DNA of 64,000 nt from Desulfuromonadales bacterium (GCA_029289095.1 JARFUG010000007.1:9297-73296); one strand, 5' to 3'; shown: positions 1 through 64,000, counted from the first letter of the stretch. Notes: generated by a model not told the origin, from the sequence alone. Numbers and translations are program-made.

Positions 1-1250
1 TGCGGCGCTGCCGTGGAGACATCGACTTCGCTCCCGACGAGGCGAGCCTCGATTCGTCGCTCGCGCAGTGCAACGATGTGCGCCTGCTGGTCGACGCCCT
101 CTTCGGCACCGGCCTCTCCAGCGCCATTCGAGGACATCACGCGAGGGCTGTCGACTGGATCAACACCAGAGGACGTCCGGTGACGGCCGTCGACATTCCT
201 TCGGGGGTCGACGCCACGAGCGGCCGCATTCTCGGGCGCGCCGTCCGGGCGGATCTGACCGTCACCTTCGGTGCAGCCAAGGTCGGGATGGCGGTCCACC
301 CCGGCGCCGGGCATGTCGGAGAACTGTCTGTTCTCGATATCGGACTCCCACCCTTTCTCGAAGAAGACTGCGACGCCCTTCTGGTCGAGGCGTCCGACGC
401 CGCGCCTCTTCTGCCCCCGCGTCCCGTTACGGGTCACAAGGGGACTTTCGGTCACCTCCTCGTCGTCGCCGGCTCCACCGGCAAGGCGGGGGCCGCATCC
501 ATGACGGCCGAAGGGGCTCTTCGCATCGGCGCCGGACTGGTGACGCTCGCCTGTCCGGAAGGAGTTCATCCGATCGTTGCAGGGAAACCGGTCGAGGCGA
601 TGACCCACCCGCTGGTCGGCGACGACTTTCTGGCCCCCTCTTGCCTGGATGAGCTTCGATCCCTGTGCCGCGGCAAAGATGCCCTGGCTCTCGGACCCGG
701 CATGGGGCAGGCGCCGCAGACCTTCGCGCTGATCAGAGATCTCGTTCGAAGCACATCGCTGCCGATGGTTCTCGATGCCGACGCTCTCAACGCCATCGCC
801 GAGGATCCGCAAGTCCTCACCGAACGGGAAGGAAAAAGGGCTGTGCTTACCCCCCACCCCGGAGAGATGGCTCGTCTGGTCGGGGGGACTGTGGCGGAGA
901 TCGAGGAGGATCGCATCGGCGCCGCCCGTTCATTCGCCGGGCTGCACGGCGTCGTTCTGGTGCTCAAGGGGGCGCGTACGGTGATCGCCTTTCCGGATGG
1001 CCGCATCCGGATCAACGGCAGCGGCAATCCGGGACTTGCCAGCGGCGGCATGGGCGATGTTCTCACGGGAATCATCGGCGGGCTGCTGGCGCAAGGATTA
1101 TCGGCCGAGGACGCTTCGGTCCTCGGCGTCTACCTGCACGGCTTTGCCGCAGATCGGCTTAGCCTCTCATTCGGTTCCGCCGGCATGCTCGCCACCGATC
1201 TTCTCCGCGAAATCCCCGCGGCTCGAAGGGCGCTACTGGAAATTCAATAG
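1..1250 (+). CDS. nnr: Bifunctional NAD(P)H-hydrate repair enzyme (YjeF-type epimerase/dehydratase); 5' end lies outside the window
   Basis: The frame is open from the window edge to the stop at 1250. The YjeF-N part contains LVDALFGTGL. It is followed by a carbohydrate-kinase-like dehydratase domain (GHKGTFGHLLVVAGS ... GNPGLASGGMGDVLTG). Confidence 0.85.
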   Translation, partial: RRCRGDIDFAPDEASLDSSLAQCNDVRLLVDALFGTGLSSAIRGHHARAVDWINTRGRPVTAVDIPSGVDATSGRILGRAVRADLTVTFGAAKVGMAVHPGAGHVGELSVLDIGLPPFLEEDCDALLVEASDAAPLLPPRPVTGHKGTFGHLLVVAGSTGKAGAASMTAEGALRIGAGLVTLACPEGVHPIVAGKPVEAMTHPLVGDDFLAPSCLDELRSLCRGKDALALGPGMGQAPQTFALIRDLVRSTSLPMVLDADALNAIAEDPQVLTEREGKRAVLTPHPGEMARLVGGTVAEIEEDRIGAARSFAGLHGVVLVLKGARTVIAFPDGRIRINGSGNPGLASGGMGDVLTGIIGGLLAQGLSAEDASVLGVYLHGFAADRLSLSFGSAGMLATDLLREIPAARRALLEIQ

Positions 1251-1288
1251 AGGACACCTCCTCTGAGGGGGGCTGAAAGGACTGCGAT

Positions 1289-1738
1289 ATGCTCACTGCA
1301 AAAGACATCATGTCCGTCAAGGTGCACACCGTCACGGCTGAGACGAGCGTCGAGGAACTCGCCCGGCTCTTTGCCGAGACGGGTGTCAACGCCATGCCGG
1401 TGATCGACGCTGATAGGCGTCTGAAAGGGATCGTCACCCAGACCGATCTCGTCGAACAGGACCGCCCCCTGCACATCCCCAAAGTGGTGTCGATCTTCGA
1501 CTGGGTCATCTATCTGGAGAGCGAAAAGAACTTCCGTGAAGAGCTCGAGCGGATTTCGGCGCGCAAGGTTGGAGAGATCTATCACCGCGACGTCGTCACC
1601 TGCCGCCCCGACACGCCGGTCCCCGATATCGCCGATCTGATGGTCAAGCACAAGGCGCATCTTGTTCCGGTGGTGGAGAACGGCAAGGTCGTCGGTGTCG
1701 TCGCCCGTCTCGATATCATCCGTTCCATGGGGCGCTGA
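1289..1738 (+). CDS. CBS-domain pair protein
   Basis: 149-aa ORF with two CBS-like repeats (DIMSVKVHTV...VNAMPVID and HLVPVVENGKVVGVVARLDI). It has no other domain. Confidence 0.75.
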   Translation: MLTAKDIMSVKVHTVTAETSVEELARLFAETGVNAMPVIDADRRLKGIVTQTDLVEQDRPLHIPKVVSIFDWVIYLESEKNFREELERISARKVGEIYHRDVVTCRPDTPVPDIADLMVKHKAHLVPVVENGKVVGVVARLDIIRSMGR

Positions 1739-1740
1739 GC

Positions 1741-2229
1741 TTGGAGCAATTCGAAACCGTCACCACCTCTGCCGAACAGACCCGAAAGCTCGGGCGCCTT
1801 CTCGGAGAACTCCTCGCCCCGCCGGCCCTCCTTTTTCTCACCGGCGATCTTGGGGCGGGAAAGACGTGCTTCGTGCAGGGACTCGCCAGAGGGCTTCAGG
1901 TCCCAGAAGATGAACCGGTGACAAGCCCCACCTTCACCCTCATGAACCAGTATCGCGGACGGGCTCCCCTGTATCATTTCGATCTCTATCGCCTCGGCGG
2001 GCTCGACGATCTGCTAGACTTGGGTTTTGAAGAATATCTGTACGGGGATGGCGTGACGGTGGTCGAATGGGCCGAGCGAGCCACAGGGCTTGAAGACGAT
2101 GCTCTGTGTCTGCATTTCTCGCAGATCGACGATGCGAGCCGCCGCGTCAGCTTTCGCTGCCGGGACGGGCTCTGCGGGAGCCTTTTGTCGCAATTGGCCG
2201 ATCAGTGGCGTGAAAGGGGGCTGGAATGA
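1741..2229 (+). CDS. tsaE: tRNA threonylcarbamoyladenosine (t6A) biosynthesis ATPase TsaE
   Basis: P-loop GDLGAGKT, plus SPTFTL and YHFDLYRL motifs typical of YjeE/TsaE. TTG start. The stop overlaps the lpd start (ATGA). Confidence 0.85.
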   Translation: MEQFETVTTSAEQTRKLGRLLGELLAPPALLFLTGDLGAGKTCFVQGLARGLQVPEDEPVTSPTFTLMNQYRGRAPLYHFDLYRLGGLDDLLDLGFEEYLYGDGVTVVEWAERATGLEDDALCLHFSQIDDASRRVSFRCRDGLCGSLLSQLADQWRERGLE

Positions 2230-3635
2230 AGGAGTTCGATCTTGCAGTTCTGGGAGGAGGGCCGGGGGGATATGTGGCGGCAATCCGGGCGGCGCAGCAG
2301 GGCGCCTGCGTCTGCCTCGTCGAACGGGAGCAGGTCGGAGGGACATGTCTGAACCGTGGGTGCATTCCGACCAAGGCGCTCTACAGCACCGCCCTGATGC
2401 TGCAGCGGATCCGGGGCGCGGAAGCGCACGGGATCGGAGTCGAATCGCTGAAGTTCGATTACGGCAGGGCAGCCGGGCGCAAGGATGAGGTCGTCGCAAA
2501 GCTGGTCGGCGGGGTCGAGCAACTCCTCAAGGGGAACGGCGTCGAGGTCTTCCGGGGCGAGGCGTCTCTGGAGGGGCCGGGGCGGGTGCGAATCCGTCGA
2601 AAGGACGTCACCGGACACATCCGGGCGAAGAAAATTATTATCGCCACCGGATCGGTTTCGGCGCGCCCGAAAGCCCTGCAGATTGATGGGAAAAATGTTT
2701 TGACCAGTCGTGAAATTCTTGCTATTAAAGAGCTTCCCGCATCTTTGCTGGTCGTTGGCGGCGGTTATATCGGCTGCGAATTCGCCAGCATTTTTTCTGC
2801 CTTCGGCGCCCGAGTGACGGTGGTGGAGCAGCTCCCCTCGCTCCTTGCGAACACTGATCGGCAGGCTGTGCGCGAGGTGGAAAAGGCCCTCAAGGAACAG
2901 GGCGTTGCCGTGCACACGGGAACCTCCGTCGAGGAGATCCGCATCGGCGACGGCGAAGTGACGACGCACCTCTCCACAGGAGAGGACGTGAGGAGCGAGA
3001 AGGTTCTCGTCTCCGTCGGGCGCCTCCCCAACTCGGCCGGATTCGGCTTCGAGGAGAACGGCATCCGCCTCGATGAAAAGGGCGCCGTCCAGGTTGATGA
3101 GGGGATGCGCACCTCGGTGGAAGGGGTCTACGCCATCGGGGACGTGACCAATATCATTCAGTTGGCCCATGTGGCGACCTACCAGGCGGAAATTGCGGTC
3201 GCCAACGCGCTTGGTGGAGACGCCACAGCCGACTACCGGGTCGTCCCCGCGACCATATTCACCCTCCCTGAAATCGGTCAGGTCGGTCTCAGCGAAGAGG
3301 AGTGCAAGAAAAAGGGGATCGCCGTCGACGTGGGACGCTTCGCCTATCAGGCCTCCAGCAAAGCGCTGTGCGACGGCGAAACGCGCGGGATGGTGAAGAT
3401 CCTTGCAGAGAAGGATAAGGGACGCATCGTCGGGGCGACCGTCGTCGGAGAGGAGGCATCCTCGCTGGTGGCGGAAGTCGCCGTGGCCATGCAGCGCGGC
3501 ATGAGCGCCGGGGAGCTCGCCCATGTCATCCATTCCCACCCGACTCTTCCCGAGATGATCAAGGAGGCCGCCGAAGACGTCGAAGGGCTGGCGGTTCACA
3601 AGGTCGGCCGCCGCTCTCGGGATAAGGCACGTTGA
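2226..3635 (+). CDS. lpdA: Dihydrolipoyl dehydrogenase (E3)
   Basis: FAD motif GGGPGGY, redox-active disulfide CLNRGCIPTK, NAD motif GGGYIGCE, and C-terminal HSHPTLPE dimer-interface motif. Confidence 0.93.
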   Translation: MKEFDLAVLGGGPGGYVAAIRAAQQGACVCLVEREQVGGTCLNRGCIPTKALYSTALMLQRIRGAEAHGIGVESLKFDYGRAAGRKDEVVAKLVGGVEQLLKGNGVEVFRGEASLEGPGRVRIRRKDVTGHIRAKKIIIATGSVSARPKALQIDGKNVLTSREILAIKELPASLLVVGGGYIGCEFASIFSAFGARVTVVEQLPSLLANTDRQAVREVEKALKEQGVAVHTGTSVEEIRIGDGEVTTHLSTGEDVRSEKVLVSVGRLPNSAGFGFEENGIRLDEKGAVQVDEGMRTSVEGVYAIGDVTNIIQLAHVATYQAEIAVANALGGDATADYRVVPATIFTLPEIGQVGLSEEECKKKGIAVDVGRFAYQASSKALCDGETRGMVKILAEKDKGRIVGATVVGEEASSLVAEVAVAMQRGMSAGELAHVIHSHPTLPEMIKEAAEDVEGLAVHKVGRRSRDKAR

Positions 3636-3698
3636 ACGTACGTCGAACGAAATCGCGACCCTTCCGGCCGCTTTTCCATTAAAGGAGGAATGAGCACC

Positions 3699-4931
3699 AT
3701 GGCCCTGGTTGTGCAGAAATACGGTGGAACCTCCATGGGGTCCATCGAACGGATCCGAAATGTTGCCCGTCGTGTGGCCAAGACCTACGACGACGGCAAC
3801 GATCTGGTGGTGATCGTTTCGGCGATGGCCGGCGAGACCAACAAGCTGGTGGCGCTCGCCAACGAGATGTGCGAATTCCCCAGCGACAGGGAGTACGACG
3901 TGATGGTCGCCACGGGCGAGCAGGTTTCGATGTCCCTGCTGGCCATGGCCCTGATCTCCATGGGGTACAAGGCCAAGAGCTACTGCGGCTTCCAGGTCCC
4001 GATCATTACCGACAGCTCCTTCTCCAAGTCGCGCATCGAAGAGATCAGCGACGCGAAGATCCGCGAGGATCTCAAGAACGGCACCATCATCATCGTCGCC
4101 GGTTTCCAGGGGATCGACCGGGAAGGAAACATCACGACGCTGGGACGCGGCGGCTCCGACACCTCGGCCGTGGCGGTGGCGGCGGCGCTCAAGGCCGACG
4201 TCTGCGAGATCTACACCGATGTCGACGGCGTCTACACCACCGATCCTCGCATCGTTCCCGAGGCGACCAAGCTGGAGAAGATCTCCTACGACGAAATGCT
4301 GGAGATGGCCTCGCTCGGCTCGAAGGTGCTGCAGATACGTTCTGTCGAATTCGCCAAGAAATACGGCGTGGTGGTCCACGTCCGTTCGAGTTTCAACGAC
4401 AATCCCGGTACGCTGGTGATGAAGGAGGATGCCGATATGGAAACCGTTCTGGTTTCGGGAATCAGCTACAACAAAGACGAGGCGAAAATTTCCGTATTCC
4501 GCGTTCCCGACAAGCCGGGGATCGCCGCTCTGCTCTTCTCACCCCTGTCCCACGCCAACATCACGGTGGACATGATCATTCAGAACGTCTCCCACGAGGG
4601 GTACACCGACATGACCTTCACGGTCCCGCGGACCGATCTCAAGAAGGCTCTGAAAATCGTCGAGGAGACGGCCAGGGAGATCGGCGCCAGCGGCGTCGTC
4701 AGCGATGCGAACATCGCCAAGGTCTCCATCATCGGCGTCGGCATGCGCTCCCATTCCGGCGTTGCGAGCAAGATGTTCCAGGTCCTCTCCCAGGAGGGGA
4801 TCAACATTCAGATGATCTCCACCAGCGAAATCAAGATCTCCTGCATCGTCGACGCCAAATACACCGAACTCGCGGTTCGCGTGCTCCACGAAGCCTTCGG
4901 TCTCTCCTCCAGTGACGTTGCGGTTGAATAG
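3699..4931 (+). CDS. lysC: Aspartate kinase (monofunctional, two ACT domains)
   Basis: N-terminus [12 protein letters not shown], an amino-acid kinase fold, and a C-terminal ACT pair. SD AAAGGAGGA lies at 3681-3689. ATG 3699 is preferred over ATG 3690, which sits too close to the SD. Confidence 0.92.
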
Positions 4932-4973
4932 TACCGTTCAGGAGCCGTCGGTATATTGAAAAAGGCTTTCCAG

Positions 4974-5007
4974 GCAGACGGGTGAGGAGCGATTCTCACC
5001 CGTCTGC
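4974..5007 (+). terminator. Stem-loop after lysC (13-bp perfect stem, no clear U-tract)
   Basis: GCAGACGGGTGAG-gagcgatt-CTCACCCGTCTGC, read directly from the sequence. It may be a terminator or an attenuator ahead of cimA. Confidence 0.4.
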
Positions 5008-5064
5008 GCATTCAAGGTGCGCGGTCGTCCCGGATGTCTGCGCTCTTATAAGGAAGGAATCACC

Positions 5065-6624
5065 GTGATCAAGCTCTACGATACGACACTTCGGGACGGA
5101 ACCCAGGCCGAGGACGTCTCCTTTCTCGTCGCCGACAAGATCCGCATCGCTCAACTCCTTGACGAACTCGGCATCCACTACATCGAAGGAGGATGGCCCG
5201 GGAGCAACCCGAAGGATATCGCCTTTTTCCAGGACATCAAAAAGGTGCGCCTCAGTCAGGCGAAGATCGCCGCCTTCGGCTCCACCCGGCGAGCGAAAAC
5301 CACGCCGGAAAAAGACAACAACATCTGCACCCTGGTGGAAGCCGAACCCGACGTCGTCACCATCTTCGGCAAGACGTGGGACTTCCACGTGCATGAGGCT
5401 CTGCGCATCAGCCTCGAGGAGAACCTGGAGTTGATCCACGATTCGCTGGCCTACCTAAAAAAGATGGTCCCCGAGGTCGTCTATGATGCGGAACATTTTT
5501 TCGACGGCTACAAGGCCAACCCCGAATATGCTCTGAAGACGCTGCAGGCGGCCGAGCAGGCAGGGGCGGATTGTATCGTTCTGTGCGACACCAACGGAGG
5601 AACGCTGCCGCAGGAAATTCCCGCGATTCTCGCCGCGGTCCGCCAGAGAGTCTCCGCTCCCCTTGGAATCCATACACACAACGACAGCGAGTGTGCCGTC
5701 GCCAACTCCCTGGTGGCGGTTGACCACGGGATCGTTCACGTTCAGGGGACGATCAACGGCTTTGGCGAGCGCTGCGGAAACGCCAATCTCTGCTCGATCA
5801 TTCCGGCTTTGAAACTCAAGATGGGGCAGGAGTGCATCTCCGATGAACAGCTCTCCCGTCTGCGCCAGATCTCGCGCACTATCTATGAGTTGGCCAATCT
5901 CGTCCCCAACAAGCACCAGGCCTATGTCGGCAATTCAGCCTTCGCCCACAAGGGAGGGGTCCACGTCTCGGCCATCCAGCGCCATGCCGAGACCTACGAA
6001 CACATCCGCCCTGAACGGGTGGGCAACGTCACCCGCGTCCTCGTTTCCGACCTCTCCGGACGCTCCAACATCCTCGCCAAGGCCGAGCAGTTCAATATCA
6101 ATCTCGACAGCAAGGACCCCGTGACGATGGAAATCCTTGAAAATCTCAAGGACATGGAGAACAAGGGATACCAATTCGAGGGCGCCGAGGCCTCGTTCGA
6201 GCTTCTCATGCGCCGTGCTCTCGGAACGCTCGAGAACCATTTTTCGGTCATCGGTTTCCGGGTGATCGACACCAAGCGGAATGAGGACGAAAAGCCCCTC
6301 TCCGAAGCGACGGTCCAGGTCAAGGTCGGGGGCCACATCGAGCACACGGCCGCCGAAGGGAACGGACCCGTCAACGCTCTCGATCACGCCCTGCGCAAAG
6401 CGCTGGAGAGTTTCTATCCCAAGTTGCGCGAAGTGCGGTTGCTTGACTACAAGGTTCGGGTCCTTCCTGCCGGCAAGGGGACCGCCTCGGTGACGCGGGT
6501 CCTCATCGAGTCCGGGGACAAGGAATCGCGCTGGGGGACGGTCGGGGTCTCCGACAACATCATCGATGCTTCCTACCACGCCCTCGTCGATGCCCTGCTC
6601 TACAAGCTGGTCAAGGATCAGTGA
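5065..6624 (+). CDS. cimA: (R)-citramalate synthase (LeuA/CimA family, long form)
   Basis: [11 protein letters not shown] and HTHND motifs of the HMGL-like fold, with a LeuA-dimer-type C-terminal regulatory domain. It closely resembles the Geobacter-type CimA and lies next to lysC. GTG 5065 follows SD AGGAAGGA. Confidence 0.82.
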
Positions 6625-7175
6625 AAGGCTTCGGCGGCATCACCCTGCTGATGCTCCTTCTGCTCGTCCTGCTTTCCTATCGAAGCCGGGATGCCCTGTC
6701 GACGGGGCCCCCGGCTTTTCTTCCGGAAAAGCCATCGGGAATATACCTTTACCTCGGCCAAGGGTTTCCTGCTCCCGGCGTCCATCAATTTTCTGACGGA
6801 GTGACCCTGGGAGGCGTCATGGAATTGACGTTGCCTGGGGCAGGGGGAGAGATTTGCCAGGAAAATGCTCCAGAATTGCCCCTGCTCTCTGGAGAGCTTC
6901 TTGAGTATAACGCTAAGGAGGCGAATTTCGGTTGTTTTCGCAAGCGCTGGATGCGGGCGGGGATGCGAATCGCCCTGGGGATTCCTCTTCACCCCGACCA
7001 GATGGACCTTGAGGACTGGGAGATCCTACCGGGAATCGGGCCTCGTCTTGCCGAAAGAATCGAAATGGACCGTCAAATTAATGGCGATTTTCGGAGTTAC
7101 GCGGCCCTCGAAAGGGTGCGGGGGATCGGTCCGCAGAGAATCCGTCAATGGGAGGAATTTTTTCTGATGGAATAA
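6621..7175 (+). CDS. comEA: ComEA-family helix-hairpin-helix DNA-binding protein (membrane anchored)
   Basis: N-terminal hydrophobic anchor ([12 protein letters not shown]) and C-terminal tandem HhH motifs ([12 protein letters not shown] ... VRGIGPQRI). The GTG start overlaps the cimA stop. Confidence 0.75.
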
Positions 7176-7343
7176 GTCGCCGATATACAAAGTGATTCCT
7201 TTCAGGGTTGCATTAATCCGGCTGGCGCTCTTCTGCCTTAAGCGAAACTGGCACGTCTGATGTAATAGGTTTAGGTACAGTCAGACGCGAAGATAAAACG
7301 CCGAACATAAACGCCAACCATACAGATCTGAAGGGAGTTGCAC

Positions 7344-7499
7344 ATGAAATGTCCCAAATGCAAAGGCAGAATGTATGCTGAGAAATTCTATGATTTCGTT
7401 CGCGCCTTTGATGCTTGGAAATGCTGCTCTTGCGGTGAGGTCATCGATCCCACCATTCTGGCCAACAGGGCACGGAACCAGAATCTCCACCTCGGATGA
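7344..7499 (+). CDS. Small zinc-ribbon protein (51 aa); below the 60-aa cutoff of the ORF track
   Basis: The ATG is preceded by AAGGGAG (7331-7337). Translation: MKCPKCKGRMYAEKFYDFVRAFDAWKCCSCGEVIDPTILANRARNQNLHLG, with CxxC...CxxC. It is followed by a strong hairpin. Confidence 0.55.
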   Translation: MKCPKCKGRMYAEKFYDFVRAFDAWKCCSCGEVIDPTILANRARNQNLHLG

Positions 7500-7521
7500 T
7501 TCACTCAAATCAACGATTTCA

Positions 7522-7549
7522 GGGGCCGGGAGACACCTCTCCCGGCCCC
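7522..7549. terminator. Bidirectional stem-loop between the convergent zinc-ribbon ORF and the fadB-like gene
   Basis: GGGGCCGGGAGA-cacc-TCTCCCGGCCCC, a 12-bp perfect GC-rich stem. Confidence 0.6.
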
Positions 7550-7588
7550 TGTTGCGTGCGTCTGAAGATGACCGGCGATGCGCCGGAA

Positions 7589-9700
7589 TCAAGACCTGTC
7601 GGACGGGCGCTCATAAAAGCTTTCCCGTTGCGACAGATAGGGGCAGGGGGTGAATCGTTCCCGGGCGCCCCATGCCAGTTCAATGAGCTTTTCCCGGATT
7701 TCCCCAAGTCCCGTTCGGTCGGCCCATCGGCAGATCCCCCCTCGGAAAGGAGGGAACCCCGCCCCGAAGACCATCCCCGCATCGACATCCTCGGGTGCGG
7801 AGACGACACCTTCCTCAAGACATCTCCCCGCTTCGTTCACCATCAGATAAAGAAGCCGCTTTCGATCCCGGACGCCGGGGCGGCGAACGGAACTGGTGTG
7901 TATTTGCTCCTGCATCTGCGGATTTGGGCGGCTCCTCGAGCCTTTTTCGTACAGATAGAATCCGGCTCCGTCCTTCTTCCCTTTGATCCCGGCAAGGTTC
8001 GCCTTTTCGAGCAGGGTGCTGAGCGGCAGGTAAGAAAATGAGGCCCCAAGGGTAGCTGCCACCTCCACAGCGATGTCGATCCCCACTTCGTCGATGAGCC
8101 TGAAAGGACCCATGGGAAAACCGAACTCTTCCATCAGCCGGTCAAGAGCCTGCCAGTCGATTCCTTCTTCTACCAGGAGGGCGGCCTCGTTCAGATAGAC
8201 GCCGAGAAGGCGGTTCACCAGAAAGCCGGGGCTGTCTGCAACCAGGACGGGGATTTTGCCGAGCTTGAGGGCAAATGAAACGAGCGTCGCCACCGTGCGC
8301 TCAGACGTCTGGCCGGAGCGAACGATCTCCACAAGAGGCATGCGGTGAACAGGGTTGAAGAAGTGAAGACCTCCGATCATTTCCGGGCGCTCCGCCGCCT
8401 TTTGAAGTTCCGACAGGGACAGGGCCGAGGTGTTGGTGGCGAAGATGGCTCCCGGATACATGTGGGGTTCGGTTTCGCGCAGAACCGATTGTTTCACACC
8501 CATCCGTTCGGCGACGGCTTCGATCACCAGGTCCGCCTCCTCGAATCCCCACAGACGGGTGGTGCCGGTAATGAGCTCGAGTCTTCGTTCTTCGGCCTCA
8601 TCGAGTTTCTTGCTCCGGCCCTGCAGCAGTCGGCGCACCTGGGAGAGCGCCTGCTCGATCGCGCCCTGGTCGATATCCCGAAGGACGACGGGAATGCCTT
8701 TGGAGATCAGCAGGTGTGAAATCCCGGCGCCCATCACGCCGGCGCCGAGGACGGCAGCCCGTCGGACATCGATGCCCTTGGAAGCCAAAGAGGGATCTTT
8801 TTTGGGGCGCTGCGACAGGGAGAAGACGTGCACCAGGTTCTTGCAGACTCCCGAGGCGAGAAGGGGACCGATCTCCTGCGCCTCGAGTTCAAGGCCCTTT
8901 TCGATGGGAATGTCGATTCCTCTGCGGATGACCTCGAGTGCCTTGAGAGGAGCGGGGTAGTGTCCTTTGGTCTTTTTCAGCACTCCCGCCCTGGCCTGGC
9001 GGAAAAGAACCGAGCGCCCAACGGGATTTTTCTCCAAAACGAGACGTCTGACGATTTTCGCCCCAAAGACCCTGGGACGTTGTCGCGAAGCGGGGGAATC
9101 GGCGAGCTGCCGTGCCAGAGCCAGGGCGTCGGAGAGCAGGTCGGTGGAGGCAACCTCATCAACCAGTCCGATGCGCAGAGCCTCCGGTGCGCGGATGGTG
9201 CGGCCGCTCAGCACCATGTCGAGGGCGTTTTCAAGGCCGACCAGGCGGGGCAGGCGCTGTGTGCCCCCGAAGCCCGGAAAAATCCCGAGTTTGACTTCCG
9301 GAAGAGAGAAGTGCGCATCGACGGTGCACAGACGGGCGGTGCAGGAAAGAGCGAATTCGGTCCCCCCGCCGATGCAGTGCCCGTGAACGGCGGCCACGAC
9401 CGGGAAAGGCAAGCGGGACCACAGGTCGAGAATCCTCTGGCCTTCGCGCGCAAGTCTCGATCCGTGCTCAGGGGTTCTCACCCTGGCGATCGCATCGATG
9501 TCCGCCCCCGCAATGAAGCCGGCCGCCTTGGCGCTGAGCACTACGGCGCCTTTCACTCCCTTCTCAGACCCCAGTCGCAGAGCGCTCCGCTCCAGTGCGC
9601 GCAGAAAATCTTCTCTGAGAATGTTGACCTTTTCGTCAGGCAGATCGAGCGTGACCACGGCGATGTCGCCGTTCATCTTATACGAAACCATCGACTGCAT
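7589..9700 (-). CDS. Multifunctional fatty-acid oxidation protein (enoyl-CoA hydratase / 3-hydroxyacyl-CoA dehydrogenase, FadB/FadJ-like)
   Basis: 703 aa. It has an N-terminal crotonase fold (FIAGADI, GGGTEFAL), a central Rossmann motif AAVLGAGVMGAGI, and C-terminal 3HCDH domains. Confidence 0.88.
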   Translation of the reverse strand: MQSMVSYKMNGDIAVVTLDLPDEKVNILREDFLRALERSALRLGSEKGVKGAVVLSAKAAGFIAGADIDAIARVRTPEHGSRLAREGQRILDLWSRLPFPVVAAVHGHCIGGGTEFALSCTARLCTVDAHFSLPEVKLGIFPGFGGTQRLPRLVGLENALDMVLSGRTIRAPEALRIGLVDEVASTDLLSDALALARQLADSPASRQRPRVFGAKIVRRLVLEKNPVGRSVLFRQARAGVLKKTKGHYPAPLKALEVIRRGIDIPIEKGLELEAQEIGPLLASGVCKNLVHVFSLSQRPKKDPSLASKGIDVRRAAVLGAGVMGAGISHLLISKGIPVVLRDIDQGAIEQALSQVRRLLQGRSKKLDEAEERRLELITGTTRLWGFEEADLVIEAVAERMGVKQSVLRETEPHMYPGAIFATNTSALSLSELQKAAERPEMIGGLHFFNPVHRMPLVEIVRSGQTSERTVATLVSFALKLGKIPVLVADSPGFLVNRLLGVYLNEAALLVEEGIDWQALDRLMEEFGFPMGPFRLIDEVGIDIAVEVAATLGASFSYLPLSTLLEKANLAGIKGKKDGAGFYLYEKGSRSRPNPQMQEQIHTSSVRRPGVRDRKRLLYLMVNEAGRCLEEGVVSAPEDVDAGMVFGAGFPPFRGGICRWADRTGLGEIREKLIELAWGARERFTPCPYLSQRESFYERPSDRS

Positions 9701-9969
9701 TGGAGGCCCTTTCCTATCTATTTGTTAATATTAAGCATATCGGGGAATCATTCTCTGGCAAGCAGGGGCGTGCACACTTGCCATCCCAAAGTGAACTGGT
9801 ACCCTTTTTTTGTGTGATCGGCAGTTCCACCTCTTTTCACCCTACGATGGCCGGTCTGAAGGGGTGTGTTTCGGCGGCCTGGCTACCGCCCTTTGTTCCA
9901 TGTTTCCCGAAGCTGCCCATCTTCGCAAACATCGCCAGACAGCGGAACTTTATCGAGAGATCGGAGAAG

Positions 9970-10962
9970 ATGATGAAATCCAAGACGGAGCGCTCTCTCC
10001 TTGAACCCCGCGAACTCCTGCAGATGTACCGTGACATGGTTCTCATCCGCGAGTTCGAAGAAGCCTGTCCCAAACTCTACAGCCAGGGGAAAATGGGGGG
10101 GTTTCTCCATCTCTACAGCGGCCAGGAAGCGGTCGGGGTCGGAGCGGCTCACGCCATCCATGCCGACGACTACATGATCGCCGCCTATCGTGAGCACGGC
10201 CTTATCCTCGCCAAGGGAGCTCATCCCAACGAAATCATGGCGGAGCTCTTCGGCAAGGTGACGGGGTGCAGCCGGGGGAAGGGGGGGTCGATGCACATGT
10301 TCGATCCTTCCCTGCGTTTCATGGGGGGGTACGGCATCGTTGGAGGACATATTCCGCTCGCCGTCGGACTGGGGTATTCGATCCTCTACCGGGAGAGCGA
10401 TGAGGTGGTCCTGTGCCTCTTCGGAGATGGAGCGACAAACCAGGGGGTCTTTCACGAGGCGATGAACATGGCAGCCCTCTACCGGGTTCCGGTCGTTTTC
10501 ATCTGCGAAAACAACGGCTACGGCATCGGTACGGCCGTGACGAGGGCAAGCTCGATGGAGGCGCTCTACAAAAAGAGCTGCGCGTACGAGACGCCGGGTA
10601 TGAAAGTCGATGGAATGGATGTCCTGGCGGTCTACGAGGCGGTTCGCAAAGCGGTCCAGCGCGCCAGGGAAGGGAGCGGGCCGACCTACATCGAGGCGCT
10701 CACCTATCGTTTTCGCGGCCATTCCATTTCCGATCCGGGGACCTACCGCAGCGAGCAGGAGAAGAAGATCTGGCGCGAACGCGACCCCATTCCCAATTTC
10801 TCCGCCTGGCTCATCGATCAGGGGCATGCCGGTCGGGACGAGATCGAGCGTATCGATGCCGAACAGAAGAAAGCCGTGCATGAGGCGATCCGTTTCGCCG
10901 AAGAGAGCCCCGAGCCCGACCCCGAGGAGCTCTGGACCGACGTGTATGTGGAGAGGCAGTAG
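9970..10962 (+). CDS. pdhA: 2-oxoacid (pyruvate/acetoin-type) dehydrogenase E1 alpha subunit, TPP-dependent
   Basis: TPP motif GDGATNQG...ENNGYGIGT and FRGHSISDPGTYR. Start taken at ATG 9970 (MMKSKTERSLLEP...). The upstream ORF extension (9700-9969) looks non-coding. Confidence 0.85.
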   Translation: MMKSKTERSLLEPRELLQMYRDMVLIREFEEACPKLYSQGKMGGFLHLYSGQEAVGVGAAHAIHADDYMIAAYREHGLILAKGAHPNEIMAELFGKVTGCSRGKGGSMHMFDPSLRFMGGYGIVGGHIPLAVGLGYSILYRESDEVVLCLFGDGATNQGVFHEAMNMAALYRVPVVFICENNGYGIGTAVTRASSMEALYKKSCAYETPGMKVDGMDVLAVYEAVRKAVQRAREGSGPTYIEALTYRFRGHSISDPGTYRSEQEKKIWRERDPIPNFSAWLIDQGHAGRDEIERIDAEQKKAVHEAIRFAEESPEPDPEELWTDVYVERQ

Positions 10963-11049
10963 CCAGGAGCCAGAAGCCAGAAGCCAGAAGCCAGAAGCCA
11001 GGAGAAGGTCCAAGGCATTTGAGGTTTTCATTCTGGCTCCTGGCTTCTG
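10963..11049. repeat. Intercistronic heptamer tandem repeat (CCAGRAG x6) plus a complementary arm forming alternative hairpins
   Basis: CCAGGAG CCAGAAG CCAGAAG CCAGAAG CCAGAAG CCAGGAG at 10963-11004. TTCTGGCTCCTGGCTTCTGG at 11030-11049 is complementary to either end of the array. Confidence 0.9.
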
Positions 11050-11068
11050 GATTCCCTAAGGAGTCTTT

Positions 11069-12040
11069 ATGCCCGAAATTACGTGTCGCGAAGCGTTGAA
11101 TCAGGCCATGAGCGAGGAGATGGAGAGGGATCCTGCGGTCTTCATCCTGGGGGAGGATGTCGGTCTGTACGAGGGGAGCTTCAAAGTCACCCGAGGGCTG
11201 CTCGCGAAATTCGGCGAACGCAGAGTCATCGATACCCCGATTGCCGAGGCCGGAATTGTTGGGATGGCCTGCGGGGCTGCCATGACGGGGCTTCGCCCGA
11301 TTGCCGAGCTGATGACGGTGAATTTCTCCATCGTCGCGATGGATCAGATCATGAACCATGTTGCGGTTGCCCGCTACATGTTCGGGGGAAAGGTCGAAGT
11401 CCCGCTGGTGATCCGCGCCCCCGGAGGCGCCGGACATCAGCTCGGAGCGCAGCACTCCCACTCCCTTGAACCGATCTTCATGCATTGTCCGGGGCTGCGG
11501 GTGATCGTCCCGTCCGTCCCAGCCGATGCCAAGGGACTCCTCAAAAGCGCCATCCGTTGTGACGATCCGGTCATGTTTCTCGAGCACGAGGGGATCTACG
11601 GAATCAAGGGAGAAGTGCCCGAAGGGGAGTACACGATCCCCCTGGGGGTTGCCGACGTGAAGCGAAAGGGGGGGGATGTCACCCTGATCACCCTCTCGCG
11701 CATGGTCTATGTCTGCCTGGAGGCGGCCAAGGAACTCGCAGCCGAGGGGATCGAAGCGGAAGTGGTCGATCTGCGTGCTCTCAATCCTCTCGACATGGTC
11801 ACGGTCCTCGAATCGGTCAGAAAAACGAGGCGGGCGCTCACGGTGGAAGAGTCGTGGCTTACCGGGGGGTGGGGAGGCGAGGTGGCCGCACGGATCATGG
11901 AGCATGCTTTCGATTCGCTCGACGCTCCCGTGCTGCGGGTGGGGGGCGCCGACGTTCCGATGCCCTACAACAAGACCCTTGAAAAGCTCGCCATCCCCGA
12001 TGTCCGCCGGATTGTCGCCAGGGTGAAGGAGCTCCTGTAA
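11069..12040 (+). CDS. pdhB: 2-oxoacid dehydrogenase E1 beta subunit
   Basis: 323 aa with transketolase-like pyrimidine-binding and C-terminal domains (GEDVGLYEGSFKVTRGL, IDTPIAEAG). SD TAAGGAG lies upstream. Confidence 0.88.
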   Translation: MPEITCREALNQAMSEEMERDPAVFILGEDVGLYEGSFKVTRGLLAKFGERRVIDTPIAEAGIVGMACGAAMTGLRPIAELMTVNFSIVAMDQIMNHVAVARYMFGGKVEVPLVIRAPGGAGHQLGAQHSHSLEPIFMHCPGLRVIVPSVPADAKGLLKSAIRCDDPVMFLEHEGIYGIKGEVPEGEYTIPLGVADVKRKGGDVTLITLSRMVYVCLEAAKELAAEGIEAEVVDLRALNPLDMVTVLESVRKTRRALTVEESWLTGGWGGEVAARIMEHAFDSLDAPVLRVGGADVPMPYNKTLEKLAIPDVRRIVARVKELL

Positions 12041-12120
12041 CTCCAGAGATATGCCGCAAGCGCTCGGCGCTTCAAAAAAAGCTGTTCGATCCGTTTAATC
12101 AACACGGAGGAAAAATCACC

Positions 12121-13515
12121 ATGGCCATAGAAATCACCATGCCCAAACTGAGCGACACCATGGAGGAGGGGACGATCCTGCAATGGAAGGTCAAGCAAGG
12201 TGACCGTGTCAGTCAGGGGGACGTCATCGCCGAGGTTGAAACCGACAAGGCGGCCATGGAGATGGAGGCCTTCGACACGGGGGTCGTCAGCGCTCTGAAG
12301 GTCGAGGAGGGAGAAACGGTGGCCGTCGGGACGGTGATCGCGGTCCTTGACGTCGAGGGAGAAGAAGAGGCGCAGGAGACGAAGCCGGAGAAAAGGGAGA
12401 AGACTCCTGAAAGGGCTGAAGACGAGCAGAAGGCGAAGCGGAAGAAAAAAGAGGAAATGGAGGCAAAGGAGGAGAAAAAGAAGAAAGAGGAAAAAGAGGA
12501 AAAAGAGGAAAAAGAGGAAAAAGAGGAAAAAGAGGAAAAAGAGGAAAAAGAGGAGGAGGGGTCCGAAGAGCCTGAGGAGAAAAAACCCGCAAAGGTGGAG
12601 CCGTCGAAAGCGGAAGGCGCAGAGGAAGGGAGAAAGGAGAAGGCTCCCCAAATATCCGCCCTCGATATTGTGGCTTCTCCGGCCGCCAGAAAGCTTGCAA
12701 CGGAAAAGAATTTCGATCTCTCGCGGGTGCGGGGGACAGGGCCCGGGGGGCGCATCATCGTTGCAGATGTTGAGAAGGCTCTTAAACAAGGTCGAGCGGA
12801 GCGTGCCGAGCACAAAGCCGGCGCGGGGGAGAGGCGCAAGGAGAAATCGGTCAAGATCCGCAGAATCGTCGCTGGGAAAATGGTGGATAGCTGGAAGAAC
12901 ATCCCCCACTTCTATGTGACCGTTTCGGTCGATATGACCGAAGTCATACGTATTCGCAAGGAACTGGATGTCACCATCAATGATCTGATCATCGCCGCGA
13001 CGGCGCGCACCCTCGAGGAGCATCCCTGGGTCAACAGCCGCTTGGTGGATGGGGAAGTTTCCGAGGAAAAGCGGATCAATATCGCCCTTGCCGTCGCCAC
13101 CGAGCGGGGGCTGTTCAACCCGGTTGTTCAAGACTGTGGCGCCCTTCCACTCAAGGAAATCAGCGCCAGAGCCAGGGAACTCGGAGAGAAAGCCCATTCG
13201 GGTAGACTCACCGCAGAGAACATGGAAGGAGGGACCTTCACAATATCGAACATGGGGATGCTGGGGGTCGAGTCGTTCAGCGCCATCATCACTCCACCCC
13301 AGGTCGCCGTCCTGGCTGTTGGAACTGTTCGGGGCGAGGCCGTGGTGGACGAGCAGGGGAATCCGGCCGTCGCTCCCCTGGTCCGCATGACCCTCTCCGC
13401 GGACCACCGGGTGCTCGATGGCGCCGATGCCGCTGACTTTCTCGGCACTCTCAAGAGCTATCTTGAGGCGCCCGTGACGCTGACAGGCAACCATGCCGGC
13501 AAGGAGATATCATGA
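12121..13515 (+). CDS. Dihydrolipoamide acyltransferase E2 with an unusually long Glu/Lys-rich linker
   Basis: One lipoyl domain (EVETDKAAME), a peripheral subunit-binding domain (SPAARKLATEKNFDLSRVRGTGPGGRI), and a catalytic domain with DHRVLDG. Confidence 0.9.
   Translation: MAIEITMPKLSDTMEEGTILQWKVKQGDRVSQGDVIAEVETDKAAMEMEAFDTGVVSALKVEEGETVAVGTVIAVLDVEGEEEAQETKPEKREKTPERAEDEQKAKRKKKEEMEAKEEKKKKEEKEEKEEKEEKEEKEEKEEKEEEGSEEPEEKKPAKVEPSKAEGAEEGRKEKAPQISALDIVASPAARKLATEKNFDLSRVRGTGPGGRIIVADVEKALKQGRAERAEHKAGAGERRKEKSVKIRRIVAGKMVDSWKNIPHFYVTVSVDMTEVIRIRKELDVTINDLIIAATARTLEEHPWVNSRLVDGEVSEEKRINIALAVATERGLFNPVVQDCGALPLKEISARARELGEKAHSGRLTAENMEGGTFTISNMGMLGVESFSAIITPPQVAVLAVGTVRGEAVVDEQGNPAVAPLVRMTLSADHRVLDGADAADFLGTLKSYLEAPVTLTGNHAGKEIS
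12487..12549 (+). repeat. Perfect in-frame 9-bp tandem repeat (GAGGAAAAA x7) encoding (EEK)7 inside the E2 linker
   Basis: Seven identical 9-mers read directly from the sequence. The repeat starts on a codon boundary of the E2 frame. Confidence 0.95.
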
Positions 13516-15938
13516 GCGTAGATATTCGTCGCCTGGAGCCTGAAGAGCTCTTCTGGCGCTGCGACCCCGCTCAGTTTGAATTTGAAAGCACTCGCGAGCT
13601 CCCGTGCCTCGACGGAACCATCGGGCAGGAGCGGGCGCTTACGGCCATCGAATTCGGCCTTGGCATCCGGGACAGCGGATTCAACATCTTCATCCTCGGC
13701 GAGCCCGGCACCGGGCGCTCCTCCACCATCCGCACCCTGCTGGAGAGAAGAGCCCAGAACGAGCCGGTGCCCGGGGACTGGTGCTACGTCCACGATTTCG
13801 ATGACGGTCTGCGTCCCCGCTGGCTCCATCTGCCGCAGGCGACCGGCAGGGCTCTCCATCGGGAGATGGAGGAGCTCATCAGCCGCCTCGAAGAGGAGAT
13901 CCCCAAGGTCTTCGAGAGCAAGGAATACGAACTGCAGAAGACGCGCATCTCCGAAAATTTCCAGGAAAAACAGAAGGAGCTCTTCCAGCAGCTCGACCAG
14001 CGGGCGCAGGAGGAGGGCTTCACGCTGCAGCGTACCGTCAGTGGTCTTGTTCTCGTCCCGTTAAAGGATGAACACCCTCTTTCCCAGCAGGAATACGAGG
14101 ACCTCTCCGATTCGGACAAGGCTTCTCTCGATGAGAAAGGAAACGATCTGAAGGAGCAGCTCAACGACGTGCTGCGCCATGCGAAAGACCTGGAGAAGGA
14201 GATGCGCACCCGGACCCAGGAGATGGAGAAAGAGATCCTCCTCTACACCATCGGACATATCTTTGAAGATCTGGAGGAGAAATACGAAAGGCACGAAGAG
14301 GTGATCGCGCACTTTGAAAACTGCAAGAAGGACATTCTCGAGCGCATCGACGAACTCCGACCGTCGCAGGGACCCCAGATTGCCATTCCTGGCATGCAAT
14401 TGGGGAAACAGGAGCCTTCCTACGACCGCTACCGCATAAATCTTTTCGTCGACAACGGCGAACAAGAGGGGGCGCCCGTCGTCTTTGAGCCGAATCCCAC
14501 CTATTTCAACCTCTTCGGGCGCATCGATCACGTCATCCAGATGGGCAATGCCGTCACGAACTTCACCCTGGTGCGCTCAGGCGCTCTGCACCGAGCCAAC
14601 GGCGGTTACTTGATTCTCGACTGCCGGGAGGTTTTGCTGAATCTCTTCTCCTACGAGGCACTGAAGCGCTGCATCCGGAATGAAGAGATCAAGATCGAGG
14701 ACATGGCCGAACAGTACCGTATGATCGCCACCTTGAGCCTCAAACCCCAACCGATTCCGCTCAACTGCAAGATCGTCATGATCGGAACGCCCCAGCTCTA
14801 CTACCTGCTCTATCAGCTCGATCCCGACTTCCGCAAGTTTTTCAAGGTAAAGTCCGATTTCGACAGGATGATGAAGAACACCCCTGAAAACGTCCATCGC
14901 TACGCCCGTTTCATCGCCACGAAATGCGCGCAGGAGAATCTTGTCCATTTCAGCCCCGAGGGGGTCAGTCGCCTCATCGAACACGCGGCGAGGCTGAACG
15001 AGGACCAGGGGCGGCTCTCGTCGCGCTTCATCGATCTGGCCGATACCCTGAGGGAAGCGGCCTATTACGCCTCTTTGGATGGAAAGGGGCTGGCCGGACC
15101 AGAACATGTCGAGCAGGCGATCGAGGCGAAGAGATACCGCTCCAACAAGACCGAAGAACATATCCAGGAATATATCGATGAAGGGAAGATCCTTGTCGAT
15201 GTCGAAGGGAAAATCACCGGCCAGGTCAACGGTCTTTCGGTCTACCTGCTGGGCGACTACTCGTTCGGCAGGCCCTCGCGCGTTACTGCCCGGACCTATC
15301 TCGGCAAGGGAGGATTGGTCAATATCGAACGGGAAGCCAAGCTCTCGGGACCCATTCATGACAAGGGAGTGCTCATCTTCAGCGGCTTTTTCGGCGACCG
15401 TTTCGCCCAGGACAAGCCGCTTGCCCTGGCGGCATCGATCGCTTTCGAGCAGTCGTATGCCGGCGTCGAGGGGGACAGCGCCTCCTCGACCGAGCTCTAC
15501 GCGCTGATGTCGTCGCTGGCCAGGCTGCCGATCCATCAGGGGATCGCCGTCACCGGTTCCGTCGATCAGCGAGGACAGGTGCAGCCAATCGGAGGGGTGA
15601 ACGAAAAAATCGAAGGTTTTTATGCCGTCTGCAAGGCCAAGGGGCTGACCGGAGAGCAGGGCGTCATCATTCCGATACAGAACGTCAAAAACCTCATGCT
15701 GCGTAAAGAGGTGGTCGATGCGGTGCGCGAGGGCCGGTTCCATCTGTGGGCCGTCACGAGCGTCGATGAGGGGATCGAGATACTGACCGGAGTTCCTGCC
15801 GGTCGCCAGTCAGAAGACGGCAGTTGGCCCGAGGGGACGGTCAATCACCGCATCGATCACCGCCTCAGGGAAATGGCCGAGGCCGCCCGCAGCTTCGGCC
15901 AGGAAAAAGAAGGAAAAAACAACAGGGAAGATGGCTGA
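13512..15938 (+). CDS. Lon-like protease (COG1067 / LonB-LonC-like) with a degenerate Walker A
   Basis: 808 aa. The AAA-like N-terminal part has GEPGTGRS (Arg in place of the P-loop Lys) and a long coiled insertion. The C-terminal S16 domain has GVEGDSASS (catalytic Ser) and GGVNEKIEG (Lys). The start overlaps the E2 stop (ATGA). Confidence 0.8.
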   Translation: MSVDIRRLEPEELFWRCDPAQFEFESTRELPCLDGTIGQERALTAIEFGLGIRDSGFNIFILGEPGTGRSSTIRTLLERRAQNEPVPGDWCYVHDFDDGLRPRWLHLPQATGRALHREMEELISRLEEEIPKVFESKEYELQKTRISENFQEKQKELFQQLDQRAQEEGFTLQRTVSGLVLVPLKDEHPLSQQEYEDLSDSDKASLDEKGNDLKEQLNDVLRHAKDLEKEMRTRTQEMEKEILLYTIGHIFEDLEEKYERHEEVIAHFENCKKDILERIDELRPSQGPQIAIPGMQLGKQEPSYDRYRINLFVDNGEQEGAPVVFEPNPTYFNLFGRIDHVIQMGNAVTNFTLVRSGALHRANGGYLILDCREVLLNLFSYEALKRCIRNEEIKIEDMAEQYRMIATLSLKPQPIPLNCKIVMIGTPQLYYLLYQLDPDFRKFFKVKSDFDRMMKNTPENVHRYARFIATKCAQENLVHFSPEGVSRLIEHAARLNEDQGRLSSRFIDLADTLREAAYYASLDGKGLAGPEHVEQAIEAKRYRSNKTEEHIQEYIDEGKILVDVEGKITGQVNGLSVYLLGDYSFGRPSRVTARTYLGKGGLVNIEREAKLSGPIHDKGVLIFSGFFGDRFAQDKPLALAASIAFEQSYAGVEGDSASSTELYALMSSLARLPIHQGIAVTGSVDQRGQVQPIGGVNEKIEGFYAVCKAKGLTGEQGVIIPIQNVKNLMLRKEVVDAVREGRFHLWAVTSVDEGIEILTGVPAGRQSEDGSWPEGTVNHRIDHRLREMAEAARSFGQEKEGKNNREDG

Positions 15939-15946
15939 AGAGCGCC

Positions 15947-15974
15947 TTGACAAAGGTGCGCATCTACGTATCCT
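15947..15974 (+). promoter_or_regulatory. Candidate sigma-70 promoter (TTGACA-16 nt-TATCCT)
   Basis: The -35 hexamer is perfect, the spacer is 16 nt, and the -10 matches 4/6. It lies about 50 nt upstream of the 16024 start. Confidence 0.4.
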
Positions 15975-16023
15975 TTAATTGAAGACAAGGTCGGTCGTCA
16001 TTTGTCCGAAAGGAGGAACCGAG

Positions 16024-16548
16024 ATGAAAGTCATCGATTTTGCCATAGAAATGGAAATGCGGGAGCGGGATCTCTACAAAGAGTTGGCGCAGAATGCCGA
16101 GCAGAAGGGGGTGAGAACGATTTATGCCCGCATGGCCGAAGACGAGGAAGGAATCGTCCGGAACTTGCGCGAAATGGCCTCCACGATCTCGGATGTCGAT
16201 TCCCTTGCCCTTGAAAGCGTGAGGAGTCCCCTGGACCGAAATTTCGACAGGGAGCGGGCGCTGAAGATCGATGATGGTCTGCAGGCTTACCGTTTCCTCA
16301 TGGGGATGGAAAAGGCAATGCGTGACTTCTATACGAAGGCCGCGCGCCGGGAATCCGATCCGAGGGCGCGCGATCTTCTCCTGAGCGTCGCGGCGCAGGA
16401 GGAGAAAGAGCTCCATGAGCTGGAGACCCTGTACGAATTCGTCAACGCGCCCAACGAGTATCTGGCGTGGGCCGAGTTCAGCAATCTCGACGAGTTCTAT
16501 AACTTCGGCCGGTACGAAGACAACCGTGGAGTGCGACCGCCGAACTGA
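16024..16548 (+). CDS. Ferritin-like / rubrerythrin-like helical-bundle protein
   Basis: 174 aa, all-helical and Glu-rich with E..E..H-type spacing (EMEMRERDLYKEL, MEKAMRDFY, EEKELHELE). SD AAAGGAGGA lies upstream of ATG 16024. Confidence 0.5.
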   Translation: MKVIDFAIEMEMRERDLYKELAQNAEQKGVRTIYARMAEDEEGIVRNLREMASTISDVDSLALESVRSPLDRNFDRERALKIDDGLQAYRFLMGMEKAMRDFYTKAARRESDPRARDLLLSVAAQEEKELHELETLYEFVNAPNEYLAWAEFSNLDEFYNFGRYEDNRGVRPPN

Positions 16549-16571
16549 CGAGCAATCAGACAGGCATGCGG

Positions 16572-16616
16572 GCAAGGCAAAGGGGCGGTGGTTATCCATC
16601 CGCCCCTTTGCCTTGC
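16572..16616. terminator. Bidirectional stem-loop between convergent genes (17-bp perfect stem)
   Basis: GCAAGGCAAAGGGGCGG-tggttatccat-CCGCCCCTTTGCCTTGC. Confidence 0.65.
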
Positions 16617-16633
16617 ACTTCGGCGATGCATCT

Positions 16634-17074
16634 TCAGGATGCGCGCACCGTCAGCACCGGAATTTCCGAGCGTCGTACGACGCGCTCGGCCGTACTTCCC
16701 ACCAGCACATGTTCCAGCGCCATCTGACTGTGGGTGCCGATGACGATGAGGTCCGCCTTGATCTGTCTGGCGCATTGAAGGATCTGCTGGAAGGGGATCC
16801 CGACGGCGATCTCCGTGGTGTAGCGGACCCCTTTGATGTTCTTCCTGCAGAATTCCTCCATCTCCTTGACGGCATGGATTTCTACTTCCTTCTCCAGAAG
16901 CTCGAAATGTTCCGCCGGAATGTAGCTGCGTCGCCGGTCGGCAAGCTCGCCGACGACGTGCAGCACGTGCAATTCAGCATCGGCGAGTTTTGCAAGAGTT
17001 TCGGCATACCGGAAGGCCGGCTCGGAACGCTCGGTCAGATCGGTGCCGTAGAGGATCTTCTTGATCGGCTTCAT
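16634..17074 (-). CDS. Universal stress protein (UspA family)
   Basis: 146 aa, MKPIKKILYGTDLTERSE...HVLHVV...LIVIGTHS...GSTAERVVRRSEIPVLTV. Its ATG overlaps the stop of the TRAP permease (ATGA). Confidence 0.85.
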   Translation of the reverse strand: MKPIKKILYGTDLTERSEPAFRYAETLAKLADAELHVLHVVGELADRRRSYIPAEHFELLEKEVEIHAVKEMEEFCRKNIKGVRYTTEIAVGIPFQQILQCARQIKADLIVIGTHSQMALEHVLVGSTAERVVRRSEIPVLTVRAS

Positions 17075-19545
17075 CGTGATTCTCCGTTGGAGGTCACCGC
17101 AGGCGGCATCGTGTCGGCGGGGAGGGGATTGCCCTGATCGCGCTTGTTCTTCATCTTCTGCATGAACCACACCAGTGCGACGATCACCACTCCGATCCCG
17201 TCGGTGAGAAAGGTCGGCCAGTACAGCAGGATCGTCGCCGGCGCCAGGAGGATCCATTCAACAATGGAGGTGCGGCGGATCCAGAAACCCATAGTCAGGC
17301 TGGAGAAGGCGATGGTTCCGAGAAACGCTGAGAAGAATGAGGAAAAGATCCGAAACGAGGTTGCCGGGATCTCCGCCCGCACTAGCGTGTCGCCGGGGTA
17401 GACGAGGGCGCCGGGAGATACCATATTGAGGACCGTCGCCTCCTTCGAGGCCTTGATTTCCTTGATCTGTCCTCCGGCCTGAACCACCATCAGAATGTCG
17501 CCGGGGGCGAAGCCCTGTCCGGGGGAGACATCGACCCGCTGAACGGTGGCGAAGGGGGCTCCGTTGCCGAGCTCAGGCAGTGTCGTCTGGACGACCTTCC
17601 CCTGGAAGAGGATAGAGGGGGTGAAGGCGAACAGGAGCGGCATGACATACAGGAGCTTGGCGAATTTGAAGGAGGTCCACCCCGTCTTCCAGGGATCGGC
17701 TCCGGCAATGGCGGCGCCGGCGTAGGCGGCAACGCAGACCGGCGGGGTGATGTTGGAGTCCTGGCTCAGCCAGTAGACGATCTGGTGAGCCACGATAGCG
17801 GCTACGCCGAATTCACCGAGGGCCGGCACGGCGAGAACCGCCACGATCAGGTACGATGCGGTAACGGGAACCCCCATCCCCAGGACGAGAGATGCCAGGG
17901 CGATGAGAACAATGGCGAGCAGCAGGCTTCCGCCGGCCAGCGAGATGATGAGGTCGGAGAACTTCAGCCCCATGCCGGTCAGGGAGATGACTCCGACGAT
18001 GATGCCGATGACCCCGACAGTGGCGCCGATGATGAGGGTGTTGCGCGCTCCGGTCTGGATCGCCTCCCAGATCTCCTTCGGTCCCATGCGGGTCTCCTTG
18101 TTGACCCAACTGATGACGATGCACGAAAGAGTCGCCCAGAAGGCGGCGAAGGCAGGCGAGCGGCCCATGAGCATCAGCACGGTGATGATGACCAGAGGCA
18201 GGGCGAAGTACCATCCGCTCTTCAGAACATCCTGCCAATGGGGGAACTCTTCATGGTCGATCCCCTGAATGTTGAGCTTCTTTGCCTCGAAATGGATCAT
18301 GCAGAAGACGGCGAAGAAATACAGGAGCGCCGGGCCGACGGAGATCATCATGATGTAGGAGTAGGGAAGTCCCGTCAATTCGGCCATCAGGAAGCCGCCC
18401 GCGCCCATGATCGGAGGAAGAAACATCCCCCCGATGGAGGCGGCGGGCTCGATGGCGCCGGCCACATGCGGGCGAAAGCCCGCTCTTTTCATCAGTGGAA
18501 TGGTGAACGCTCCGGTGGAGACGGTGTTGGCGATGGCGCTGCCGGAAACGGACCCGAACAGGGCCGAGGCCATGACGGCGACCTTGGCGGGCCCGCCGGT
18601 GGAGCGCCCGGCCAGCGCAAGGGGCAGATCGATGAAAAACCTGCCGGCGCCCGACTTGTGGAGAAAGGCGCCGAAGAAGATGAAGAGGATAACGTAGGTC
18701 GCAAGAACGCTGGCCATGACGCCGAAGACGCCGTTGGTGGTGATGAACAGGGCGGTGGCGATGCGTTCTATGCTGAAGCCGCGATGGGCGAGGATCTCCG
18801 GGAGGTAGGGGCCGAAGTAGGCGAAGCAGAGCATGCCGACGCCGATCAGCGTCATCGACCACCCGAGCACCCGCCGGCAAACCTCCATGGAGATGATCAA
18901 CCCGGCGATGCCGACAAGAAAGTCAAGTTCGGTTTCGGCCCCGGCCCGCCAGTTCAGCGCTTCGAACTGGCTGATCCAGTAATAGACGGCTCCTCCGGCC
19001 GCCAGGGCGAAAAGGACGTCGGAAACGGTGGGATTGTTCTTCCATCGCTTCTGTACGAAAGTATCTCCGGCCCACAACAGGGCGGCAATCAGGGCGGAAC
19101 CGAGAACAATGGGCCAGAATCCTACCGCGAAAGGGAGGGCCTGGAAGAAACCGTCATTGGACCAGGCATTGCGGAAAACCATCAGTCGCTCGTAGAAGGC
19201 CGCGCTGTCGGGGAAAAAGAACCGTATCGCCACCGCCGACGAGATGAAGAGGCCGAGCGTGAATCCGAGGGGCGCCCGCATGTAGGTGTTGCCCACCGGG
19301 TACAGCAGAAAGACAAGAATATAGGTAATGAGAACGTAGACGCCCAGATGATACTGTGTTCCGACCGATGTGATCCCTGCCGCGTAGAAATAAAACAGGA
19401 CGAGCCCCGCGCCCAGCAACGATATGAGAAACTTCCAAAACCCGGATGGAGTCCGGTACGATTTGGAATCTTTTTCCATCAACTCCTTCAGTTTTTTCTT
19501 TTCTTCCTGACCGAGATCCTGAAGGTCTTTCAATTCGTCAGACAT
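17071..19545 (-). CDS. TRAP transporter fused 4TM/12TM permease (TAXI-type, with DUF3394-like C-terminal insertion)
   Basis: 824 aa and highly hydrophobic. Its architecture matches fused DctQ/DctM permeases, with a soluble ~70-aa insert before the last TM helices. Confidence 0.85.
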   Translation of the reverse strand: MSDELKDLQDLGQEEKKKLKELMEKDSKSYRTPSGFWKFLISLLGAGLVLFYFYAAGITSVGTQYHLGVYVLITYILVFLLYPVGNTYMRAPLGFTLGLFISSAVAIRFFFPDSAAFYERLMVFRNAWSNDGFFQALPFAVGFWPIVLGSALIAALLWAGDTFVQKRWKNNPTVSDVLFALAAGGAVYYWISQFEALNWRAGAETELDFLVGIAGLIISMEVCRRVLGWSMTLIGVGMLCFAYFGPYLPEILAHRGFSIERIATALFITTNGVFGVMASVLATYVILFIFFGAFLHKSGAGRFFIDLPLALAGRSTGGPAKVAVMASALFGSVSGSAIANTVSTGAFTIPLMKRAGFRPHVAGAIEPAASIGGMFLPPIMGAGGFLMAELTGLPYSYIMMISVGPALLYFFAVFCMIHFEAKKLNIQGIDHEEFPHWQDVLKSGWYFALPLVIITVLMLMGRSPAFAAFWATLSCIVISWVNKETRMGPKEIWEAIQTGARNTLIIGATVGVIGIIVGVISLTGMGLKFSDLIISLAGGSLLLAIVLIALASLVLGMGVPVTASYLIVAVLAVPALGEFGVAAIVAHQIVYWLSQDSNITPPVCVAAYAGAAIAGADPWKTGWTSFKFAKLLYVMPLLFAFTPSILFQGKVVQTTLPELGNGAPFATVQRVDVSPGQGFAPGDILMVVQAGGQIKEIKASKEATVLNMVSPGALVYPGDTLVRAEIPATSFRIFSSFFSAFLGTIAFSSLTMGFWIRRTSIVEWILLAPATILLYWPTFLTDGIGVVIVALVWFMQKMKNKRDQGNPLPADTMPPAVTSNGESR

Positions 19546-19606
19546 GGGTGCTCCCTATCCATGCGGCGGCGTGCGCAATTCGTCAAGTCTTTGAGGTCGA
19601 CACGAT

Positions 19607-19632
19607 CAAAGCGGGGCCGAGGCCCCGCTTTG
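19607..19632. terminator. Intercistronic stem-loop between the solute-binding protein gene and the permease gene (possible attenuator)
   Basis: CAAAGCGGGGCC-ga-GGCCCCGCTTTG. There is no U-tract on either strand. Confidence 0.4.
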
Positions 19633-19659
19633 TGAAAACGGCTCAATTGAGATACAGTG

Positions 19660-20649
19660 TTATTTCCCTTGCTGGGCGTCGGTGAGGGTCAGCCCCTTTT
19701 CGCTCCAGAATTTGGCGGCGCCTTTGTGGACCGGCGTGACGATGCCGTACAGCCCGTCTTCAATCGTCATGGCCCTGGCGGTGCTGGTGACGCTGACCAT
19801 GAAGTTGAGCCCCTGGGGGGAGTAGATTTCCTTCAGGGCGTTGTAGATGGTGTCTTCTTTGGCGCGATTGTTGGTGATCCAGATGCAGGAATCCTGGAAG
19901 GTGAAGGTCGGCTTGTCGACGCCGCTATAGGTGCCCGCCGGGATGGTCACTTCGGCGTAGTAGGGGTTGGTGTCGAAGAAGCCGGAGGCCTTTCCTGCCT
20001 CGACGAGGTCAAGGAGCTTGATCCTGTTGCTGGCGGCAGCCTGAATGATGGAAGCGTTGGGGTAGCCGGCGAAGACCCACATGGCGTCGATCAGTCGGTC
20101 GCCCATGGCCGAGGCGCCCTGGGCGTAGCCGATGTACTCGACGCGAATCTTGTCCCAGAGGCCGACGGAGGTGAAGTAGCGCTGCGCCGAAGCGGCGGCG
20201 CCGGAACCGGCGGGACCTACGGCGACGCGCTTGCCGGCGAGATCCTGAACGCTGTTGATCCCGCTGCCGTCGAGCACCACCAGGTGGGCGGGTGCGCCGA
20301 AGAGGTAGGCCAGGGCCTGGACGTTCCGATACTCGCGGGTGTCGTTGGTGAGTTGGCCGTGCATTCCCAGGAATATGTCCCCGGAGTAGGTGAGACCGAA
20401 ATCGGCTTCGCCGGAGTTCACCCTGCGCAGGTTTTCAACGGAGCCGGCGGAAGCCATGTTGGAGACGTCGACATTCGGGAGTTCCCGGGTGAGGCGGGTG
20501 GAGATGGCGTTGGAGAAGAACTGGAAGGTTCCGCCGTCGGGGCCTCCGGAGAAGGCGAGACGCTCTCTGGCTTCGACCGGTGCGGCGCCGGTCAGGAGGG
20601 TGGCCAGAACAAAACCGGCCATTGAAAGCATGCACAACATTTTCTTCAT
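19660..20649 (-). CDS. TAXI-family TRAP transporter solute-binding protein
   Basis: Signal peptide MKKMLCMLSMAGFVLATLLTGAAPVEA, then the TAXI-like core (GGPDGGTFQFF..., NMASAGSVENL, GEADFG). SD GAGGAGG lies upstream of ATG 20649. Confidence 0.85.
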   Translation of the reverse strand: MKKMLCMLSMAGFVLATLLTGAAPVEARERLAFSGGPDGGTFQFFSNAISTRLTRELPNVDVSNMASAGSVENLRRVNSGEADFGLTYSGDIFLGMHGQLTNDTREYRNVQALAYLFGAPAHLVVLDGSGINSVQDLAGKRVAVGPAGSGAAASAQRYFTSVGLWDKIRVEYIGYAQGASAMGDRLIDAMWVFAGYPNASIIQAAASNRIKLLDLVEAGKASGFFDTNPYYAEVTIPAGTYSGVDKPTFTFQDSCIWITNNRAKEDTIYNALKEIYSPQGLNFMVSVTSTARAMTIEDGLYGIVTPVHKGAAKFWSEKGLTLTDAQQGK

Positions 20650-20715
20650 CGGTGGTACCTCCTCTTTGAGGGTTAGGGGCTGCAGAGCCATTTTAATAAA
20701 GTATAGCAGCAACAC

Positions 20716-20730
20716 GCAAGTAGGGTGCCA
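20716..20730 (-). promoter_or_regulatory. Sigma-54 (-24/-12) promoter of the TAXI-TRAP/usp operon
   Basis: The minus strand reads TGGCAC-CCTAC-TTGC, with exact GG-N10-GC spacing, 67 nt upstream of ATG 20649. An AT-rich tract lies further upstream. Confidence 0.7.
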
Positions 20731-21087
20731 GAAATAAAATACTGTTTTTTTCAAAAACCCTCCCGGCCCCCCTAGTTAAATCGGGCACTTGTCGGAATTG
20801 GTGATGCCTCACCTGAATCAGGGGTGGCGGAAATCGGCCGCATGTGGCGAAAAGGAGCCAAGTCTCGAAATTCCCCTTCGCCAATGTAGAACCCTGTTAA
20901 AATTCTGAAGACGATCGCACAAGGAGGGGAGGTCCGCTTTGTCTTGACAGCGGGGCGTCCTTTTACTTACATAGGGCCGGTCCCCCTGGGGCTCCAGCGC
21001 CGGGAGGGGCACTTTGGGAGGCGATCGTCTCGAGGCGGTTTCACCCCTCCCTGTCGGATTTTCATGTTTCGTGCTGAAGGAGGCGCG

Positions 21088-21942
21088 GTGGAAAAGGTGG
21101 TGTGCAAGCGAACGCTGTTGGCTCCGGCGAAGATCAATCTGTGTCTTCATGTGCTCTCGAGGCGCGAGAACGGCTACCACGATCTTGCCATGATCATGCA
21201 GCGCGTCTCGCTTTACGATCGCCTCGAGCTCGAGCTGAGCGACGAGCCGGGCGTTCGCGTCCGTTGCGCCGGCGTCGATCTTTCCGCGGGAGAGGAAAAC
21301 GTGGCCGCGCGGGCTGCCAGGGCACTCCTGGTGCGAAAAGGGAGCGAGGTCGGGGTCGATATCGTCATCGACAAGCAGATTCCTGTGGCTGCAGGGCTCG
21401 GCGGGGGATCGTCCGATGCGGCTTCAGTTCTGCTGGCCCTCAATGAGATGCTCGGTCTGGGCCTTGAGCGCCGGGAACTGATGGCCGAGGGGGTAAGGCT
21501 CGGTGCGGACGTCCCTTTTTTCATCTTTGAGCAGTCGGCGTGGGCAACCGGCATCGGAGAGGTGCTCTCACCGTTCGAGGTGAATGTGCCGCTCTGGTAT
21601 GTGCTGGTCAACCCGGGTTTGGCCGTCTCGACGGCCTGGGTTTACCAAAATTTGAAGTTGACATCATCAAAGGGCGCGGCTAAAATGCCCCGGTTTCCCA
21701 GGACGCTCGAAGAGCTCGTTCCTCTGTTGCACAACGACCTTGAGCAGGTTACCCTTTCGAGGTATCCTCTTGTCGGGGAGATCAAGGACTACCTTCTCTC
21801 TCTCGGCGCCGCGGGCGCGCTGATGTCCGGAAGCGGCCCGACGGTCTTTGGAGTCTTCGCCTCGGAAGACTCGGCATTGAGAGCGGCCCAGGCCTGCTCT
21901 CGCGAGCCGGGGTGGCGATCATTCGCTGTCCACCCTGTCTGA
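21088..21942 (+). CDS. ispE: 4-diphosphocytidyl-2-C-methyl-D-erythritol kinase
   Basis: APAKINLCLHV, GYHDL, and the GHMP kinase motif PVAAGLGGGSSDAA. GTG 21088 behind GAAGGAGG is preferred over the longer ORF. Confidence 0.88.
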   Translation: MEKVVCKRTLLAPAKINLCLHVLSRRENGYHDLAMIMQRVSLYDRLELELSDEPGVRVRCAGVDLSAGEENVAARAARALLVRKGSEVGVDIVIDKQIPVAAGLGGGSSDAASVLLALNEMLGLGLERRELMAEGVRLGADVPFFIFEQSAWATGIGEVLSPFEVNVPLWYVLVNPGLAVSTAWVYQNLKLTSSKGAAKMPRFPRTLEELVPLLHNDLEQVTLSRYPLVGEIKDYLLSLGAAGALMSGSGPTVFGVFASEDSALRAAQACSREPGWRSFAVHPV

Positions 21943-21963
21943 GGCCGTTCGAAAAAAGCATGA

Positions 21964-22038
21964 TGGGGCGTCGCCAAGCGGTAAGGCACCGGATTTTGAT
22001 TCCGGCATCCCCAGGTTCGAATCCTGGCGCCCCAGCCA
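21964..22038 (+). tRNA. tRNA-Gln (anticodon UUG), CCA encoded
   Basis: The cloverleaf was folded by hand. Acceptor TGGGGCG/CGCCCCA; anticodon stem CCGGA/TCCGG with loop TTTTGAT; T-arm CCAGG-TTCGAAT-CCTGG; discriminator G followed by CCA. Confidence 0.9.
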
Positions 22039-22168
22039 TCTTTAACGTATTTCCGGCACGATCCGAGGTGGCCGGAGTCGGCATAAAAACAATCGTCCCA
22101 GTATCCTTCCGGTTAGGTCATGGGCTTCCATGGCCTACAGTTTTTCCAGCAGTGAGGGTCTCCCGCCG

Positions 22169-23107
22169 ATGAACAAACTCAAGATCTTTGCCGGCAACTC
22201 CAATCTTCCGCTTGCCCGTGAAATCTGCGGTCAACTCGCCGTCCCTCTGGGGAGCGCCAAGGTCAGAAATTTCTCCGATGGCGAGATCATGGTGGAGGTC
22301 GGCGAGAATGTCCGGGGGCGAGACGTCTACGTCATCCAGTCGACCTGTGCTCCGACCAACAACAATTTGATGGAGCTGCTGGTGATGTGCGATGCGCTCA
22401 AGCGCGCTTCGGCTGAACGCATCACGGCGGTGATCCCCTATTTCGGCTACGCCCGCCAGGACAGGAAGGTGGCGCCCCGCACCCCCATCACCAGCAAGCT
22501 GGTGGCCGACCTGATCACCACGGCCGGCGCCGACCGCGTTCTGAGCATGGATCTGCACGCCGGGCAGATCCAGGGATTTTTCAACATCCCCGTCGATCAT
22601 CTCTATGCGGCTCCCGTCATTCTTGAGGACATCAGCAGCCGCTTTCGCGGCAAGGTGGTGGTCGTTTCCCCCGACGCCGGCGGGACGGAGCGGGCGCGGG
22701 CCTTCGCAAAGCGCCTCGATGCCGGTCTGGCCATCATCGACAAGCGCCGTAGCGGCCCCAACGTCTCGGAGGTCATGCACATCATCGGTGATGTCGTGGG
22801 CAAGCCGTGCGTCATCGTCGACGACATGATCGACACCGCAGGGACTCTTTGCCAGGCCGCCAAGGCGCTGCAGAGCGAGGGGGCCAGCGAAATCTACGCC
22901 TGCGCCACCCATGCGGTCCTCTCCGGCCCGGCTCTCGAGCGCATCAACGAGAGCTGCCTTCAGGAAGTGCTCGTCACGAACTCTATTCCGACCGACGGAA
23001 AGCTCAAGGATTGCTCCAAACTGCGCATTCTCAGCGTGGCTGAGCTCCTTGCCGAGGCCATTCGCCGGATTCACGGCGACGAATCGGTCAGTTCGCTCTT
23101 CTGTTGA
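22169..23107 (+). CDS. prs: Ribose-phosphate pyrophosphokinase
   Basis: [16 protein letters not shown]..., [11 protein letters not shown], and the PRPP-binding loop [12 protein letters not shown]. Confidence 0.93.
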
Positions 23108-23158
23108 TCCATCACTGCATCCATACCGATCCAGAAAAAATCATTACGGAGGAAATAC

Positions 23159-23755
23159 ATGGCAAAGTCAGAATTGAACGTCAGCGCCCGGGAAGGCGTC
23201 GGCAAAGGGATTTCCCGCAGTCTTCGTCGCCAGGGCTCCGCCCCCGGCGTGGTGTACGGCAGAGGGTTCGCCCCCTGTCCGATCTCCGTCGATCCCAAGG
23301 CGCTCAAAAAGGCGATTTCGACCGAAGCCGGATGGAACACTCTCATCACCCTGCGAGGAGAGGGAACCTTCTCGGGTAAAACGGTCATCCTCAAGGACGT
23401 GCAGCTCGATCCGATCCGGGGAGACATCCTTCATGCCGACTTCCAAACCGTCGATATGAAGGAATCGGTCCACACCACCGTTCCGGTGCATTCCATCGGC
23501 AAGTCGGCCGGCGAGAAGGACGGGGGCAACCTCCAGATCATCCGCCATGAGCTCGAAGTGATCTGTCTGCCGGACGCCATCCCCACTTCGATCGACGTCG
23601 ATGTCACCCATCTGAAGATCGGCGACGTCATCCACATCGACGACATCGTTCTGCCTGCCGGCGTCAAGGTCCCCCACGACGTCAACTTCACCGTCATTAC
23701 CGTGACCGGGCGCAAGGGCGAAGAAGAAGCGGCCGAGGGCGAAGAGACCGCCTAG
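23159..23755 (+). CDS. rplY: 50S ribosomal protein L25 / general stress protein Ctc
   Basis: 198 aa with an L25 N-terminal domain (RRQGSAPGVVYG) and a Ctc-type C-terminal domain. It sits in the conserved position between prs and pth. Confidence 0.88.
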   Translation: MAKSELNVSAREGVGKGISRSLRRQGSAPGVVYGRGFAPCPISVDPKALKKAISTEAGWNTLITLRGEGTFSGKTVILKDVQLDPIRGDILHADFQTVDMKESVHTTVPVHSIGKSAGEKDGGNLQIIRHELEVICLPDAIPTSIDVDVTHLKIGDVIHIDDIVLPAGVKVPHDVNFTVITVTGRKGEEEAAEGEETA

Positions 23756-23769
23756 TAAAGAGAGAGCGC

Positions 23770-24354
23770 TTGAAGCTGATCGCCGGTCTCGGCAATCCAG
23801 GGAGCAAGTACGCCGCCACACGCCACAATATCGGATTCATGGCGGTATCGCGTCTTGCCGAACGCTGCGGTGTCTCCCTGAAGAAGAACGGTTACCAGGG
23901 GATCTACGGCGTGGGGAGGGTCGTGGGGGTGGAGACCACTTTACTGCTCCCGCAAACCTTCATGAACCTCAGCGGCGTGAGCGTCGCTTCCGCCTGCAGA
24001 TCTCTCGGGGTCGAGCCGCATGAACTCGTCGTCGTTCACGACGACATCGAGCTTCCCTTCGGCTCTTTGCGCATACGCACCGGTGGGGGGCACGGGGGGC
24101 ACAACGGCATCCGCAGCATCCGCGAGGTGCTCGGAACCGGGGAGTTCATCAGGCTCAAGATCGGCGTCGGACGCCCTCCTGCCGGGGGGAGTGACGTCTC
24201 CGGTTGGGTCCTCGCCCCTTTCGGCCCCCTGGAGAAAAAGCACCTCGATGAACTTCTCGACCTCTCTTGTTCCGCGCTGGAGACGATTCTCTCGGCTGGT
24301 GTTTCCCAAGGGATGAACGAGTTCAACAACCGAAACATCCTTGACGGCGAGTAG
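23770..24354 (+). CDS. pth: Peptidyl-tRNA hydrolase
   Basis: [17 protein letters not shown] and [12 protein letters not shown] motifs. TTG start. Confidence 0.92.
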
Positions 24355-24418
24355 CCGAAGCGTCGCTTTGGCGGGTCGCTCCGCTCCGTGGCAGGGCGGC
24401 CGCCTTTATCGACAACCG

Positions 24419-24447
24419 GATAGCCGGGGCGATTGGCCCCGGCTATC
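24419..24447 (+). terminator. Stem-loop after pth
   Basis: GATAGCCGGGGC-gattg-GCCCCGGCTATC, followed by TCGTTTCC. Confidence 0.5.
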
Positions 24448-24506
24448 TCGTTTCCATCCTCAGGAAAGTGCGGACGGAAGCGAATTTTCCTGGAAGCAAA
24501 AGATCT

Positions 24507-25601
24507 ATGGGATTCAAGTGTGGAATCGTCGGCCTTCCCAATGTCGGAAAGTCGACCATTTTCAACGCCATCACCTCCGCCGGCGCGGAGTCGGCCAACT
24601 ATCCGTTCTGCACCATCGAACCGAATGTCGGGGTCGTCTCCGTTCCCGATCCCCGTCTCGACCAGTTGGCCCAGATCGTCCGTCCCCAGAAAGTCGTGCC
24701 GACCACCATGGAGTTTGTCGACATCGCCGGTCTGGTCAAGGGGGCAAGCCGTGGAGAGGGGCTCGGAAACCAGTTTCTCGGACACATCCGCCAGGTCGAT
24801 GCCATTGCACACATCGTGCGCTGCTTTGAAGACGAAAACGTCGTTCACGTCGACGGCTCCATCGATCCGCTGCGCGACGTCGAGGTGATCCAGACCGAGC
24901 TCAACCTCTCCGATCTGGAGACGGTTGAAAAGCGCATCTCACGCAGCGAGAAGCAGGCCCGCAGCGGCGACAAGAAACTGCAGGCCGAACTCGAGGTTCT
25001 GAAAAAGCTTCAGGTTCACCTCAATGAAATGCGGCCGGCTCGCAGCGCCGAACTGTCCGATGAGGAGCGCCGCATCATGCGGGAGCTTCATCTCATTACG
25101 GCCAAACCCGTCCTCTACGTCGCCAATGTGGCTGAAGACGATCTGGAGGGAAAGCACCCTTTCGTAGAGCGTCTGCGTGGCCATGCCGCGGCAGAGGGGG
25201 CTAAGATGGTCCTTATCTGCGGGAAGATCGAGGCGGAAATCGCCGAGCTTCCTGCGGAGGAGAAGGAGGAGTTCCTTCGCGAAATGGGGCTCGACCGCTC
25301 GGGTCTCGATCGCATGATCAACGCCGGCTACGACCTGCTCGGTCTGATTACCTACTTCACCGCCGGCGTCAAGGAAGTTAGAGCCTGGACCGTCCCCAGG
25401 GGGACCCGCGGTCCCGGAGCGGCAGGGGTCATCCACTCGGACTTCGAACGCGGATTCATTCGCGCCGAGGTGATCTCCTTCGACGACTTCGTCGCCTCCG
25501 CAGGTGAGGCCGGCGCCCGTGAAAAAGGGCTCCTTCGTCTCGAAGGAAAGGACTACGTCGTCCAGGACGGTGACGTCATGCACTTCCGTTTCAATGTCTG
25601 A
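24507..25601 (+). CDS. ychF: Redox-regulated ribosome-binding ATPase YchF
   Basis: [21 protein letters not shown] (G1 motif), a TGS domain, and the C-terminal tail [11 protein letters not shown]. Confidence 0.93.
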
Positions 25602-25726
25602 ACGTAAAAAGGATTGAAATATCAGCACAAGTGTGGTAAGAGGTTGAGTTCTTTTCGGATGCCTTCCAGGCATCCTCTCCTTGCTCCGGCTCGGGCCGGG
25701 GCTACAAACCCGTGAGGAGTTTCTAC

Positions 25727-26083
25727 ATGCGTACCTACGAAACGATCTTCATTGTCCATCCGGACATCGCCGGCGACAGCTACAATGCGCTGGTGGAAAA
25801 GTTCAAGACCGTGCTCACCGACCAGAACGCCGAGATTCTCAAGGTCGACGAGTGGGGAAGCCGCAAGCTGGCCTACCCGGTCAAGAAGCAGGCTCGTGGA
25901 ACCTTCGTTCTCGTCGCCTACAATGCCGCGTCCGACGTCATTGCCGAATTCGAGCGTCGCATGCGTATCGACGAGAACATCATCAAGTTCCAGACCGTTC
26001 ATTTGGAAAAAGGCCTGGAGACCGCCGCTCCGGTCAAGGAAGCCGCCGAGGCCGGCGCCGAAGAATCCGAAACCGCAGAGTAA
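25727..26083 (+). CDS. rpsF: 30S ribosomal protein S6
   Basis: MRTYETIFIVHPD..., KLAYPV. SD GAGGAG lies upstream. Acidic C-terminal tail. Confidence 0.92.
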   Translation: MRTYETIFIVHPDIAGDSYNALVEKFKTVLTDQNAEILKVDEWGSRKLAYPVKKQARGTFVLVAYNAASDVIAEFERRMRIDENIIKFQTVHLEKGLETAAPVKEAAEAGAEESETAE

Positions 26084-26119
26084 TACCCCAGAGACCTTTT
26101 TTGATACGGGAGACGAATC

Positions 26120-26395
26120 ATGGCCTTTGAAAGAAAACCCGCCAGACCTGCCGCCGGCGCACCTCGCCGCCGCTTCATGAGAAGAAAAGGGTGCCGTTTC
26201 TGTGCCGACAACACCATCAAGATCGATTACAAGGAAGTCCGTTCCCTGCGCTACTTCATTTCCGAGCGCGGAAAGATCGTTCCCCGCCGCATCAGCGGCA
26301 ACTGCGCCGAACACCAGCGCAAGGTGACCGAAGCGATCAAGCGGGCCCGCAATATCGCCCTGCTGCCGTTTACCTCCGGCCACTCGCTGGACTAA
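26120..26395 (+). CDS. rpsR: 30S ribosomal protein S18
   Basis: [60 protein letters not shown]. Confidence 0.95.
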
Positions 26396-26428
26396 ACGGA
26401 GGGGCTGCTCAAGAGAACGGGCTCCGGC

Positions 26429-27349
26429 ATGATTCTGCGCAACGCCGTTATCGGAACGATCCTGACAGTTATCCTGCACTCTGCGGCCGGCTTTCTCGGC
26501 CCCCTCGGCGTGCTCGTCTATATCTTCGTTCCGCTTCCGGTCGCCTACATCGCCCTCAGCAGAGGGCTCACCCCGGCTGCGGGCGCCGTTCTATTCAGCA
26601 CCCTCTTTCTGCTTCTGACCGGAGGGTTCGTCTCGGGGCTTTCTTACCTGCTGCAGTTCGGGCTCGCCTCCTTCGTCTTTTCCCTGTTGCTATGCATGGG
26701 GAGACGATGGGACGCCGCCGTGGCGATCGGCGTTGCCACCTCTGTGGTGACGGGGGGGCTCGCTCTGAGTCTCATCGGGTCGTTCCGAGGCATCTCTCTG
26801 GGAGAAATGGTGCGAAGCTACGTGCAGCTCGAAGTCGATCGGGCGATGAACATCTATCGCCAAGCCCAGCTTCCGCCCGATCAGTTGCAGGAGATTCAGC
26901 GCATCATCGATCACATGGCCGTCTTTCTCGTTCAGACCTGGCCGGCCCTCTCGGTGATCGTCACGGGGACCGTTCTTCTGGCGACCGTCCTCTTTCTTTC
27001 ACAACTTTCCAAGGGGCGCTATCAAATCGTCAATCCGCCCTTTGCGTCATGGAAGGTCCCGGAGAAGCTGATATGGGTCCTTATCCTCGGAGGCGCCGGC
27101 TTTCTGCTCGGCTCTGACGGGACAAGAGTCCTGGCCCTCAACTTGCTCACCGTCGTCCTTCCGATTTATTTTCTTCAGGGGCTGGCCGTGGTGACCTGGT
27201 TCTTTCAGAAGAGGGAGGTCACGCCTTTTTTTCGAAGACTCGGCTACATGCTGGTGCTCCTTCTCAATCCCCTGCCGATTCTCGTAATGGGCGTGGGGAT
27301 ATTCGATCTCTGGATCGACTTCAGGAAACCAAGAGATACTGAGAAATAG
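26429..27349 (+). CDS. Polytopic membrane protein, DUF2232 (YybS-like)
   Basis: 306 aa with about 8 predicted TM helices. It sits between rpsR and rplI, as yybS does in Firmicutes. Confidence 0.55.
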   Translation: MILRNAVIGTILTVILHSAAGFLGPLGVLVYIFVPLPVAYIALSRGLTPAAGAVLFSTLFLLLTGGFVSGLSYLLQFGLASFVFSLLLCMGRRWDAAVAIGVATSVVTGGLALSLIGSFRGISLGEMVRSYVQLEVDRAMNIYRQAQLPPDQLQEIQRIIDHMAVFLVQTWPALSVIVTGTVLLATVLFLSQLSKGRYQIVNPPFASWKVPEKLIWVLILGGAGFLLGSDGTRVLALNLLTVVLPIYFLQGLAVVTWFFQKREVTPFFRRLGYMLVLLLNPLPILVMGVGIFDLWIDFRKPRDTEK

Positions 27350-27370
27350 ATCGCTTCATTGGAGGAAAAT

Positions 27371-27817
27371 ATGGAGATCATCCTTAAAGAAAACGTCGAA
27401 GGGCTTGGAAACATCGGCGACCTCATCAAGGTCAAGGCCGGCTACGCCCGCAACTACCTCGTTCCCCGCGGGCTTGCCGTGGAGGCGAACACCAAGAACA
27501 TCAAAGAATTCGAGCACCACAAGCGCCAGATGGAGTACAAGGCCCAGCGGCTGCTTCAGGGCTCCCAGGAGCTCAAGGGTCGCATCGAGAAGGTTACGTG
27601 CGTCTTCGCCCAGCGAGCCGGTGAGGAAGGAAAGCTCTTCGGTTCGGTCACCGCGAGCGAGATTGCCGAAAAGCTCTCCGAAGCCGGCATCGAGATCGAT
27701 CGCAAGAAGATCCAGCTTGACGAGCCGATCAAGACCCTTGGAGACCATCAGGTCCCACTGCGCCTCCCCGCCGGGGTCAGCGCCACCATCAAGGTGCAGG
27801 TCGTCGCCGCCGAATAA
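27371..27817 (+). CDS. rplI: 50S ribosomal protein L9
   Basis: MEIILKENVEGLGNIGDLIKVKAGYARNYLVPRGLA. SD GGAGGA lies upstream of ATG 27371. Confidence 0.95.
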   Translation: MEIILKENVEGLGNIGDLIKVKAGYARNYLVPRGLAVEANTKNIKEFEHHKRQMEYKAQRLLQGSQELKGRIEKVTCVFAQRAGEEGKLFGSVTASEIAEKLSEAGIEIDRKKIQLDEPIKTLGDHQVPLRLPAGVSATIKVQVVAAE

Positions 27818-27844
27818 CAGATTCACCCCTGGTCTTGCCTGAAA

Positions 27845-27873
27845 GCCCGAAGGGCGTTTTACGTCCTTCGGGC
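27845..27873 (+). terminator. Stem-loop between rplI and dnaB (possible attenuator)
   Basis: GCCCGAAGG-gcgttttacgt-CCTTCGGGC. Confidence 0.35.
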
Positions 27874-27885
27874 CCCCGGATTCCC

Positions 27886-29262
27886 ATGCTCAACGCCGAA
27901 GCGCCGTCCCATCGACTCCCCCCCCAGAGCCTGGAAGGGGAAATGTCCGTTCTCGGAGGCATTCTTCTGGAGAATGAGGCGTTGAACAAGGCTCTTGAGC
28001 TGCTGCGTCCCGAAGACTTCTATCGCGAAAGTCATCGCAAGATCTTCTCCGTTCTCATCGATCTCTCCGAGAAGAACGAACCCGCCGACCTGGTGACCCT
28101 CACCGCCGCCCTTCAGGCCCGAGGGGAGATCGACGCCGTCGGGGGGAGCGCCTATCTCGCCACCCTCGTCGACTACGTCCCCACTGCCGCAAACATCGTC
28201 TATTACTGCAAGCTCGTCAAAGAAAAGGCCCTCTCCCGGCAGCTTATCAGCGTCGCCACCGAGATCGCCACCCGCGGCTACTCTGGGGGAGATATCGAAC
28301 AGAATCTCGACTGGGCCGAAAAGTCGATTTTCGAGATTGCCGGGTCAAAGAGCCGCCCCTCTTATTTCTCCACCCGGGAAATTCTGAAAGACACCTTCAA
28401 AACGATCGAGAAGCTCTATGATCGGAAGGAACTCGTCACAGGGGTCCCGACCGGGTTCACCGACCTCGATCTGATGACGGCCGGCTTTCAGCCGAGCGAC
28501 CTCATCATCGTCGCGGCCCGCCCGTCCATGGGGAAGACGGCCTTTGCCCTCAACCTGGTCGAGAGCGCCTCGATTCATGCCGAAAAGCCCGTCCCTGCCC
28601 TGATTTTCTCCCTCGAGATGAGCAAGGAGCAGCTCGTTCAGCGTATGCTCTGCTCGGTGAGCAAGGTCGATGCCAGCCGGCTGCGCACCGGCCATCTGGG
28701 CGAGAGCGACTGGCCCAAGCTCACCAACGGCGCTGGACTCCTTTCCGAGGCTCAGATCTTCATCGACGACACCCCCGGAATCTCCATCCTCGAGGTCAGA
28801 GCCAAGGCGCGGCGCCTCAAGTCCGAAAAGGACCTGGGGATCATCGTCGTCGACTATCTGCAGCTCATGACCGGCCACAACGCCGAGAGCCGTCAGCAGG
28901 AGATCTCCGAAATCTCCCGCTCTCTGAAGGCCTTGGCCAAAGAGCTCAGTGTTCCGGTCATCGCTCTCTCCCAGCTTAATCGGTCGCTAGAAAACCGCAC
29001 CGACAAGCGACCCATCATGGCCGATCTTCGTGAATCAGGGGCTATCGAGCAGGATGCAGACGTCATCATGTTCGTCTACCGCGAATCGGTCTACTGCGAT
29101 GCTTGCAAGAAACGCGACGGTTCCTGCGACAAGGGGCATGAGAAGGATGCCGAAATCATCGTCGGCAAACAGCGCAACGGGCCAATCGGCGCCGTTCATC
29201 TGACCTTTCGCGGAGAGTTCACCCGCTTCGAGAACCAGAGCCGTCGAAAAGACGACTTCTGA
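27886..29262 (+). CDS. dnaB: Replicative DNA helicase DnaB
   Basis: PPQSLEGEMSVLGGILL N-terminal domain, Walker A ARPSMGKTAF, IVVDYLQLM, and SQLNRSLENR. The start is uncertain (27835 or 27886). Confidence 0.92.
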   Translation: MLNAEAPSHRLPPQSLEGEMSVLGGILLENEALNKALELLRPEDFYRESHRKIFSVLIDLSEKNEPADLVTLTAALQARGEIDAVGGSAYLATLVDYVPTAANIVYYCKLVKEKALSRQLISVATEIATRGYSGGDIEQNLDWAEKSIFEIAGSKSRPSYFSTREILKDTFKTIEKLYDRKELVTGVPTGFTDLDLMTAGFQPSDLIIVAARPSMGKTAFALNLVESASIHAEKPVPALIFSLEMSKEQLVQRMLCSVSKVDASRLRTGHLGESDWPKLTNGAGLLSEAQIFIDDTPGISILEVRAKARRLKSEKDLGIIVVDYLQLMTGHNAESRQQEISEISRSLKALAKELSVPVIALSQLNRSLENRTDKRPIMADLRESGAIEQDADVIMFVYRESVYCDACKKRDGSCDKGHEKDAEIIVGKQRNGPIGAVHLTFRGEFTRFENQSRRKDDF

Positions 29263-29346
29263 TTTCGCCTTTCACGCGTCTCACCGGCGTTGCATCCCTC
29301 TTTCCTGCCGTTATACTGTCTCCTGCGGTCCCGTCGGGAGTCTGCT

Positions 29347-29760
29347 ATGACGCTGCCCGGAAGCACCCACAGCAGGACCATTGGATACCTCCTCTGGATT
29401 TTCGGGTTCACCGGCTCGCACCGCTTCTATTTCGGAAGGCCGGTTACCGGAACGATCTGGTTCTTCACGCTCGGTCTCGCCGGCATCGGGTGGCTGATCG
29501 ACCTTTTCCTCATCCCTTCCATGCAACGCAAGGCGGGGGTTCGCTATCGTTCCGGAACCATTGATTACAATCTGGCCTGGATCCTGCTGACTTTTCTCGG
29601 TCTGTTCGGCGTGCACCGCATGTATATGGGCAAATGGTTCACCGCCATCGTCTACCTGCTGACTCTCGGGCTCTTCGGTCTCGGATACCTTTACGATTAC
29701 TGGACCTTGAACAATCAAATCACTGAACTCAACAGCGGATCGTTCGAGCCGCTCGTCTGA
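29347..29760 (+). CDS. TM2 domain-containing membrane protein (two TM2 repeats)
   Basis: The motifs GSHRFYFGRPVTG and GVHRMYMGKWFTA are each flanked by hydrophobic helices. Confidence 0.75.
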   Translation: MTLPGSTHSRTIGYLLWIFGFTGSHRFYFGRPVTGTIWFFTLGLAGIGWLIDLFLIPSMQRKAGVRYRSGTIDYNLAWILLTFLGLFGVHRMYMGKWFTAIVYLLTLGLFGLGYLYDYWTLNNQITELNSGSFEPLV

Positions 29761-29785
29761 GGCGGCGCATACGCAAAGGAGGGAT

Positions 29786-30778
29786 TTGATGACGAGGAAG
29801 TGGAGCGCCGGCGAGCTTCTCGAGCTCTCCGGCGGATACTGGCAGGCCTGCGCACTGCATGCAGGGGTGCAACTCGATCTCTTCAGCGCCTTGGGCGCAC
29901 AGAAACTCGGCGCCCGCGAAGTCGCTTCGCGCCTGAAGGCTGATCTTCGCGCCACGCAGATGCTTCTCAACGCTCTGGTCGCCATGGGGCTGCTCGAAAA
30001 GGGCGGGGATCTCTTCTGCAATGGTGAGAGCGCCGCACGGTTTCTGTGCAGGGACTCGCAGGAATATCGCGGGCACATCATCAGCCATCACCACCATCTC
30101 ATGGAAACCTGGGCGCATCTGGATGAGGCGGTGCAGGCCGGGCGTCCCGTGACCTCCCCTGCCGTCGAGGATGAGAAGCGGCGCGAGAGTTTTCTGATGG
30201 GGATGTTCAACATCGCCAGCGAGCTGGCTCCCGTGCTCGTTCCCCAGATCGACCTGGAAGGCCGCAGCCGTCTTCTCGACCTTGGTGGAGGGCCGGGAAC
30301 CTATGCCATCCATTTCTGCCGTCAGCATCCCGAGATGCGCGCCACCGTCTTCGATCTGCCGACGACGCGACCCTTTGCGGAAAAGGTGATCGCTTCTTTC
30401 GGGCTGAATGATCGGATCTCCTTTGTCGAAGGAGATTTTCTAAGGGACAGGATATCGGGCGCCTACGACGCGGTCTGGCTCTCCCATATCCTGCACGGCG
30501 AAGGACCCGCAGGATGTGAGCGTATCGTGCAGGCGGCCATCTCTTCGCTAGAGCCCGGAGCCCTCATCCTCGTACACGAATTCATCCTCGACGACGATAT
30601 GGCTTCTCCCCTTTTCCCCGCTCTTTTCTCGCTGAACATGCTTCTGGTCACCGAATCGGGACAATCCTACTCCCAGGGGCAGATCACCTCGATGCTGCAG
30701 CGCGCCGGCGTCAGGGATGTGCGCCGCCTGGATCTCGAGATCCCTGGGCCCTCCGGCGTCATCGCCGGATATGTCTGA
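29786..30778 (+). CDS. SAM-dependent O-methyltransferase (family-2 / COMT-like with N-terminal dimerisation winged helix)
   Basis: 330 aa with SAM motif LLDLGGGPGTYA, followed by FDLP and GDF. The substrate is unknown. Confidence 0.7.
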   Translation: MMTRKWSAGELLELSGGYWQACALHAGVQLDLFSALGAQKLGAREVASRLKADLRATQMLLNALVAMGLLEKGGDLFCNGESAARFLCRDSQEYRGHIISHHHHLMETWAHLDEAVQAGRPVTSPAVEDEKRRESFLMGMFNIASELAPVLVPQIDLEGRSRLLDLGGGPGTYAIHFCRQHPEMRATVFDLPTTRPFAEKVIASFGLNDRISFVEGDFLRDRISGAYDAVWLSHILHGEGPAGCERIVQAAISSLEPGALILVHEFILDDDMASPLFPALFSLNMLLVTESGQSYSQGQITSMLQRAGVRDVRRLDLEIPGPSGVIAGYV

Positions 30779-30782
30779 ATTG

Positions 30783-30829
30783 CAGGCAAGAGAAAAGCCC
30801 GGGTTTTTCCCGGGCTTTTCTCTTGCCTG
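30783..30829. terminator. Bidirectional intrinsic terminator (21-bp perfect stem)
   Basis: CAGGCAAGAGAAAAGCCCGGG-ttttt-CCCGGGCTTTTCTCTTGCCTG, between convergent genes. Confidence 0.8.
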
Positions 30830-30850
30830 TACAGCATGGGGAGCGCATCC

Positions 30851-32284
30851 TCACTCCTTCCTGACCTCGATCCCCAGCGTCTGGATCTTCTTTCGCAACG
30901 TATTGCGGTTTATTCCGAGAATTTCCGCCGCCCGGACCTGGTTGGCGCGAGTCTTCTCCAGGATGATGTTGATCAGCGGCCGCTCCATCTGGTGAAGAAC
31001 CATCTCGTAGAGGTTGTCCAGATCGTTGACATCCATCTGGGTCAGGGAGGTGCGCAGTTTCTTGCCAATGAGCGCCTCGAGGGAACCTTCATTCTCCTCG
31101 TGCTCGGAGCCGCTCATGAGGTCGGGGAAGTCGGCGGGGGTCAACATCTGATCGGGAGACAGAAGAGCGGCGCGCTGGATCGTGTTCTCCAGTTCGCGAA
31201 CGTTGCCGGGCCAGTGATACTGTTTGAGCAGGGTCATTGTTTCAGGCGTGCACCCGCGGGCGGGAACACCCATTTCCTGGTGGGCGCGCTGGATGAAATA
31301 GGCGACGAGTTGCGGGATGTCTTCGCGGCGCTCCCGCAGGGGAGGCAGGAGAATCGGCACGACATTGAGACGGTAAAAGAGGTCCTCGCGGAATTCTTTC
31401 CGTTTCACCTTCTCCTTCAACTCCTGGTTGGTGGCGGCGACGATGCGCACATCGACGGAAATCGAGGCGCTGCCTCCGGTGCGGGTGATTTCCTTCTCCT
31501 GCAGGACGCGCAGAAGCTTGGCCTGCAGATCGAGGGGCATGTCACCGATCTCGTCGAGGAAAAGCGTTCCGCCGTTGGCCTGCTCGAACTTGCCGAACTT
31601 GCGTTCGGCGGCGCCGGTGAAGGCCCCCTTTTCATGTCCGAAGAGTTCGCTCTCGAGAAGTTCGCGGGGGATCGCCGCGCAATTCAGGGCGAGAAACGGT
31701 TTGCCGAGTCGCGGACTGTTGACGTGAATCGCCTTGGCCACCAGTTCTTTGCCCGTACCCGATTCGCCGGTGATGAGGACGGTGACGTCGGAGGGGGCCA
31801 CCTTGCCGAGGACTTTGTAGACGTCCTGCATCGGCTGGCTGGTGCCGATGATAGTGCGGTCCAGATGGTAGGCTTCCTTCATCTCGTCCTTGAGACGGTG
31901 CACCTCGTCAGAGACCTCGCAGGCGCGCTGCGCCTTGAGAATGATGGCATCGAGGGCGTCGAGGTCGAAAGGTTTGGTGATGTAATCGTAGGCGCCGCGC
32001 TTCATCGCCTCGACGGCATTTTTCATCGATGATTCCGCCGTCATGATGACGACGAGCATTTCGGGGCGATCCTCAAGAAAGGAGCTCAGAAGATCCAGGC
32101 CTGAAATCCCCGGCATCTTGATGTCGAGAACGGCCAGATCGTAGGTGTGCTGCCTGAACAAGGAGAGGGCCTCGTTGCCGCTGGCCGCCAGATCGACCTT
32201 CAGGCCCTTTTTCGTCAGAGTCTTCGAAAGGACCCACCGGATACTCTCCTCGTCGTCCGCGACGAGTACGCGCCGAATAGACAT
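30851..32284 (-). CDS. ntrC: Sigma-54-dependent response regulator NtrC (nitrogen regulation protein NR-I)
   Basis: REC domain (VLVADDE...LAVLDIKMPG), AAA+ domain with GESGTGKE and GAFTGA, and a C-terminal Fis-type HTH (QVRAAEILGINRNTLRKK). Confidence 0.88.
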   Translation of the reverse strand: MSIRRVLVADDEESIRWVLSKTLTKKGLKVDLAASGNEALSLFRQHTYDLAVLDIKMPGISGLDLLSSFLEDRPEMLVVIMTAESSMKNAVEAMKRGAYDYITKPFDLDALDAIILKAQRACEVSDEVHRLKDEMKEAYHLDRTIIGTSQPMQDVYKVLGKVAPSDVTVLITGESGTGKELVAKAIHVNSPRLGKPFLALNCAAIPRELLESELFGHEKGAFTGAAERKFGKFEQANGGTLFLDEIGDMPLDLQAKLLRVLQEKEITRTGGSASISVDVRIVAATNQELKEKVKRKEFREDLFYRLNVVPILLPPLRERREDIPQLVAYFIQRAHQEMGVPARGCTPETMTLLKQYHWPGNVRELENTIQRAALLSPDQMLTPADFPDLMSGSEHEENEGSLEALIGKKLRTSLTQMDVNDLDNLYEMVLHQMERPLINIILEKTRANQVRAAEILGINRNTLRKKIQTLGIEVRKE

Positions 32285-32344
32285 GATTGCAATCCCTTTT
32301 CTCAGAGGCGATACGGCGCGGAGCGCAACTCTCCTGAAGCTCGC

Positions 32345-33442
32345 TCAGCGCAGAAACGGCAGATGGACCGAAACGCTCGTCCCCTGGCCGGGGGAGCTCT
32401 CGATTTTCAGGAACCCCCGGTGCTCGTCGACGATCTTCTGACAGGTCGCCAGTCCGAGGCCGCTTCCGCGGGGCTTGGTGGTGTAGAACGGGGTAAAGAG
32501 CTTGTCGAGATCCTCGGGGGCGATCCCCTTGCCGGTATCCTTTACCTCGATCACGACCAGAGGGGCAGGGCGATTCCCCGGGTTGGTCAAATGGTATTCG
32601 GACGAGATCTTCATCGCGATCTCGACTCTGCCCTTACGCTCGATGGCCTCCCCAGCGTTCTTGACGAGATTGAGGAAGAGGCGCGTAAGCAAGTTCTCAT
32701 CCCCGAGAATGGGAGGGATGCTCGGATCGATATTGAGAAAAAAATCGATCTCCCTGCCGCGGTGCGCCTCTTTCTGGAAAAGGACGATGTCGCCCAGAAC
32801 TCTGGCAAGATGAACCTGCGAGAACCGGGGGGGGCGGGGACGAGCAAGATCCATGAGCTCTTCGATGATACCGTTGACCCGCTCGGCCTCTCGGATCATG
32901 ACACCGGTGTATTCTTTGAGGGGACTTTGCTCGGCGACCTCTCTGTCGAGAAGCTGCGCCGCCCCCTTGATCCCCCCCAGGGGGTTTTTGATTTCATGAG
33001 CGAGCCCCGCCGCCAGAGTTCCAAGGATGGAGAGCCGGTCGGTGCGGCGCACAGCCTCTTCGAGATCCCGCACCCGGGAAAGGTCGCGAACGATCAAAAC
33101 GACCCCTTCACGCCTTCCGTCGTGGGTGTAGATCGGCGAAACGGTCACGCTCACAGGCAATGGAGGCGGGGCCGAGCGCTGAATGACGATATTTTCATGG
33201 TCCGATATCGAGCGACCGTTCTCCATGGCGCTTTTGACGAGATAGAGAAGCTGCTCGTGGCCGGCGAAAAGCTCCTCGTGCGCCTTGCCGAGACATTGGC
33301 GCTCCGAGATCCCGAAGCAGGCCTGCGCGGAGGGGTTGAAAAGGGCGATGCGCCCCTGGCGATCGAGAGCGACGACGGCGTCTTCGAGATTTTCGAAGAC
33401 CTGGGCGTAGAGCGAGTCCCGTGGGGCGCCGTCAGGGTTCAT
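32345..33442 (-). CDS. ntrB: PAS-domain sensor histidine kinase NtrB-like
   Basis: PAS domain (LEDAVVALDRQGRIALFNP), H-box GLAHEIKNPL, N-box LVKNAGEA, and G-boxes DTGKGI / GSGLGL. ATG 33442 overlaps the dusB stop. Confidence 0.82.
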   Translation of the reverse strand: MNPDGAPRDSLYAQVFENLEDAVVALDRQGRIALFNPSAQACFGISERQCLGKAHEELFAGHEQLLYLVKSAMENGRSISDHENIVIQRSAPPPLPVSVTVSPIYTHDGRREGVVLIVRDLSRVRDLEEAVRRTDRLSILGTLAAGLAHEIKNPLGGIKGAAQLLDREVAEQSPLKEYTGVMIREAERVNGIIEELMDLARPRPPRFSQVHLARVLGDIVLFQKEAHRGREIDFFLNIDPSIPPILGDENLLTRLFLNLVKNAGEAIERKGRVEIAMKISSEYHLTNPGNRPAPLVVIEVKDTGKGIAPEDLDKLFTPFYTTKPRGSGLGLATCQKIVDEHRGFLKIESSPGQGTSVSVHLPFLR

Positions 33443-34419
33443 GCCGGACTCTCTTCGGAAACTGTCGCCTGTTCGAAGAACTCCTCGAGAGCGCTGCGCA
33501 TTTCGGCCATCGAAAGGACCTGGTTGATGCGCGATCGAAACGCCGTCGCCCCGCAAAGACCTTTGGAATACCATGCGAGATGCTTGCGCAGGTCCCGCAC
33601 CGCCTTGCGCTCTGGAAAACACTCCAGAAAAAGCTCGATGTGGCGTAGCGCCGCCGCTCTTTTCTCCTGCACGCTCGGAGGCCGCGGGAGGCGATCGTCA
33701 AGACGCAGGAGAATGTCGCGGATGAGCCAGGGGTTGCCGTAACCGCCCCGGCCGATCATCACGGCGTCGCATCCGGTCTGCTCCATCATCCGAAGCGCAT
33801 CGTCGGCACTGAAGATGTCGCCGCTGCCGATGACGGGGAGCGCGATCTCCGTCTTCAGCCGCCCGATCATCGACCAGTCGGCCCGGCCCCCGAACCCCTG
33901 GGCGCGGGTCCGGGGGTGAAGCGTGATCGCGTCGACCCCTTCACCGGCACAGATACGCGCGACTTCCAGGTAATTGATGCTTGCGCTGTCCCAGCCTGCC
34001 CGGATCTTGACCGTCAGAGGAAGGGTGGTGGCGCGGCGCATGGCCCGCAGCGCCGAAGCGATGCGGCGAGGCTCGCGCAAAAGGGCGCTGCCGGCTCCGG
34101 AACGCACGACCTTGTGAACCGGGCACCCCATGTTCAAATCGATGAGATCGCCGTCCTCCCGGACCATGCGAACGGCTTCGGCCAGGGTTTCGGGATCGTC
34201 GCCGAAAAGCTGTATCCCCAGGGGACGCTCCTGAGGATGGGAGCGAAGGAGCTCGCGGGTCCTTGCGCCTGAACGGACCAGTCCGTTGGCGCTCACCATC
34301 TCGGTGAAGACCAGACCGGCGCCGAACCCCTTCATCAGGCGTCGATACGGAAGATCGGATATTCCTGCCATGGGGGCGAGAACAACAGGATTTTTCAGGG
34401 AGAGTGAGTCGTTACGCAT
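33439..34419 (-). CDS. dusB: tRNA-dihydrouridine synthase (DusB / NifR3 family)
   Basis: VLAPMAGISDLPYRRL, IDLNMGCP and TLHPRT motifs. The start is ambiguous (34419, 34446 or 34473). Confidence 0.88.
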   Translation of the reverse strand: MRNDSLSLKNPVVLAPMAGISDLPYRRLMKGFGAGLVFTEMVSANGLVRSGARTRELLRSHPQERPLGIQLFGDDPETLAEAVRMVREDGDLIDLNMGCPVHKVVRSGAGSALLREPRRIASALRAMRRATTLPLTVKIRAGWDSASINYLEVARICAGEGVDAITLHPRTRAQGFGGRADWSMIGRLKTEIALPVIGSGDIFSADDALRMMEQTGCDAVMIGRGGYGNPWLIRDILLRLDDRLPRPPSVQEKRAAALRHIELFLECFPERKAVRDLRKHLAWYSKGLCGATAFRSRINQVLSMAEMRSALEEFFEQATVSEESPA

Positions 34420-34799
34420 AAAGAAATCTGCACATTTTTTACGCATTTTAGCGGGGGGGAGCGCAGAAAGCAAGGGAAAAGACGGGTGTTGTATAAAGGG
34501 GCAGGAAATGAAAGCGTCTCGTGAATACTGTATACAAAATTAACTTGACAACCATCGGTTGACTTGTTAGAAATATACCCAAAAAATGAGATTTAATAAA
34601 TTTTGAATCTTCGCCGCAGAAGTCACCGAATCATTCATCCTTTCGATCATTTATCTCCGATCGTGGCCGCTCTGGTCGCGAGTCGGAACCCTCGCAACGC
34701 TTTTAATACTGTTTTAAATTGCAGTTCGGCAAGAGGTTGTTCGGCCGATGGACCACTCCGATAGTCCATCCATTCCATTCACCACAAGGAGAGAGAGTT

Positions 34800-36134
34800 A
34801 TGGCGACATTGAAAGAGATTCTGGCCCAGAAGATTCAGGAGCACCGCCCCCGCACGACCCGTCTGGTCAAGGAGTTCGGCGACGTCAAGATCGGTGACGT
34901 GACCATTTCTCAGGCCATCGGCGGCGCCCGCGACATCAAGTGCCTGGTCACTGACATCTCTTACCTCGACCCTCAGGAAGGGATCCGCTTCCGGGGCAAG
35001 ACGATTCCCGAAACCTTCGAAGCTCTGCCCAAGGCCCCCGGTTCCGACTACCCGACGGTCGAGTCGTTCTGGTTCTTCCTCCTCACCGGTGACGTTCCGA
35101 CCAAGGAGCAGGTCGATCAGGTCGTCGCCGAGTGGAAGACCCGTCAGATCGTCCCCTCCTATGTCTGGGACACCATCCGTGCTCTGCCCCGCGACAGCCA
35201 TCCGATGGTGATGCTCTCCGTCGGTCTCATGGCCATGCAGAAGGACTCCAAATTCGCCGCCTTCTACAGCTCGGGCCAGTTCAACAAGATGACCGCCTGG
35301 GAGTCCGTCTACGAAGATGCCAGCGACATCGTCGCCCGTATCCCCATCGTCGCCGCTTTCATCTACAATCTCAAGTATCGCAGCGACTTCCAGGTCGCCA
35401 TCGATCCGAAGCTCGACATGGGCGCCAACTTCGCCCACATGATCGGCCAGCCCAAGCCCTACGACGACGTCGCAAGGATGTACTTCATCCTTCACTCCGA
35501 CCATGAGTCGGGCAACGTCTCGGCCCACACCACCCACCTGGTTCACTCGGCCCTGTCCGACCCGTACTATGCCTATGCCGCAGGCCTCAACGGCCTGGCC
35601 GGCCCCCTGCACGGCCTCGCCAACCAGGAGGTTCTCGACTGGACCCTTCAGTTCCAGGAGAAGTACTGCAAAGGTCAGGAGCCGACCAAGGAGCTCGTCA
35701 CCAAGGCTCTCTGGGACACCCTCAACTCCGGCCAGGTCGTTCCCGGCTACGGCCATGCCGTTCTGCGCAAGACCGACCCCCGCTACACCGCGCAGCGTGA
35801 GTTCTGCCTCAAGACCCCCGGCCTGAAGGACGATCCTCTCTTCAAGCTCGTTTCGATGATCTTCGAAACCGCTCCGGGCGTTCTCATGGAGCACGGCAAG
35901 GCGAAGAACCCCTGGCCGAACGTCGATGCCCAGTCCGGCGTCATCCAGTGGTACTACGGCGTGCGCGAGTGGGATTTCTACACCGTTCTGTTCGGTGTGG
36001 GCCGCGCCCTCGGCTGCATGGCCAACATCACCTGGGACCGCGGCCTCGGATACGCCATCGAGCGTCCCAAGTCCGTCACCACCGCCATGCTCGAGAAGTG
36101 GGGCGAAGAAGCCAAGAAGTCGGTTGCCGTCTAA
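34800..36134 (+). CDS. gltA: Citrate synthase, eukaryote-like (type I mitochondrial-like) form
   Basis: 444 aa, MATLKEILAQKI...GGARDIK...LHSDHE...GYGHAVLR...NVD. The sequence style is mitochondrial-type, as described for Geobacteraceae. SD AAGGAGAG lies upstream. Confidence 0.9.
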   Translation: MATLKEILAQKIQEHRPRTTRLVKEFGDVKIGDVTISQAIGGARDIKCLVTDISYLDPQEGIRFRGKTIPETFEALPKAPGSDYPTVESFWFFLLTGDVPTKEQVDQVVAEWKTRQIVPSYVWDTIRALPRDSHPMVMLSVGLMAMQKDSKFAAFYSSGQFNKMTAWESVYEDASDIVARIPIVAAFIYNLKYRSDFQVAIDPKLDMGANFAHMIGQPKPYDDVARMYFILHSDHESGNVSAHTTHLVHSALSDPYYAYAAGLNGLAGPLHGLANQEVLDWTLQFQEKYCKGQEPTKELVTKALWDTLNSGQVVPGYGHAVLRKTDPRYTAQREFCLKTPGLKDDPLFKLVSMIFETAPGVLMEHGKAKNPWPNVDAQSGVIQWYYGVREWDFYTVLFGVGRALGCMANITWDRGLGYAIERPKSVTTAMLEKWGEEAKKSVAV

Positions 36135-36153
36135 GGCAACCTTCTTCACCGAC

Positions 36154-36198
36154 AAAAAAAGAGCGGGGACGCCCATGGGGCGTCCCCGCTCTTTTTTT
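36154..36198. terminator. Bidirectional rho-independent terminator (A-tract / 14-bp GC stem / T-tract)
   Basis: AAAAAAA-GAGCGGGGACGCCC-atg-GGGCGTCCCCGCTC-TTTTTTT. Confidence 0.9.
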
Positions 36199-36302
36199 GT
36201 CGGTGATGTTTGCTGCTTTTCGGAGGCGTACATGGTGCGCCGCACAAGCGATCATGAAATCGACGCCGCCACGGCGCAAAAGGACCGTTTCTCTGCCGAA
36301 AA

Positions 36303-37097
36303 CTATTTTTTTTCCTTTTCCGGGCGCGTTGCAAAGAGCAGCAGTTTCTGATCGGTATAGCTCTCCACCTCTCCGGCGAAGGTTTCGATCTGGAAGTAGT
36401 CGTGGATCTTGGGCGGGGCCTGCATGACAAAGCGGTTCAGACGCTGCACCCCTTCACGATTGAGACCCGCTCTTTTGGCCCACTCCTGAAAATCGTGTGT
36501 CTTGGGGAACGTCTTCGTTTTCTGGACGGTAAAACCGGCGTCCGTGGCCATGGCGATCCATTCGGCCTCGGTGTAGGCGCGAAGGTGCGTCGGGTCGCGC
36601 ATCTTCTCGAGGGTCTGGTAGAACTCGGCGATTTCGGGATCGTCTGGAAGGAGCGTGTCGATGACGACCATCCTTCCACCGCGGCGCAGGACGCGGTGGA
36701 ACTCCCGCATCGCCCGGGGGACATCCGGAAAGTGGTGAGGCGCGATGCGGCATGTGAGCAGGGTGAAGGCGCCCGCAGGGAAAGGGAGATCTTCGGCATC
36801 GGCCTCCCGGAAGGTGACGTTCTCCACCTTCCCTTCCTCACTGATGTATTCCTGTGCGCGCTTGAGCATCTGCATGGTCAGATCCGATGCCACCACGCTG
36901 CGCACCAGGGAAGCGAAATAAAGAGCAGTGTGCCCTCCGCCGCAGGCGACGTCCAACAGGGTGTCTTCCGGAGTTGGTTTGAGCAGTCGGACCGCTTCGG
37001 CGAGATCGTCCCCCCGCGCGAATCCCTGGTTGTGCACGTACCCGTCAGCGGTTTTCGAAAACTGTTCTCGAACGCGTTCCTTGAAGTCCCTGCTCAT
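36303..37097 (-). CDS. Class I SAM-dependent methyltransferase (Methyltransf_11 / UbiE-like)
   Basis: SAM motif LLDVACGGGH, followed by FREADAEDLPF and LRRGGRMVVID. Start taken at MSRDFKERV. Confidence 0.75.
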   Translation of the reverse strand: MSRDFKERVREQFSKTADGYVHNQGFARGDDLAEAVRLLKPTPEDTLLDVACGGGHTALYFASLVRSVVASDLTMQMLKRAQEYISEEGKVENVTFREADAEDLPFPAGAFTLLTCRIAPHHFPDVPRAMREFHRVLRRGGRMVVIDTLLPDDPEIAEFYQTLEKMRDPTHLRAYTEAEWIAMATDAGFTVQKTKTFPKTHDFQEWAKRAGLNREGVQRLNRFVMQAPPKIHDYFQIETFAGEVESYTDQKLLLFATRPEKEKK

Positions 37098-37233
37098 CGC
37101 ATTCTCCTGGTCAGAAAACGAAACCAGTATATCATATCGAACGTTTATGGCCTGTAATTCTCTTGCACATCGCCCTGTCAGAGGGCAGAATCGCGGGAAG
37201 ATAACATGGATTGCGTCCCCTTTGGGAAAAAGC

Positions 37234-37875
37234 TCAAGAGTGATCGCCGTTTTTCTCTTCGGCGTCCAGCCATTGCGCCAGCCGGTTGACGGCATCGATG
37301 AATTCGGCCGGGACGTGCGGGAGAGTTTCGAGGGCGGTTCCGAGGCGTCTGGCGGCGCTGATGGCCGCCTTCAGGGAAGGCGCAGCGACTCCGTCCTCTC
37401 CCCGGGCGGCCTCCACCTCCCTGAATCGCTTCAGCACCGTTGGATGGCTGCGCTCCTCTTCCACGATCGCCTGGCGCAACTGCGAATATTGCTCGGGAGA
37501 GAAGTCCTTTTCCTCGCGCGCCTGGCGCAGCAGATCGACGCTGCGGTAATCGGGCAGAGGCTTGATCTCGGTGCGCCGCGCCAGGATCTCGGGTTCTTCC
37601 TGCTCGAGATAACGATAGGCGAGGGTGAGTTTCTGTGCGGTTGGTTTCTGGATTCGGATTTCCCTGGCGCAGTACTCCTCGAACGATTCGTATCCCCACT
37701 GCCGGAAACACTGCTCGCGTTGCACCAGCAGAAGTTTTTCGCCGAGTTCCACCCATGACGATTTGAAGCGTCTGGCCGTGGCGAGGACTCTGTACCTGTC
37801 CGATTCCGGGTCGAGTTCCTGCATCAGGCGCTCGATCATCAACTCGCCCTTGGATCGGGGAGGGTGCTGTTCCAT
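37234..37875 (-). CDS. Conserved hypothetical helical protein
   Basis: 213 aa with a strong SD (AAGGAGG) before ATG 37875. I recognise no motif in it. Confidence 0.5.
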   Translation of the reverse strand: MEQHPPRSKGELMIERLMQELDPESDRYRVLATARRFKSSWVELGEKLLLVQREQCFRQWGYESFEEYCAREIRIQKPTAQKLTLAYRYLEQEEPEILARRTEIKPLPDYRSVDLLRQAREEKDFSPEQYSQLRQAIVEEERSHPTVLKRFREVEAARGEDGVAAPSLKAAISAARRLGTALETLPHVPAEFIDAVNRLAQWLDAEEKNGDHS

Positions 37876-37977
37876 CCGTGTGAACCTCCTTCGTGTCGAG
37901 AGAATCGGGAAGTTTAGCACGGCCCATCTTCCAAAAAGAAGTATTTTCGCGACCCTCGGCCGAGGGCGATCGAGGAA

Positions 37978-39189
37978 ATGGAAATGAAGAAAAGACGGAT
38001 GACGGCAGGGCCCGAAACGGCCCGCATGCTGGAACTGGGGCATCCATGGGTGATAGCGGATGCATATACGAAGCGCTGGAGCGCCGTGAAGCCTGGGGAT
38101 GTCGTCGAACTGGTCGACGGGAGCGACCGGCTCATCGGCACAGCTCTGCTCGATCCATCGGATCGCGTCGCAGCGCGGATCCTGTCAGCGGGAAAGATGC
38201 ACCTCGATCTTTCGTGGATGCGCGAAAAACTCCAGCGGGCGCTCGCCCTGCGCAGAGACCACGCGGACTTGGCGGAGACGAGCGCCTATCGGCTGGTGAA
38301 TGCCGAAGGGGACGGGCTGCCGGGACTGACCGTCGACCGCTATGAAGAGCATCTGATGGTGCAACTCTATACGAGCGCCTGGCAGCCGCACCTGCCGCTC
38401 GTGTCCGAAGCGCTGGAGCAGGTGCTGAAACCGGCGGGGATTTACTGGAAACCGCGCCCGCAGCAGACGCGCGCCCTTGGGAGCGAGAAGGAGGGGAAAA
38501 AATACAGCAGGCTCATCCGGGGGGTCGGAGCGCCCGGGACGATGAAAGTCAAAGAGAACGGCCTTTTCTATCAGGTCCGCCTCGAGGAGGGACTTCACAC
38601 GGGACTTTTTCTCGACCAGCGGCGGAACCGGCGCGATCTGATGGATCGCGTCCGGGGAAAATCGTTCCTGAATCTCTTCGCCTATACCGGCGCCTTCTCG
38701 GTAGCGGCAGCCGCAGCCGGCGCAGCGCGCGTCGTCAGCGTCGATGCCTCACTGCCGTACCTGGAGTGGGCACAGGAGAACTTCGGCCTCAACCGCCTCA
38801 ACCCGAAGCGCCACGAATTCATCCAGGGCGACTGCTTCGAGGTTTTGGACGACCTGCGCCGGGTGGGGCGGCGCTTCGACATCGTTCTGATGGATCCGCC
38901 CAGCTTTTCCACCACGGGGTCGAGCCGCTTCACCACCCGACAGGGAACCGCCGAACTCGTGGCGACATCTCTCGAACTCCTTCCGGCCGGGGGGATGCTC
39001 ATCTGTTCATCGAACCACCAGAAGATTGATCTTTCCGACTACCTCAAGGAACTGCGCCGGGGCGCTCTTCTTGCACGGTGCTCCCTGCGGGTGATCCGCA
39101 TCTCGGGACAGCCCGAGGACTTTCCTTTCCCCGTCACCTTCCCCGAAGGGCGTTATCTCAAATACGTCGTCGCCGTGAAGGAAGAATAA
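37978..39189 (+). CDS. rlmI: 23S rRNA (cytosine-C5) methyltransferase RlmI-like (PUA + SAM-MTase)
   Basis: PUA-like N-terminus (HPWVIADAY...GDVVELVD), GLTVDRY, SAM motif LNLFAYTGAFS, and DPPSF. The start is uncertain within the first 8 codons. Confidence 0.8.
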   Translation: MEMKKRRMTAGPETARMLELGHPWVIADAYTKRWSAVKPGDVVELVDGSDRLIGTALLDPSDRVAARILSAGKMHLDLSWMREKLQRALALRRDHADLAETSAYRLVNAEGDGLPGLTVDRYEEHLMVQLYTSAWQPHLPLVSEALEQVLKPAGIYWKPRPQQTRALGSEKEGKKYSRLIRGVGAPGTMKVKENGLFYQVRLEEGLHTGLFLDQRRNRRDLMDRVRGKSFLNLFAYTGAFSVAAAAAGAARVVSVDASLPYLEWAQENFGLNRLNPKRHEFIQGDCFEVLDDLRRVGRRFDIVLMDPPSFSTTGSSRFTTRQGTAELVATSLELLPAGGMLICSSNHQKIDLSDYLKELRRGALLARCSLRVIRISGQPEDFPFPVTFPEGRYLKYVVAVKEE

Positions 39190-39193
39190 AAAA

Positions 39194-39217
39194 AGCCGGG
39201 GCCTCTCGGCCCCGGCT
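39194..39217. terminator. Bidirectional stem-loop between rlmI and the cyclophilin gene
   Basis: AAAAA-AGCCGGGGCC-tctc-GGCCCCGGCT. Confidence 0.65.
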
Positions 39218-39219
39218 GC

Positions 39220-39732
39220 TCAGTTCTCCACCACGACCCGCTCGATCGTTACCGGAGTTTTGGGGACGTCCTGGTGCATCCCCTGGTTGCCGGTAGCGAC
39301 TTTGCGGATGGCGTCGACCGTCTCCAACCCTGCAGTCACCCGCCCGAAGACCGCATAGCCGTAACCCGCCGGCGTCTTGTCCCTGTGATCGAGAAAATCA
39401 TTGTTCGCGACGTTGATGAAGAACTGGGAAGTGGCGCTGTCCACGACCTGCGTGCGCGCCATGGCGATCGTTCCGCGCGCGTTCTTCAGCCCATTGTCAG
39501 CCTCGTTCTTGATGGGGGCCTTGTTCTTCTTCGGCTTCAGGTCTGCTTCCATCCCCCCGCCCTGGATCATGAAGTTGTCGATCACGCGGTGAAAGACGGT
39601 CCCTTCGTAAAATCCCTCGTTCACATACGAGAGGAAGTTGGCCACCGTGATGGGCGCCTTCTCGGCATCGAGCTCGAGGGTGATGTCCCCCATGGATGTC
39701 TCCATCCGGACGACGGTGCTCTTGGAACTCAT
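39220..39732 (-). CDS. ppiB: Peptidyl-prolyl cis-trans isomerase, cyclophilin type
   Basis: 170 aa with [23 protein letters not shown] and SATSQFFIN. The long upstream ORF extension was rejected. Confidence 0.92.
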
Positions 39733-39857
39733 GAATTTCTCCTTTGCAGTTTGATGGGCAAGGGGCGGTCGAGGCCCGATCTGTTTTGCGCCAGTGTAGC
39801 GCAACGAAGGGAAAAGGTACAAGACGAAGAATTCCAACTTCATGAAAATACAGGACA

Positions 39858-39885
39858 TTGACAGGCGGAAAGGCGGTTCTATCCT
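39858..39885 (+). promoter_or_regulatory. Candidate sigma-70 promoter (TTGACA-16 nt-TATCCT)
   Basis: It has the same hexamer pair as the candidate at 15947. It lies about 65 nt upstream of ATG 39952. Confidence 0.4.
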
Positions 39886-39951
39886 AGAGACTAGGAAGTT
39901 TCTAATCGTTACGATCTGAAGCCAAACGCTACGAGCTCTGGGAGGTTCCGT

Positions 39952-40320
39952 ATGAAACCCTTCGCACGATCGATCTTTTTCACGGTTCTGGCCGGCGCCG
40001 TCGCTGTGAGCGGCTGTGCCCGCGTGGAGCCGCCGACCGAGCAGTTGACCAGAGGCCAGGCCGCAGTATCCCAGGCACAAGGGGCCGATTCGCTGGAGTT
40101 CGCTCCGGCCGAGTTCGTCACAGCCCAGGAGAAACTTGAGATGGCACAAGATGCCATGCGGGACAGGCAATTTGACAGGGCAAGAATCCTCGCCGAACAG
40201 GCCGAAGTCGACGCCCAACTGGCCTTTGCGAGAGCCCGCACGGCCCAGGCCCAGAGGGCTGCCCAGGAAATTCAGGAAAATATAGACATCTTGCGTCGAG
40301 AACTGGAAGCGGGAAGCTGA
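39952..40320 (+). CDS. DUF4398-type helical lipoprotein
   Basis: Lipobox AVSGC, then a helical Q/A/E-rich domain ([21 protein letters not shown]). Confidence 0.65.
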
Positions 40321-40345
40321 TTCCCAATTTGGACAAGGAGACAGA

Positions 40346-41254
40346 GTGATGAAACCACTGTTGCGAACGAATATGGGGATCATTGTGCTGCTTGCGGTCA
40401 TTGCCGCTGCCGGCTGCGCCCGTCCCCAGAACGAAATGCTTGCAGAAGCCCAGCAGGCCTACACGGCCGCACGCAACGACCCACAGGTCATTCAGAACGC
40501 ACCGCTCGAGATGAGACGGGCGGGTGAGGCGCTTCAGAGAGCTGAGGAACTGGAGCAGGGCAGAGCCCGTGACGAAGAGGTGACACACCAGGCGTACCTG
40601 GCCAGGCAGAGGGTCGAAATCGCACGGGAAACGGCACAACTGCAGTCGGCCCGGCAAGCGGTCGAAGACGCGGAGGTCATGCGGCAGCAAGTCCTCCTGC
40701 AGGCCCGTGAGCGTGAGCTGGAGGTGGCTCGTCAGCAGGCCCAGGCCCGCCAGGCAGAGCTCGAAGAGGCGCGGCGGACCGCAGAAGAAAGAGAATTGGC
40801 CCAACTGCGTGAGAGGGCCGAAAGAGCCGAGCAGCTCGAGGCGCAGATCGCCGAGCTGGAAGAGATGCGCCCTGAGCGCACCGAGCGCGGAATCGTGCTG
40901 ACGATGCCGGGCGTCCTGTTCGGATTTGACGAATCGGAACTGCAGCCGGGGGCGGAGCGCTCTCTCGATCAACTCGCCGAAATCCTGGTGGAGAATCCTG
41001 ATCAGCGCATTCTCGTCGAGGGCTTCACCGACAGCACGGGGCCGGCCGACTACAACCTCAGGCTCTCGGAAGAGCGCGCCGAGGCCGTTCGCGATGCCCT
41101 GGTCGAGCGGGGGGTCGAGCCCCAGCGCATCGAGACGCGGGGATACGGAGAAGCCTATCCGGTCGCCACCAATGAGACCGCGGCCGGTCGCCAGATGAAT
41201 CGCCGGGTGGAGATCGTCATCGCCGGCGCCGCCGAGAGGATCTCTCTGCGGTGA
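40346..41254 (+). CDS. OmpA-family lipoprotein with coiled-coil N-terminal (DUF4398-like) region
   Basis: Lipobox AAAGC and a long coiled coil. The C-terminal OmpA/MotB peptidoglycan-binding domain reads [23 protein letters not shown]...NRRVEIV. Confidence 0.85.
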
Positions 41255-41298
41255 TCCATTGACGTTGACGCGGGCGTGCGGCACAAGGGAGATGCGTC

Positions 41299-41721
41299 AT
41301 GACAGATACATCAAGGCAGGTGTTGCCGGCGGGCTCGCTGATCGGCGAGTCGGTGCAGGACGCCGAAGGTGTCCATCTCGGCACCATCGAGGAGTTGATG
41401 ATCGATATGGAGGACGGCGATCTCGCCTATGTGGTCCTCGTTCCCGCCAGCGAGCATGCCAGGGAGAGCAGGCTCCTCGCCATCCCCTGGAGCAGCCTGA
41501 AGCGCAGCGACGGCGCCCTGTTGATTCTCGATGCCGACCTGCGGCGCGCACCCGGCTTCGACCGTGGCAACTGGCCGATCATGTCGGATCGCGGCTGGGG
41601 TGAAGAAGTGCACGACTTTTATGGGCAGGTCCCTTACTGGCAGAAAAGATATTACGCCGACGATCTCTCGGGGCCGACCCAGACAGGCGGGGAGAAAAAG
41701 CCGTCTCCTTTCCGCCCCTGA
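41299..41721 (+). CDS. PRC-barrel domain protein
   Basis: LIGESVQDAEGVHLGTIEELMIDMEDGDLAYVVL is typical of a PRC barrel. Confidence 0.6.
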   Translation: MTDTSRQVLPAGSLIGESVQDAEGVHLGTIEELMIDMEDGDLAYVVLVPASEHARESRLLAIPWSSLKRSDGALLILDADLRRAPGFDRGNWPIMSDRGWGEEVHDFYGQVPYWQKRYYADDLSGPTQTGGEKKPSPFRP

Positions 41722-41755
41722 CGCAGTTCACGACCATTGACGACACGACCGCATC

Positions 41756-41793
41756 GCGTCCTCTGCCGATCGCAGGGGACGCGTTTATTTTAT
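41756..41793 (+). terminator. Intrinsic terminator after the PRC-barrel gene
   Basis: GCGTCCTCTGC-cgatc-GCAGGGGACGC with one G-U pair, followed by GTTTATTTTATT. Confidence 0.7.
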
Positions 41794-42260
41794 TGCACCA
41801 CCATCCAGGAGCCGTCGGGCTGCCTGCATGCCGTGCCGTAGGCCTGCTGCAACTGCCCGCCGATATTGACGGTCTGCGTGTATTCCCTGCAGTACTGCCC
41901 CTGAGAGGTCTGGTACGTTCTGGTCGGGGTGAAGGTTCCGCTGCGACCCGAATCGGGGTTCACCCAGGTTGTGGTTGCGTGGGTGCGGGAATATTCGAGA
42001 GATTGCTGGGCATTTTGCTGCATCGCCAATTGATCGGCGCGATCCAGGGATCTGCCGACTTCCTGCCCGATGAGCGCTCCGGCCAGAGTGCCGACGGCGA
42101 CGGCCACGAGGGTCCCGCGTCCGCCTCCGATCTGTGAGCCGATCAGGGCTCCTGTGCCGGCGCCGATCAGGGTTCCCCCGGTTTCCTTGGGGCCCATCTG
42201 CGGAGCGCAACCGACGAGGATGAGAGCCAGGATGACGATCAGGGACATTGAACGCGTCAT
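41790..42260 (-). CDS. Glycine-zipper / 17-kDa surface-antigen-family outer-membrane lipoprotein
   Basis: Lipobox LVGC, glycine zipper GAGTGALIGSQIGGGRGTLVAVAVGTLAGALIG, and a C-terminal Cys-containing domain (YCREY...CRQPDGSW). Confidence 0.7.
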   Translation of the reverse strand: MTRSMSLIVILALILVGCAPQMGPKETGGTLIGAGTGALIGSQIGGGRGTLVAVAVGTLAGALIGQEVGRSLDRADQLAMQQNAQQSLEYSRTHATTTWVNPDSGRSGTFTPTRTYQTSQGQYCREYTQTVNIGGQLQQAYGTACRQPDGSWMVVQ

Positions 42261-42396
42261 TGTGATCCTCCTTGCAGGGGTTCTTCTTCATTATACCCTC
42301 AGTCGATTGTTATGGCGATCGTTTCATCTGCACGCGAAACGGCCCGGACTTCAATATCCCGGGCCGCTCTCTCCTTGTTTTTTCGAGCCTTGAATC

Positions 42397-42855
42397 TCAG
42401 GTGCGCTCCAGCGCTTCCTTTCTCGGCAGGGTCTTTTGCGCATAGGACCAGATATTGAGCTGCTCCAGGGCGTAGAGCGCCAGACCTGCGAAAAAGACCC
42501 CCATGAAATGCCCCTCCAGGGCTCCTGCAAAGAGATAGAAGGGGTAGAAGACGGTTCGGAAGAAAAGGTGCAGCCAGTTCGATGACGGTTTCTGAGCGCC
42601 CGCGATGCGCCCCAGGATCAGTACGGCGGCAGAAAAGGTATAGGCGCCCACCGCGACGCTCGTCATGGCGACCGGGGGAGCCGCCCCCAGGATCATCCGG
42701 GCGCTTTCCCCCAAGGGGGCGAGCAGATCGGCCCCGCGGGAGAAGAAAAATATGGTGCTGACCAGCAGGAAAAGAGAGAGATCGCAAAGGCCCCGCCTGC
42801 ACAGGGCGTGGAGATCGGCGCCGGTCCTGTCGGTTGGATTCCTCTGGCGTTTCAT
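42397..42855 (-). CDS. Hypothetical 4-TM membrane protein; last gene of the cytochrome c/b operon
   Basis: 152 aa and hydrophobic. The gap to the cytochrome b gene is only 9 nt. Confidence 0.55.
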   Translation of the reverse strand: MKRQRNPTDRTGADLHALCRRGLCDLSLFLLVSTIFFFSRGADLLAPLGESARMILGAAPPVAMTSVAVGAYTFSAAVLILGRIAGAQKPSSNWLHLFFRTVFYPFYLFAGALEGHFMGVFFAGLALYALEQLNIWSYAQKTLPRKEALERT

Positions 42856-42864
42856 GATGTCCTC

Positions 42865-43542
42865 CTAGCCGTGATGTCCGCTCTCGAGAGTCGTTTCGCT
42901 TTCGTGCTCGTCGATCTCTTCCCATCCGTTCCACATCGGCTTGAAATAGGCCAGCGGCGTCTTGCCCAGGGTCGCCAGGTAGAGGTGCGTGAAGAGGAAG
43001 GCGAACATGGCGCACGAGAGCAGGAAGTGGATGCCGACGAGGATCTTCAGCCCGCCGATGAGCAGGACGATTTCCCGCAAGGGGGCGATGTTCATCAGCA
43101 GAATTCCGCTCAGGCTCACCAGGGGCATGAGGACGAACATGATGGCCAGGTAAGCCGACTTCTGCAGCGGGTTGAACTTGTTGTCCGGGGTGGGATGATG
43201 CGGGCTCGGCTTGCCCCGGAAGTAGTTGAAGAAGTAGTAGACGCTCTGTCGCAGCAGGCCGTGGCGCAGGTCGTCGCTGCTGGGCACGTAGAGCTGCGTC
43301 ATCTTGCGTGCGATGCAGGTGTAGTAGAAGAACCAGAAGGTGAACGAGAGCGCCACGAGAATCCCCGCCGTGTTGTGCAGCTCGATCGCCGCCTTGTAGC
43401 TGCCGAAGAGGTTGATGTATTCCGGGAACCGGATCTGCGCTCCCGACAGACCGAGAGTGACGATGCCCAGGGCGTTGAGCCAGTGCCAGATGCGCACCGG
43501 GGTCGGCTGCAGATAGACGCGTTTGCTGCTGTGAGTGGTCAT
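42865..43542 (-). CDS. Di-heme b-type cytochrome membrane subunit (PhsC / cytochrome b561-like; CbcB-like)
   Basis: 225 aa with 4-5 TM helices and conserved His residues (RIWHWLNA, ELHNTAG, GIHFLLS, FTHLY). Confidence 0.8.
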   Translation of the reverse strand: MTTHSSKRVYLQPTPVRIWHWLNALGIVTLGLSGAQIRFPEYINLFGSYKAAIELHNTAGILVALSFTFWFFYYTCIARKMTQLYVPSSDDLRHGLLRQSVYYFFNYFRGKPSPHHPTPDNKFNPLQKSAYLAIMFVLMPLVSLSGILLMNIAPLREIVLLIGGLKILVGIHFLLSCAMFAFLFTHLYLATLGKTPLAYFKPMWNGWEEIDEHESETTLESGHHG

Positions 43543-43554
43543 GGCTTCGGCTCC

Positions 43555-44607
43555 TTATCGTCGGTTCTTGCGGGTCAGAAATCGCAGCGTTCCGTGCCCC
43601 ACCGGCATGATCAGTCCGGCGGCCAGGATCGCCAGCCCGATATAGTTGAGGGTGGCGCTGCGGGTCGCTCCCACGATGTAGAAGTCGGGGGTCCCGTACA
43701 GGACATCGAGAACCGCCCCCTTCTCCACCGCAAGGCGTTCAAAGGAGCCGTCCTGGCGCGGGAAGGCGACGAAGCTCGTCTGCATCGCTCCGGGGCCGGA
43801 GGCGTGACAGAAGGTGCAGTCCCATCGGTTGGCGAGGATGCCGAAGTCGTGGGTGACGATCTCCGGAGTGAGCATCCCCTTGAGTCGCAGGTTGCGATTG
43901 TCCCTGTTGCGGTTGAAGCTCCGGAGCTCGGCCAGGGAGATGAAACCGTCGCCGTCGGTGTCGATCAGAGAAGAGATCTTCTCCTGCTCGCTCAAGAGTT
44001 TGAGATCTTCATATCCGGCGAGTTCAAAGGGGAGTCCCCGCGCCGGCGCTCCCGAGTCCGGGTGGAGCGGGCGTCGGGTGAGATACAGGGAGATGACGAT
44101 ATTCTCCGAGCCCGAATGGCAGGAGATGCACGGCAGCATCTCCAGGTGAAGAGCCGCCTGCGGCAGCCAGCTCCCATGGGAACGTACAAGGCCGGAGGTC
44201 TCGTGGCAGACGGCGCAGTTGCGGTTCATGTCGTGCCCGGAGATCGTCGTCGGCCCGCGCACGAGGTGGGGGTTGTGGCAGTCGCCGCAGTCGGCATATT
44301 GGGCGTGTCCGCTCTGGGCGTATTCTTCGTAGATGTCCTGATGGCAATCGAGGCAGCCGGCCCTGGACAGAGGCTGGCCGTCGTCGGGATGATCCCAGGT
44401 GACCGATTCGTGGCAGGCCACGCACCCCAGCCCCGCATGCGCGGTGGTGTCATAGCGCAAAGGATCGATCACGTAGGCGTCTCCCACCATCCCCGCATCG
44501 GCGTGACAGCTCACGCAGCTCTCGTCGTCCATCGCCGCCGTTTCAACCGGGGCGGCCAACCAGAGTGCCGCCAGCCCCAGAGAGAGAAATCCGATTTTGC
44601 GTCCCAT
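43555..44607 (-). CDS. Heptaheme c-type cytochrome with an internal EF-hand and a C-terminal TM anchor (CbcA-like)
   Basis: Signal peptide. Seven CXXCH motifs: CVSCH, CVACH, CLDCH, CGDCH, CAVCH, CISCH, CTFCH. DTDGDGFISLAE lies between hemes 6 and 7. C-terminal helix LNYIGLAILAAGLIMPV. Confidence 0.88.
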   Translation of the reverse strand: MGRKIGFLSLGLAALWLAAPVETAAMDDESCVSCHADAGMVGDAYVIDPLRYDTTAHAGLGCVACHESVTWDHPDDGQPLSRAGCLDCHQDIYEEYAQSGHAQYADCGDCHNPHLVRGPTTISGHDMNRNCAVCHETSGLVRSHGSWLPQAALHLEMLPCISCHSGSENIVISLYLTRRPLHPDSGAPARGLPFELAGYEDLKLLSEQEKISSLIDTDGDGFISLAELRSFNRNRDNRNLRLKGMLTPEIVTHDFGILANRWDCTFCHASGPGAMQTSFVAFPRQDGSFERLAVEKGAVLDVLYGTPDFYIVGATRSATLNYIGLAILAAGLIMPVGHGTLRFLTRKNRR

Positions 44608-44638
44608 GTTTTCCTCCGGTGAGGTTAATGCGTGTGGA

Positions 44639-44878
44639 TCAGCGCAGGGTCTGCCGGCACGACTCTTTCTTCCTCGTTGCGGACTCGCTCAGGAACTGCC
44701 AGAGGGCGACCAGGGCCGCATAGAGCTGCGCCACAACGATGATCGCGCAATACGCCAGGAAGAACTTGATGGTCAGTCCGCTGAAACCGTCCATGACGGT
44801 TCCTCCCGGGAAGGGGGTGAAGAAGAAAAATGCGAAGAGCAGCAGCATCATCCCTAGCCAGTAGATCTGTCGTTTCAT
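44639..44878 (-). CDS. Small two-TM membrane protein (79 aa)
   Basis: SD GAGGAG lies upstream. Hydrophobic segments WLGMMLLLFAFFFF and FFLAYCAIIVVAQLYAALVAL. Confidence 0.5.
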   Translation of the reverse strand: MKRQIYWLGMMLLLFAFFFFTPFPGGTVMDGFSGLTIKFFLAYCAIIVVAQLYAALVALWQFLSESATRKKESCRQTLR

Positions 44879-44956
44879 GGCTGTATCTCCTCATCGTCGC
44901 GGCGCCGGCGAAAAAGCCGCAGATGGCGCTCCCTCCTGCCGTTGGCCGGCTCTTTC

Positions 44957-45199
44957 CTACTTGCGGGTGACCGATTCCACGGGAGCGAGCTCTTGGCTCT
45001 CCTGTTGCTGGCGTGCGGCCTTTCTGGCGCTGCGCAGAGCGGGGAGGACCTGGGCCAGAACGATCAGGGCGCAGAAGCCCAGAAAGATCAGAACGACCAG
45101 TGAACTGTTGTCCTTGCGCGCCTCGGCGGCGGCCAGGGCTGGGGAAGCCAGGGCCGAGAATGCGACTGCTGCGATGACTGCCGTCAACTTCTCTTTCAT
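44957..45199 (-). CDS. Small secreted/single-TM protein, family member A (80 aa)
   Basis: MKEKLTAVIAAVAFSALASPALAAAEA (signal peptide), then SSLVVLIFLGFCALIVLAQVLPAL. Its closest relative in the window is the ORF at 52531-52779. SD AAGGAG lies upstream. Confidence 0.65.
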   Translation of the reverse strand: MKEKLTAVIAAVAFSALASPALAAAEARKDNSSLVVLIFLGFCALIVLAQVLPALRSARKAARQQQESQELAPVESVTRK

Positions 45200-45225
45200 C
45201 TTTTTTCTCCTTTTGCGCATGGCGG

Positions 45226-45627
45226 TTAATGGATGCTCAGCACGTTTAGGACATTTCTGAAAGCGCATTCGACAGCGGTGCGGATTTCCTCGCCGTCGCG
45301 GGCGTTCACCGGTTTGAGGGAGTGATAGAAAATCCCTTCGCGGCGGATCTTCTGCATGATCGGAAGAGGTTTTTCATCGGAAACAAGGATGATGGTCAAA
45401 GACCGATCACACCTCTTCATCAAGGGGATAAGGTCCTCGGCGCCGACCTTCTCGTCGAAATCGCTCCCGACCAGCACGACATGGGGCTTGTTCTTCAGGA
45501 GGTCTCCCAGGACATCCACGGCCGAATCGGTGGTCCTCACCTCGTATCCTGCCCGGGAGAGAACATTTGCAATGAGCCTGCGGGTGGCGGTATCCCGGTC
45601 GGCCAGGAGAACGCTTTTCTCTTTCAT
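45226..45627 (-). CDS. Stand-alone receiver-fold protein lacking the phospho-acceptor Asp (pseudo-receiver), copy 1
   Basis: 133 aa. A gapless alignment to the canonical REC at 46095-47504 places Gly (VVLVGSD) where Asp (VIFLDVR) sits. The Ser/Thr (IILVS) and Lys (LKP) positions are retained. Confidence 0.75.
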   Translation of the reverse strand: MKEKSVLLADRDTATRRLIANVLSRAGYEVRTTDSAVDVLGDLLKNKPHVVLVGSDFDEKVGAEDLIPLMKRCDRSLTIILVSDEKPLPIMQKIRREGIFYHSLKPVNARDGEEIRTAVECAFRNVLNVLSIH

Positions 45628-45657
45628 GGCTGCCTCGCTTCGGCTTGCAGGGACCTC

Positions 45658-45894
45658 TCAACTCTCCTTGCCGGTGCGCACCTGCGCTTTTTTCCCGCGG
45701 AAGAATTCCCGCACCAGCGCACCGAAGAGCATCATCGCAGGGACGATCTGAAGGGCGATAATGGCGGCGATGAAAAGGAAGAAGATGGCGGGCATCAGAT
45801 TGCCCTCCCCTCCGACTCCCGCCAGGGAACCGAAGAAAATCGTTCCGTACGCGACCAGGGCGACGATGAAGCAACTGATGAATTTCTCTTTCAT
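45658..45894 (-). CDS. Small secreted/single-TM protein, family member B (78 aa)
   Basis: MKEKFISCFIVALVAYGTIFFGSLAGVGGEGNLMPAIFFLFIAAIIALQIVPAMMLF. Its closest relative is the ORF at 51812-52048. SD AAAGGAGGAAGG lies upstream. Confidence 0.65.
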   Translation of the reverse strand: MKEKFISCFIVALVAYGTIFFGSLAGVGGEGNLMPAIFFLFIAAIIALQIVPAMMLFGALVREFFRGKKAQVRTGKES

Positions 45895-45938
45895 GACCTT
45901 CCTCCTTTCACGGTGTCGGCGTTTGCTCTTGTGTAAGA

Positions 45939-45954
45939 GCAACGCCCGTACCCA
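45939..45954 (-). promoter_or_regulatory. Candidate sigma-54 promoter of the small-protein / pseudo-receiver / cytochrome c-b operon
   Basis: The minus strand reads GGGTAC-GGGCG-TTGCT. The invariant GG and GC are present with exact N10 spacing, and the TTGC -12 box is present. It lies 45 nt upstream of ATG 45894. Confidence 0.55.
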
Positions 45955-46046
45955 CGGGAGAAAGAAATCGAACGATTTCAAAACAGCTTGGTTTTCAACA
46001 GGTTGGCGCTATGGCTGGAGCAGGGGAGGGGAGATTTTATTCCTGC

Positions 46047-46087
46047 CCCACGGGAAAATTCCTGCCGGAGAGGAATTTTCCCGTGGG
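46047..46087. promoter_or_regulatory. 16-bp perfect inverted repeat (candidate enhancer-binding-protein UAS and/or terminator of the upstream activator gene)
   Basis: CCCACGGGAAAATTCC-N9-GGAATTTTCCCGTGGG. It sits 7 nt past the stop at 46095 and about 95-135 bp upstream of the -24 element at 45953. Confidence 0.6.
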
Positions 46088-46094
46088 ATGGGAA

Positions 46095-47504
46095 TCAGCC
46101 CGATCTCTCGATTCGGTGCTTTTTCAGCAACGCATAGAGGCGGGATTGGGAAAGGCCGGACAGACGACAGGCTTCGGGAATGTTCTCTTCAGCCAGCGCC
46201 ATCAATTCCTGCAGGTAATGCTTTTCAGCCTGGGTATAGACGTTGTCGCGATAATCCTGAAGCTTCGGGAGTCTCCTCAGGGGTTGTTCGGAAGCGGCTT
46301 CATCCGGAAGTGCATTCCGGCGCACCGAGTGGCGCATGATCTCGGCGCGGAAGGACGGAGGGAGGTGTTTGGGGTAGAGAGTCGGTTCGAAACGTGCTGC
46401 GGAAAAGGCGCGCACCAGGGTGTTCGCCAGTTCGCGCACATTGCCGGGCCAGTGATAGGTGAGCAGGGCGTCGAGGAATTCGGGGGAGAATCCTTTGGAC
46501 GCCACGCCGTCCCCCTCACAGAGCCGGTCGATATGGATCCTCGTCAGTTCCCGGATGTCCTCGGCGCGCTCGCGCAAGGGGGGGAGCTCGATGGTGAAGG
46601 AGCGGAGGCGAAAAAGCAGATCGCTGCGAAACAGATTCCTGGCCACCATATCGTCCAGGTCGCGGTTGGTCGCGGCCACCAGCCGGAAGTCGCTCTCGAC
46701 CTCGCGGGTGCTCCCCAGCGGACGGAAGCGCCTCTCCTGCAGAACCCGCAGGAACGTCTTCTGAACCGATAGAGGGAGTTCGCCGACTTCATCGAGAAAG
46801 AGGGTGCCGCCGTGCGCCTGCCGAACGAGACCTTCCTGCGGTTTTTCCGCGCCGGTGAACGACCCCTTCTCGTGGCCGAAGAGGAGGCTTTCGGCCAGTG
46901 TTTCGGGCAGGGCCGCGCAGTCGACGATGACGAAATTCTTTTCCGCCCGCGGGCTGTTGCGGTGAATCGCCTGGGCGAAGAGCTCTTTGCCCGTCCCCGT
47001 CTCACCGGTGATCAGAATGCTGGCATCGCTGGCCGCCGCCTGGGCGAGCAGATTCAGGCAGGCCTTGAGCTTGGGGCTGTTGCCGCAGATGTCCTCGCGC
47101 TTGAGCGCAACGATGTTCTGCCTTGGGTCGGACTTCTTCTCGCGGCGGTACTGCAGGGCGCGCTCCAGCGAAAGGGTGATCTCCTTGCTCGAGGAACCCT
47201 TCTCGATGTAGTCCCAGGCGCCCGATTTCATCGCCAACTCCGCCCCGTCCGGCTCGCCGAAGCCGGTGATGATGATCACCTCGGGGTTCGAGGCTGCCTG
47301 GGCGAGGCGCGGCAGCGCCTGCAGGCCGTTGCCGTCTGGCATGCGCACATCGAGAAAGATCACGTCGAAATCCTCCGAGGCGCTCTTCTCGAGCCCCTCG
47401 GTCAGGCACGACGCACTGGCCACCTCGTGCCCCAGGCGCGAAGCCATGAGGGAGAGCGACGAGACCATCAGATCATCGTCATCGATGATCAGCACCTTAG
47501 CCAT
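46095..47504 (-). CDS. Sigma-54-dependent response regulator (REC-AAA+-Fis HTH), activator 1
   Basis: REC domain (LIIDDDD...VIFLDVRMPDG), GETGTGKE, GSFTGA, and C-terminal HTH (IPEACRLSGLSQSRLYALLKK). Confidence 0.9.
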   Translation of the reverse strand: MAKVLIIDDDDLMVSSLSLMASRLGHEVASASCLTEGLEKSASEDFDVIFLDVRMPDGNGLQALPRLAQAASNPEVIIITGFGEPDGAELAMKSGAWDYIEKGSSSKEITLSLERALQYRREKKSDPRQNIVALKREDICGNSPKLKACLNLLAQAAASDASILITGETGTGKELFAQAIHRNSPRAEKNFVIVDCAALPETLAESLLFGHEKGSFTGAEKPQEGLVRQAHGGTLFLDEVGELPLSVQKTFLRVLQERRFRPLGSTREVESDFRLVAATNRDLDDMVARNLFRSDLLFRLRSFTIELPPLRERAEDIRELTRIHIDRLCEGDGVASKGFSPEFLDALLTYHWPGNVRELANTLVRAFSAARFEPTLYPKHLPPSFRAEIMRHSVRRNALPDEAASEQPLRRLPKLQDYRDNVYTQAEKHYLQELMALAEENIPEACRLSGLSQSRLYALLKKHRIERSG

Positions 47505-47561
47505 TGCGACCCTCCCGAGTCCCAGCCGTTACGGTCTTTTTTCCCTGTCCTCCGTCTTCGG

Positions 47562-49937
47562 TCATCTGTCCTCTTTCCCGCTCTTCTCATTCCCCCCCCC
47601 GTCCAGAACGCGACGGATGATCCGCGCCATCTCGCTCCTTTCCGTCGGTTTCATGACGACCTCGCGGATGCCGATGGTGCGTGCGATCTTTTCGGTGACG
47701 CCGCTCTGGGAAAAGGAGCCCAGACCGGTGCAGAGGATGACGGGGATGTCGGGGCGCAGGGCGAGGACCTCCAGCGCAAACCTCTCTCCCGTCAGATGGG
47801 GCATTGTCTGGTCGGTGATGACGAGATCGAAGCGATCGGGCTGAGCCCGGAAGACTTCCAGGGCCTCCAGGCTGCTCGTCCCAGCGACGACTTCGTAACC
47901 GAGGTTCTCCAGCATCCGCTGGTTGGACGAGACGATATCGGCCTCATCGTCGAGAAACAGGATGCGCTCCTTCCCGCCGGGTGGCGGAGGCGATGCCGGA
48001 TACTCCTGCTCTGCGTCGCCTGCCGCATCACAGCGGGGCAGATAGACCCGGAAGGTCGTCCCCACCCCCGGTTCGCTGGTGACGTCGATCGCCCCGCCGT
48101 GGCTTCTGACGATGGCGTGGACCACCGAAAGGCCCAGGCCCGTTCCTCGCCCCGGCGCCTTGGTGGTGAAGAACGGGTCGAAGATGCGCTCCATCGTCTT
48201 TCGGTCCATCCCGTGCCCCGTGTCGGCAACGCTCAGACAGACGTAGCGCCCGGGGGGGAGCCCCATCGAGTTGTCGCTCCCCAGATCGCTGTTGCCCATG
48301 AAGATTTCGAGTCGCCCCCCATGCTCCTGCATGGCGTCGGCGGCGTTGGTGCACAGGTTCATGATGACCTGGTGGATCTGCGAGGTGTCGGCGTGGACGA
48401 AGCCGATCCCGTTGGTCCGGTGCAGAGGGATCTCGATCGTCGTCGGGAGGGAGGCTCGCAGCAGCTTCAGACACTCCCTGGCGATCAGATCGATGCGTAC
48501 CGGCTGACGCTCCTCTTCCTTCTGGTAGCTCAGGGTGAGGATCTGGCGCACGAGACTCCTGGCCCGGAACCCCGCCTTCAGAACGATTGCCAGATGCTCC
48601 CGCAGCGCCGAGCCTTCCGGGGCGTCATCCATCGCCATTTCGGTGTTGGTGATGATGGCTGCCAGGATGTTGTTGAAGTCGTGGGCGATCCCTCCGGCGA
48701 GCGTCGCGATCGCCTCCACCTTCTGGGCCTGGCAGAGCTGCCTTTCGAGCTGGACTTCGTAGGTGAGATCCCTCACGACGGCGGCGTAGGCCGTCGTCCC
48801 CGATGGTTCGCTCACCGGCGAGACTTTTACCTCGATGTCGTACAGGGTTCCGTCATTCCGGCGGTTCGCCAGGCGTTCGAAGCGACTCTGTCCGGTGTGG
48901 ACAGCATCGCTCATGATCTGGAAAAAGGATCTGTTCGTCCCGACCTTCTCGACATTGCGCACGTTTCTTCCAATCAGCTCTTCCCGGCCGTACCCGCTGA
49001 TCGTTTCGAAAGCCGGGTTGACGTAGTGAATGAACCCTGCGGTATTGAAGGTGAGGATGCCGTCGGTTTCCTGCTCGACGATCGTCGCCAGCAGGGTCCT
49101 CTCCCTTTGCGTGCGCTCCTTGTCGCGGCGCATCCGCAGCGTGGCGATGCCGTAGGCGAGATCGTCGGCAAGCCCCTTGAGGAGATCGAGTTCCCGACCG
49201 TCGAAGGCGTCGGGCTCGCCGGCGAAGATGACCAGAGCGCCGATGACCCGGGCCTCGATGCTCAACGGGAGTGAGGCCGATGATGCGTAACCGAGCCGCA
49301 GGGCCTTTTCGCGCCATGGCCCCCACTTCCTGTCGGTTAGTATATGGCGTGCGATGTGCGGCTCCGCCGAGCGGATGGCGTGGCCGGTCGGTCCCTGGCC
49401 CAGTTCGTCGTCTCCCCACGAGACGCGGATCGATTCGAGGTATCCGTGCTCGTCCCCCCATTGAGCCGCAGGTCGGACGGTCTTCTGGGCGTCGTTTTCG
49501 GCCAGTCCGACCCAGGCCAGGCGATATCCCCCCGACTCGACGATGATGCGGCATACATCGGTCATCAGGGCCTGCTCGCTTTCGGCGCGCACAACGAGCT
49601 GACTGCAGTCGCTGCGCGCCTTCAGTGCGCGATTGACCCGGTGAAGCGTCTGCTGAGAGGCGAGGAAGTTATTTTCCGTATTGCGGATCAGGTAAAACAG
49701 GAAGCCGCCGGTGAAGATCAGGCCGGCATAGCACAGGATGTATTCTGCCCGGCGAACGCTTTCCGACAGGATGAGCCACTCCGAAAAGAAAAAGAGGGTG
49801 GAGAAGATCCAGACGGCTGCGATCAGGAGGTAGATCGTGGTAATCGGAAGAGTGTCGGCCCTCGCCTGGAGTTGCATGCTCACCTGCTCAGTCGACGTCA
49901 GTTGGTATTTCCCCGACCCGCAACCCTGCAAAGACAA
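47562..49937 (-). CDS. Hybrid sensor histidine kinase (TM-GAF-PAS-HisKA-HATPase-REC)
   Basis: N-terminal TM helices, a GAF-like region, PAS domain (ETDGILTFNTAGFIHYVNPAF), H-box GGIAHDFNN, G-boxes DTGHGM / GTGLGL, and C-terminal REC (ILFLDDE...LVITDQTMP). The start is uncertain (49937 or 49877). Confidence 0.88.
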   Translation of the reverse strand: MSLQGCGSGKYQLTSTEQVSMQLQARADTLPITTIYLLIAAVWIFSTLFFFSEWLILSESVRRAEYILCYAGLIFTGGFLFYLIRNTENNFLASQQTLHRVNRALKARSDCSQLVVRAESEQALMTDVCRIIVESGGYRLAWVGLAENDAQKTVRPAAQWGDEHGYLESIRVSWGDDELGQGPTGHAIRSAEPHIARHILTDRKWGPWREKALRLGYASSASLPLSIEARVIGALVIFAGEPDAFDGRELDLLKGLADDLAYGIATLRMRRDKERTQRERTLLATIVEQETDGILTFNTAGFIHYVNPAFETISGYGREELIGRNVRNVEKVGTNRSFFQIMSDAVHTGQSRFERLANRRNDGTLYDIEVKVSPVSEPSGTTAYAAVVRDLTYEVQLERQLCQAQKVEAIATLAGGIAHDFNNILAAIITNTEMAMDDAPEGSALREHLAIVLKAGFRARSLVRQILTLSYQKEEERQPVRIDLIARECLKLLRASLPTTIEIPLHRTNGIGFVHADTSQIHQVIMNLCTNAADAMQEHGGRLEIFMGNSDLGSDNSMGLPPGRYVCLSVADTGHGMDRKTMERIFDPFFTTKAPGRGTGLGLSVVHAIVRSHGGAIDVTSEPGVGTTFRVYLPRCDAAGDAEQEYPASPPPPGGKERILFLDDEADIVSSNQRMLENLGYEVVAGTSSLEALEVFRAQPDRFDLVITDQTMPHLTGERFALEVLALRPDIPVILCTGLGSFSQSGVTEKIARTIGIREVVMKPTERSEMARIIRRVLDGGGNEKSGKEDR

Positions 49938-49986
49938 GCAGCCGAGATGCGAAGGCCGCTCACCCCTTGCTCTTCACTCCGTACGG

Positions 49987-51399
49987 TTACGAAGTCGGGC
50001 CTTCGCGTCCGGAGATCCCCTGTTTTTTCAGCAAAGCCTGAAAGTTGGGGCGCAGCATGCCGACTTCCTTGGCCGCCCGGGTGACGCTCCAGTCGTTGCG
50101 GTTGAGCGCCTCCAGCAGGAAGGCCCGCTCCAGCGATTCCACCGCACGCACGCGCAACTGGCGTTTTTTGAGTTTGAGCTCTTCATGGCTGTGGGGGATG
50201 TGATCGAGCGGGGAGGCCCTTTCCTCCCCCGGGGGGTGCAGTTCGAGATCTTCGCGCTGGATGAATTCCTCCTCGGTCAGGACGACCGCCCTCTCGATGA
50301 GGTTCTCGAGCTCCCGGACATTGCCGGGGAAGTGGTAATTCTCGAGCATCCTGAGAGCTTCGGGGGCGATCCCCTTGATTTCCTTGCCGAGCTCCTCGGC
50401 GAAGTGCTTGATGAAATGCGCCGTGAGCAGGCGCAGGTCCCCCGATCTCTCGCGAAGCGGAGGCAGGTCTATGGGGATGATGTTGAGGCGGAAAAAGAGA
50501 TCGTCCCGAAATTTCCCTTCGGCGACGAGGTCCCGCAGGTTGCGGTTGGTGGCCGCCACGAGGCGGATGTTGATCGGAACGGGTTGCGTCCCCCCGATGG
50601 GGGTCACCTCGCGCTCCTGAAGCACTCGCAGCAGCTTGGCCTGGGTGGTGAGACTGATGTTGGCGACCTCGTCGAGAAAGAGGGTGCCGTTGTCGGCGAT
50701 CTTGAACAGGCCGGACTTGGTCTGGACCGCTCCGGTGAAGGAGCCCTTGACGTGGCCGAAGAGTTCGCTCTCGAGCAGGTTCTCCACCAGTGAGGTGCAG
50801 TCGACGGCGACAAAGGGGTAATCGCGCCTTGCGCTGTTGCGATGGATCGCCTGGGCGACGAGTTCCTTGCCCGTTCCGCTTTCGCCGGTGATCAGCACGG
50901 TGCTGTCGGTCGGGGCCACCTGCAGGATGCGCCGGTAGACTCGCTCCATCTCGCGGCTGGCGCCGATGAAGCGGTCGAATCCCTTGAAGTCCCTCAGCTC
51001 TTTTCTGATGTAGATGTCGTCGAGGAGGATGACCTTCTGCTCCAGCGCCGACTGAACCTTCTCGGCGATCTCCTCGGGAGTGAAGGGCTTGGCGATGTAG
51101 TCGACGGCGCCGTTCTTCATCGCCTCGACTGCCGTGTCGACCGTCGAGTACCCCGTGATCATGATGATCGGGACTTCGGGCTGGGTGGTTTTGATGTGTT
51201 TCAGAACTTCGATGCCGCTCATGCCGGGCATCTTCAGGTCGGTAATGACCAGGCCGAACTGCTGCGTGGTCATTCTTTCAACAGCCAGCGCGCCGCTGGC
51301 GAACAGTTCGACCGAATATCCCCTCCCCTCGAGGATGCGCCGCAGTCCCTGCCGGATCACGGCATCGTCATCAACAACCAGAATGTTGAGCTTTTCCAT
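49987..51399 (-). CDS. Sigma-54-dependent response regulator (REC-AAA+-Fis HTH), activator 2
   Basis: [12 protein letters not shown]...[24 protein letters not shown], and C-terminal HTH ([21 protein letters not shown]). SD GAGGAG lies upstream of ATG 51399. Confidence 0.9.
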
Positions 51400-51707
51400 C
51401 CGGCAGGCTCCTCGTATAGGTGCAAACAGTGCAAACAAAATCCCTCTAGAAACAATTTAATTGTGCCTAATGCAGTCTAATGTAGCAATTTTTGCGAGTC
51501 AAGGGATAAAAGCCGCTTCCCTGGGGGTGTATAGCAGAATCATACACTGTCGAAAGAGGAATGGAAGCATAGAAAAAACGTGCAGATGCACATTTTTCCG
51601 CGATTCCCGCCGGCCTTCGCTTCTGACGGGGGTGCACAAATTTTTTATACGTTCCAGAGGGCAACGCGACGAGAGCGAAAGTTCTTCTGGCCGGAATAAG
51701 CTCGTAA

Positions 51708-51720
51708 AATCAAGCTCTTG
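51708..51720 (+). promoter_or_regulatory. Candidate IHF site (WATCAA-N4-TTR) just upstream of the sigma-54 promoter
   Basis: AATCAAGCTCTTG matches the consensus exactly. A degenerate counterpart, AACCAAGCTGTTT, occurs upstream of the minus-strand promoter at 45939. Confidence 0.45.
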
Positions 51721-51737
51721 AATAATGTGTTTGCAAG

Positions 51738-51753
51738 TGGCACGCCCTCTGCA
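51738..51753 (+). promoter_or_regulatory. Sigma-54 promoter of the small-protein / pseudo-receiver / c3-FeS-NrfD operon
   Basis: TGGCACG-CCCT-CTGCA with exact GG-N10-GC spacing, 60 nt upstream of ATG 51812. Confidence 0.7.
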
Positions 51754-51811
51754 CAAGGGAAAGACACGGGCCGGAACCCGTCGGCATTTCCCTCAAGAGC
51801 AGGAGGTCATC

Positions 51812-52048
51812 ATGAAAAACATCCTCAAGGCAGCCCTCGTCGTTGTACTGAGCAGCTCGACCGCTTTCGCGGCAGGAGCGGGGCAGGGCGAAGGTCTCAG
51901 CACCCTGACCATCCTCTTTCTCGTCTTCGGAGCCACCATCCTCGTCTTTCAACTCGTTCCCGGGATCGCTCTTTTCGTCTCCATGATCCGGGGGCTTTTC
52001 TCGCGCAAGGAGGCTATCGACGCGGTGAATGCGGGCGAAAAAAATTAG
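51812..52048 (+). CDS. Small secreted/single-TM protein, family member C (78 aa)
   Basis: MKNILKAALVVVLSSSTAFAAGAGQGEGLSTLTILFLVFGATILVFQLVPGIALF. SD AGGAGG lies upstream. The longer track ORF (51725) would include the promoter, so it was rejected. Confidence 0.65.
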   Translation: MKNILKAALVVVLSSSTAFAAGAGQGEGLSTLTILFLVFGATILVFQLVPGIALFVSMIRGLFSRKEAIDAVNAGEKN

Positions 52049-52099
52049 TTCGGTCGGCGAAAGCGTCAGACGCTAACCCCTAAAGAGAGGGTAAGGGTC

Positions 52100-52486
52100 A
52101 TGCTGGGACTTCTCATCGCAGATGAAAATGTGGAATCCAGAAAACAGATGGCCGACCTTTTCATCGAGGCGGGATACAACGTAACCGTGACAAACTCGGC
52201 CGCCAACGCACTCTATGGAATTCTCAAGAGAACAGCTCAGGTCGTGATCCTGAGCAGCCAGTTCGACGAGATTACGGCCACGGAGCTCATCCCCATACTC
52301 AAGAAATGCAACCGCAAGCTCACTATCATCCTGGTTTCCGGCGACCTGTCTCTGTCTCTGCTTCGAAAGGTCCGAAAGGAAGGAATTTTCTACCACGCTC
52401 TCAAGCCGGTGGAGCCCGAAGATCGAGAGGAGATCCGACAGGTCGTCCAGTGCGCCTTCAACAACCTGTCAAGTTCGATGGTTTAG
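52100..52486 (+). CDS. Stand-alone pseudo-receiver, copy 2
   Basis: 128 aa, colinear with the protein at 45226-45627 (LIPxxKxCxRxLTIILVS, EGIFYHxLKPV, EEIRxxVxCAF). Ser occupies the phospho-acceptor position (VVILSSQ). Confidence 0.75.
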   Translation: MLGLLIADENVESRKQMADLFIEAGYNVTVTNSAANALYGILKRTAQVVILSSQFDEITATELIPILKKCNRKLTIILVSGDLSLSLLRKVRKEGIFYHALKPVEPEDREEIRQVVQCAFNNLSSSMV

Positions 52487-52530
52487 GCGGAACACAGGTT
52501 CCGGTATTCAATTTTCGAAAGGAGAACGCC

Positions 52531-52779
52531 ATGAAAAAGCCCGCAACGCCCCTCATGACTGTCTGCATGCTCCTGGCGGCAGCCCCCGCATTTGCCGTCG
52601 ACACGACCCAGGTTTACAGCAGCGGCATTCTGGTCCTCGTATTTCTCGGGATCTGCGCCCTGTTCGTCGTCTCTCAACTGATTCCCGCCATGATGATGCT
52701 TTTGGGGATGGTCAAGGGGGTCTTCAAAGGCAAGAGGATCGAAGCGGTCGCCGAGGCCGAGAAGAAGAATCTGGGCTGA
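52531..52779 (+). CDS. Small secreted/single-TM protein, family member D (82 aa)
   Basis: MKKPATPLMTVCMLLAAAPAFAVDT (signal peptide), then SSGILVLVFLGICALFVVSQLIPAMMM. SD AAAGGAG lies upstream of ATG 52531. Confidence 0.65.
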   Translation: MKKPATPLMTVCMLLAAAPAFAVDTTQVYSSGILVLVFLGICALFVVSQLIPAMMMLLGMVKGVFKGKRIEAVAEAEKKNLG

Positions 52780-52818
52780 GTGCAGCAACCGACGTTCACA
52801 CCTAAGGGAGGTTTCTCC

Positions 52819-52998
52819 ATGGATGCCATCATGTCGCGGTTTTTAAACTCGGTCGGTGAATACAAGAGCGTCTACACCCTGGTCGACTTCTACCAGTACA
52901 TCAAGGGGGTGGAATACCTCCTGATCGTCGCTTTCTTCATCGTCTTTGTGAAGTATTTCAAATATATCGACGCGCCGCAGCAGAAGAAGGAGCACTGA
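52819..52998 (+). CDS. Small single-TM membrane protein (59 aa)
   Basis: SD AAGGGAGG lies upstream of ATG 52819. Hydrophobic helix YLLIVAFFIVFV. It occupies the same operon position as the ORF at 44639-44878. Confidence 0.45.
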   Translation: MDAIMSRFLNSVGEYKSVYTLVDFYQYIKGVEYLLIVAFFIVFVKYFKYIDAPQQKKEH

Positions 52999-53045
52999 GG
53001 CCGCGGCGCTTCAGACGTTTACTCACAAGCGGAGGAGAGATCGCA

Positions 53046-53534
53046 ATGCATACAAAACGCAAATGGTTGGTTGGCGCAATCGTTCTGGCCGCCCTCTGGA
53101 GCGCCCCTCTCGAGGAAGGTGCAGCGCAGGATTTTCCCGAATTCATCGAACTGGATTCCCTGAGTGATCTCTACGGTCCGGTCCCCTTCGATCATCTGAT
53201 GCACCTCGATTTCGGGAGCTGCGCCGATTGCCACCATCACGGCACGGGCGTTCCGGTGCAGGATGCAAACTGCGCCCGCTGTCACAGCAACGCAGAGACG
53301 GTGCCGATCATCAGTTGCAAAGAGTGCCACGCACGCGATCCCTTCTCAGCCACGGATATCCGGGAGAAAGAGGCAGATCTCCACCTCTATCATCGCGACA
53401 AGCCGGGGCTGAAGGGGGCCTATCACCTGAGCTGTCTCGGATGCCACGAAGAAATGGGCGCCCCGACCGGGTGCAACGACTGTCACGTCAGGACCAAGGC
53501 GGGCGAGGCCTTCTTCCGGGGCGGCCCCCGGTGA
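53046..53534 (+). CDS. Periplasmic c3-type (class III) multiheme cytochrome, five CXXCH motifs
   Basis: Signal peptide, then CADCH, CARCH, CKECH, CLGCH and CNDCH within 162 aa. Confidence 0.85.
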   Translation: MHTKRKWLVGAIVLAALWSAPLEEGAAQDFPEFIELDSLSDLYGPVPFDHLMHLDFGSCADCHHHGTGVPVQDANCARCHSNAETVPIISCKECHARDPFSATDIREKEADLHLYHRDKPGLKGAYHLSCLGCHEEMGAPTGCNDCHVRTKAGEAFFRGGPR

Positions 53535-53617
53535 TCGGCTGGGCAGGGGAGCGCCGGCACCGAGCGTGAATCCGGCGGTTTGCGCAAGCGACTCGAAATA
53601 GAGCGAGGAGATAGATC

Positions 53618-54553
53618 ATGAAAGGAATCAGTCGAAGAAGGTTTCTGGCGGCTAGTCTGGCCGGAGGCGCGGCGACAACGCTGAGCGTGACGAAGGAAGC
53701 CTGGGGAGCCTCTTCGTTTGACGGCTACCCGGACGGAATGGGGGTCCTGGTCGATCTGACCCGGTGCGTGGGGTGCCGCTCCTGCGAGGCGGCCTGCAAC
53801 AAGGAGCAGAATCTTGCCGCTCCGGCCGAGCCCTTTGACGATATGTCGATCTACGACAAGCGCTTTCACGGGCAGAAGCGCCGCACCGACGAAAACTCCT
53901 ATACCGTGGTGAACCGCTACGAGAAGGACGGAGCCAAACCGGTCTATCGCAAGATCCAGTGCAACCACTGCAACGAGCCGGCATGCCTGACCTCCTGCTT
54001 CACCAGCGCCTACAAGAAGACAAAAGAAGGGGCGGTCACCTACAACTCAAAGGTCTGCGTCGGCTGCCGCAACTGCATGGTCGCCTGCCCCTTCGCGATC
54101 CCGGCCTACAGTTACTCGAGCGCCTTCAACCCCGAGATCAAAAAATGCGTCTTCTGCCACGAGACCCGGCTCAAGAACGGACAGCCCCCGGCGTGCGTCG
54201 ATGCGTGCCCCCAGGAGGTGATGACCTTCGGAAGGCGAAGAGACCTGATCAAGATCGCCAACGACCGGATCCGCACCCGGCCGGGACGCTATGTCGACCA
54301 CATCTACGGTGAGCACGAGGTCGGCGGCACAGCCTGGCTCTATCTTTCGGATCGCCCCTTCGAGGAGGTCGGTTTCGACACTACGCTGAGCAAGGAGCCG
54401 ATCATCTCCAACGTCAAGGGATTTCTCTCGACGGTGCCGATGGTCCTGGCCATCTGGCCGGCCCTTTTCACCGGATTCCATCTGCTGTCCAAGAAGCAGG
54501 ACCACGGACACGGAGAGCACGCCCACTCGGCGCAGGAGGAGGACGAAAAATGA
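53618..54553 (+). CDS. Tat-exported 4x[4Fe-4S] ferredoxin subunit (NrfC/HybA/PsrB-like) with C-terminal TM anchor and His-rich tail
   Basis: Twin-arginine signal SRRRFLAAS. Cys clusters CVGCRSCEAAC, CNHCNEPAC, CVGCRNCMVACP and CVFC...CVDACP. Helix VPMVLAIWPALFTGF. Tail DHGHGEHAH. Confidence 0.85.
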   Translation: MKGISRRRFLAASLAGGAATTLSVTKEAWGASSFDGYPDGMGVLVDLTRCVGCRSCEAACNKEQNLAAPAEPFDDMSIYDKRFHGQKRRTDENSYTVVNRYEKDGAKPVYRKIQCNHCNEPACLTSCFTSAYKKTKEGAVTYNSKVCVGCRNCMVACPFAIPAYSYSSAFNPEIKKCVFCHETRLKNGQPPACVDACPQEVMTFGRRRDLIKIANDRIRTRPGRYVDHIYGEHEVGGTAWLYLSDRPFEEVGFDTTLSKEPIISNVKGFLSTVPMVLAIWPALFTGFHLLSKKQDHGHGEHAHSAQEEDEK

Positions 54554-55899
54554 AACGGCACATTATGCATGGCGGCAAAATCGTCGATTCCGAGTACAAG
54601 TCCGAGGAGAACGAGGCGAAGAAAAAGTGGAGCCTCATGGAGAAGCTCCTTCTCGGCCTGACGCCGCGCCAGTACCTGGCCCAGGCGATACGAAATCCGT
54701 TCAACTGGATCCTGGCGGCGATCTTCGCCATCGGAATCCCTCTGATCCTCGGCCGGTTCGTCTTCGGACTGCACTGGATCACCCACAGCTCCAACGATTA
54801 TCCCTGGGGCCTGATCCTCGCCTTCGGACTTTTCACCATGGTGCCGCTGTCGGCCTCGGGGTTCATGCTCGGCACGGCGGTGGAGATCTTCGGCCGCCAC
54901 GACTTCCACCCCATCGAGCGCCTGGCTCTGCTCAACGGCCTGCTCGGTTACTTCTTCGCCGTCATCTTCCTGATGGTCGACCTCGGACAGCCTTGGCGTC
55001 TGCCCTACCCGATGGTCGTCTCCTTCGGAACGGCCGCCGTCCTCTTCCTCGTCGCCTGGCACGTCGCCACCTACCTCTCGGTGCAGATCGCCGAGGTCTC
55101 GGTCTCCTTCTTCGAGTGGATCGGCTGGCCGCAGGGGGCGAAGTTCATCCGCAAGATCATCGTCGGGCTGACCGTGGCGGGGATCATCCTCTCCACCCTG
55201 CACCAGGGCGCCCTGGGCGCGCTCTTCACCTACGCCCACGGCAAGCTTCACCCCCTGTGGTACTACGCCTCATTTCAGTGGATCTACTTCTTCTGCTCCG
55301 CCATCCCCGCCGGCCTGTGCATGGTCATTGCGGTGAGCACCATCGTAAAGAAGACAATGGCCTGGCGCTGCGACGACAACTTCATGGACAACCTCGATTC
55401 GCTCACCCTGAAGCTGGCCAAGGGCGCGAGCCTGGGTCTGATCACCTACCTGGCCATCAAGATGATCGGGGTCGCCCATTACAACCTGTGGGGTTATCTG
55501 GCCACCGGTTGGGGGCAGTGGTACCTGCTCGAGATGTTTGTCGGCGTCGTGCTCCCCATCGCCCTGTTCGGCTACGCTCTGCGGCACAACAAGGCGGGGC
55601 TCGCCCGGTTCACCGCATTCCTGACGATCTTCGGCGTCGCGCTGAACCGGATCAACACCAGCCTGATCGCCTACAATTACAAGATCTATCACGAGATCCC
55701 TCACTGGCGTGAAGTCATCGTGACCCTGACGATCTTCGCCATCTACATCGTGGTCTACCGCTTCATCCTCTACCGTCTGCCGATCCTCTACACCTGGAAG
55801 ACGGCGCCGCAGACCGCCGAAGAAACGGTCGAAGAGCCGGTCTACATCCACTCGGGAGCGGAGCCGAGGCCGGTCAGCATGTATCGGGAAATGAAATGA
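54550..55899 (+). CDS. NrfD/PsrC-family polytopic quinol-interacting membrane subunit
   Basis: 449 aa with about 10 TM helices. The start overlaps the FeS-subunit stop (ATGA), the typical partner arrangement for NrfC-like proteins. Confidence 0.8.
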   Translation: MKRHIMHGGKIVDSEYKSEENEAKKKWSLMEKLLLGLTPRQYLAQAIRNPFNWILAAIFAIGIPLILGRFVFGLHWITHSSNDYPWGLILAFGLFTMVPLSASGFMLGTAVEIFGRHDFHPIERLALLNGLLGYFFAVIFLMVDLGQPWRLPYPMVVSFGTAAVLFLVAWHVATYLSVQIAEVSVSFFEWIGWPQGAKFIRKIIVGLTVAGIILSTLHQGALGALFTYAHGKLHPLWYYASFQWIYFFCSAIPAGLCMVIAVSTIVKKTMAWRCDDNFMDNLDSLTLKLAKGASLGLITYLAIKMIGVAHYNLWGYLATGWGQWYLLEMFVGVVLPIALFGYALRHNKAGLARFTAFLTIFGVALNRINTSLIAYNYKIYHEIPHWREVIVTLTIFAIYIVVYRFILYRLPILYTWKTAPQTAEETVEEPVYIHSGAEPRPVSMYREMK

Positions 55900-55984
55900 G
55901 ACAGTCCATCGCCGGCGGGTTCGCCCCGCCGGCGGATCGCAGCGACAAGGGCCTGATCACGGAAACCGGAAAAGGAGCTGGGCT

Positions 55985-56863
55985 ATGTTACGGAACCTGA
56001 CGGCAAGGGCGATCGTCCCCGTGGCCATGACTGTGACTGGATTCGTCCTGGTCTGCTGCATCCTCCTGTACGCCGTCATCAAGGGGGACATGACCCGCAG
56101 CACGATCCAGCATTCGGTGAGTCTGGCCGACACCGTCATGAAGTCGACCCATTACGCCATGCTGCGCGACGACCGCGAGAGTCTCGGCAACATTATCGTC
56201 AACATCGGCGAGCAGCAGGGGATCAAACACCTCAGGATCTTCGACAAGGCGGGAATCGTGCGCTTCTCTCACCACCCCGAAGACAACGGTCACGAGGTCG
56301 ACATGACCTTCTCCGGATGCCTGGGGTGTCATATGGAGCCCGTGCCCAAGGAGACCCTCGAGGCGATGCAGCAGGCGCGCAAGTTCAGCGCCGAAGACGG
56401 CAGCCATGTCCTGGCCATCACCGCCCCCATCTACAACCAGCCGGTCTGTTTCGCCGGGGACTGCCACGCCCATCCCCCCGAACAGCAGATCCTCGGCATC
56501 CTCGACATCGGCCTCGATCTCACCCCGCTCGAGCGCAACCTCGCCGAGATGCGCGGCCGCATGGCCGTCTTCACGGTGATGGTTCTGCTCCTCACCCTGG
56601 GGGGCGTTGCGGCCCTGCTGCGCAGGAGCGTGATTCTGCCGATTCAGACCCTGGCCGTCTTTACGGAGCGCGCACTTAATGATACTGTTGTGGGTGAGTT
56701 CCCTCACAAGGAAGGGGAGATCGCCGAAATCGCCGCCAACGTCAAACGGCTGCACTTCCGGCTGGTCGAATCGGACAAGGAGTTGGCCCGCAGGCGAAGA
56801 GGGCCGCAGCAGGGCTCGGGGGCGGGCAGCGAGTCCGAAGGCGGTGACACTCGACACGAGTAG
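55985..56863 (+). CDS. Membrane sensor-like protein: TM, periplasmic heme-c domain, TM, HAMP; no output domain
   Basis: TM1 is IVPVAMTVTGFVLVCCILLYAVI. The periplasmic region has CLGCH and CFAGDCH (CX4CH). TM2 is MAVFTVMVLLLTLGGVAALL. A HAMP-like segment follows (ILPIQTLAVFTERA...EGEIAEIAANVKRL), then a short low-complexity tail. Confidence 0.65.
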   Translation: MLRNLTARAIVPVAMTVTGFVLVCCILLYAVIKGDMTRSTIQHSVSLADTVMKSTHYAMLRDDRESLGNIIVNIGEQQGIKHLRIFDKAGIVRFSHHPEDNGHEVDMTFSGCLGCHMEPVPKETLEAMQQARKFSAEDGSHVLAITAPIYNQPVCFAGDCHAHPPEQQILGILDIGLDLTPLERNLAEMRGRMAVFTVMVLLLTLGGVAALLRRSVILPIQTLAVFTERALNDTVVGEFPHKEGEIAEIAANVKRLHFRLVESDKELARRRRGPQQGSGAGSESEGGDTRHE

Positions 56864-56880
56864 GCCGGAAGCGAGTCCCC

Positions 56881-57426
56881 ATGGCGATCCCGAGAAAAAA
56901 AAAGGGGCGGGACGGGATCTCTCCCCGTGAAGAGCTGATAGAGAAGATCCGTCGTCTCGAATCGCGCGCCGCCCGGGGGCTCTGGGCCATGGCCGGCTTC
57001 ATGGCGATGAGCATCGCCGCCTGGCGCTATCCCGACCCCTTCTCACATCTACCCGAGCGGGCGGCGGCCATCCTCGGCGCCCCCCCGCCCACGGGACTGA
57101 TCAGCGCCGCCCTGATCGTCTATATCTTCTCCGCCATCATCCTCATCCTCACCCGCATGGCGACCGGCGCCGAGGCGGGGGTCGGCTTCAACCACGTCGG
57201 CTACCTGACCGGATTCTACTTCTTCTATTCGGTGGCCGGCGCCATGGGGGAGAACTTCTGGGCCGTCCTCGTGGCCGGGATCACCATCCTTTCCCTGCAG
57301 AGCTACCATCTGTGGACGTATTGCGCCGAACAGGTGCGCAACGACAAAGAGACCCTCGCCGCCCTCGAGCGCAAGGAAAAGTTCGCTTCGCTCTACTCGC
57401 CCGAGTCCCGGGAAGGCGAACCGTAG
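56881..57426 (+). CDS. Hypothetical 4-TM membrane protein; last gene of the c3-FeS-NrfD operon
   Basis: 181 aa with a hydrophobic core and charged termini. It lies 17 nt after the preceding gene. Confidence 0.5.
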   Translation: MAIPRKKKGRDGISPREELIEKIRRLESRAARGLWAMAGFMAMSIAAWRYPDPFSHLPERAAAILGAPPPTGLISAALIVYIFSAIILILTRMATGAEAGVGFNHVGYLTGFYFFYSVAGAMGENFWAVLVAGITILSLQSYHLWTYCAEQVRNDKETLAALERKEKFASLYSPESREGEP

Positions 57427-57438
57427 CCGTCTCCCACT

Positions 57439-58647
57439 TCAATGTTGCAGCGTGAAGCAGAAGGAGGCTCCTTCGCCCACGCGCCCCTCGCCCCAGATTC
57501 TGCCGCCGTGCCGGGTGATGATGCGCTCGACGATGACGAGTCCGATCCCGGTGCCGGGAAAGTCCGTTTCGGAGTGCAGGCGCTGAAAGCTGGCGAAGAG
57601 TTTGTCGGTCTCACTCATGTCGAACCCGGCGCCGTTGTCCCGGACACAGTAGACGGGAAGCTCTCCTCCTTCAGATCCAACCTCGATGCGCGCCAACTCT
57701 TTCTTCGATGTGAATTTCCAGGCGTTTCGCAGCAGATTCTCGATGGCGATCCGCAGCAGGTTGCGGTCACCCGTGACCATCATCCCCTCTTCGACAGTGA
57801 AATCGACCTTGCGATCAGGCTCCAGCCTTCGCAGTTCATCCGCGACGCCGCGCACCAGTTCCGAAAAGTCGAAGCGCTCGGAGCGCAGGTCGCTTCGGGT
57901 GACGTTGCCGAGTTTGAGCAGATCGTCGATGAGCCGCTCCATCTTGACTGTGCTCTGACGGATCATGTCGAGGTGCTTTCGCCCCATCTCGTCGTAAAGG
58001 GGAGCGTAGTCGAGCCACAGCAGTTCGGCGAATCCGGCAATGACCGAAAGGGGCGAGCGCAGATCGTGAGAGACCGAATAGCTGAAGGCTTCAAGCTCCT
58101 GGTTGGCTACGCGCAACTCGTCCTGCGCCTGTTTGAGCCGCTCGTTTCTCTGCAGAGCGGTCTCGTAGCTCGAAAGGAGAATTTCCGCCATCTGACGGCG
58201 GTTCGAGCGAATGGTGATCTGTCTGCCTGCCATCTCCATCGGTAGCGGAGAGACGCAGTCGTCCGAGGGTGAAGGAGCCTTGAGGGTGCGCCGGATGCGC
58301 GAGAGGAGAAAATCGTGTTCGTAGGGCTTCATGACGAAGTTGTCGGCTCCGGCCTCGAGGCCCCGCACCACATCGAGGGGCTCGGAGAGATAGGTGACGA
58401 GCACCACCGGGATGGAAGCCAGGGCGGGATCATCCTTGATCCTGCGGCACAGGGTGTAGCCGTCCATTCCGGGCATCATGACGTCGCTTATCACCAGGGC
58501 CGGGCGGTGCTCGGCCAGCATTTCCAGGGCTTCGCGGCCGTCGCTTGCCGCCTTCACCCTGAAGCCGCCGTCCTCGAGAATGTGGACGAGCCGATTTCGC
58601 TGGGTCGGGCTGTCCTCGACGATGAGGATCTCGGTTTCCGTCGTCAT
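57439..58647 (-). CDS. Response-regulator / histidine-kinase hybrid (REC-HisKA-HATPase)
   Basis: N-terminal REC (ILIVEDS...LVISDVMMPGMDG), H-box SYSVSHDLRSPL, N-box LLRNAWKF, and G-boxes DNGAGF / GTGIGL. Confidence 0.88.
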   Translation of the reverse strand: MTTETEILIVEDSPTQRNRLVHILEDGGFRVKAASDGREALEMLAEHRPALVISDVMMPGMDGYTLCRRIKDDPALASIPVVLVTYLSEPLDVVRGLEAGADNFVMKPYEHDFLLSRIRRTLKAPSPSDDCVSPLPMEMAGRQITIRSNRRQMAEILLSSYETALQRNERLKQAQDELRVANQELEAFSYSVSHDLRSPLSVIAGFAELLWLDYAPLYDEMGRKHLDMIRQSTVKMERLIDDLLKLGNVTRSDLRSERFDFSELVRGVADELRRLEPDRKVDFTVEEGMMVTGDRNLLRIAIENLLRNAWKFTSKKELARIEVGSEGGELPVYCVRDNGAGFDMSETDKLFASFQRLHSETDFPGTGIGLVIVERIITRHGGRIWGEGRVGEGASFCFTLQH

Positions 58648-59708
58648 TGGGTCTCCCCGGTTTCGCGTCTCCTGCCGCTTGCCGACGCGGCGACTCTTTC
58701 AAGCATATCCGAGATCTGCGAGGGTGAGAGTTGCTGCCCCGCCGCCCCGGTGCGCACCGCCTCCCCCGGCATCCCGTAGATCACTGAAGAGGCCTCGTCC
58801 TGGGCGATCGTCATCGCGCCGGCGTCCCTGAGCAATTTCATCTCCTTGACCCCGTCGGCTCCCATCCCGGTCAAAAGGATGGCGATCGCCCGATGGCCGC
58901 ACACAACCCGCACCGAGCGGAAGAGACAATCGACCGAAGGGCGAATCCCGTTTTCCGCTGGGGCATCGGAGAGATGCGCCCGCAGCCTCGGTGCGACACA
59001 CAGATGGCGCTCGTCCGGGCCGATATAGACGCGTCCCCCGAGCAGTCTCTCGCCATCTTCGGCCATCCTCACCGGTAAAGGGCAACTCCGGTCGAGCCAT
59101 TCGCACAATCCGCTCAGAAAGCCGGCGGCCATGTGCTGGACGATGAGAATCGGAAGGGGAAAGTCGGCGGGAAGGGCGCTCAGGATTCGATGAAGAGCCT
59201 CCGGCCCCCCCGTGGATGCCCCGATGGCGACCAGAACAGGGGGCTCGGAAGGGACGGGGAGGGGTTTTCTGGATGCGGGCCATCGACGCACCACCCGCAC
59301 TTCAGCCATCGCCTTGACCGTGCGCACAAATTCTTTCGCCGCGCTTTGAAAATCCGGGCTCCCCGGGCCGACGAGGCGGGGGAGCGCCGCCACCGCCCCT
59401 GCCTCGAGCGCCCTGAAGGCCGTTGAAACCTCCTGGCGGTTGACGGTGCCGCTCACGATGATGATCGGTCGGGGAAACTTCTCCATGATCAGGCGCGTCG
59501 CCTCCAGCCCGTCCATCTCCGGCATGACGACATCCATCGTCACCACGTCGGGCCGAAGCGCTTCCACCGCCTCGACGGCCTCTCGGCCATTGCGTGCGCT
59601 TCCCGCCACCGTGATCGCCGGGTCCGATTTCAGGACATGAACGAGAAGCTCGCGCGCCAAGGCGGAGTCCTCAACGACCAGAACACGGATAGGCAGGTCC
59701 CTTTTCAC
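58644..59708 (-). CDS. cheB: Chemotaxis response regulator protein-glutamate methylesterase
   Basis: REC domain (VLVVEDS...VVTMDVVMPEMDG) plus a methylesterase domain (AIGASTGGPEAL, GMGADG). It overlaps both neighbouring genes by 4 nt. Confidence 0.9.
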   Translation of the reverse strand: MKRDLPIRVLVVEDSALARELLVHVLKSDPAITVAGSARNGREAVEAVEALRPDVVTMDVVMPEMDGLEATRLIMEKFPRPIIIVSGTVNRQEVSTAFRALEAGAVAALPRLVGPGSPDFQSAAKEFVRTVKAMAEVRVVRRWPASRKPLPVPSEPPVLVAIGASTGGPEALHRILSALPADFPLPILIVQHMAAGFLSGLCEWLDRSCPLPVRMAEDGERLLGGRVYIGPDERHLCVAPRLRAHLSDAPAENGIRPSVDCLFRSVRVVCGHRAIAILLTGMGADGVKEMKLLRDAGAMTIAQDEASSVIYGMPGEAVRTGAAGQQLSPSQISDMLERVAASASGRRRETGETQ

Positions 59709-61942
59709 GAAAGCCTCCCGACGACTTCGAGGAGATTGCCCTGATCGAAGCGGCTTTTGACGATATAGGCGTCGGCGCCGGCTTCGATTCCCTTTTCCCT
59801 GTCCTTCGGATCGGCCAGGCCGGTCACCAGGATGACGGGGAGGCGAGCGTAGTTTTCGCGGATCTTGCGGGTGAGGGCGAAGCCGTCCATTCGCGGCATC
59901 TCCACATCCGACACGACGATGTCGAAGACGGCCGAAGCGAGTTTCTGAAGGGCGTCCATGCCGTCGACCGCCGTGGTGACGGCGTATCCCGCCCCTTCCA
60001 GGATGTTGCGCAGCAGAGTGCGGGCGGTGATCGAGTCCTCGGCCACCAGGACGCGCTTGCGCACCGGCATGCTCGCAACCGGTTCGGGTGTGGAGGCGAG
60101 GGCCGGGGAGGGAGCCGAAGCGCGGCGGGCCAGATCCTCGGTGTCGAGAATAAATGCGATCGTTCCGTCACCGAGAATGACCGATCCGGTGAGGTTTTCC
60201 ACCTTGACCAACTGGGGGCCGAGCCCTTTGACCCGAAACTCCTGCTCCGAGAGGATCTCGTCGACGGCGAAGGCGATCCGCCCCCGTCGCGAGTGCGTCA
60301 CCACCACCGGGAGGGGATCCCGGACGCTGCGCACCGAGGGGGGGAGTTCCAGCGGAACATCGAGTCCGACGATCGGCAGCGCCACCCCCTCCAGTTCGGT
60401 CATCTCCCGGTTCTCGATAGTCTTCACCTGGTGAGACGCAACCCGCACGACCCGCTCGACGGCGACCGCGGGAAAGATGTAGCGGGCCTCTCCCAGGCGG
60501 GTGAGGATGCCGCGAAAGGCGGCAAGGGCTGCAGGGATTTCCAGATGAAAAGTCGTTCCTTCCCCCGCGCGTGAGTGAATGCGCACCTTCCCCCCGAGGC
60601 GCTCCACCTTCTCGCGCACGATGGAGAGGCCGAGCCCGCGCCCCGAAACAGTCGTCACGCTTTTTCGGGTGGAGAGGCCGGCGATAAAGGCGAGTTCGGC
60701 AATCTCCCATTCGCCAAGGGTGTCCGCCTGATCGCGGGAAACGATCCCCTCGCGTAGCGCCGCATCCTTGATGGCGCTCGTATCGATTCCCCGCCCGTCG
60801 TCGCTCAGCGTGAAAAGAACCCGGCGCGGTGACGGTGCGGTGACGTCCAGGCGAATGCGGCCGCGGACCTCCTTTCCCCGGCTGCTCCGCTCATCGGGAT
60901 CTTCCACCCCGTGATCGATGGCGTTGCGAAGGAGGTGGTAAAGAGGATCGCGGAGTTGTTCGAGGATGCGTCGGTCCACAGGAATCTCTCCTCCGGAGAG
61001 TTCCAACTCCGCACTTTTGCCCGATTCGCGCGCGAGTTCCCTCACCATGCGGGGGAGCGGTTCGAGCAGGGAACCCACCGGGAGCATGAGCGTTTCGCGC
61101 ACGGCGCCCAGAAGAGCATCGACCTTTGTGGCCAGAAACCTGAAATGCTCCTCACTGTCTGCCAGGAGCTGGCGCGCGGATTCCTGCAAAGTGCGCGAAG
61201 CGTCTTCGCTCTGGCCGAGGAGGCTGATGAGACGCAGCAGCGCCTGGGTGCGTTCCGTCACCGGCCCGCGGCGCAAGGATGCCCCTTCGAGACTGCGTTG
61301 CAGGGATCTGGCCTCCGTCGAGGCAAGAGCCAGACTCCGCCGCACCTGCGAGAGATTCCCGAGCAGGCCGCCGACCGCCTCCTTCTGCACTTTTGCGCTC
61401 AGTTTGGTTCCCAGAAGCTCTTCGGCCTGAAGAAGGACCTTTTCGATCTTCTCGGTTCCGATTCTCAGCGTGTCGTGCGGCCGGGGCGAGGCAACGGGGT
61501 CGGGCGCCGGAGGGCGGCGCGTGGGGGGAGGTCCGATCCGCTGACCCCTGGCTGCGGCGCCGAGCCTTCGGGTCGCCTCGGCCGCCAGTGCGCGAAGCTC
61601 GGGAGACAGATCTCTGCCGGCCTCGCGCGCCATGTCCGAGGCAAGATCGGCCGCCAGGTAGAGCAGATCGAGAGTTTCACGCTCCAGGGCGACCTGTGCC
61701 TTCTCCACCCCCGCGAAGACCCCTTCCATCTCCTGACACAGAGCCTCGAGCTCGCGGGCATCGACGGCCCGGGCCGCCCCCTTGAGACTGTGCATCTCGC
61801 GGTAGGCTTCCTGCAGCGCCTCGGGGGACGCACCCTTGCCGAGTGTCCCGAGCAGCGATTCGATGGTGCGCAGGTGATCCTCGGCTTCGAGGCGAAAGGT
61901 GGGGAGGAGCCGGCTCAACAGTTCGGCGTCGCGAGGGTCCAT
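59705..61942 (-). CDS. cheA: CheA-type histidine kinase fused to a C-terminal receiver (Hpt-HATPase-CheW-REC)
   Basis: Hpt domain (EMHSLKGAARAV), N-box HLLRNAIDHGVE, DDGRGID, GRGLGL, a CheW-like domain, and C-terminal REC (VLVAEDS...IVVSDVEMPRMDG). Confidence 0.88.
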   Translation of the reverse strand: MDPRDAELLSRLLPTFRLEAEDHLRTIESLLGTLGKGASPEALQEAYREMHSLKGAARAVDARELEALCQEMEGVFAGVEKAQVALERETLDLLYLAADLASDMAREAGRDLSPELRALAAEATRRLGAAARGQRIGPPPTRRPPAPDPVASPRPHDTLRIGTEKIEKVLLQAEELLGTKLSAKVQKEAVGGLLGNLSQVRRSLALASTEARSLQRSLEGASLRRGPVTERTQALLRLISLLGQSEDASRTLQESARQLLADSEEHFRFLATKVDALLGAVRETLMLPVGSLLEPLPRMVRELARESGKSAELELSGGEIPVDRRILEQLRDPLYHLLRNAIDHGVEDPDERSSRGKEVRGRIRLDVTAPSPRRVLFTLSDDGRGIDTSAIKDAALREGIVSRDQADTLGEWEIAELAFIAGLSTRKSVTTVSGRGLGLSIVREKVERLGGKVRIHSRAGEGTTFHLEIPAALAAFRGILTRLGEARYIFPAVAVERVVRVASHQVKTIENREMTELEGVALPIVGLDVPLELPPSVRSVRDPLPVVVTHSRRGRIAFAVDEILSEQEFRVKGLGPQLVKVENLTGSVILGDGTIAFILDTEDLARRASAPSPALASTPEPVASMPVRKRVLVAEDSITARTLLRNILEGAGYAVTTAVDGMDALQKLASAVFDIVVSDVEMPRMDGFALTRKIRENYARLPVILVTGLADPKDREKGIEAGADAYIVKSRFDQGNLLEVVGRLS

Positions 61943-61943
61943 G

Positions 61944-63575
61944 TCACACTCTGAACCGGCTGGTGATCTCCTTGAGCCGCTCTCCCAGCCTGTGAAGCTC
62001 CACGGCGGCGTTTTCAGTCTGCTTCGTTCCCGAGACGTGCTGCCCAGTGGCGATTTTTATGTTCTGCATCGCGGTGGCGATCTGGTCCATTCCCATGAGC
62101 TGTTCCTTGCTCGATGCGGCGATCTGCAAAGAGGCGGTCGCCGCCTCCTCGACGGTGTCGGTCAAAGTGCGGATCGCCTCGCCTGCACGGGACGATTGCC
62201 GCATTCCCGTCTCCACCGCCCGCGCTCCCTGCTCCGTCGCCATGACCGAGGCCGAGGTCGCCTTCTGGATGTCTCCGAGGATGGAGCGGACCTGGGCCGT
62301 CGCCTGCTTCGACTGCCCGGCAAGATGACGCACTTCCTGGGCGACCACGGCGAACCCCTTGCCGTGCTCTCCCGCCTTGGCCGCCTCGATGGCGGCGTTG
62401 ACCGCAAGCAGATTCGACTGTTCGGCCAGATCGTTGACGGTGTTGATGATCTCGCCGATCGCCTGGCTCAGTTCGCTCAGCCGGACGATGCTGTCGGTCA
62501 CCGCTTCCATCTGCCCCATGATCCGGCGCATCCCCTCCACAGCCTCCTCCACCGCCTCACGTCCTGTCACCGAGGCCTGGACCGCCCTCTGGGAGACTTC
62601 GGCCACATGGTTGGACTTGTCCGAAGCCAGGTGAACCGTCTGCTTGACCTGCTCGACCGTAGCCGTCGTCTCGCTGACGGCGGCGGCCGTTTCAGAGGCG
62701 CCCGAGGCGATCTGGGAGCTGGTCGCCAGGATCTGGCTTCCCGATGAGGCCAGAACGTTCGTCCCTTCCAGGATCTCCGTTACCAGCTCGCGCAGGTTCT
62801 CCACCATCACAGCGATGTCGTTGCCGAGTTTTCCGAACTCATCGGCGCGCTCTTCCCTGCGGATGTCGACGACAAGGTTGCCGGCGGAAATCTCCCGGAT
62901 CTGGGAACTGACGCGCCCCAGAGGGTCGGTGATCAGTCGGGTGAGGACCGAGGCGAGATAGATTCCGACGCCGACGGCCGCTGCGCCGATGCCGATGAAA
63001 ATCAGGACGGCATTTCGGGACTGCGCCTGCATCTGGGCCATCGAGCCTTCGGCCCTCAGTCGGGCGCTCCCTTCCATCTGGTCGAGCAGCGACCGGATGC
63101 GCTGGTAAAGAGGATCCTGGACTTCGGTGACGATGTTGAAGGCGTCATCCATCCGCCCCTCGCGCAGGGCCGGAAAGAGGATCTCACGCCGAATGCGAAG
63201 AAACTCCGCGTATGCCCGGCGAAATTCGCTGAAAGGCTCCTGGATCTCCGGGGCCTCCCCCATGTACGCCTCCAGTTCGGCCTGGATCCGGATGGCAGAG
63301 TCCATGACGTCCTGCATCCGTACGATGCCCTCTTCGATCTCCTCACCGGTAAAAGTCATGGTGAGCACCCTCGCGCGGTTCTGGTGAAAAAGGGCTTCCA
63401 GGTTGTAGAGATTGATCAGCGCGCGGACATCGCGATGATAGAGGTGATCCTGGCGCTCAACGAAGGAAAGAAGGATCCAGGAAGCGATGACGATCAGAAG
63501 CCCCAGGAGCGTCGCCTGCAGAAGAAAGTTCAGCAAAAGCTTTTTTCGGGTCGGCATGTCGATGAATCGAGGCAT
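61944..63575 (-). CDS. Methyl-accepting chemotaxis protein (4-helix-bundle sensor, HAMP, MA domain)
   Basis: Two TM helices, a HAMP domain (ITDPLGRVSSQIREISAGNL...DEFGKL), and the highly conserved signalling hairpin (AEQSNLLAVNAAIEAAKAGEHGKGFAVVAQEVRHLA). Confidence 0.9.
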   Translation of the reverse strand: MPRFIDMPTRKKLLLNFLLQATLLGLLIVIASWILLSFVERQDHLYHRDVRALINLYNLEALFHQNRARVLTMTFTGEEIEEGIVRMQDVMDSAIRIQAELEAYMGEAPEIQEPFSEFRRAYAEFLRIRREILFPALREGRMDDAFNIVTEVQDPLYQRIRSLLDQMEGSARLRAEGSMAQMQAQSRNAVLIFIGIGAAAVGVGIYLASVLTRLITDPLGRVSSQIREISAGNLVVDIRREERADEFGKLGNDIAVMVENLRELVTEILEGTNVLASSGSQILATSSQIASGASETAAAVSETTATVEQVKQTVHLASDKSNHVAEVSQRAVQASVTGREAVEEAVEGMRRIMGQMEAVTDSIVRLSELSQAIGEIINTVNDLAEQSNLLAVNAAIEAAKAGEHGKGFAVVAQEVRHLAGQSKQATAQVRSILGDIQKATSASVMATEQGARAVETGMRQSSRAGEAIRTLTDTVEEAATASLQIAASSKEQLMGMDQIATAMQNIKIATGQHVSGTKQTENAAVELHRLGERLKEITSRFRV

Positions 63576-63592
63576 CGTTTATTCTTCCTCTC

Positions 63593-64000
63593 TCAGTCGG
63601 CGTTCTCCTTGCGCTCTACCCTCATCTGCGGCGATGACAGTAGAAGACGGGCGTCCAGAAGGCAGACCGCTCCCGGCAGGATCCCCCGCTGAAAACGCGT
63701 CGTTTTTTCCGCAACAGTGGTCAGAGGCGACTGGATCTCGTGGTGGAAAACCGTTCTGGCGGACTCGACTTCGGCGGCCAGAACGCCGAACGCCATCTTC
63801 CCGTCAGACAGAAGAAGGGCCGCTTTGGCTTCCTGGGCCGCTGCAGGAATATCGAGGACGAGGCTCAGGTCGACAACCGAGAGGATCGAGCCTCTCAGGT
63901 TGACGACCCCGGCGACGAAGGGGGGAGTGCAGGGGACCTTCACGATGGCGCGGGGGGTGAAGACCTCCTGCACCCAGGCGGCCTCAAAGGCCAGACGCTC
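63593..64000 (-). CDS. cheW: CheW-like coupling protein; 5' end lies beyond the window
   Basis: The frame is open to the window edge. Motifs include FAGVVNLRGSILSVVDL and KMAFGVLAAEV. Confidence 0.8.
   Translation of the reverse strand, partial: ERLAFEAAWVQEVFTPRAIVKVPCTPPFVAGVVNLRGSILSVVDLSLVLDIPAAAQEAKAALLLSDGKMAFGVLAAEVESARTVFHHEIQSPLTTVAEKTTRFQRGILPGAVCLLDARLLLSSPQMRVERKENAD

Follow-up and report, generated by a model that had tools for sequence, protein, structure and literature searches.

A 64,000-nt stretch of DNA from a Desulfuromonadales bacterium (GCA_029289095.1 JARFUG010000007.1:9297-73296), referred to here as the window, encodes two stand-alone proteins with a receiver fold which, judged by their sequences and structural models, are not phosphorylatable at the canonical site. 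They belong to a family of pseudo-receivers that lack the acceptor aspartate and are encoded together with two small membrane proteins at the head of respiratory operons. We give about an even chance to the interpretation that members of this family work independently of phosphorylation and likely act on an NtrC-type activator or on its kinase.

Two receiver-fold proteins without an acceptor aspartate

The two ORFs had been singled out in an earlier note made from the sequence of the window, and both were confirmed at the coordinates given there. Copy 1 lies at 45226..45627 on the (-) strand and encodes 133 amino acids; copy 2 lies at 52100..52486 on the (+) strand and encodes 128 amino acids. 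In profile HMM searches, both matched the Response_reg family PF00072, with scores of 37.1 bits (copy 1) and 39.7 bits (copy 2), exceeding the gathering score of 30.2 bits. The two proteins were 48% identical over 121 residues by BLASTP (E = 9e-43) and 45% identical overall in a MAFFT alignment, which is slightly higher than the figure of about 40% in the earlier note. When the window was searched with a profile of the family, exactly two members were recovered (E = 1e-67 and 1e-63), and the next-best receivers of the window reached only E ~1e-5.

Models of both proteins produced with AlphaFold2 had the five strands and five helices of a (βα)5 fold, canonically ordered. The model of copy 2 had a pLDDT of 87 and a pTM of 0.82, and that of copy 1 a pLDDT of 74. 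Both models were superposed on Spo0F by Foldseek with an rmsd of ~1.5 Å over ~117 columns and TM-scores of 0.8-0.9, and the FrzS pseudo-receiver was also among the Foldseek matches. Both ORFs encode genuine CheY-like receiver domains.

The residue at the phospho-acceptor position was located by three alignments and in the models. Gly54 of copy 1 and Ser52 of copy 2 were aligned with Spo0F D54 by phmmer, and by MAFFT with the Asp of the window's two bona fide receivers of the NtrC type. When CheY and Spo0F were aligned to the family profile with hmmalign, the same two residues fell in the column of CheY D57 and Spo0F D54. The three alignments were concordant on the active-site positions. In the models, G54 is the last residue of β3 (50-54) in copy 1, while in copy 2 β3 (48-52) ends at S52, β4 (75-80) ends at S80, and β5 (96-101) is followed by K102. 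The earlier note had read Gly and Ser at the acceptor position and had proposed an HMM alignment and an AlphaFold model as a check on the D57-equivalent residue; both approaches put G54 and S52 at this position, and the reading was upheld.

The remainder of the active site is partly preserved. At the acidic pair that follows β1 (D12 and D13 in CheY) both copies have Ala-Asp, A9-D10 in copy 1 and A7-D8 in copy 2, so that only the second acid is kept. The Ser at the end of β4 (S83 in copy 1, S80 in copy 2) and the Lys after β5 (K105 and K102) are both present, as is a His three residues before the Lys (H102 and H99). The retention of the β4 Ser, the β5 Lys and a single acidic residue in the N-terminal pocket is as the earlier note had described it. 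Among the features of a canonical phospho-acceptor site, the Thr/Ser and Lys residues are therefore found in both proteins, and the Asp ending β3 and the intact acidic pair in neither. With no acceptor Asp and no first metal ligand, ordinary His-Asp phosphotransfer is not expected of either protein.

A conserved family encoded with membrane micro-proteins

A scan of one genome per species identified 299 stretches with relatives of the two proteins, most of them from Geobacteraceae and Desulfuromonadales and a few from Syntrophales bins. An exhaustive profile search returned 43 clusters (50% identity) at E < 1e-30 and 203 at E < 1e-10, and 903 protein clusters (90% identity clusters) were matched with copy 2 as the query, their annotation going no further than 'response regulator' or 'response receiver'. 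Relatives carry public labels such as 'response regulator', 'response receiver', 'DNA-binding NtrC family response regulator' and 'histidine kinase', the last two of which are misleading for this family.

The acceptor column was occupied by Gly in 59, Ser in 35 and Ala in one of 95 unique relatives from 81 loci, and by Gly or Ser in every aligned case among 216 further cluster representatives. Asp was thus found at this column in none of these ~310 close relatives (the 95 and the 216 cluster representatives). A few distant 50%-identity cluster representatives, aligned with hmmalign, have kept the acceptor Asp, and in these the DD pair is still absent. At the first pocket position, all members of the family have Ala or Val. 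Among the 95 relatives, the T position is Ser in 81, Ala in 10 and Thr in four, and the K position is Lys in 72 and Arg in 23, about one quarter. Three blocks are near-invariant: LIPLLKKC.R.LTIILVS, running from α3 to β4; R.EGIFYH.LKP, from the end of α4 through β5; and EE.R.AV.CAF in α5. The β3-α3 and β4-α4 loops are acidic, the Pro at D+4 (four residues past the acceptor column) has been lost, and the vestigial active site is rich in acidic residues. By these comparisons, loss of the aspartate is a conserved trait of the family, maintained under purifying selection, and not a sign of decay.

A possible redox-sensing pair of cysteines, C73 and C121, was also considered. Both are invariant in close relatives, but one or both are replaced in several fused relatives (P0059, P0067, P0068 and P0069), and for this reason the idea was not built on.

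Both receiver genes of the window lie between genes for membrane micro-proteins. Copy 1 is preceded by TMa1 (45658..45894, (-) strand), a protein of 78 amino acids with two hydrophobic helices and a basic C-terminal tail, and is followed by TMb1 (44957..45199, (-)), an 80-aa hairpin that is a paralogue of TMa and carries the motif FlGFCALIV..Q..PA. A third membrane micro-protein of 79 amino acids, TMc1 (44639..44878, (-)), is related to TMa and TMb. Copy 2 is flanked by the 78-aa hairpin TMa2 (51812..52048, (+)) and the 82-aa hairpin micro-protein TMb2 (52531..52779, (+)). AGGAGG ribosome-binding sites are located upstream of TMa1 and TMa2.

Profile searches showed TMa, TMb and TMc1 to be paralogues. 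In all of them a short, basic N-terminal segment leads into a first hydrophobic helix; about ten periplasmic residues connect this to a second helix with the pattern F.GF(C/G)..I(I/V)..Q..PA, which is followed by a basic tail. The TMb profile included receiver sequence from fused ORFs, and its matches to receiver genes were ignored as artefacts. No Pfam or NCBIfam family was matched by the micro-proteins, with the sole exception of a weak HmcD match to a 72-aa ORF in the second gene cluster of the window (cluster 2, described below).

In more than 60 clusters, the receiver is joined through a linker to a TMb-type hairpin in a single protein of 220-250 amino acids. Citrifermentans bemidjiense Bem, C. 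bremense and Geoanaerobacter pelophilus, whose genomes are complete, have such fusions, and so do assemblies of Geomonas limicola and G. oryzae. The fused gene of C. bemidjiense lies exactly between TMa and CbcA, in an operon that is in other respects identical to the first cluster of the window (cluster 1). Fusion of TMa to the receiver was found in one cluster, with 21 members from independent samples. The occurrence of fusions to either micro-protein gives good support to the proposal that the receiver and both micro-proteins form one unit. If the micro-proteins are N-in/C-in hairpins, as we assume, then both types of fusion would place the receiver in the cytoplasm, tethered at the cytoplasmic side of the membrane. 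TMa, receiver and TMb could together make up a four-helix membrane bundle with the receiver in its central cytoplasmic loop, split over three genes. The earlier note had suggested that the pseudo-receivers work through protein-protein interaction; the natural fusions support contact between receiver and micro-proteins, while any further partners are inferred.

Two other kinds of long ORF were encountered. A triple fusion of all three parts (P0061) was found on a single 4-kb contig with no adjoining Cbc genes, and is regarded as anecdotal. Three long 'fusions' with low-complexity linkers (P0049, P0077 and P0099) look like read-through across TMb in another frame and were not counted.

Operon context and proposed role

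Cluster 1 is organised on the (-) strand. It begins with a hybrid histidine kinase with GAF-PAS-HisKA-HATPase-REC architecture (47562..49937), followed by NtrC1 (46095..47504), a σ54 activator of the NtrC type that has a canonical receiver and whose gene immediately precedes cassette 1 in the same orientation. A candidate σ54 -24/-12 element, GGGTACgggcgTTGCT (45938..45953), lies 59 nt upstream of the TMa1 ATG. Then come TMa1, the pseudo-receiver, TMb1, TMc1, a periplasmic, CbcA-like cytochrome c that has seven CXXCH motifs and is anchored in the membrane at its C-terminus (43555..44607), and a CbcB-like membrane cytochrome b (PF01292; 42865..43542). A conserved 152-aa ORF follows the cytochrome b gene. 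Copy 1 is found in the position typical of GSU0596, between small genes and upstream of the seven-haem CbcA and of CbcB, and a CbcA-CbcB layout like that of copy 1 was present in 30 related loci. Cluster 1 is the counterpart of the Geobacter cbcBA operon, with copy 1 at the place of GSU0596, the orthology being assigned by synteny.

Cluster 2 is read from the (+) strand. The σ54 -24/-12 element TGGCACgccctCTGCA (51738..51753) lies 74 nt upstream of the TMa2 ATG, measured from motif start to ATG, and a second NtrC-type σ54 activator, NtrC2 (49987..51438, (-)), is divergent from cassette 2 in a bccR layout. Downstream of the element are TMa2, the pseudo-receiver and TMb2, and then a small hydrophobic protein with the weak HmcD match (52780..52998; its true start is probably 52819 or 52831), a class III type cytochrome c with five CXXCH motifs (53046..53534), a Tat-exported 4Fe-4S ferredoxin subunit of the HmcB/CbcT type with a Tat signal and 4Fe-4S dicluster domains (53618..54553), and an integral membrane quinol-interacting subunit of the HmcC/NrfD type with a match to HmcC (54550..55899). 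This gene content points to an Hmc/Cbc4-like quinol oxidoreductase, a cytochrome c/FeS/NrfD-type complex whose membrane subunit scored 338 bits against HmcC, under the equivalog cut-off of 550, and whose cytochrome has five CXXCH motifs, CbcS being described as tetrahaem.

The same arrangement was seen across the 81 related loci. Nearly all loci that were long enough to show gene order contained TMa, the receiver and TMb (sometimes with TMc), followed either by CbcA-CbcB or by cytochrome c-FeS-HmcC. For 78 cassette heads enough upstream sequence was available, and all 78 had a σ54-type element matching at least 8 of 11 consensus positions between 50 and 150 nt upstream of TMa; 74 of the 78 reached 9 or more of the 11. 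As a control, random 310-nt windows drawn from these loci reached that score in only 4.3% of cases. The flanking genes, the respiratory genes and the -24/-12 elements bear out the earlier note's description of a receiver that is set between membrane micro-proteins and heads a σ54-type respiratory operon. The arrangement that it called distinctive is real, but is not peculiar to this genome, being shared by a large family in Desulfuromonadales and Geobacteraceae.

The sequence of the receiver appears to track the type of the neighbouring NtrC-like activator and not the respiratory complex. Among receivers that adjoin a divergent NtrC2-type activator, those heading CbcAB and those heading Hmc/Cbc4-like operons were 69% identical, whereas NtrC2-adjoining receivers were only 53% identical to CbcAB-heading receivers located by a co-directional NtrC1-type activator. 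This co-variation could reflect shared descent of the promoter-proximal block instead of functional contact. Trichlorobacter and some Geobacter have an extra cassette with its own σ54 element, directly 3' of a PAS histidine kinase gene, and respiratory genes are absent directly downstream of it.

We also considered that the receiver might be a kinase decoy that mimics the cognate regulator. The residues that set kinase specificity are usually in the α1 helix, and the α1 helices of the pseudo-receivers, inspected by eye in the MAFFT alignment, have no evident likeness to those of either activator. On this visual comparison the possibility was set aside.

We propose that the pseudo-receiver is co-expressed from the σ54 promoter with the two paralogous hairpin micro-proteins, one encoded on each side of it. 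This three-part module makes up the promoter-proximal 'head' of menaquinol:cytochrome c oxidoreductase operons. The module may work by protein contacts at the membrane, without phosphorylation, and the strongly conserved α4-β5-α5 region would provide the contact face. The likeliest target would be the adjacent NtrC-type σ54 activator or its kinase, and the module could then provide a feedback or an input by which expression of the downstream low-potential respiratory operon is tuned. From these arrangements we infer both the direction of regulation and any partner other than the micro-proteins. A regulatory role is favoured because the same module heads two unrelated complexes and because the receiver sequence follows activator type. 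The lack of evident likeness between its α1 helix and those of the neighbouring activators, as judged by eye, counts against this reading.

A serious rival, if rather an unlikely one, is that the module is a non-regulatory accessory or assembly factor, in which the micro-proteins are extra subunits or chaperones and the pseudo-receiver forms a cytoplasmic cap. The module is co-transcribed ahead of the structural genes in nearly all loci, as would be expected of such a factor, and Hmc-type complexes are known to have a small hydrophobic subunit, HmcD. Induction of the whole cbcBA operon together to very high levels in G. sulfurreducens (bioRxiv 10.1101/2021.04.15.440034) would also fit a stoichiometric subunit. 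However, the complexes that the module heads are structurally unrelated, one consisting of cytochrome b and seven-haem cytochrome c and the other of NrfD-type, FeS and cytochrome c subunits. Nor would an accessory role account for a receiver sequence that follows the type of regulator and not the complex, or for the stand-alone σ54 cassettes after a kinase gene, which lack respiratory genes directly downstream.

A more specific version of the regulatory reading, which we hold to be distinctly improbable, is that the module is a split four-helix sensor that reads the menaquinone pool, the membrane potential or Cbc activity, and signals to the σ54 activator without phosphoryl transfer. The conserved helices bearing Gln, Pro and Cys would perhaps sense this state, and the activator might, for example, be held at or released from the membrane. 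If true, such a split sensor would give NtrC-type activators a signal input of a new kind, and would time the switch of Geobacter to its lowest-potential pathway.

It is very unlikely that the receiver is still phosphorylated, at a non-canonical site such as the Asp of the conserved FDE motif, the pocket Asp, Ser52 or the invariant His three residues before the Lys (K-3). The T position (as Ser), the K position and one pocket Asp are kept, the vestigial active site is acid-rich, and a hybrid kinase is encoded nearby. Against this, the first pocket acid is Ala or Val family-wide, and the K position is Arg in 23 of the 95 relatives. The earlier note had recognised that its reading would fail if the FDE Asp were placed at the acceptor site. 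This residue is at D+4; the model of copy 2 puts it in the β3-α3 loop, at the apex of a small hairpin and off the acceptor site at the end of β3, and 23 of 64 fused relatives have Gly, Ser, Asn or Cys in its place. Both its position, in the HMM alignment and the models, and its replacement therefore speak against the FDE Asp as the true acceptor.

Finally, it is scarcely credible that the two genes are decaying, functionless remnants of duplicated receiver domains, as their lost catalytic residues might suggest, because the conservation of the family contradicts it: there are hundreds of clusters with intact reading frames, the EGIFYHxLKP-type blocks are near-invariant, the genes have kept their order, and complete genomes retain the fusions, all in line with the view taken in the earlier note that the conserved blocks argue for function.

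Relation to known systems

The phosphorylation-independent regulatory module that we favour is most directly compared with the cbcBA operon. In G. sulfurreducens this operon has the order GSU0597-GSU0596-GSU3489-cbcA-cbcB and a σ54 promoter, and is BccR-dependent (bioRxiv 10.1101/2021.04.15.440034). Cluster 1 shares with it a small protein, a receiver-only protein, a second small protein, a seven-haem anchored CbcA and a dihaem cytochrome b, CbcB, as well as the σ54 promoter and an adjacent NtrC-type activator, which in G. sulfurreducens is BccR. The exact five-gene cbcBA layout, together with a divergent activator, is present in Geobacter hydrogenophilus (L017). Unlike cbcBA, cluster 1 is preceded by co-oriented genes for the activator and a hybrid kinase and includes a third micro-protein; the bccR-like divergent activator is paired instead with cluster 2 of the window.

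With CbcBA as quinol oxidase, Geobacter can respire close to the thermodynamic limit; the enzyme is turned on only when the redox potential is low, and Fe(III) citrate reduction by a ΔcbcBA strain stops at -0.21 V. Of the three genes that lead its operon, two have so far been taken to encode hypothetical proteins and one a 'response regulator'. Joshi, Chan and Bond termed GSU0596 an 'RpoN-dependent response regulator', and the sections available of their preprint do not mention a missing Asp, micro-protein partners or fusions for this protein (bioRxiv 10.1101/2021.04.15.440034). In further literature GSU0597, GSU0596 and GSU3489 are merely listed in transcriptomes as co-regulated. Aspartate-less receivers were already known as a class, and a GSU0596-type gene is visible in this well-studied operon. 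What appears to be undescribed in the literature consulted is that the whole GSU0596-type family is without the acceptor Asp, that it is constantly paired with two paralogous hairpin micro-proteins, that natural fusions of receiver and micro-protein support a tether, and that the module is associated in a modular way with activator type. The module is a concrete and testable candidate for the missing step of redox-potential sensing or feedback.

Aspartate-less receivers account for ~4-6% of receiver domains, and a pseudo-receiver/ALR is defined as a domain that is recognised as a receiver and is without the phospho-acceptor Asp (PMC4395418; PMC12632262). Both copies fall within this definition, and in their family loss of the Asp is conserved. 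Known pseudo-receivers work through contacts with other proteins (Maule et al. 2015, PMC4395418; Bourret et al. 2025, PMC12632262), and those of bacteria typically have acidic β3-α3 and β4-α4 loops and have lost the Pro at D+4 (PMC12632262), features in which the present family resembles them. Like FrzS, CmrT, NblR and WhiI, the family matches PF00072 and has the (βα)5 fold with the acceptor replaced. Of the acidic pair, it retains the second residue (DD2) but not the first (DD1), a tendency opposite to the one given in the review (PMC12632262). The mechanisms of bacterial pseudo-receivers are largely unknown (PMC12632262), and the family adds to them a well-populated and genetically tractable case. 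Unlike the class in general, its members are single-domain proteins that would be tethered to the membrane by separate or fused hairpin micro-proteins, and they are linked to σ54-driven respiratory operons.

A second comparison, made by description only, is with rrf1 and rrf2, regulator genes that, like the present module, are linked to an Hmc-type cytochrome c/FeS/NrfD-type operon. Rrf1 is receiver-like. The two genes are located in Desulfovibrio vulgaris downstream of the hmc operon and affect its expression (Keon et al. 1997, as cited in bioRxiv 10.1101/2023.11.02.564894). They differ from the present module in this downstream position, away from the head of the operon, and no micro-proteins have been reported with them.

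A parallel in regulatory logic may be the Psp system, in which PspA, together with the small membrane proteins PspB and PspC, acts on the σ54 activator PspF. No homology is implied by this comparison, as PspA is a coiled-coil protein, PspF is without a receiver domain, and respiratory genes are not part of the Psp system, unlike the module described here. In both cases, however, a σ54 operon adjoins the gene for its own activator and starts with a cytoplasmic adaptor and small inner-membrane proteins, and by analogy with Psp the pseudo-receiver module would feed the membrane or energetic state back to the activator.

Cysteines and gene calls in the pseudo-receiver family

The two pseudo-receivers, which have a receiver fold and no phospho-acceptor Asp, each carry a pair of cysteines, at Cys73 and Cys121 in copy 1 (45226-45627, minus strand) and at Cys70 and Cys118 in copy 2 (52100-52486, plus strand). 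The pair is invariant in close relatives, and is substituted in some of the fused relatives, in which the receiver is joined to a membrane micro-protein in a single chain. Three family proteins from the representative search (P0049, P0077 and P0099) were called at more than 300 amino acids, and consist of a receiver, a low-complexity stretch and a C-terminus resembling the micro-protein TMc. The low-complexity stretch resembles a TMb gene read out of frame. These long proteins are probably artefacts of gene calling or frameshifting in high-GC contigs.

Tandem cassettes and an outlying family member

Tandem cassettes were found in Trichlorobacter/Geobacter (loci L025, L030, L035, L040, L045-L047, L050, L056, L057, L063 and L067). 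In these loci the first cassette, TMa-receiver-TMb-HmcD-like, is σ54-driven and comes after a PAS histidine kinase gene, and the second cassette lies about 2 kb beyond the first, at the head of cytochrome c/FeS/HmcC genes. One family member (L033) is encoded on a contig of 1053 bases (DYQT01000510.1) binned as Draconibacterium orientale (Bacteroidota). This assignment may reflect mis-binning, or may hint that the module goes with cbcBA homologues outside Desulfuromonadota as well.

Genes accompanying the receivers

Directly 3′ of the CbcB-like gene is an ORF of 152 amino acids (42397-42855, minus strand), for which no Pfam match was found. In most CbcAB loci a relative of this ORF comes after CbcB, and relatives are likewise present 1-2 kb downstream of Hmc/Cbc4-like genes. 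The ORF may be another conserved component of both types of operon.

The CbcA-like cytochrome (43555-44607, minus strand) contains an EF-hand-like loop, DTDGDGFISLAELRSF, at residues about 213-231, matching PF13202 (E = 8e-5) and PF00036 (E = 5e-4), both below the gathering score. A calcium-binding loop would be unusual for a periplasmic multihaem cytochrome.

The cluster 2 cytochrome (53046-53534, plus strand) contains five CXXCH motifs, whereas CbcS of the Geobacter sulfurreducens Cbc4 complex is described as a tetrahaem protein belonging to the NapC/NirT family. Cluster 2 may therefore fall short of strict orthology to Cbc4.
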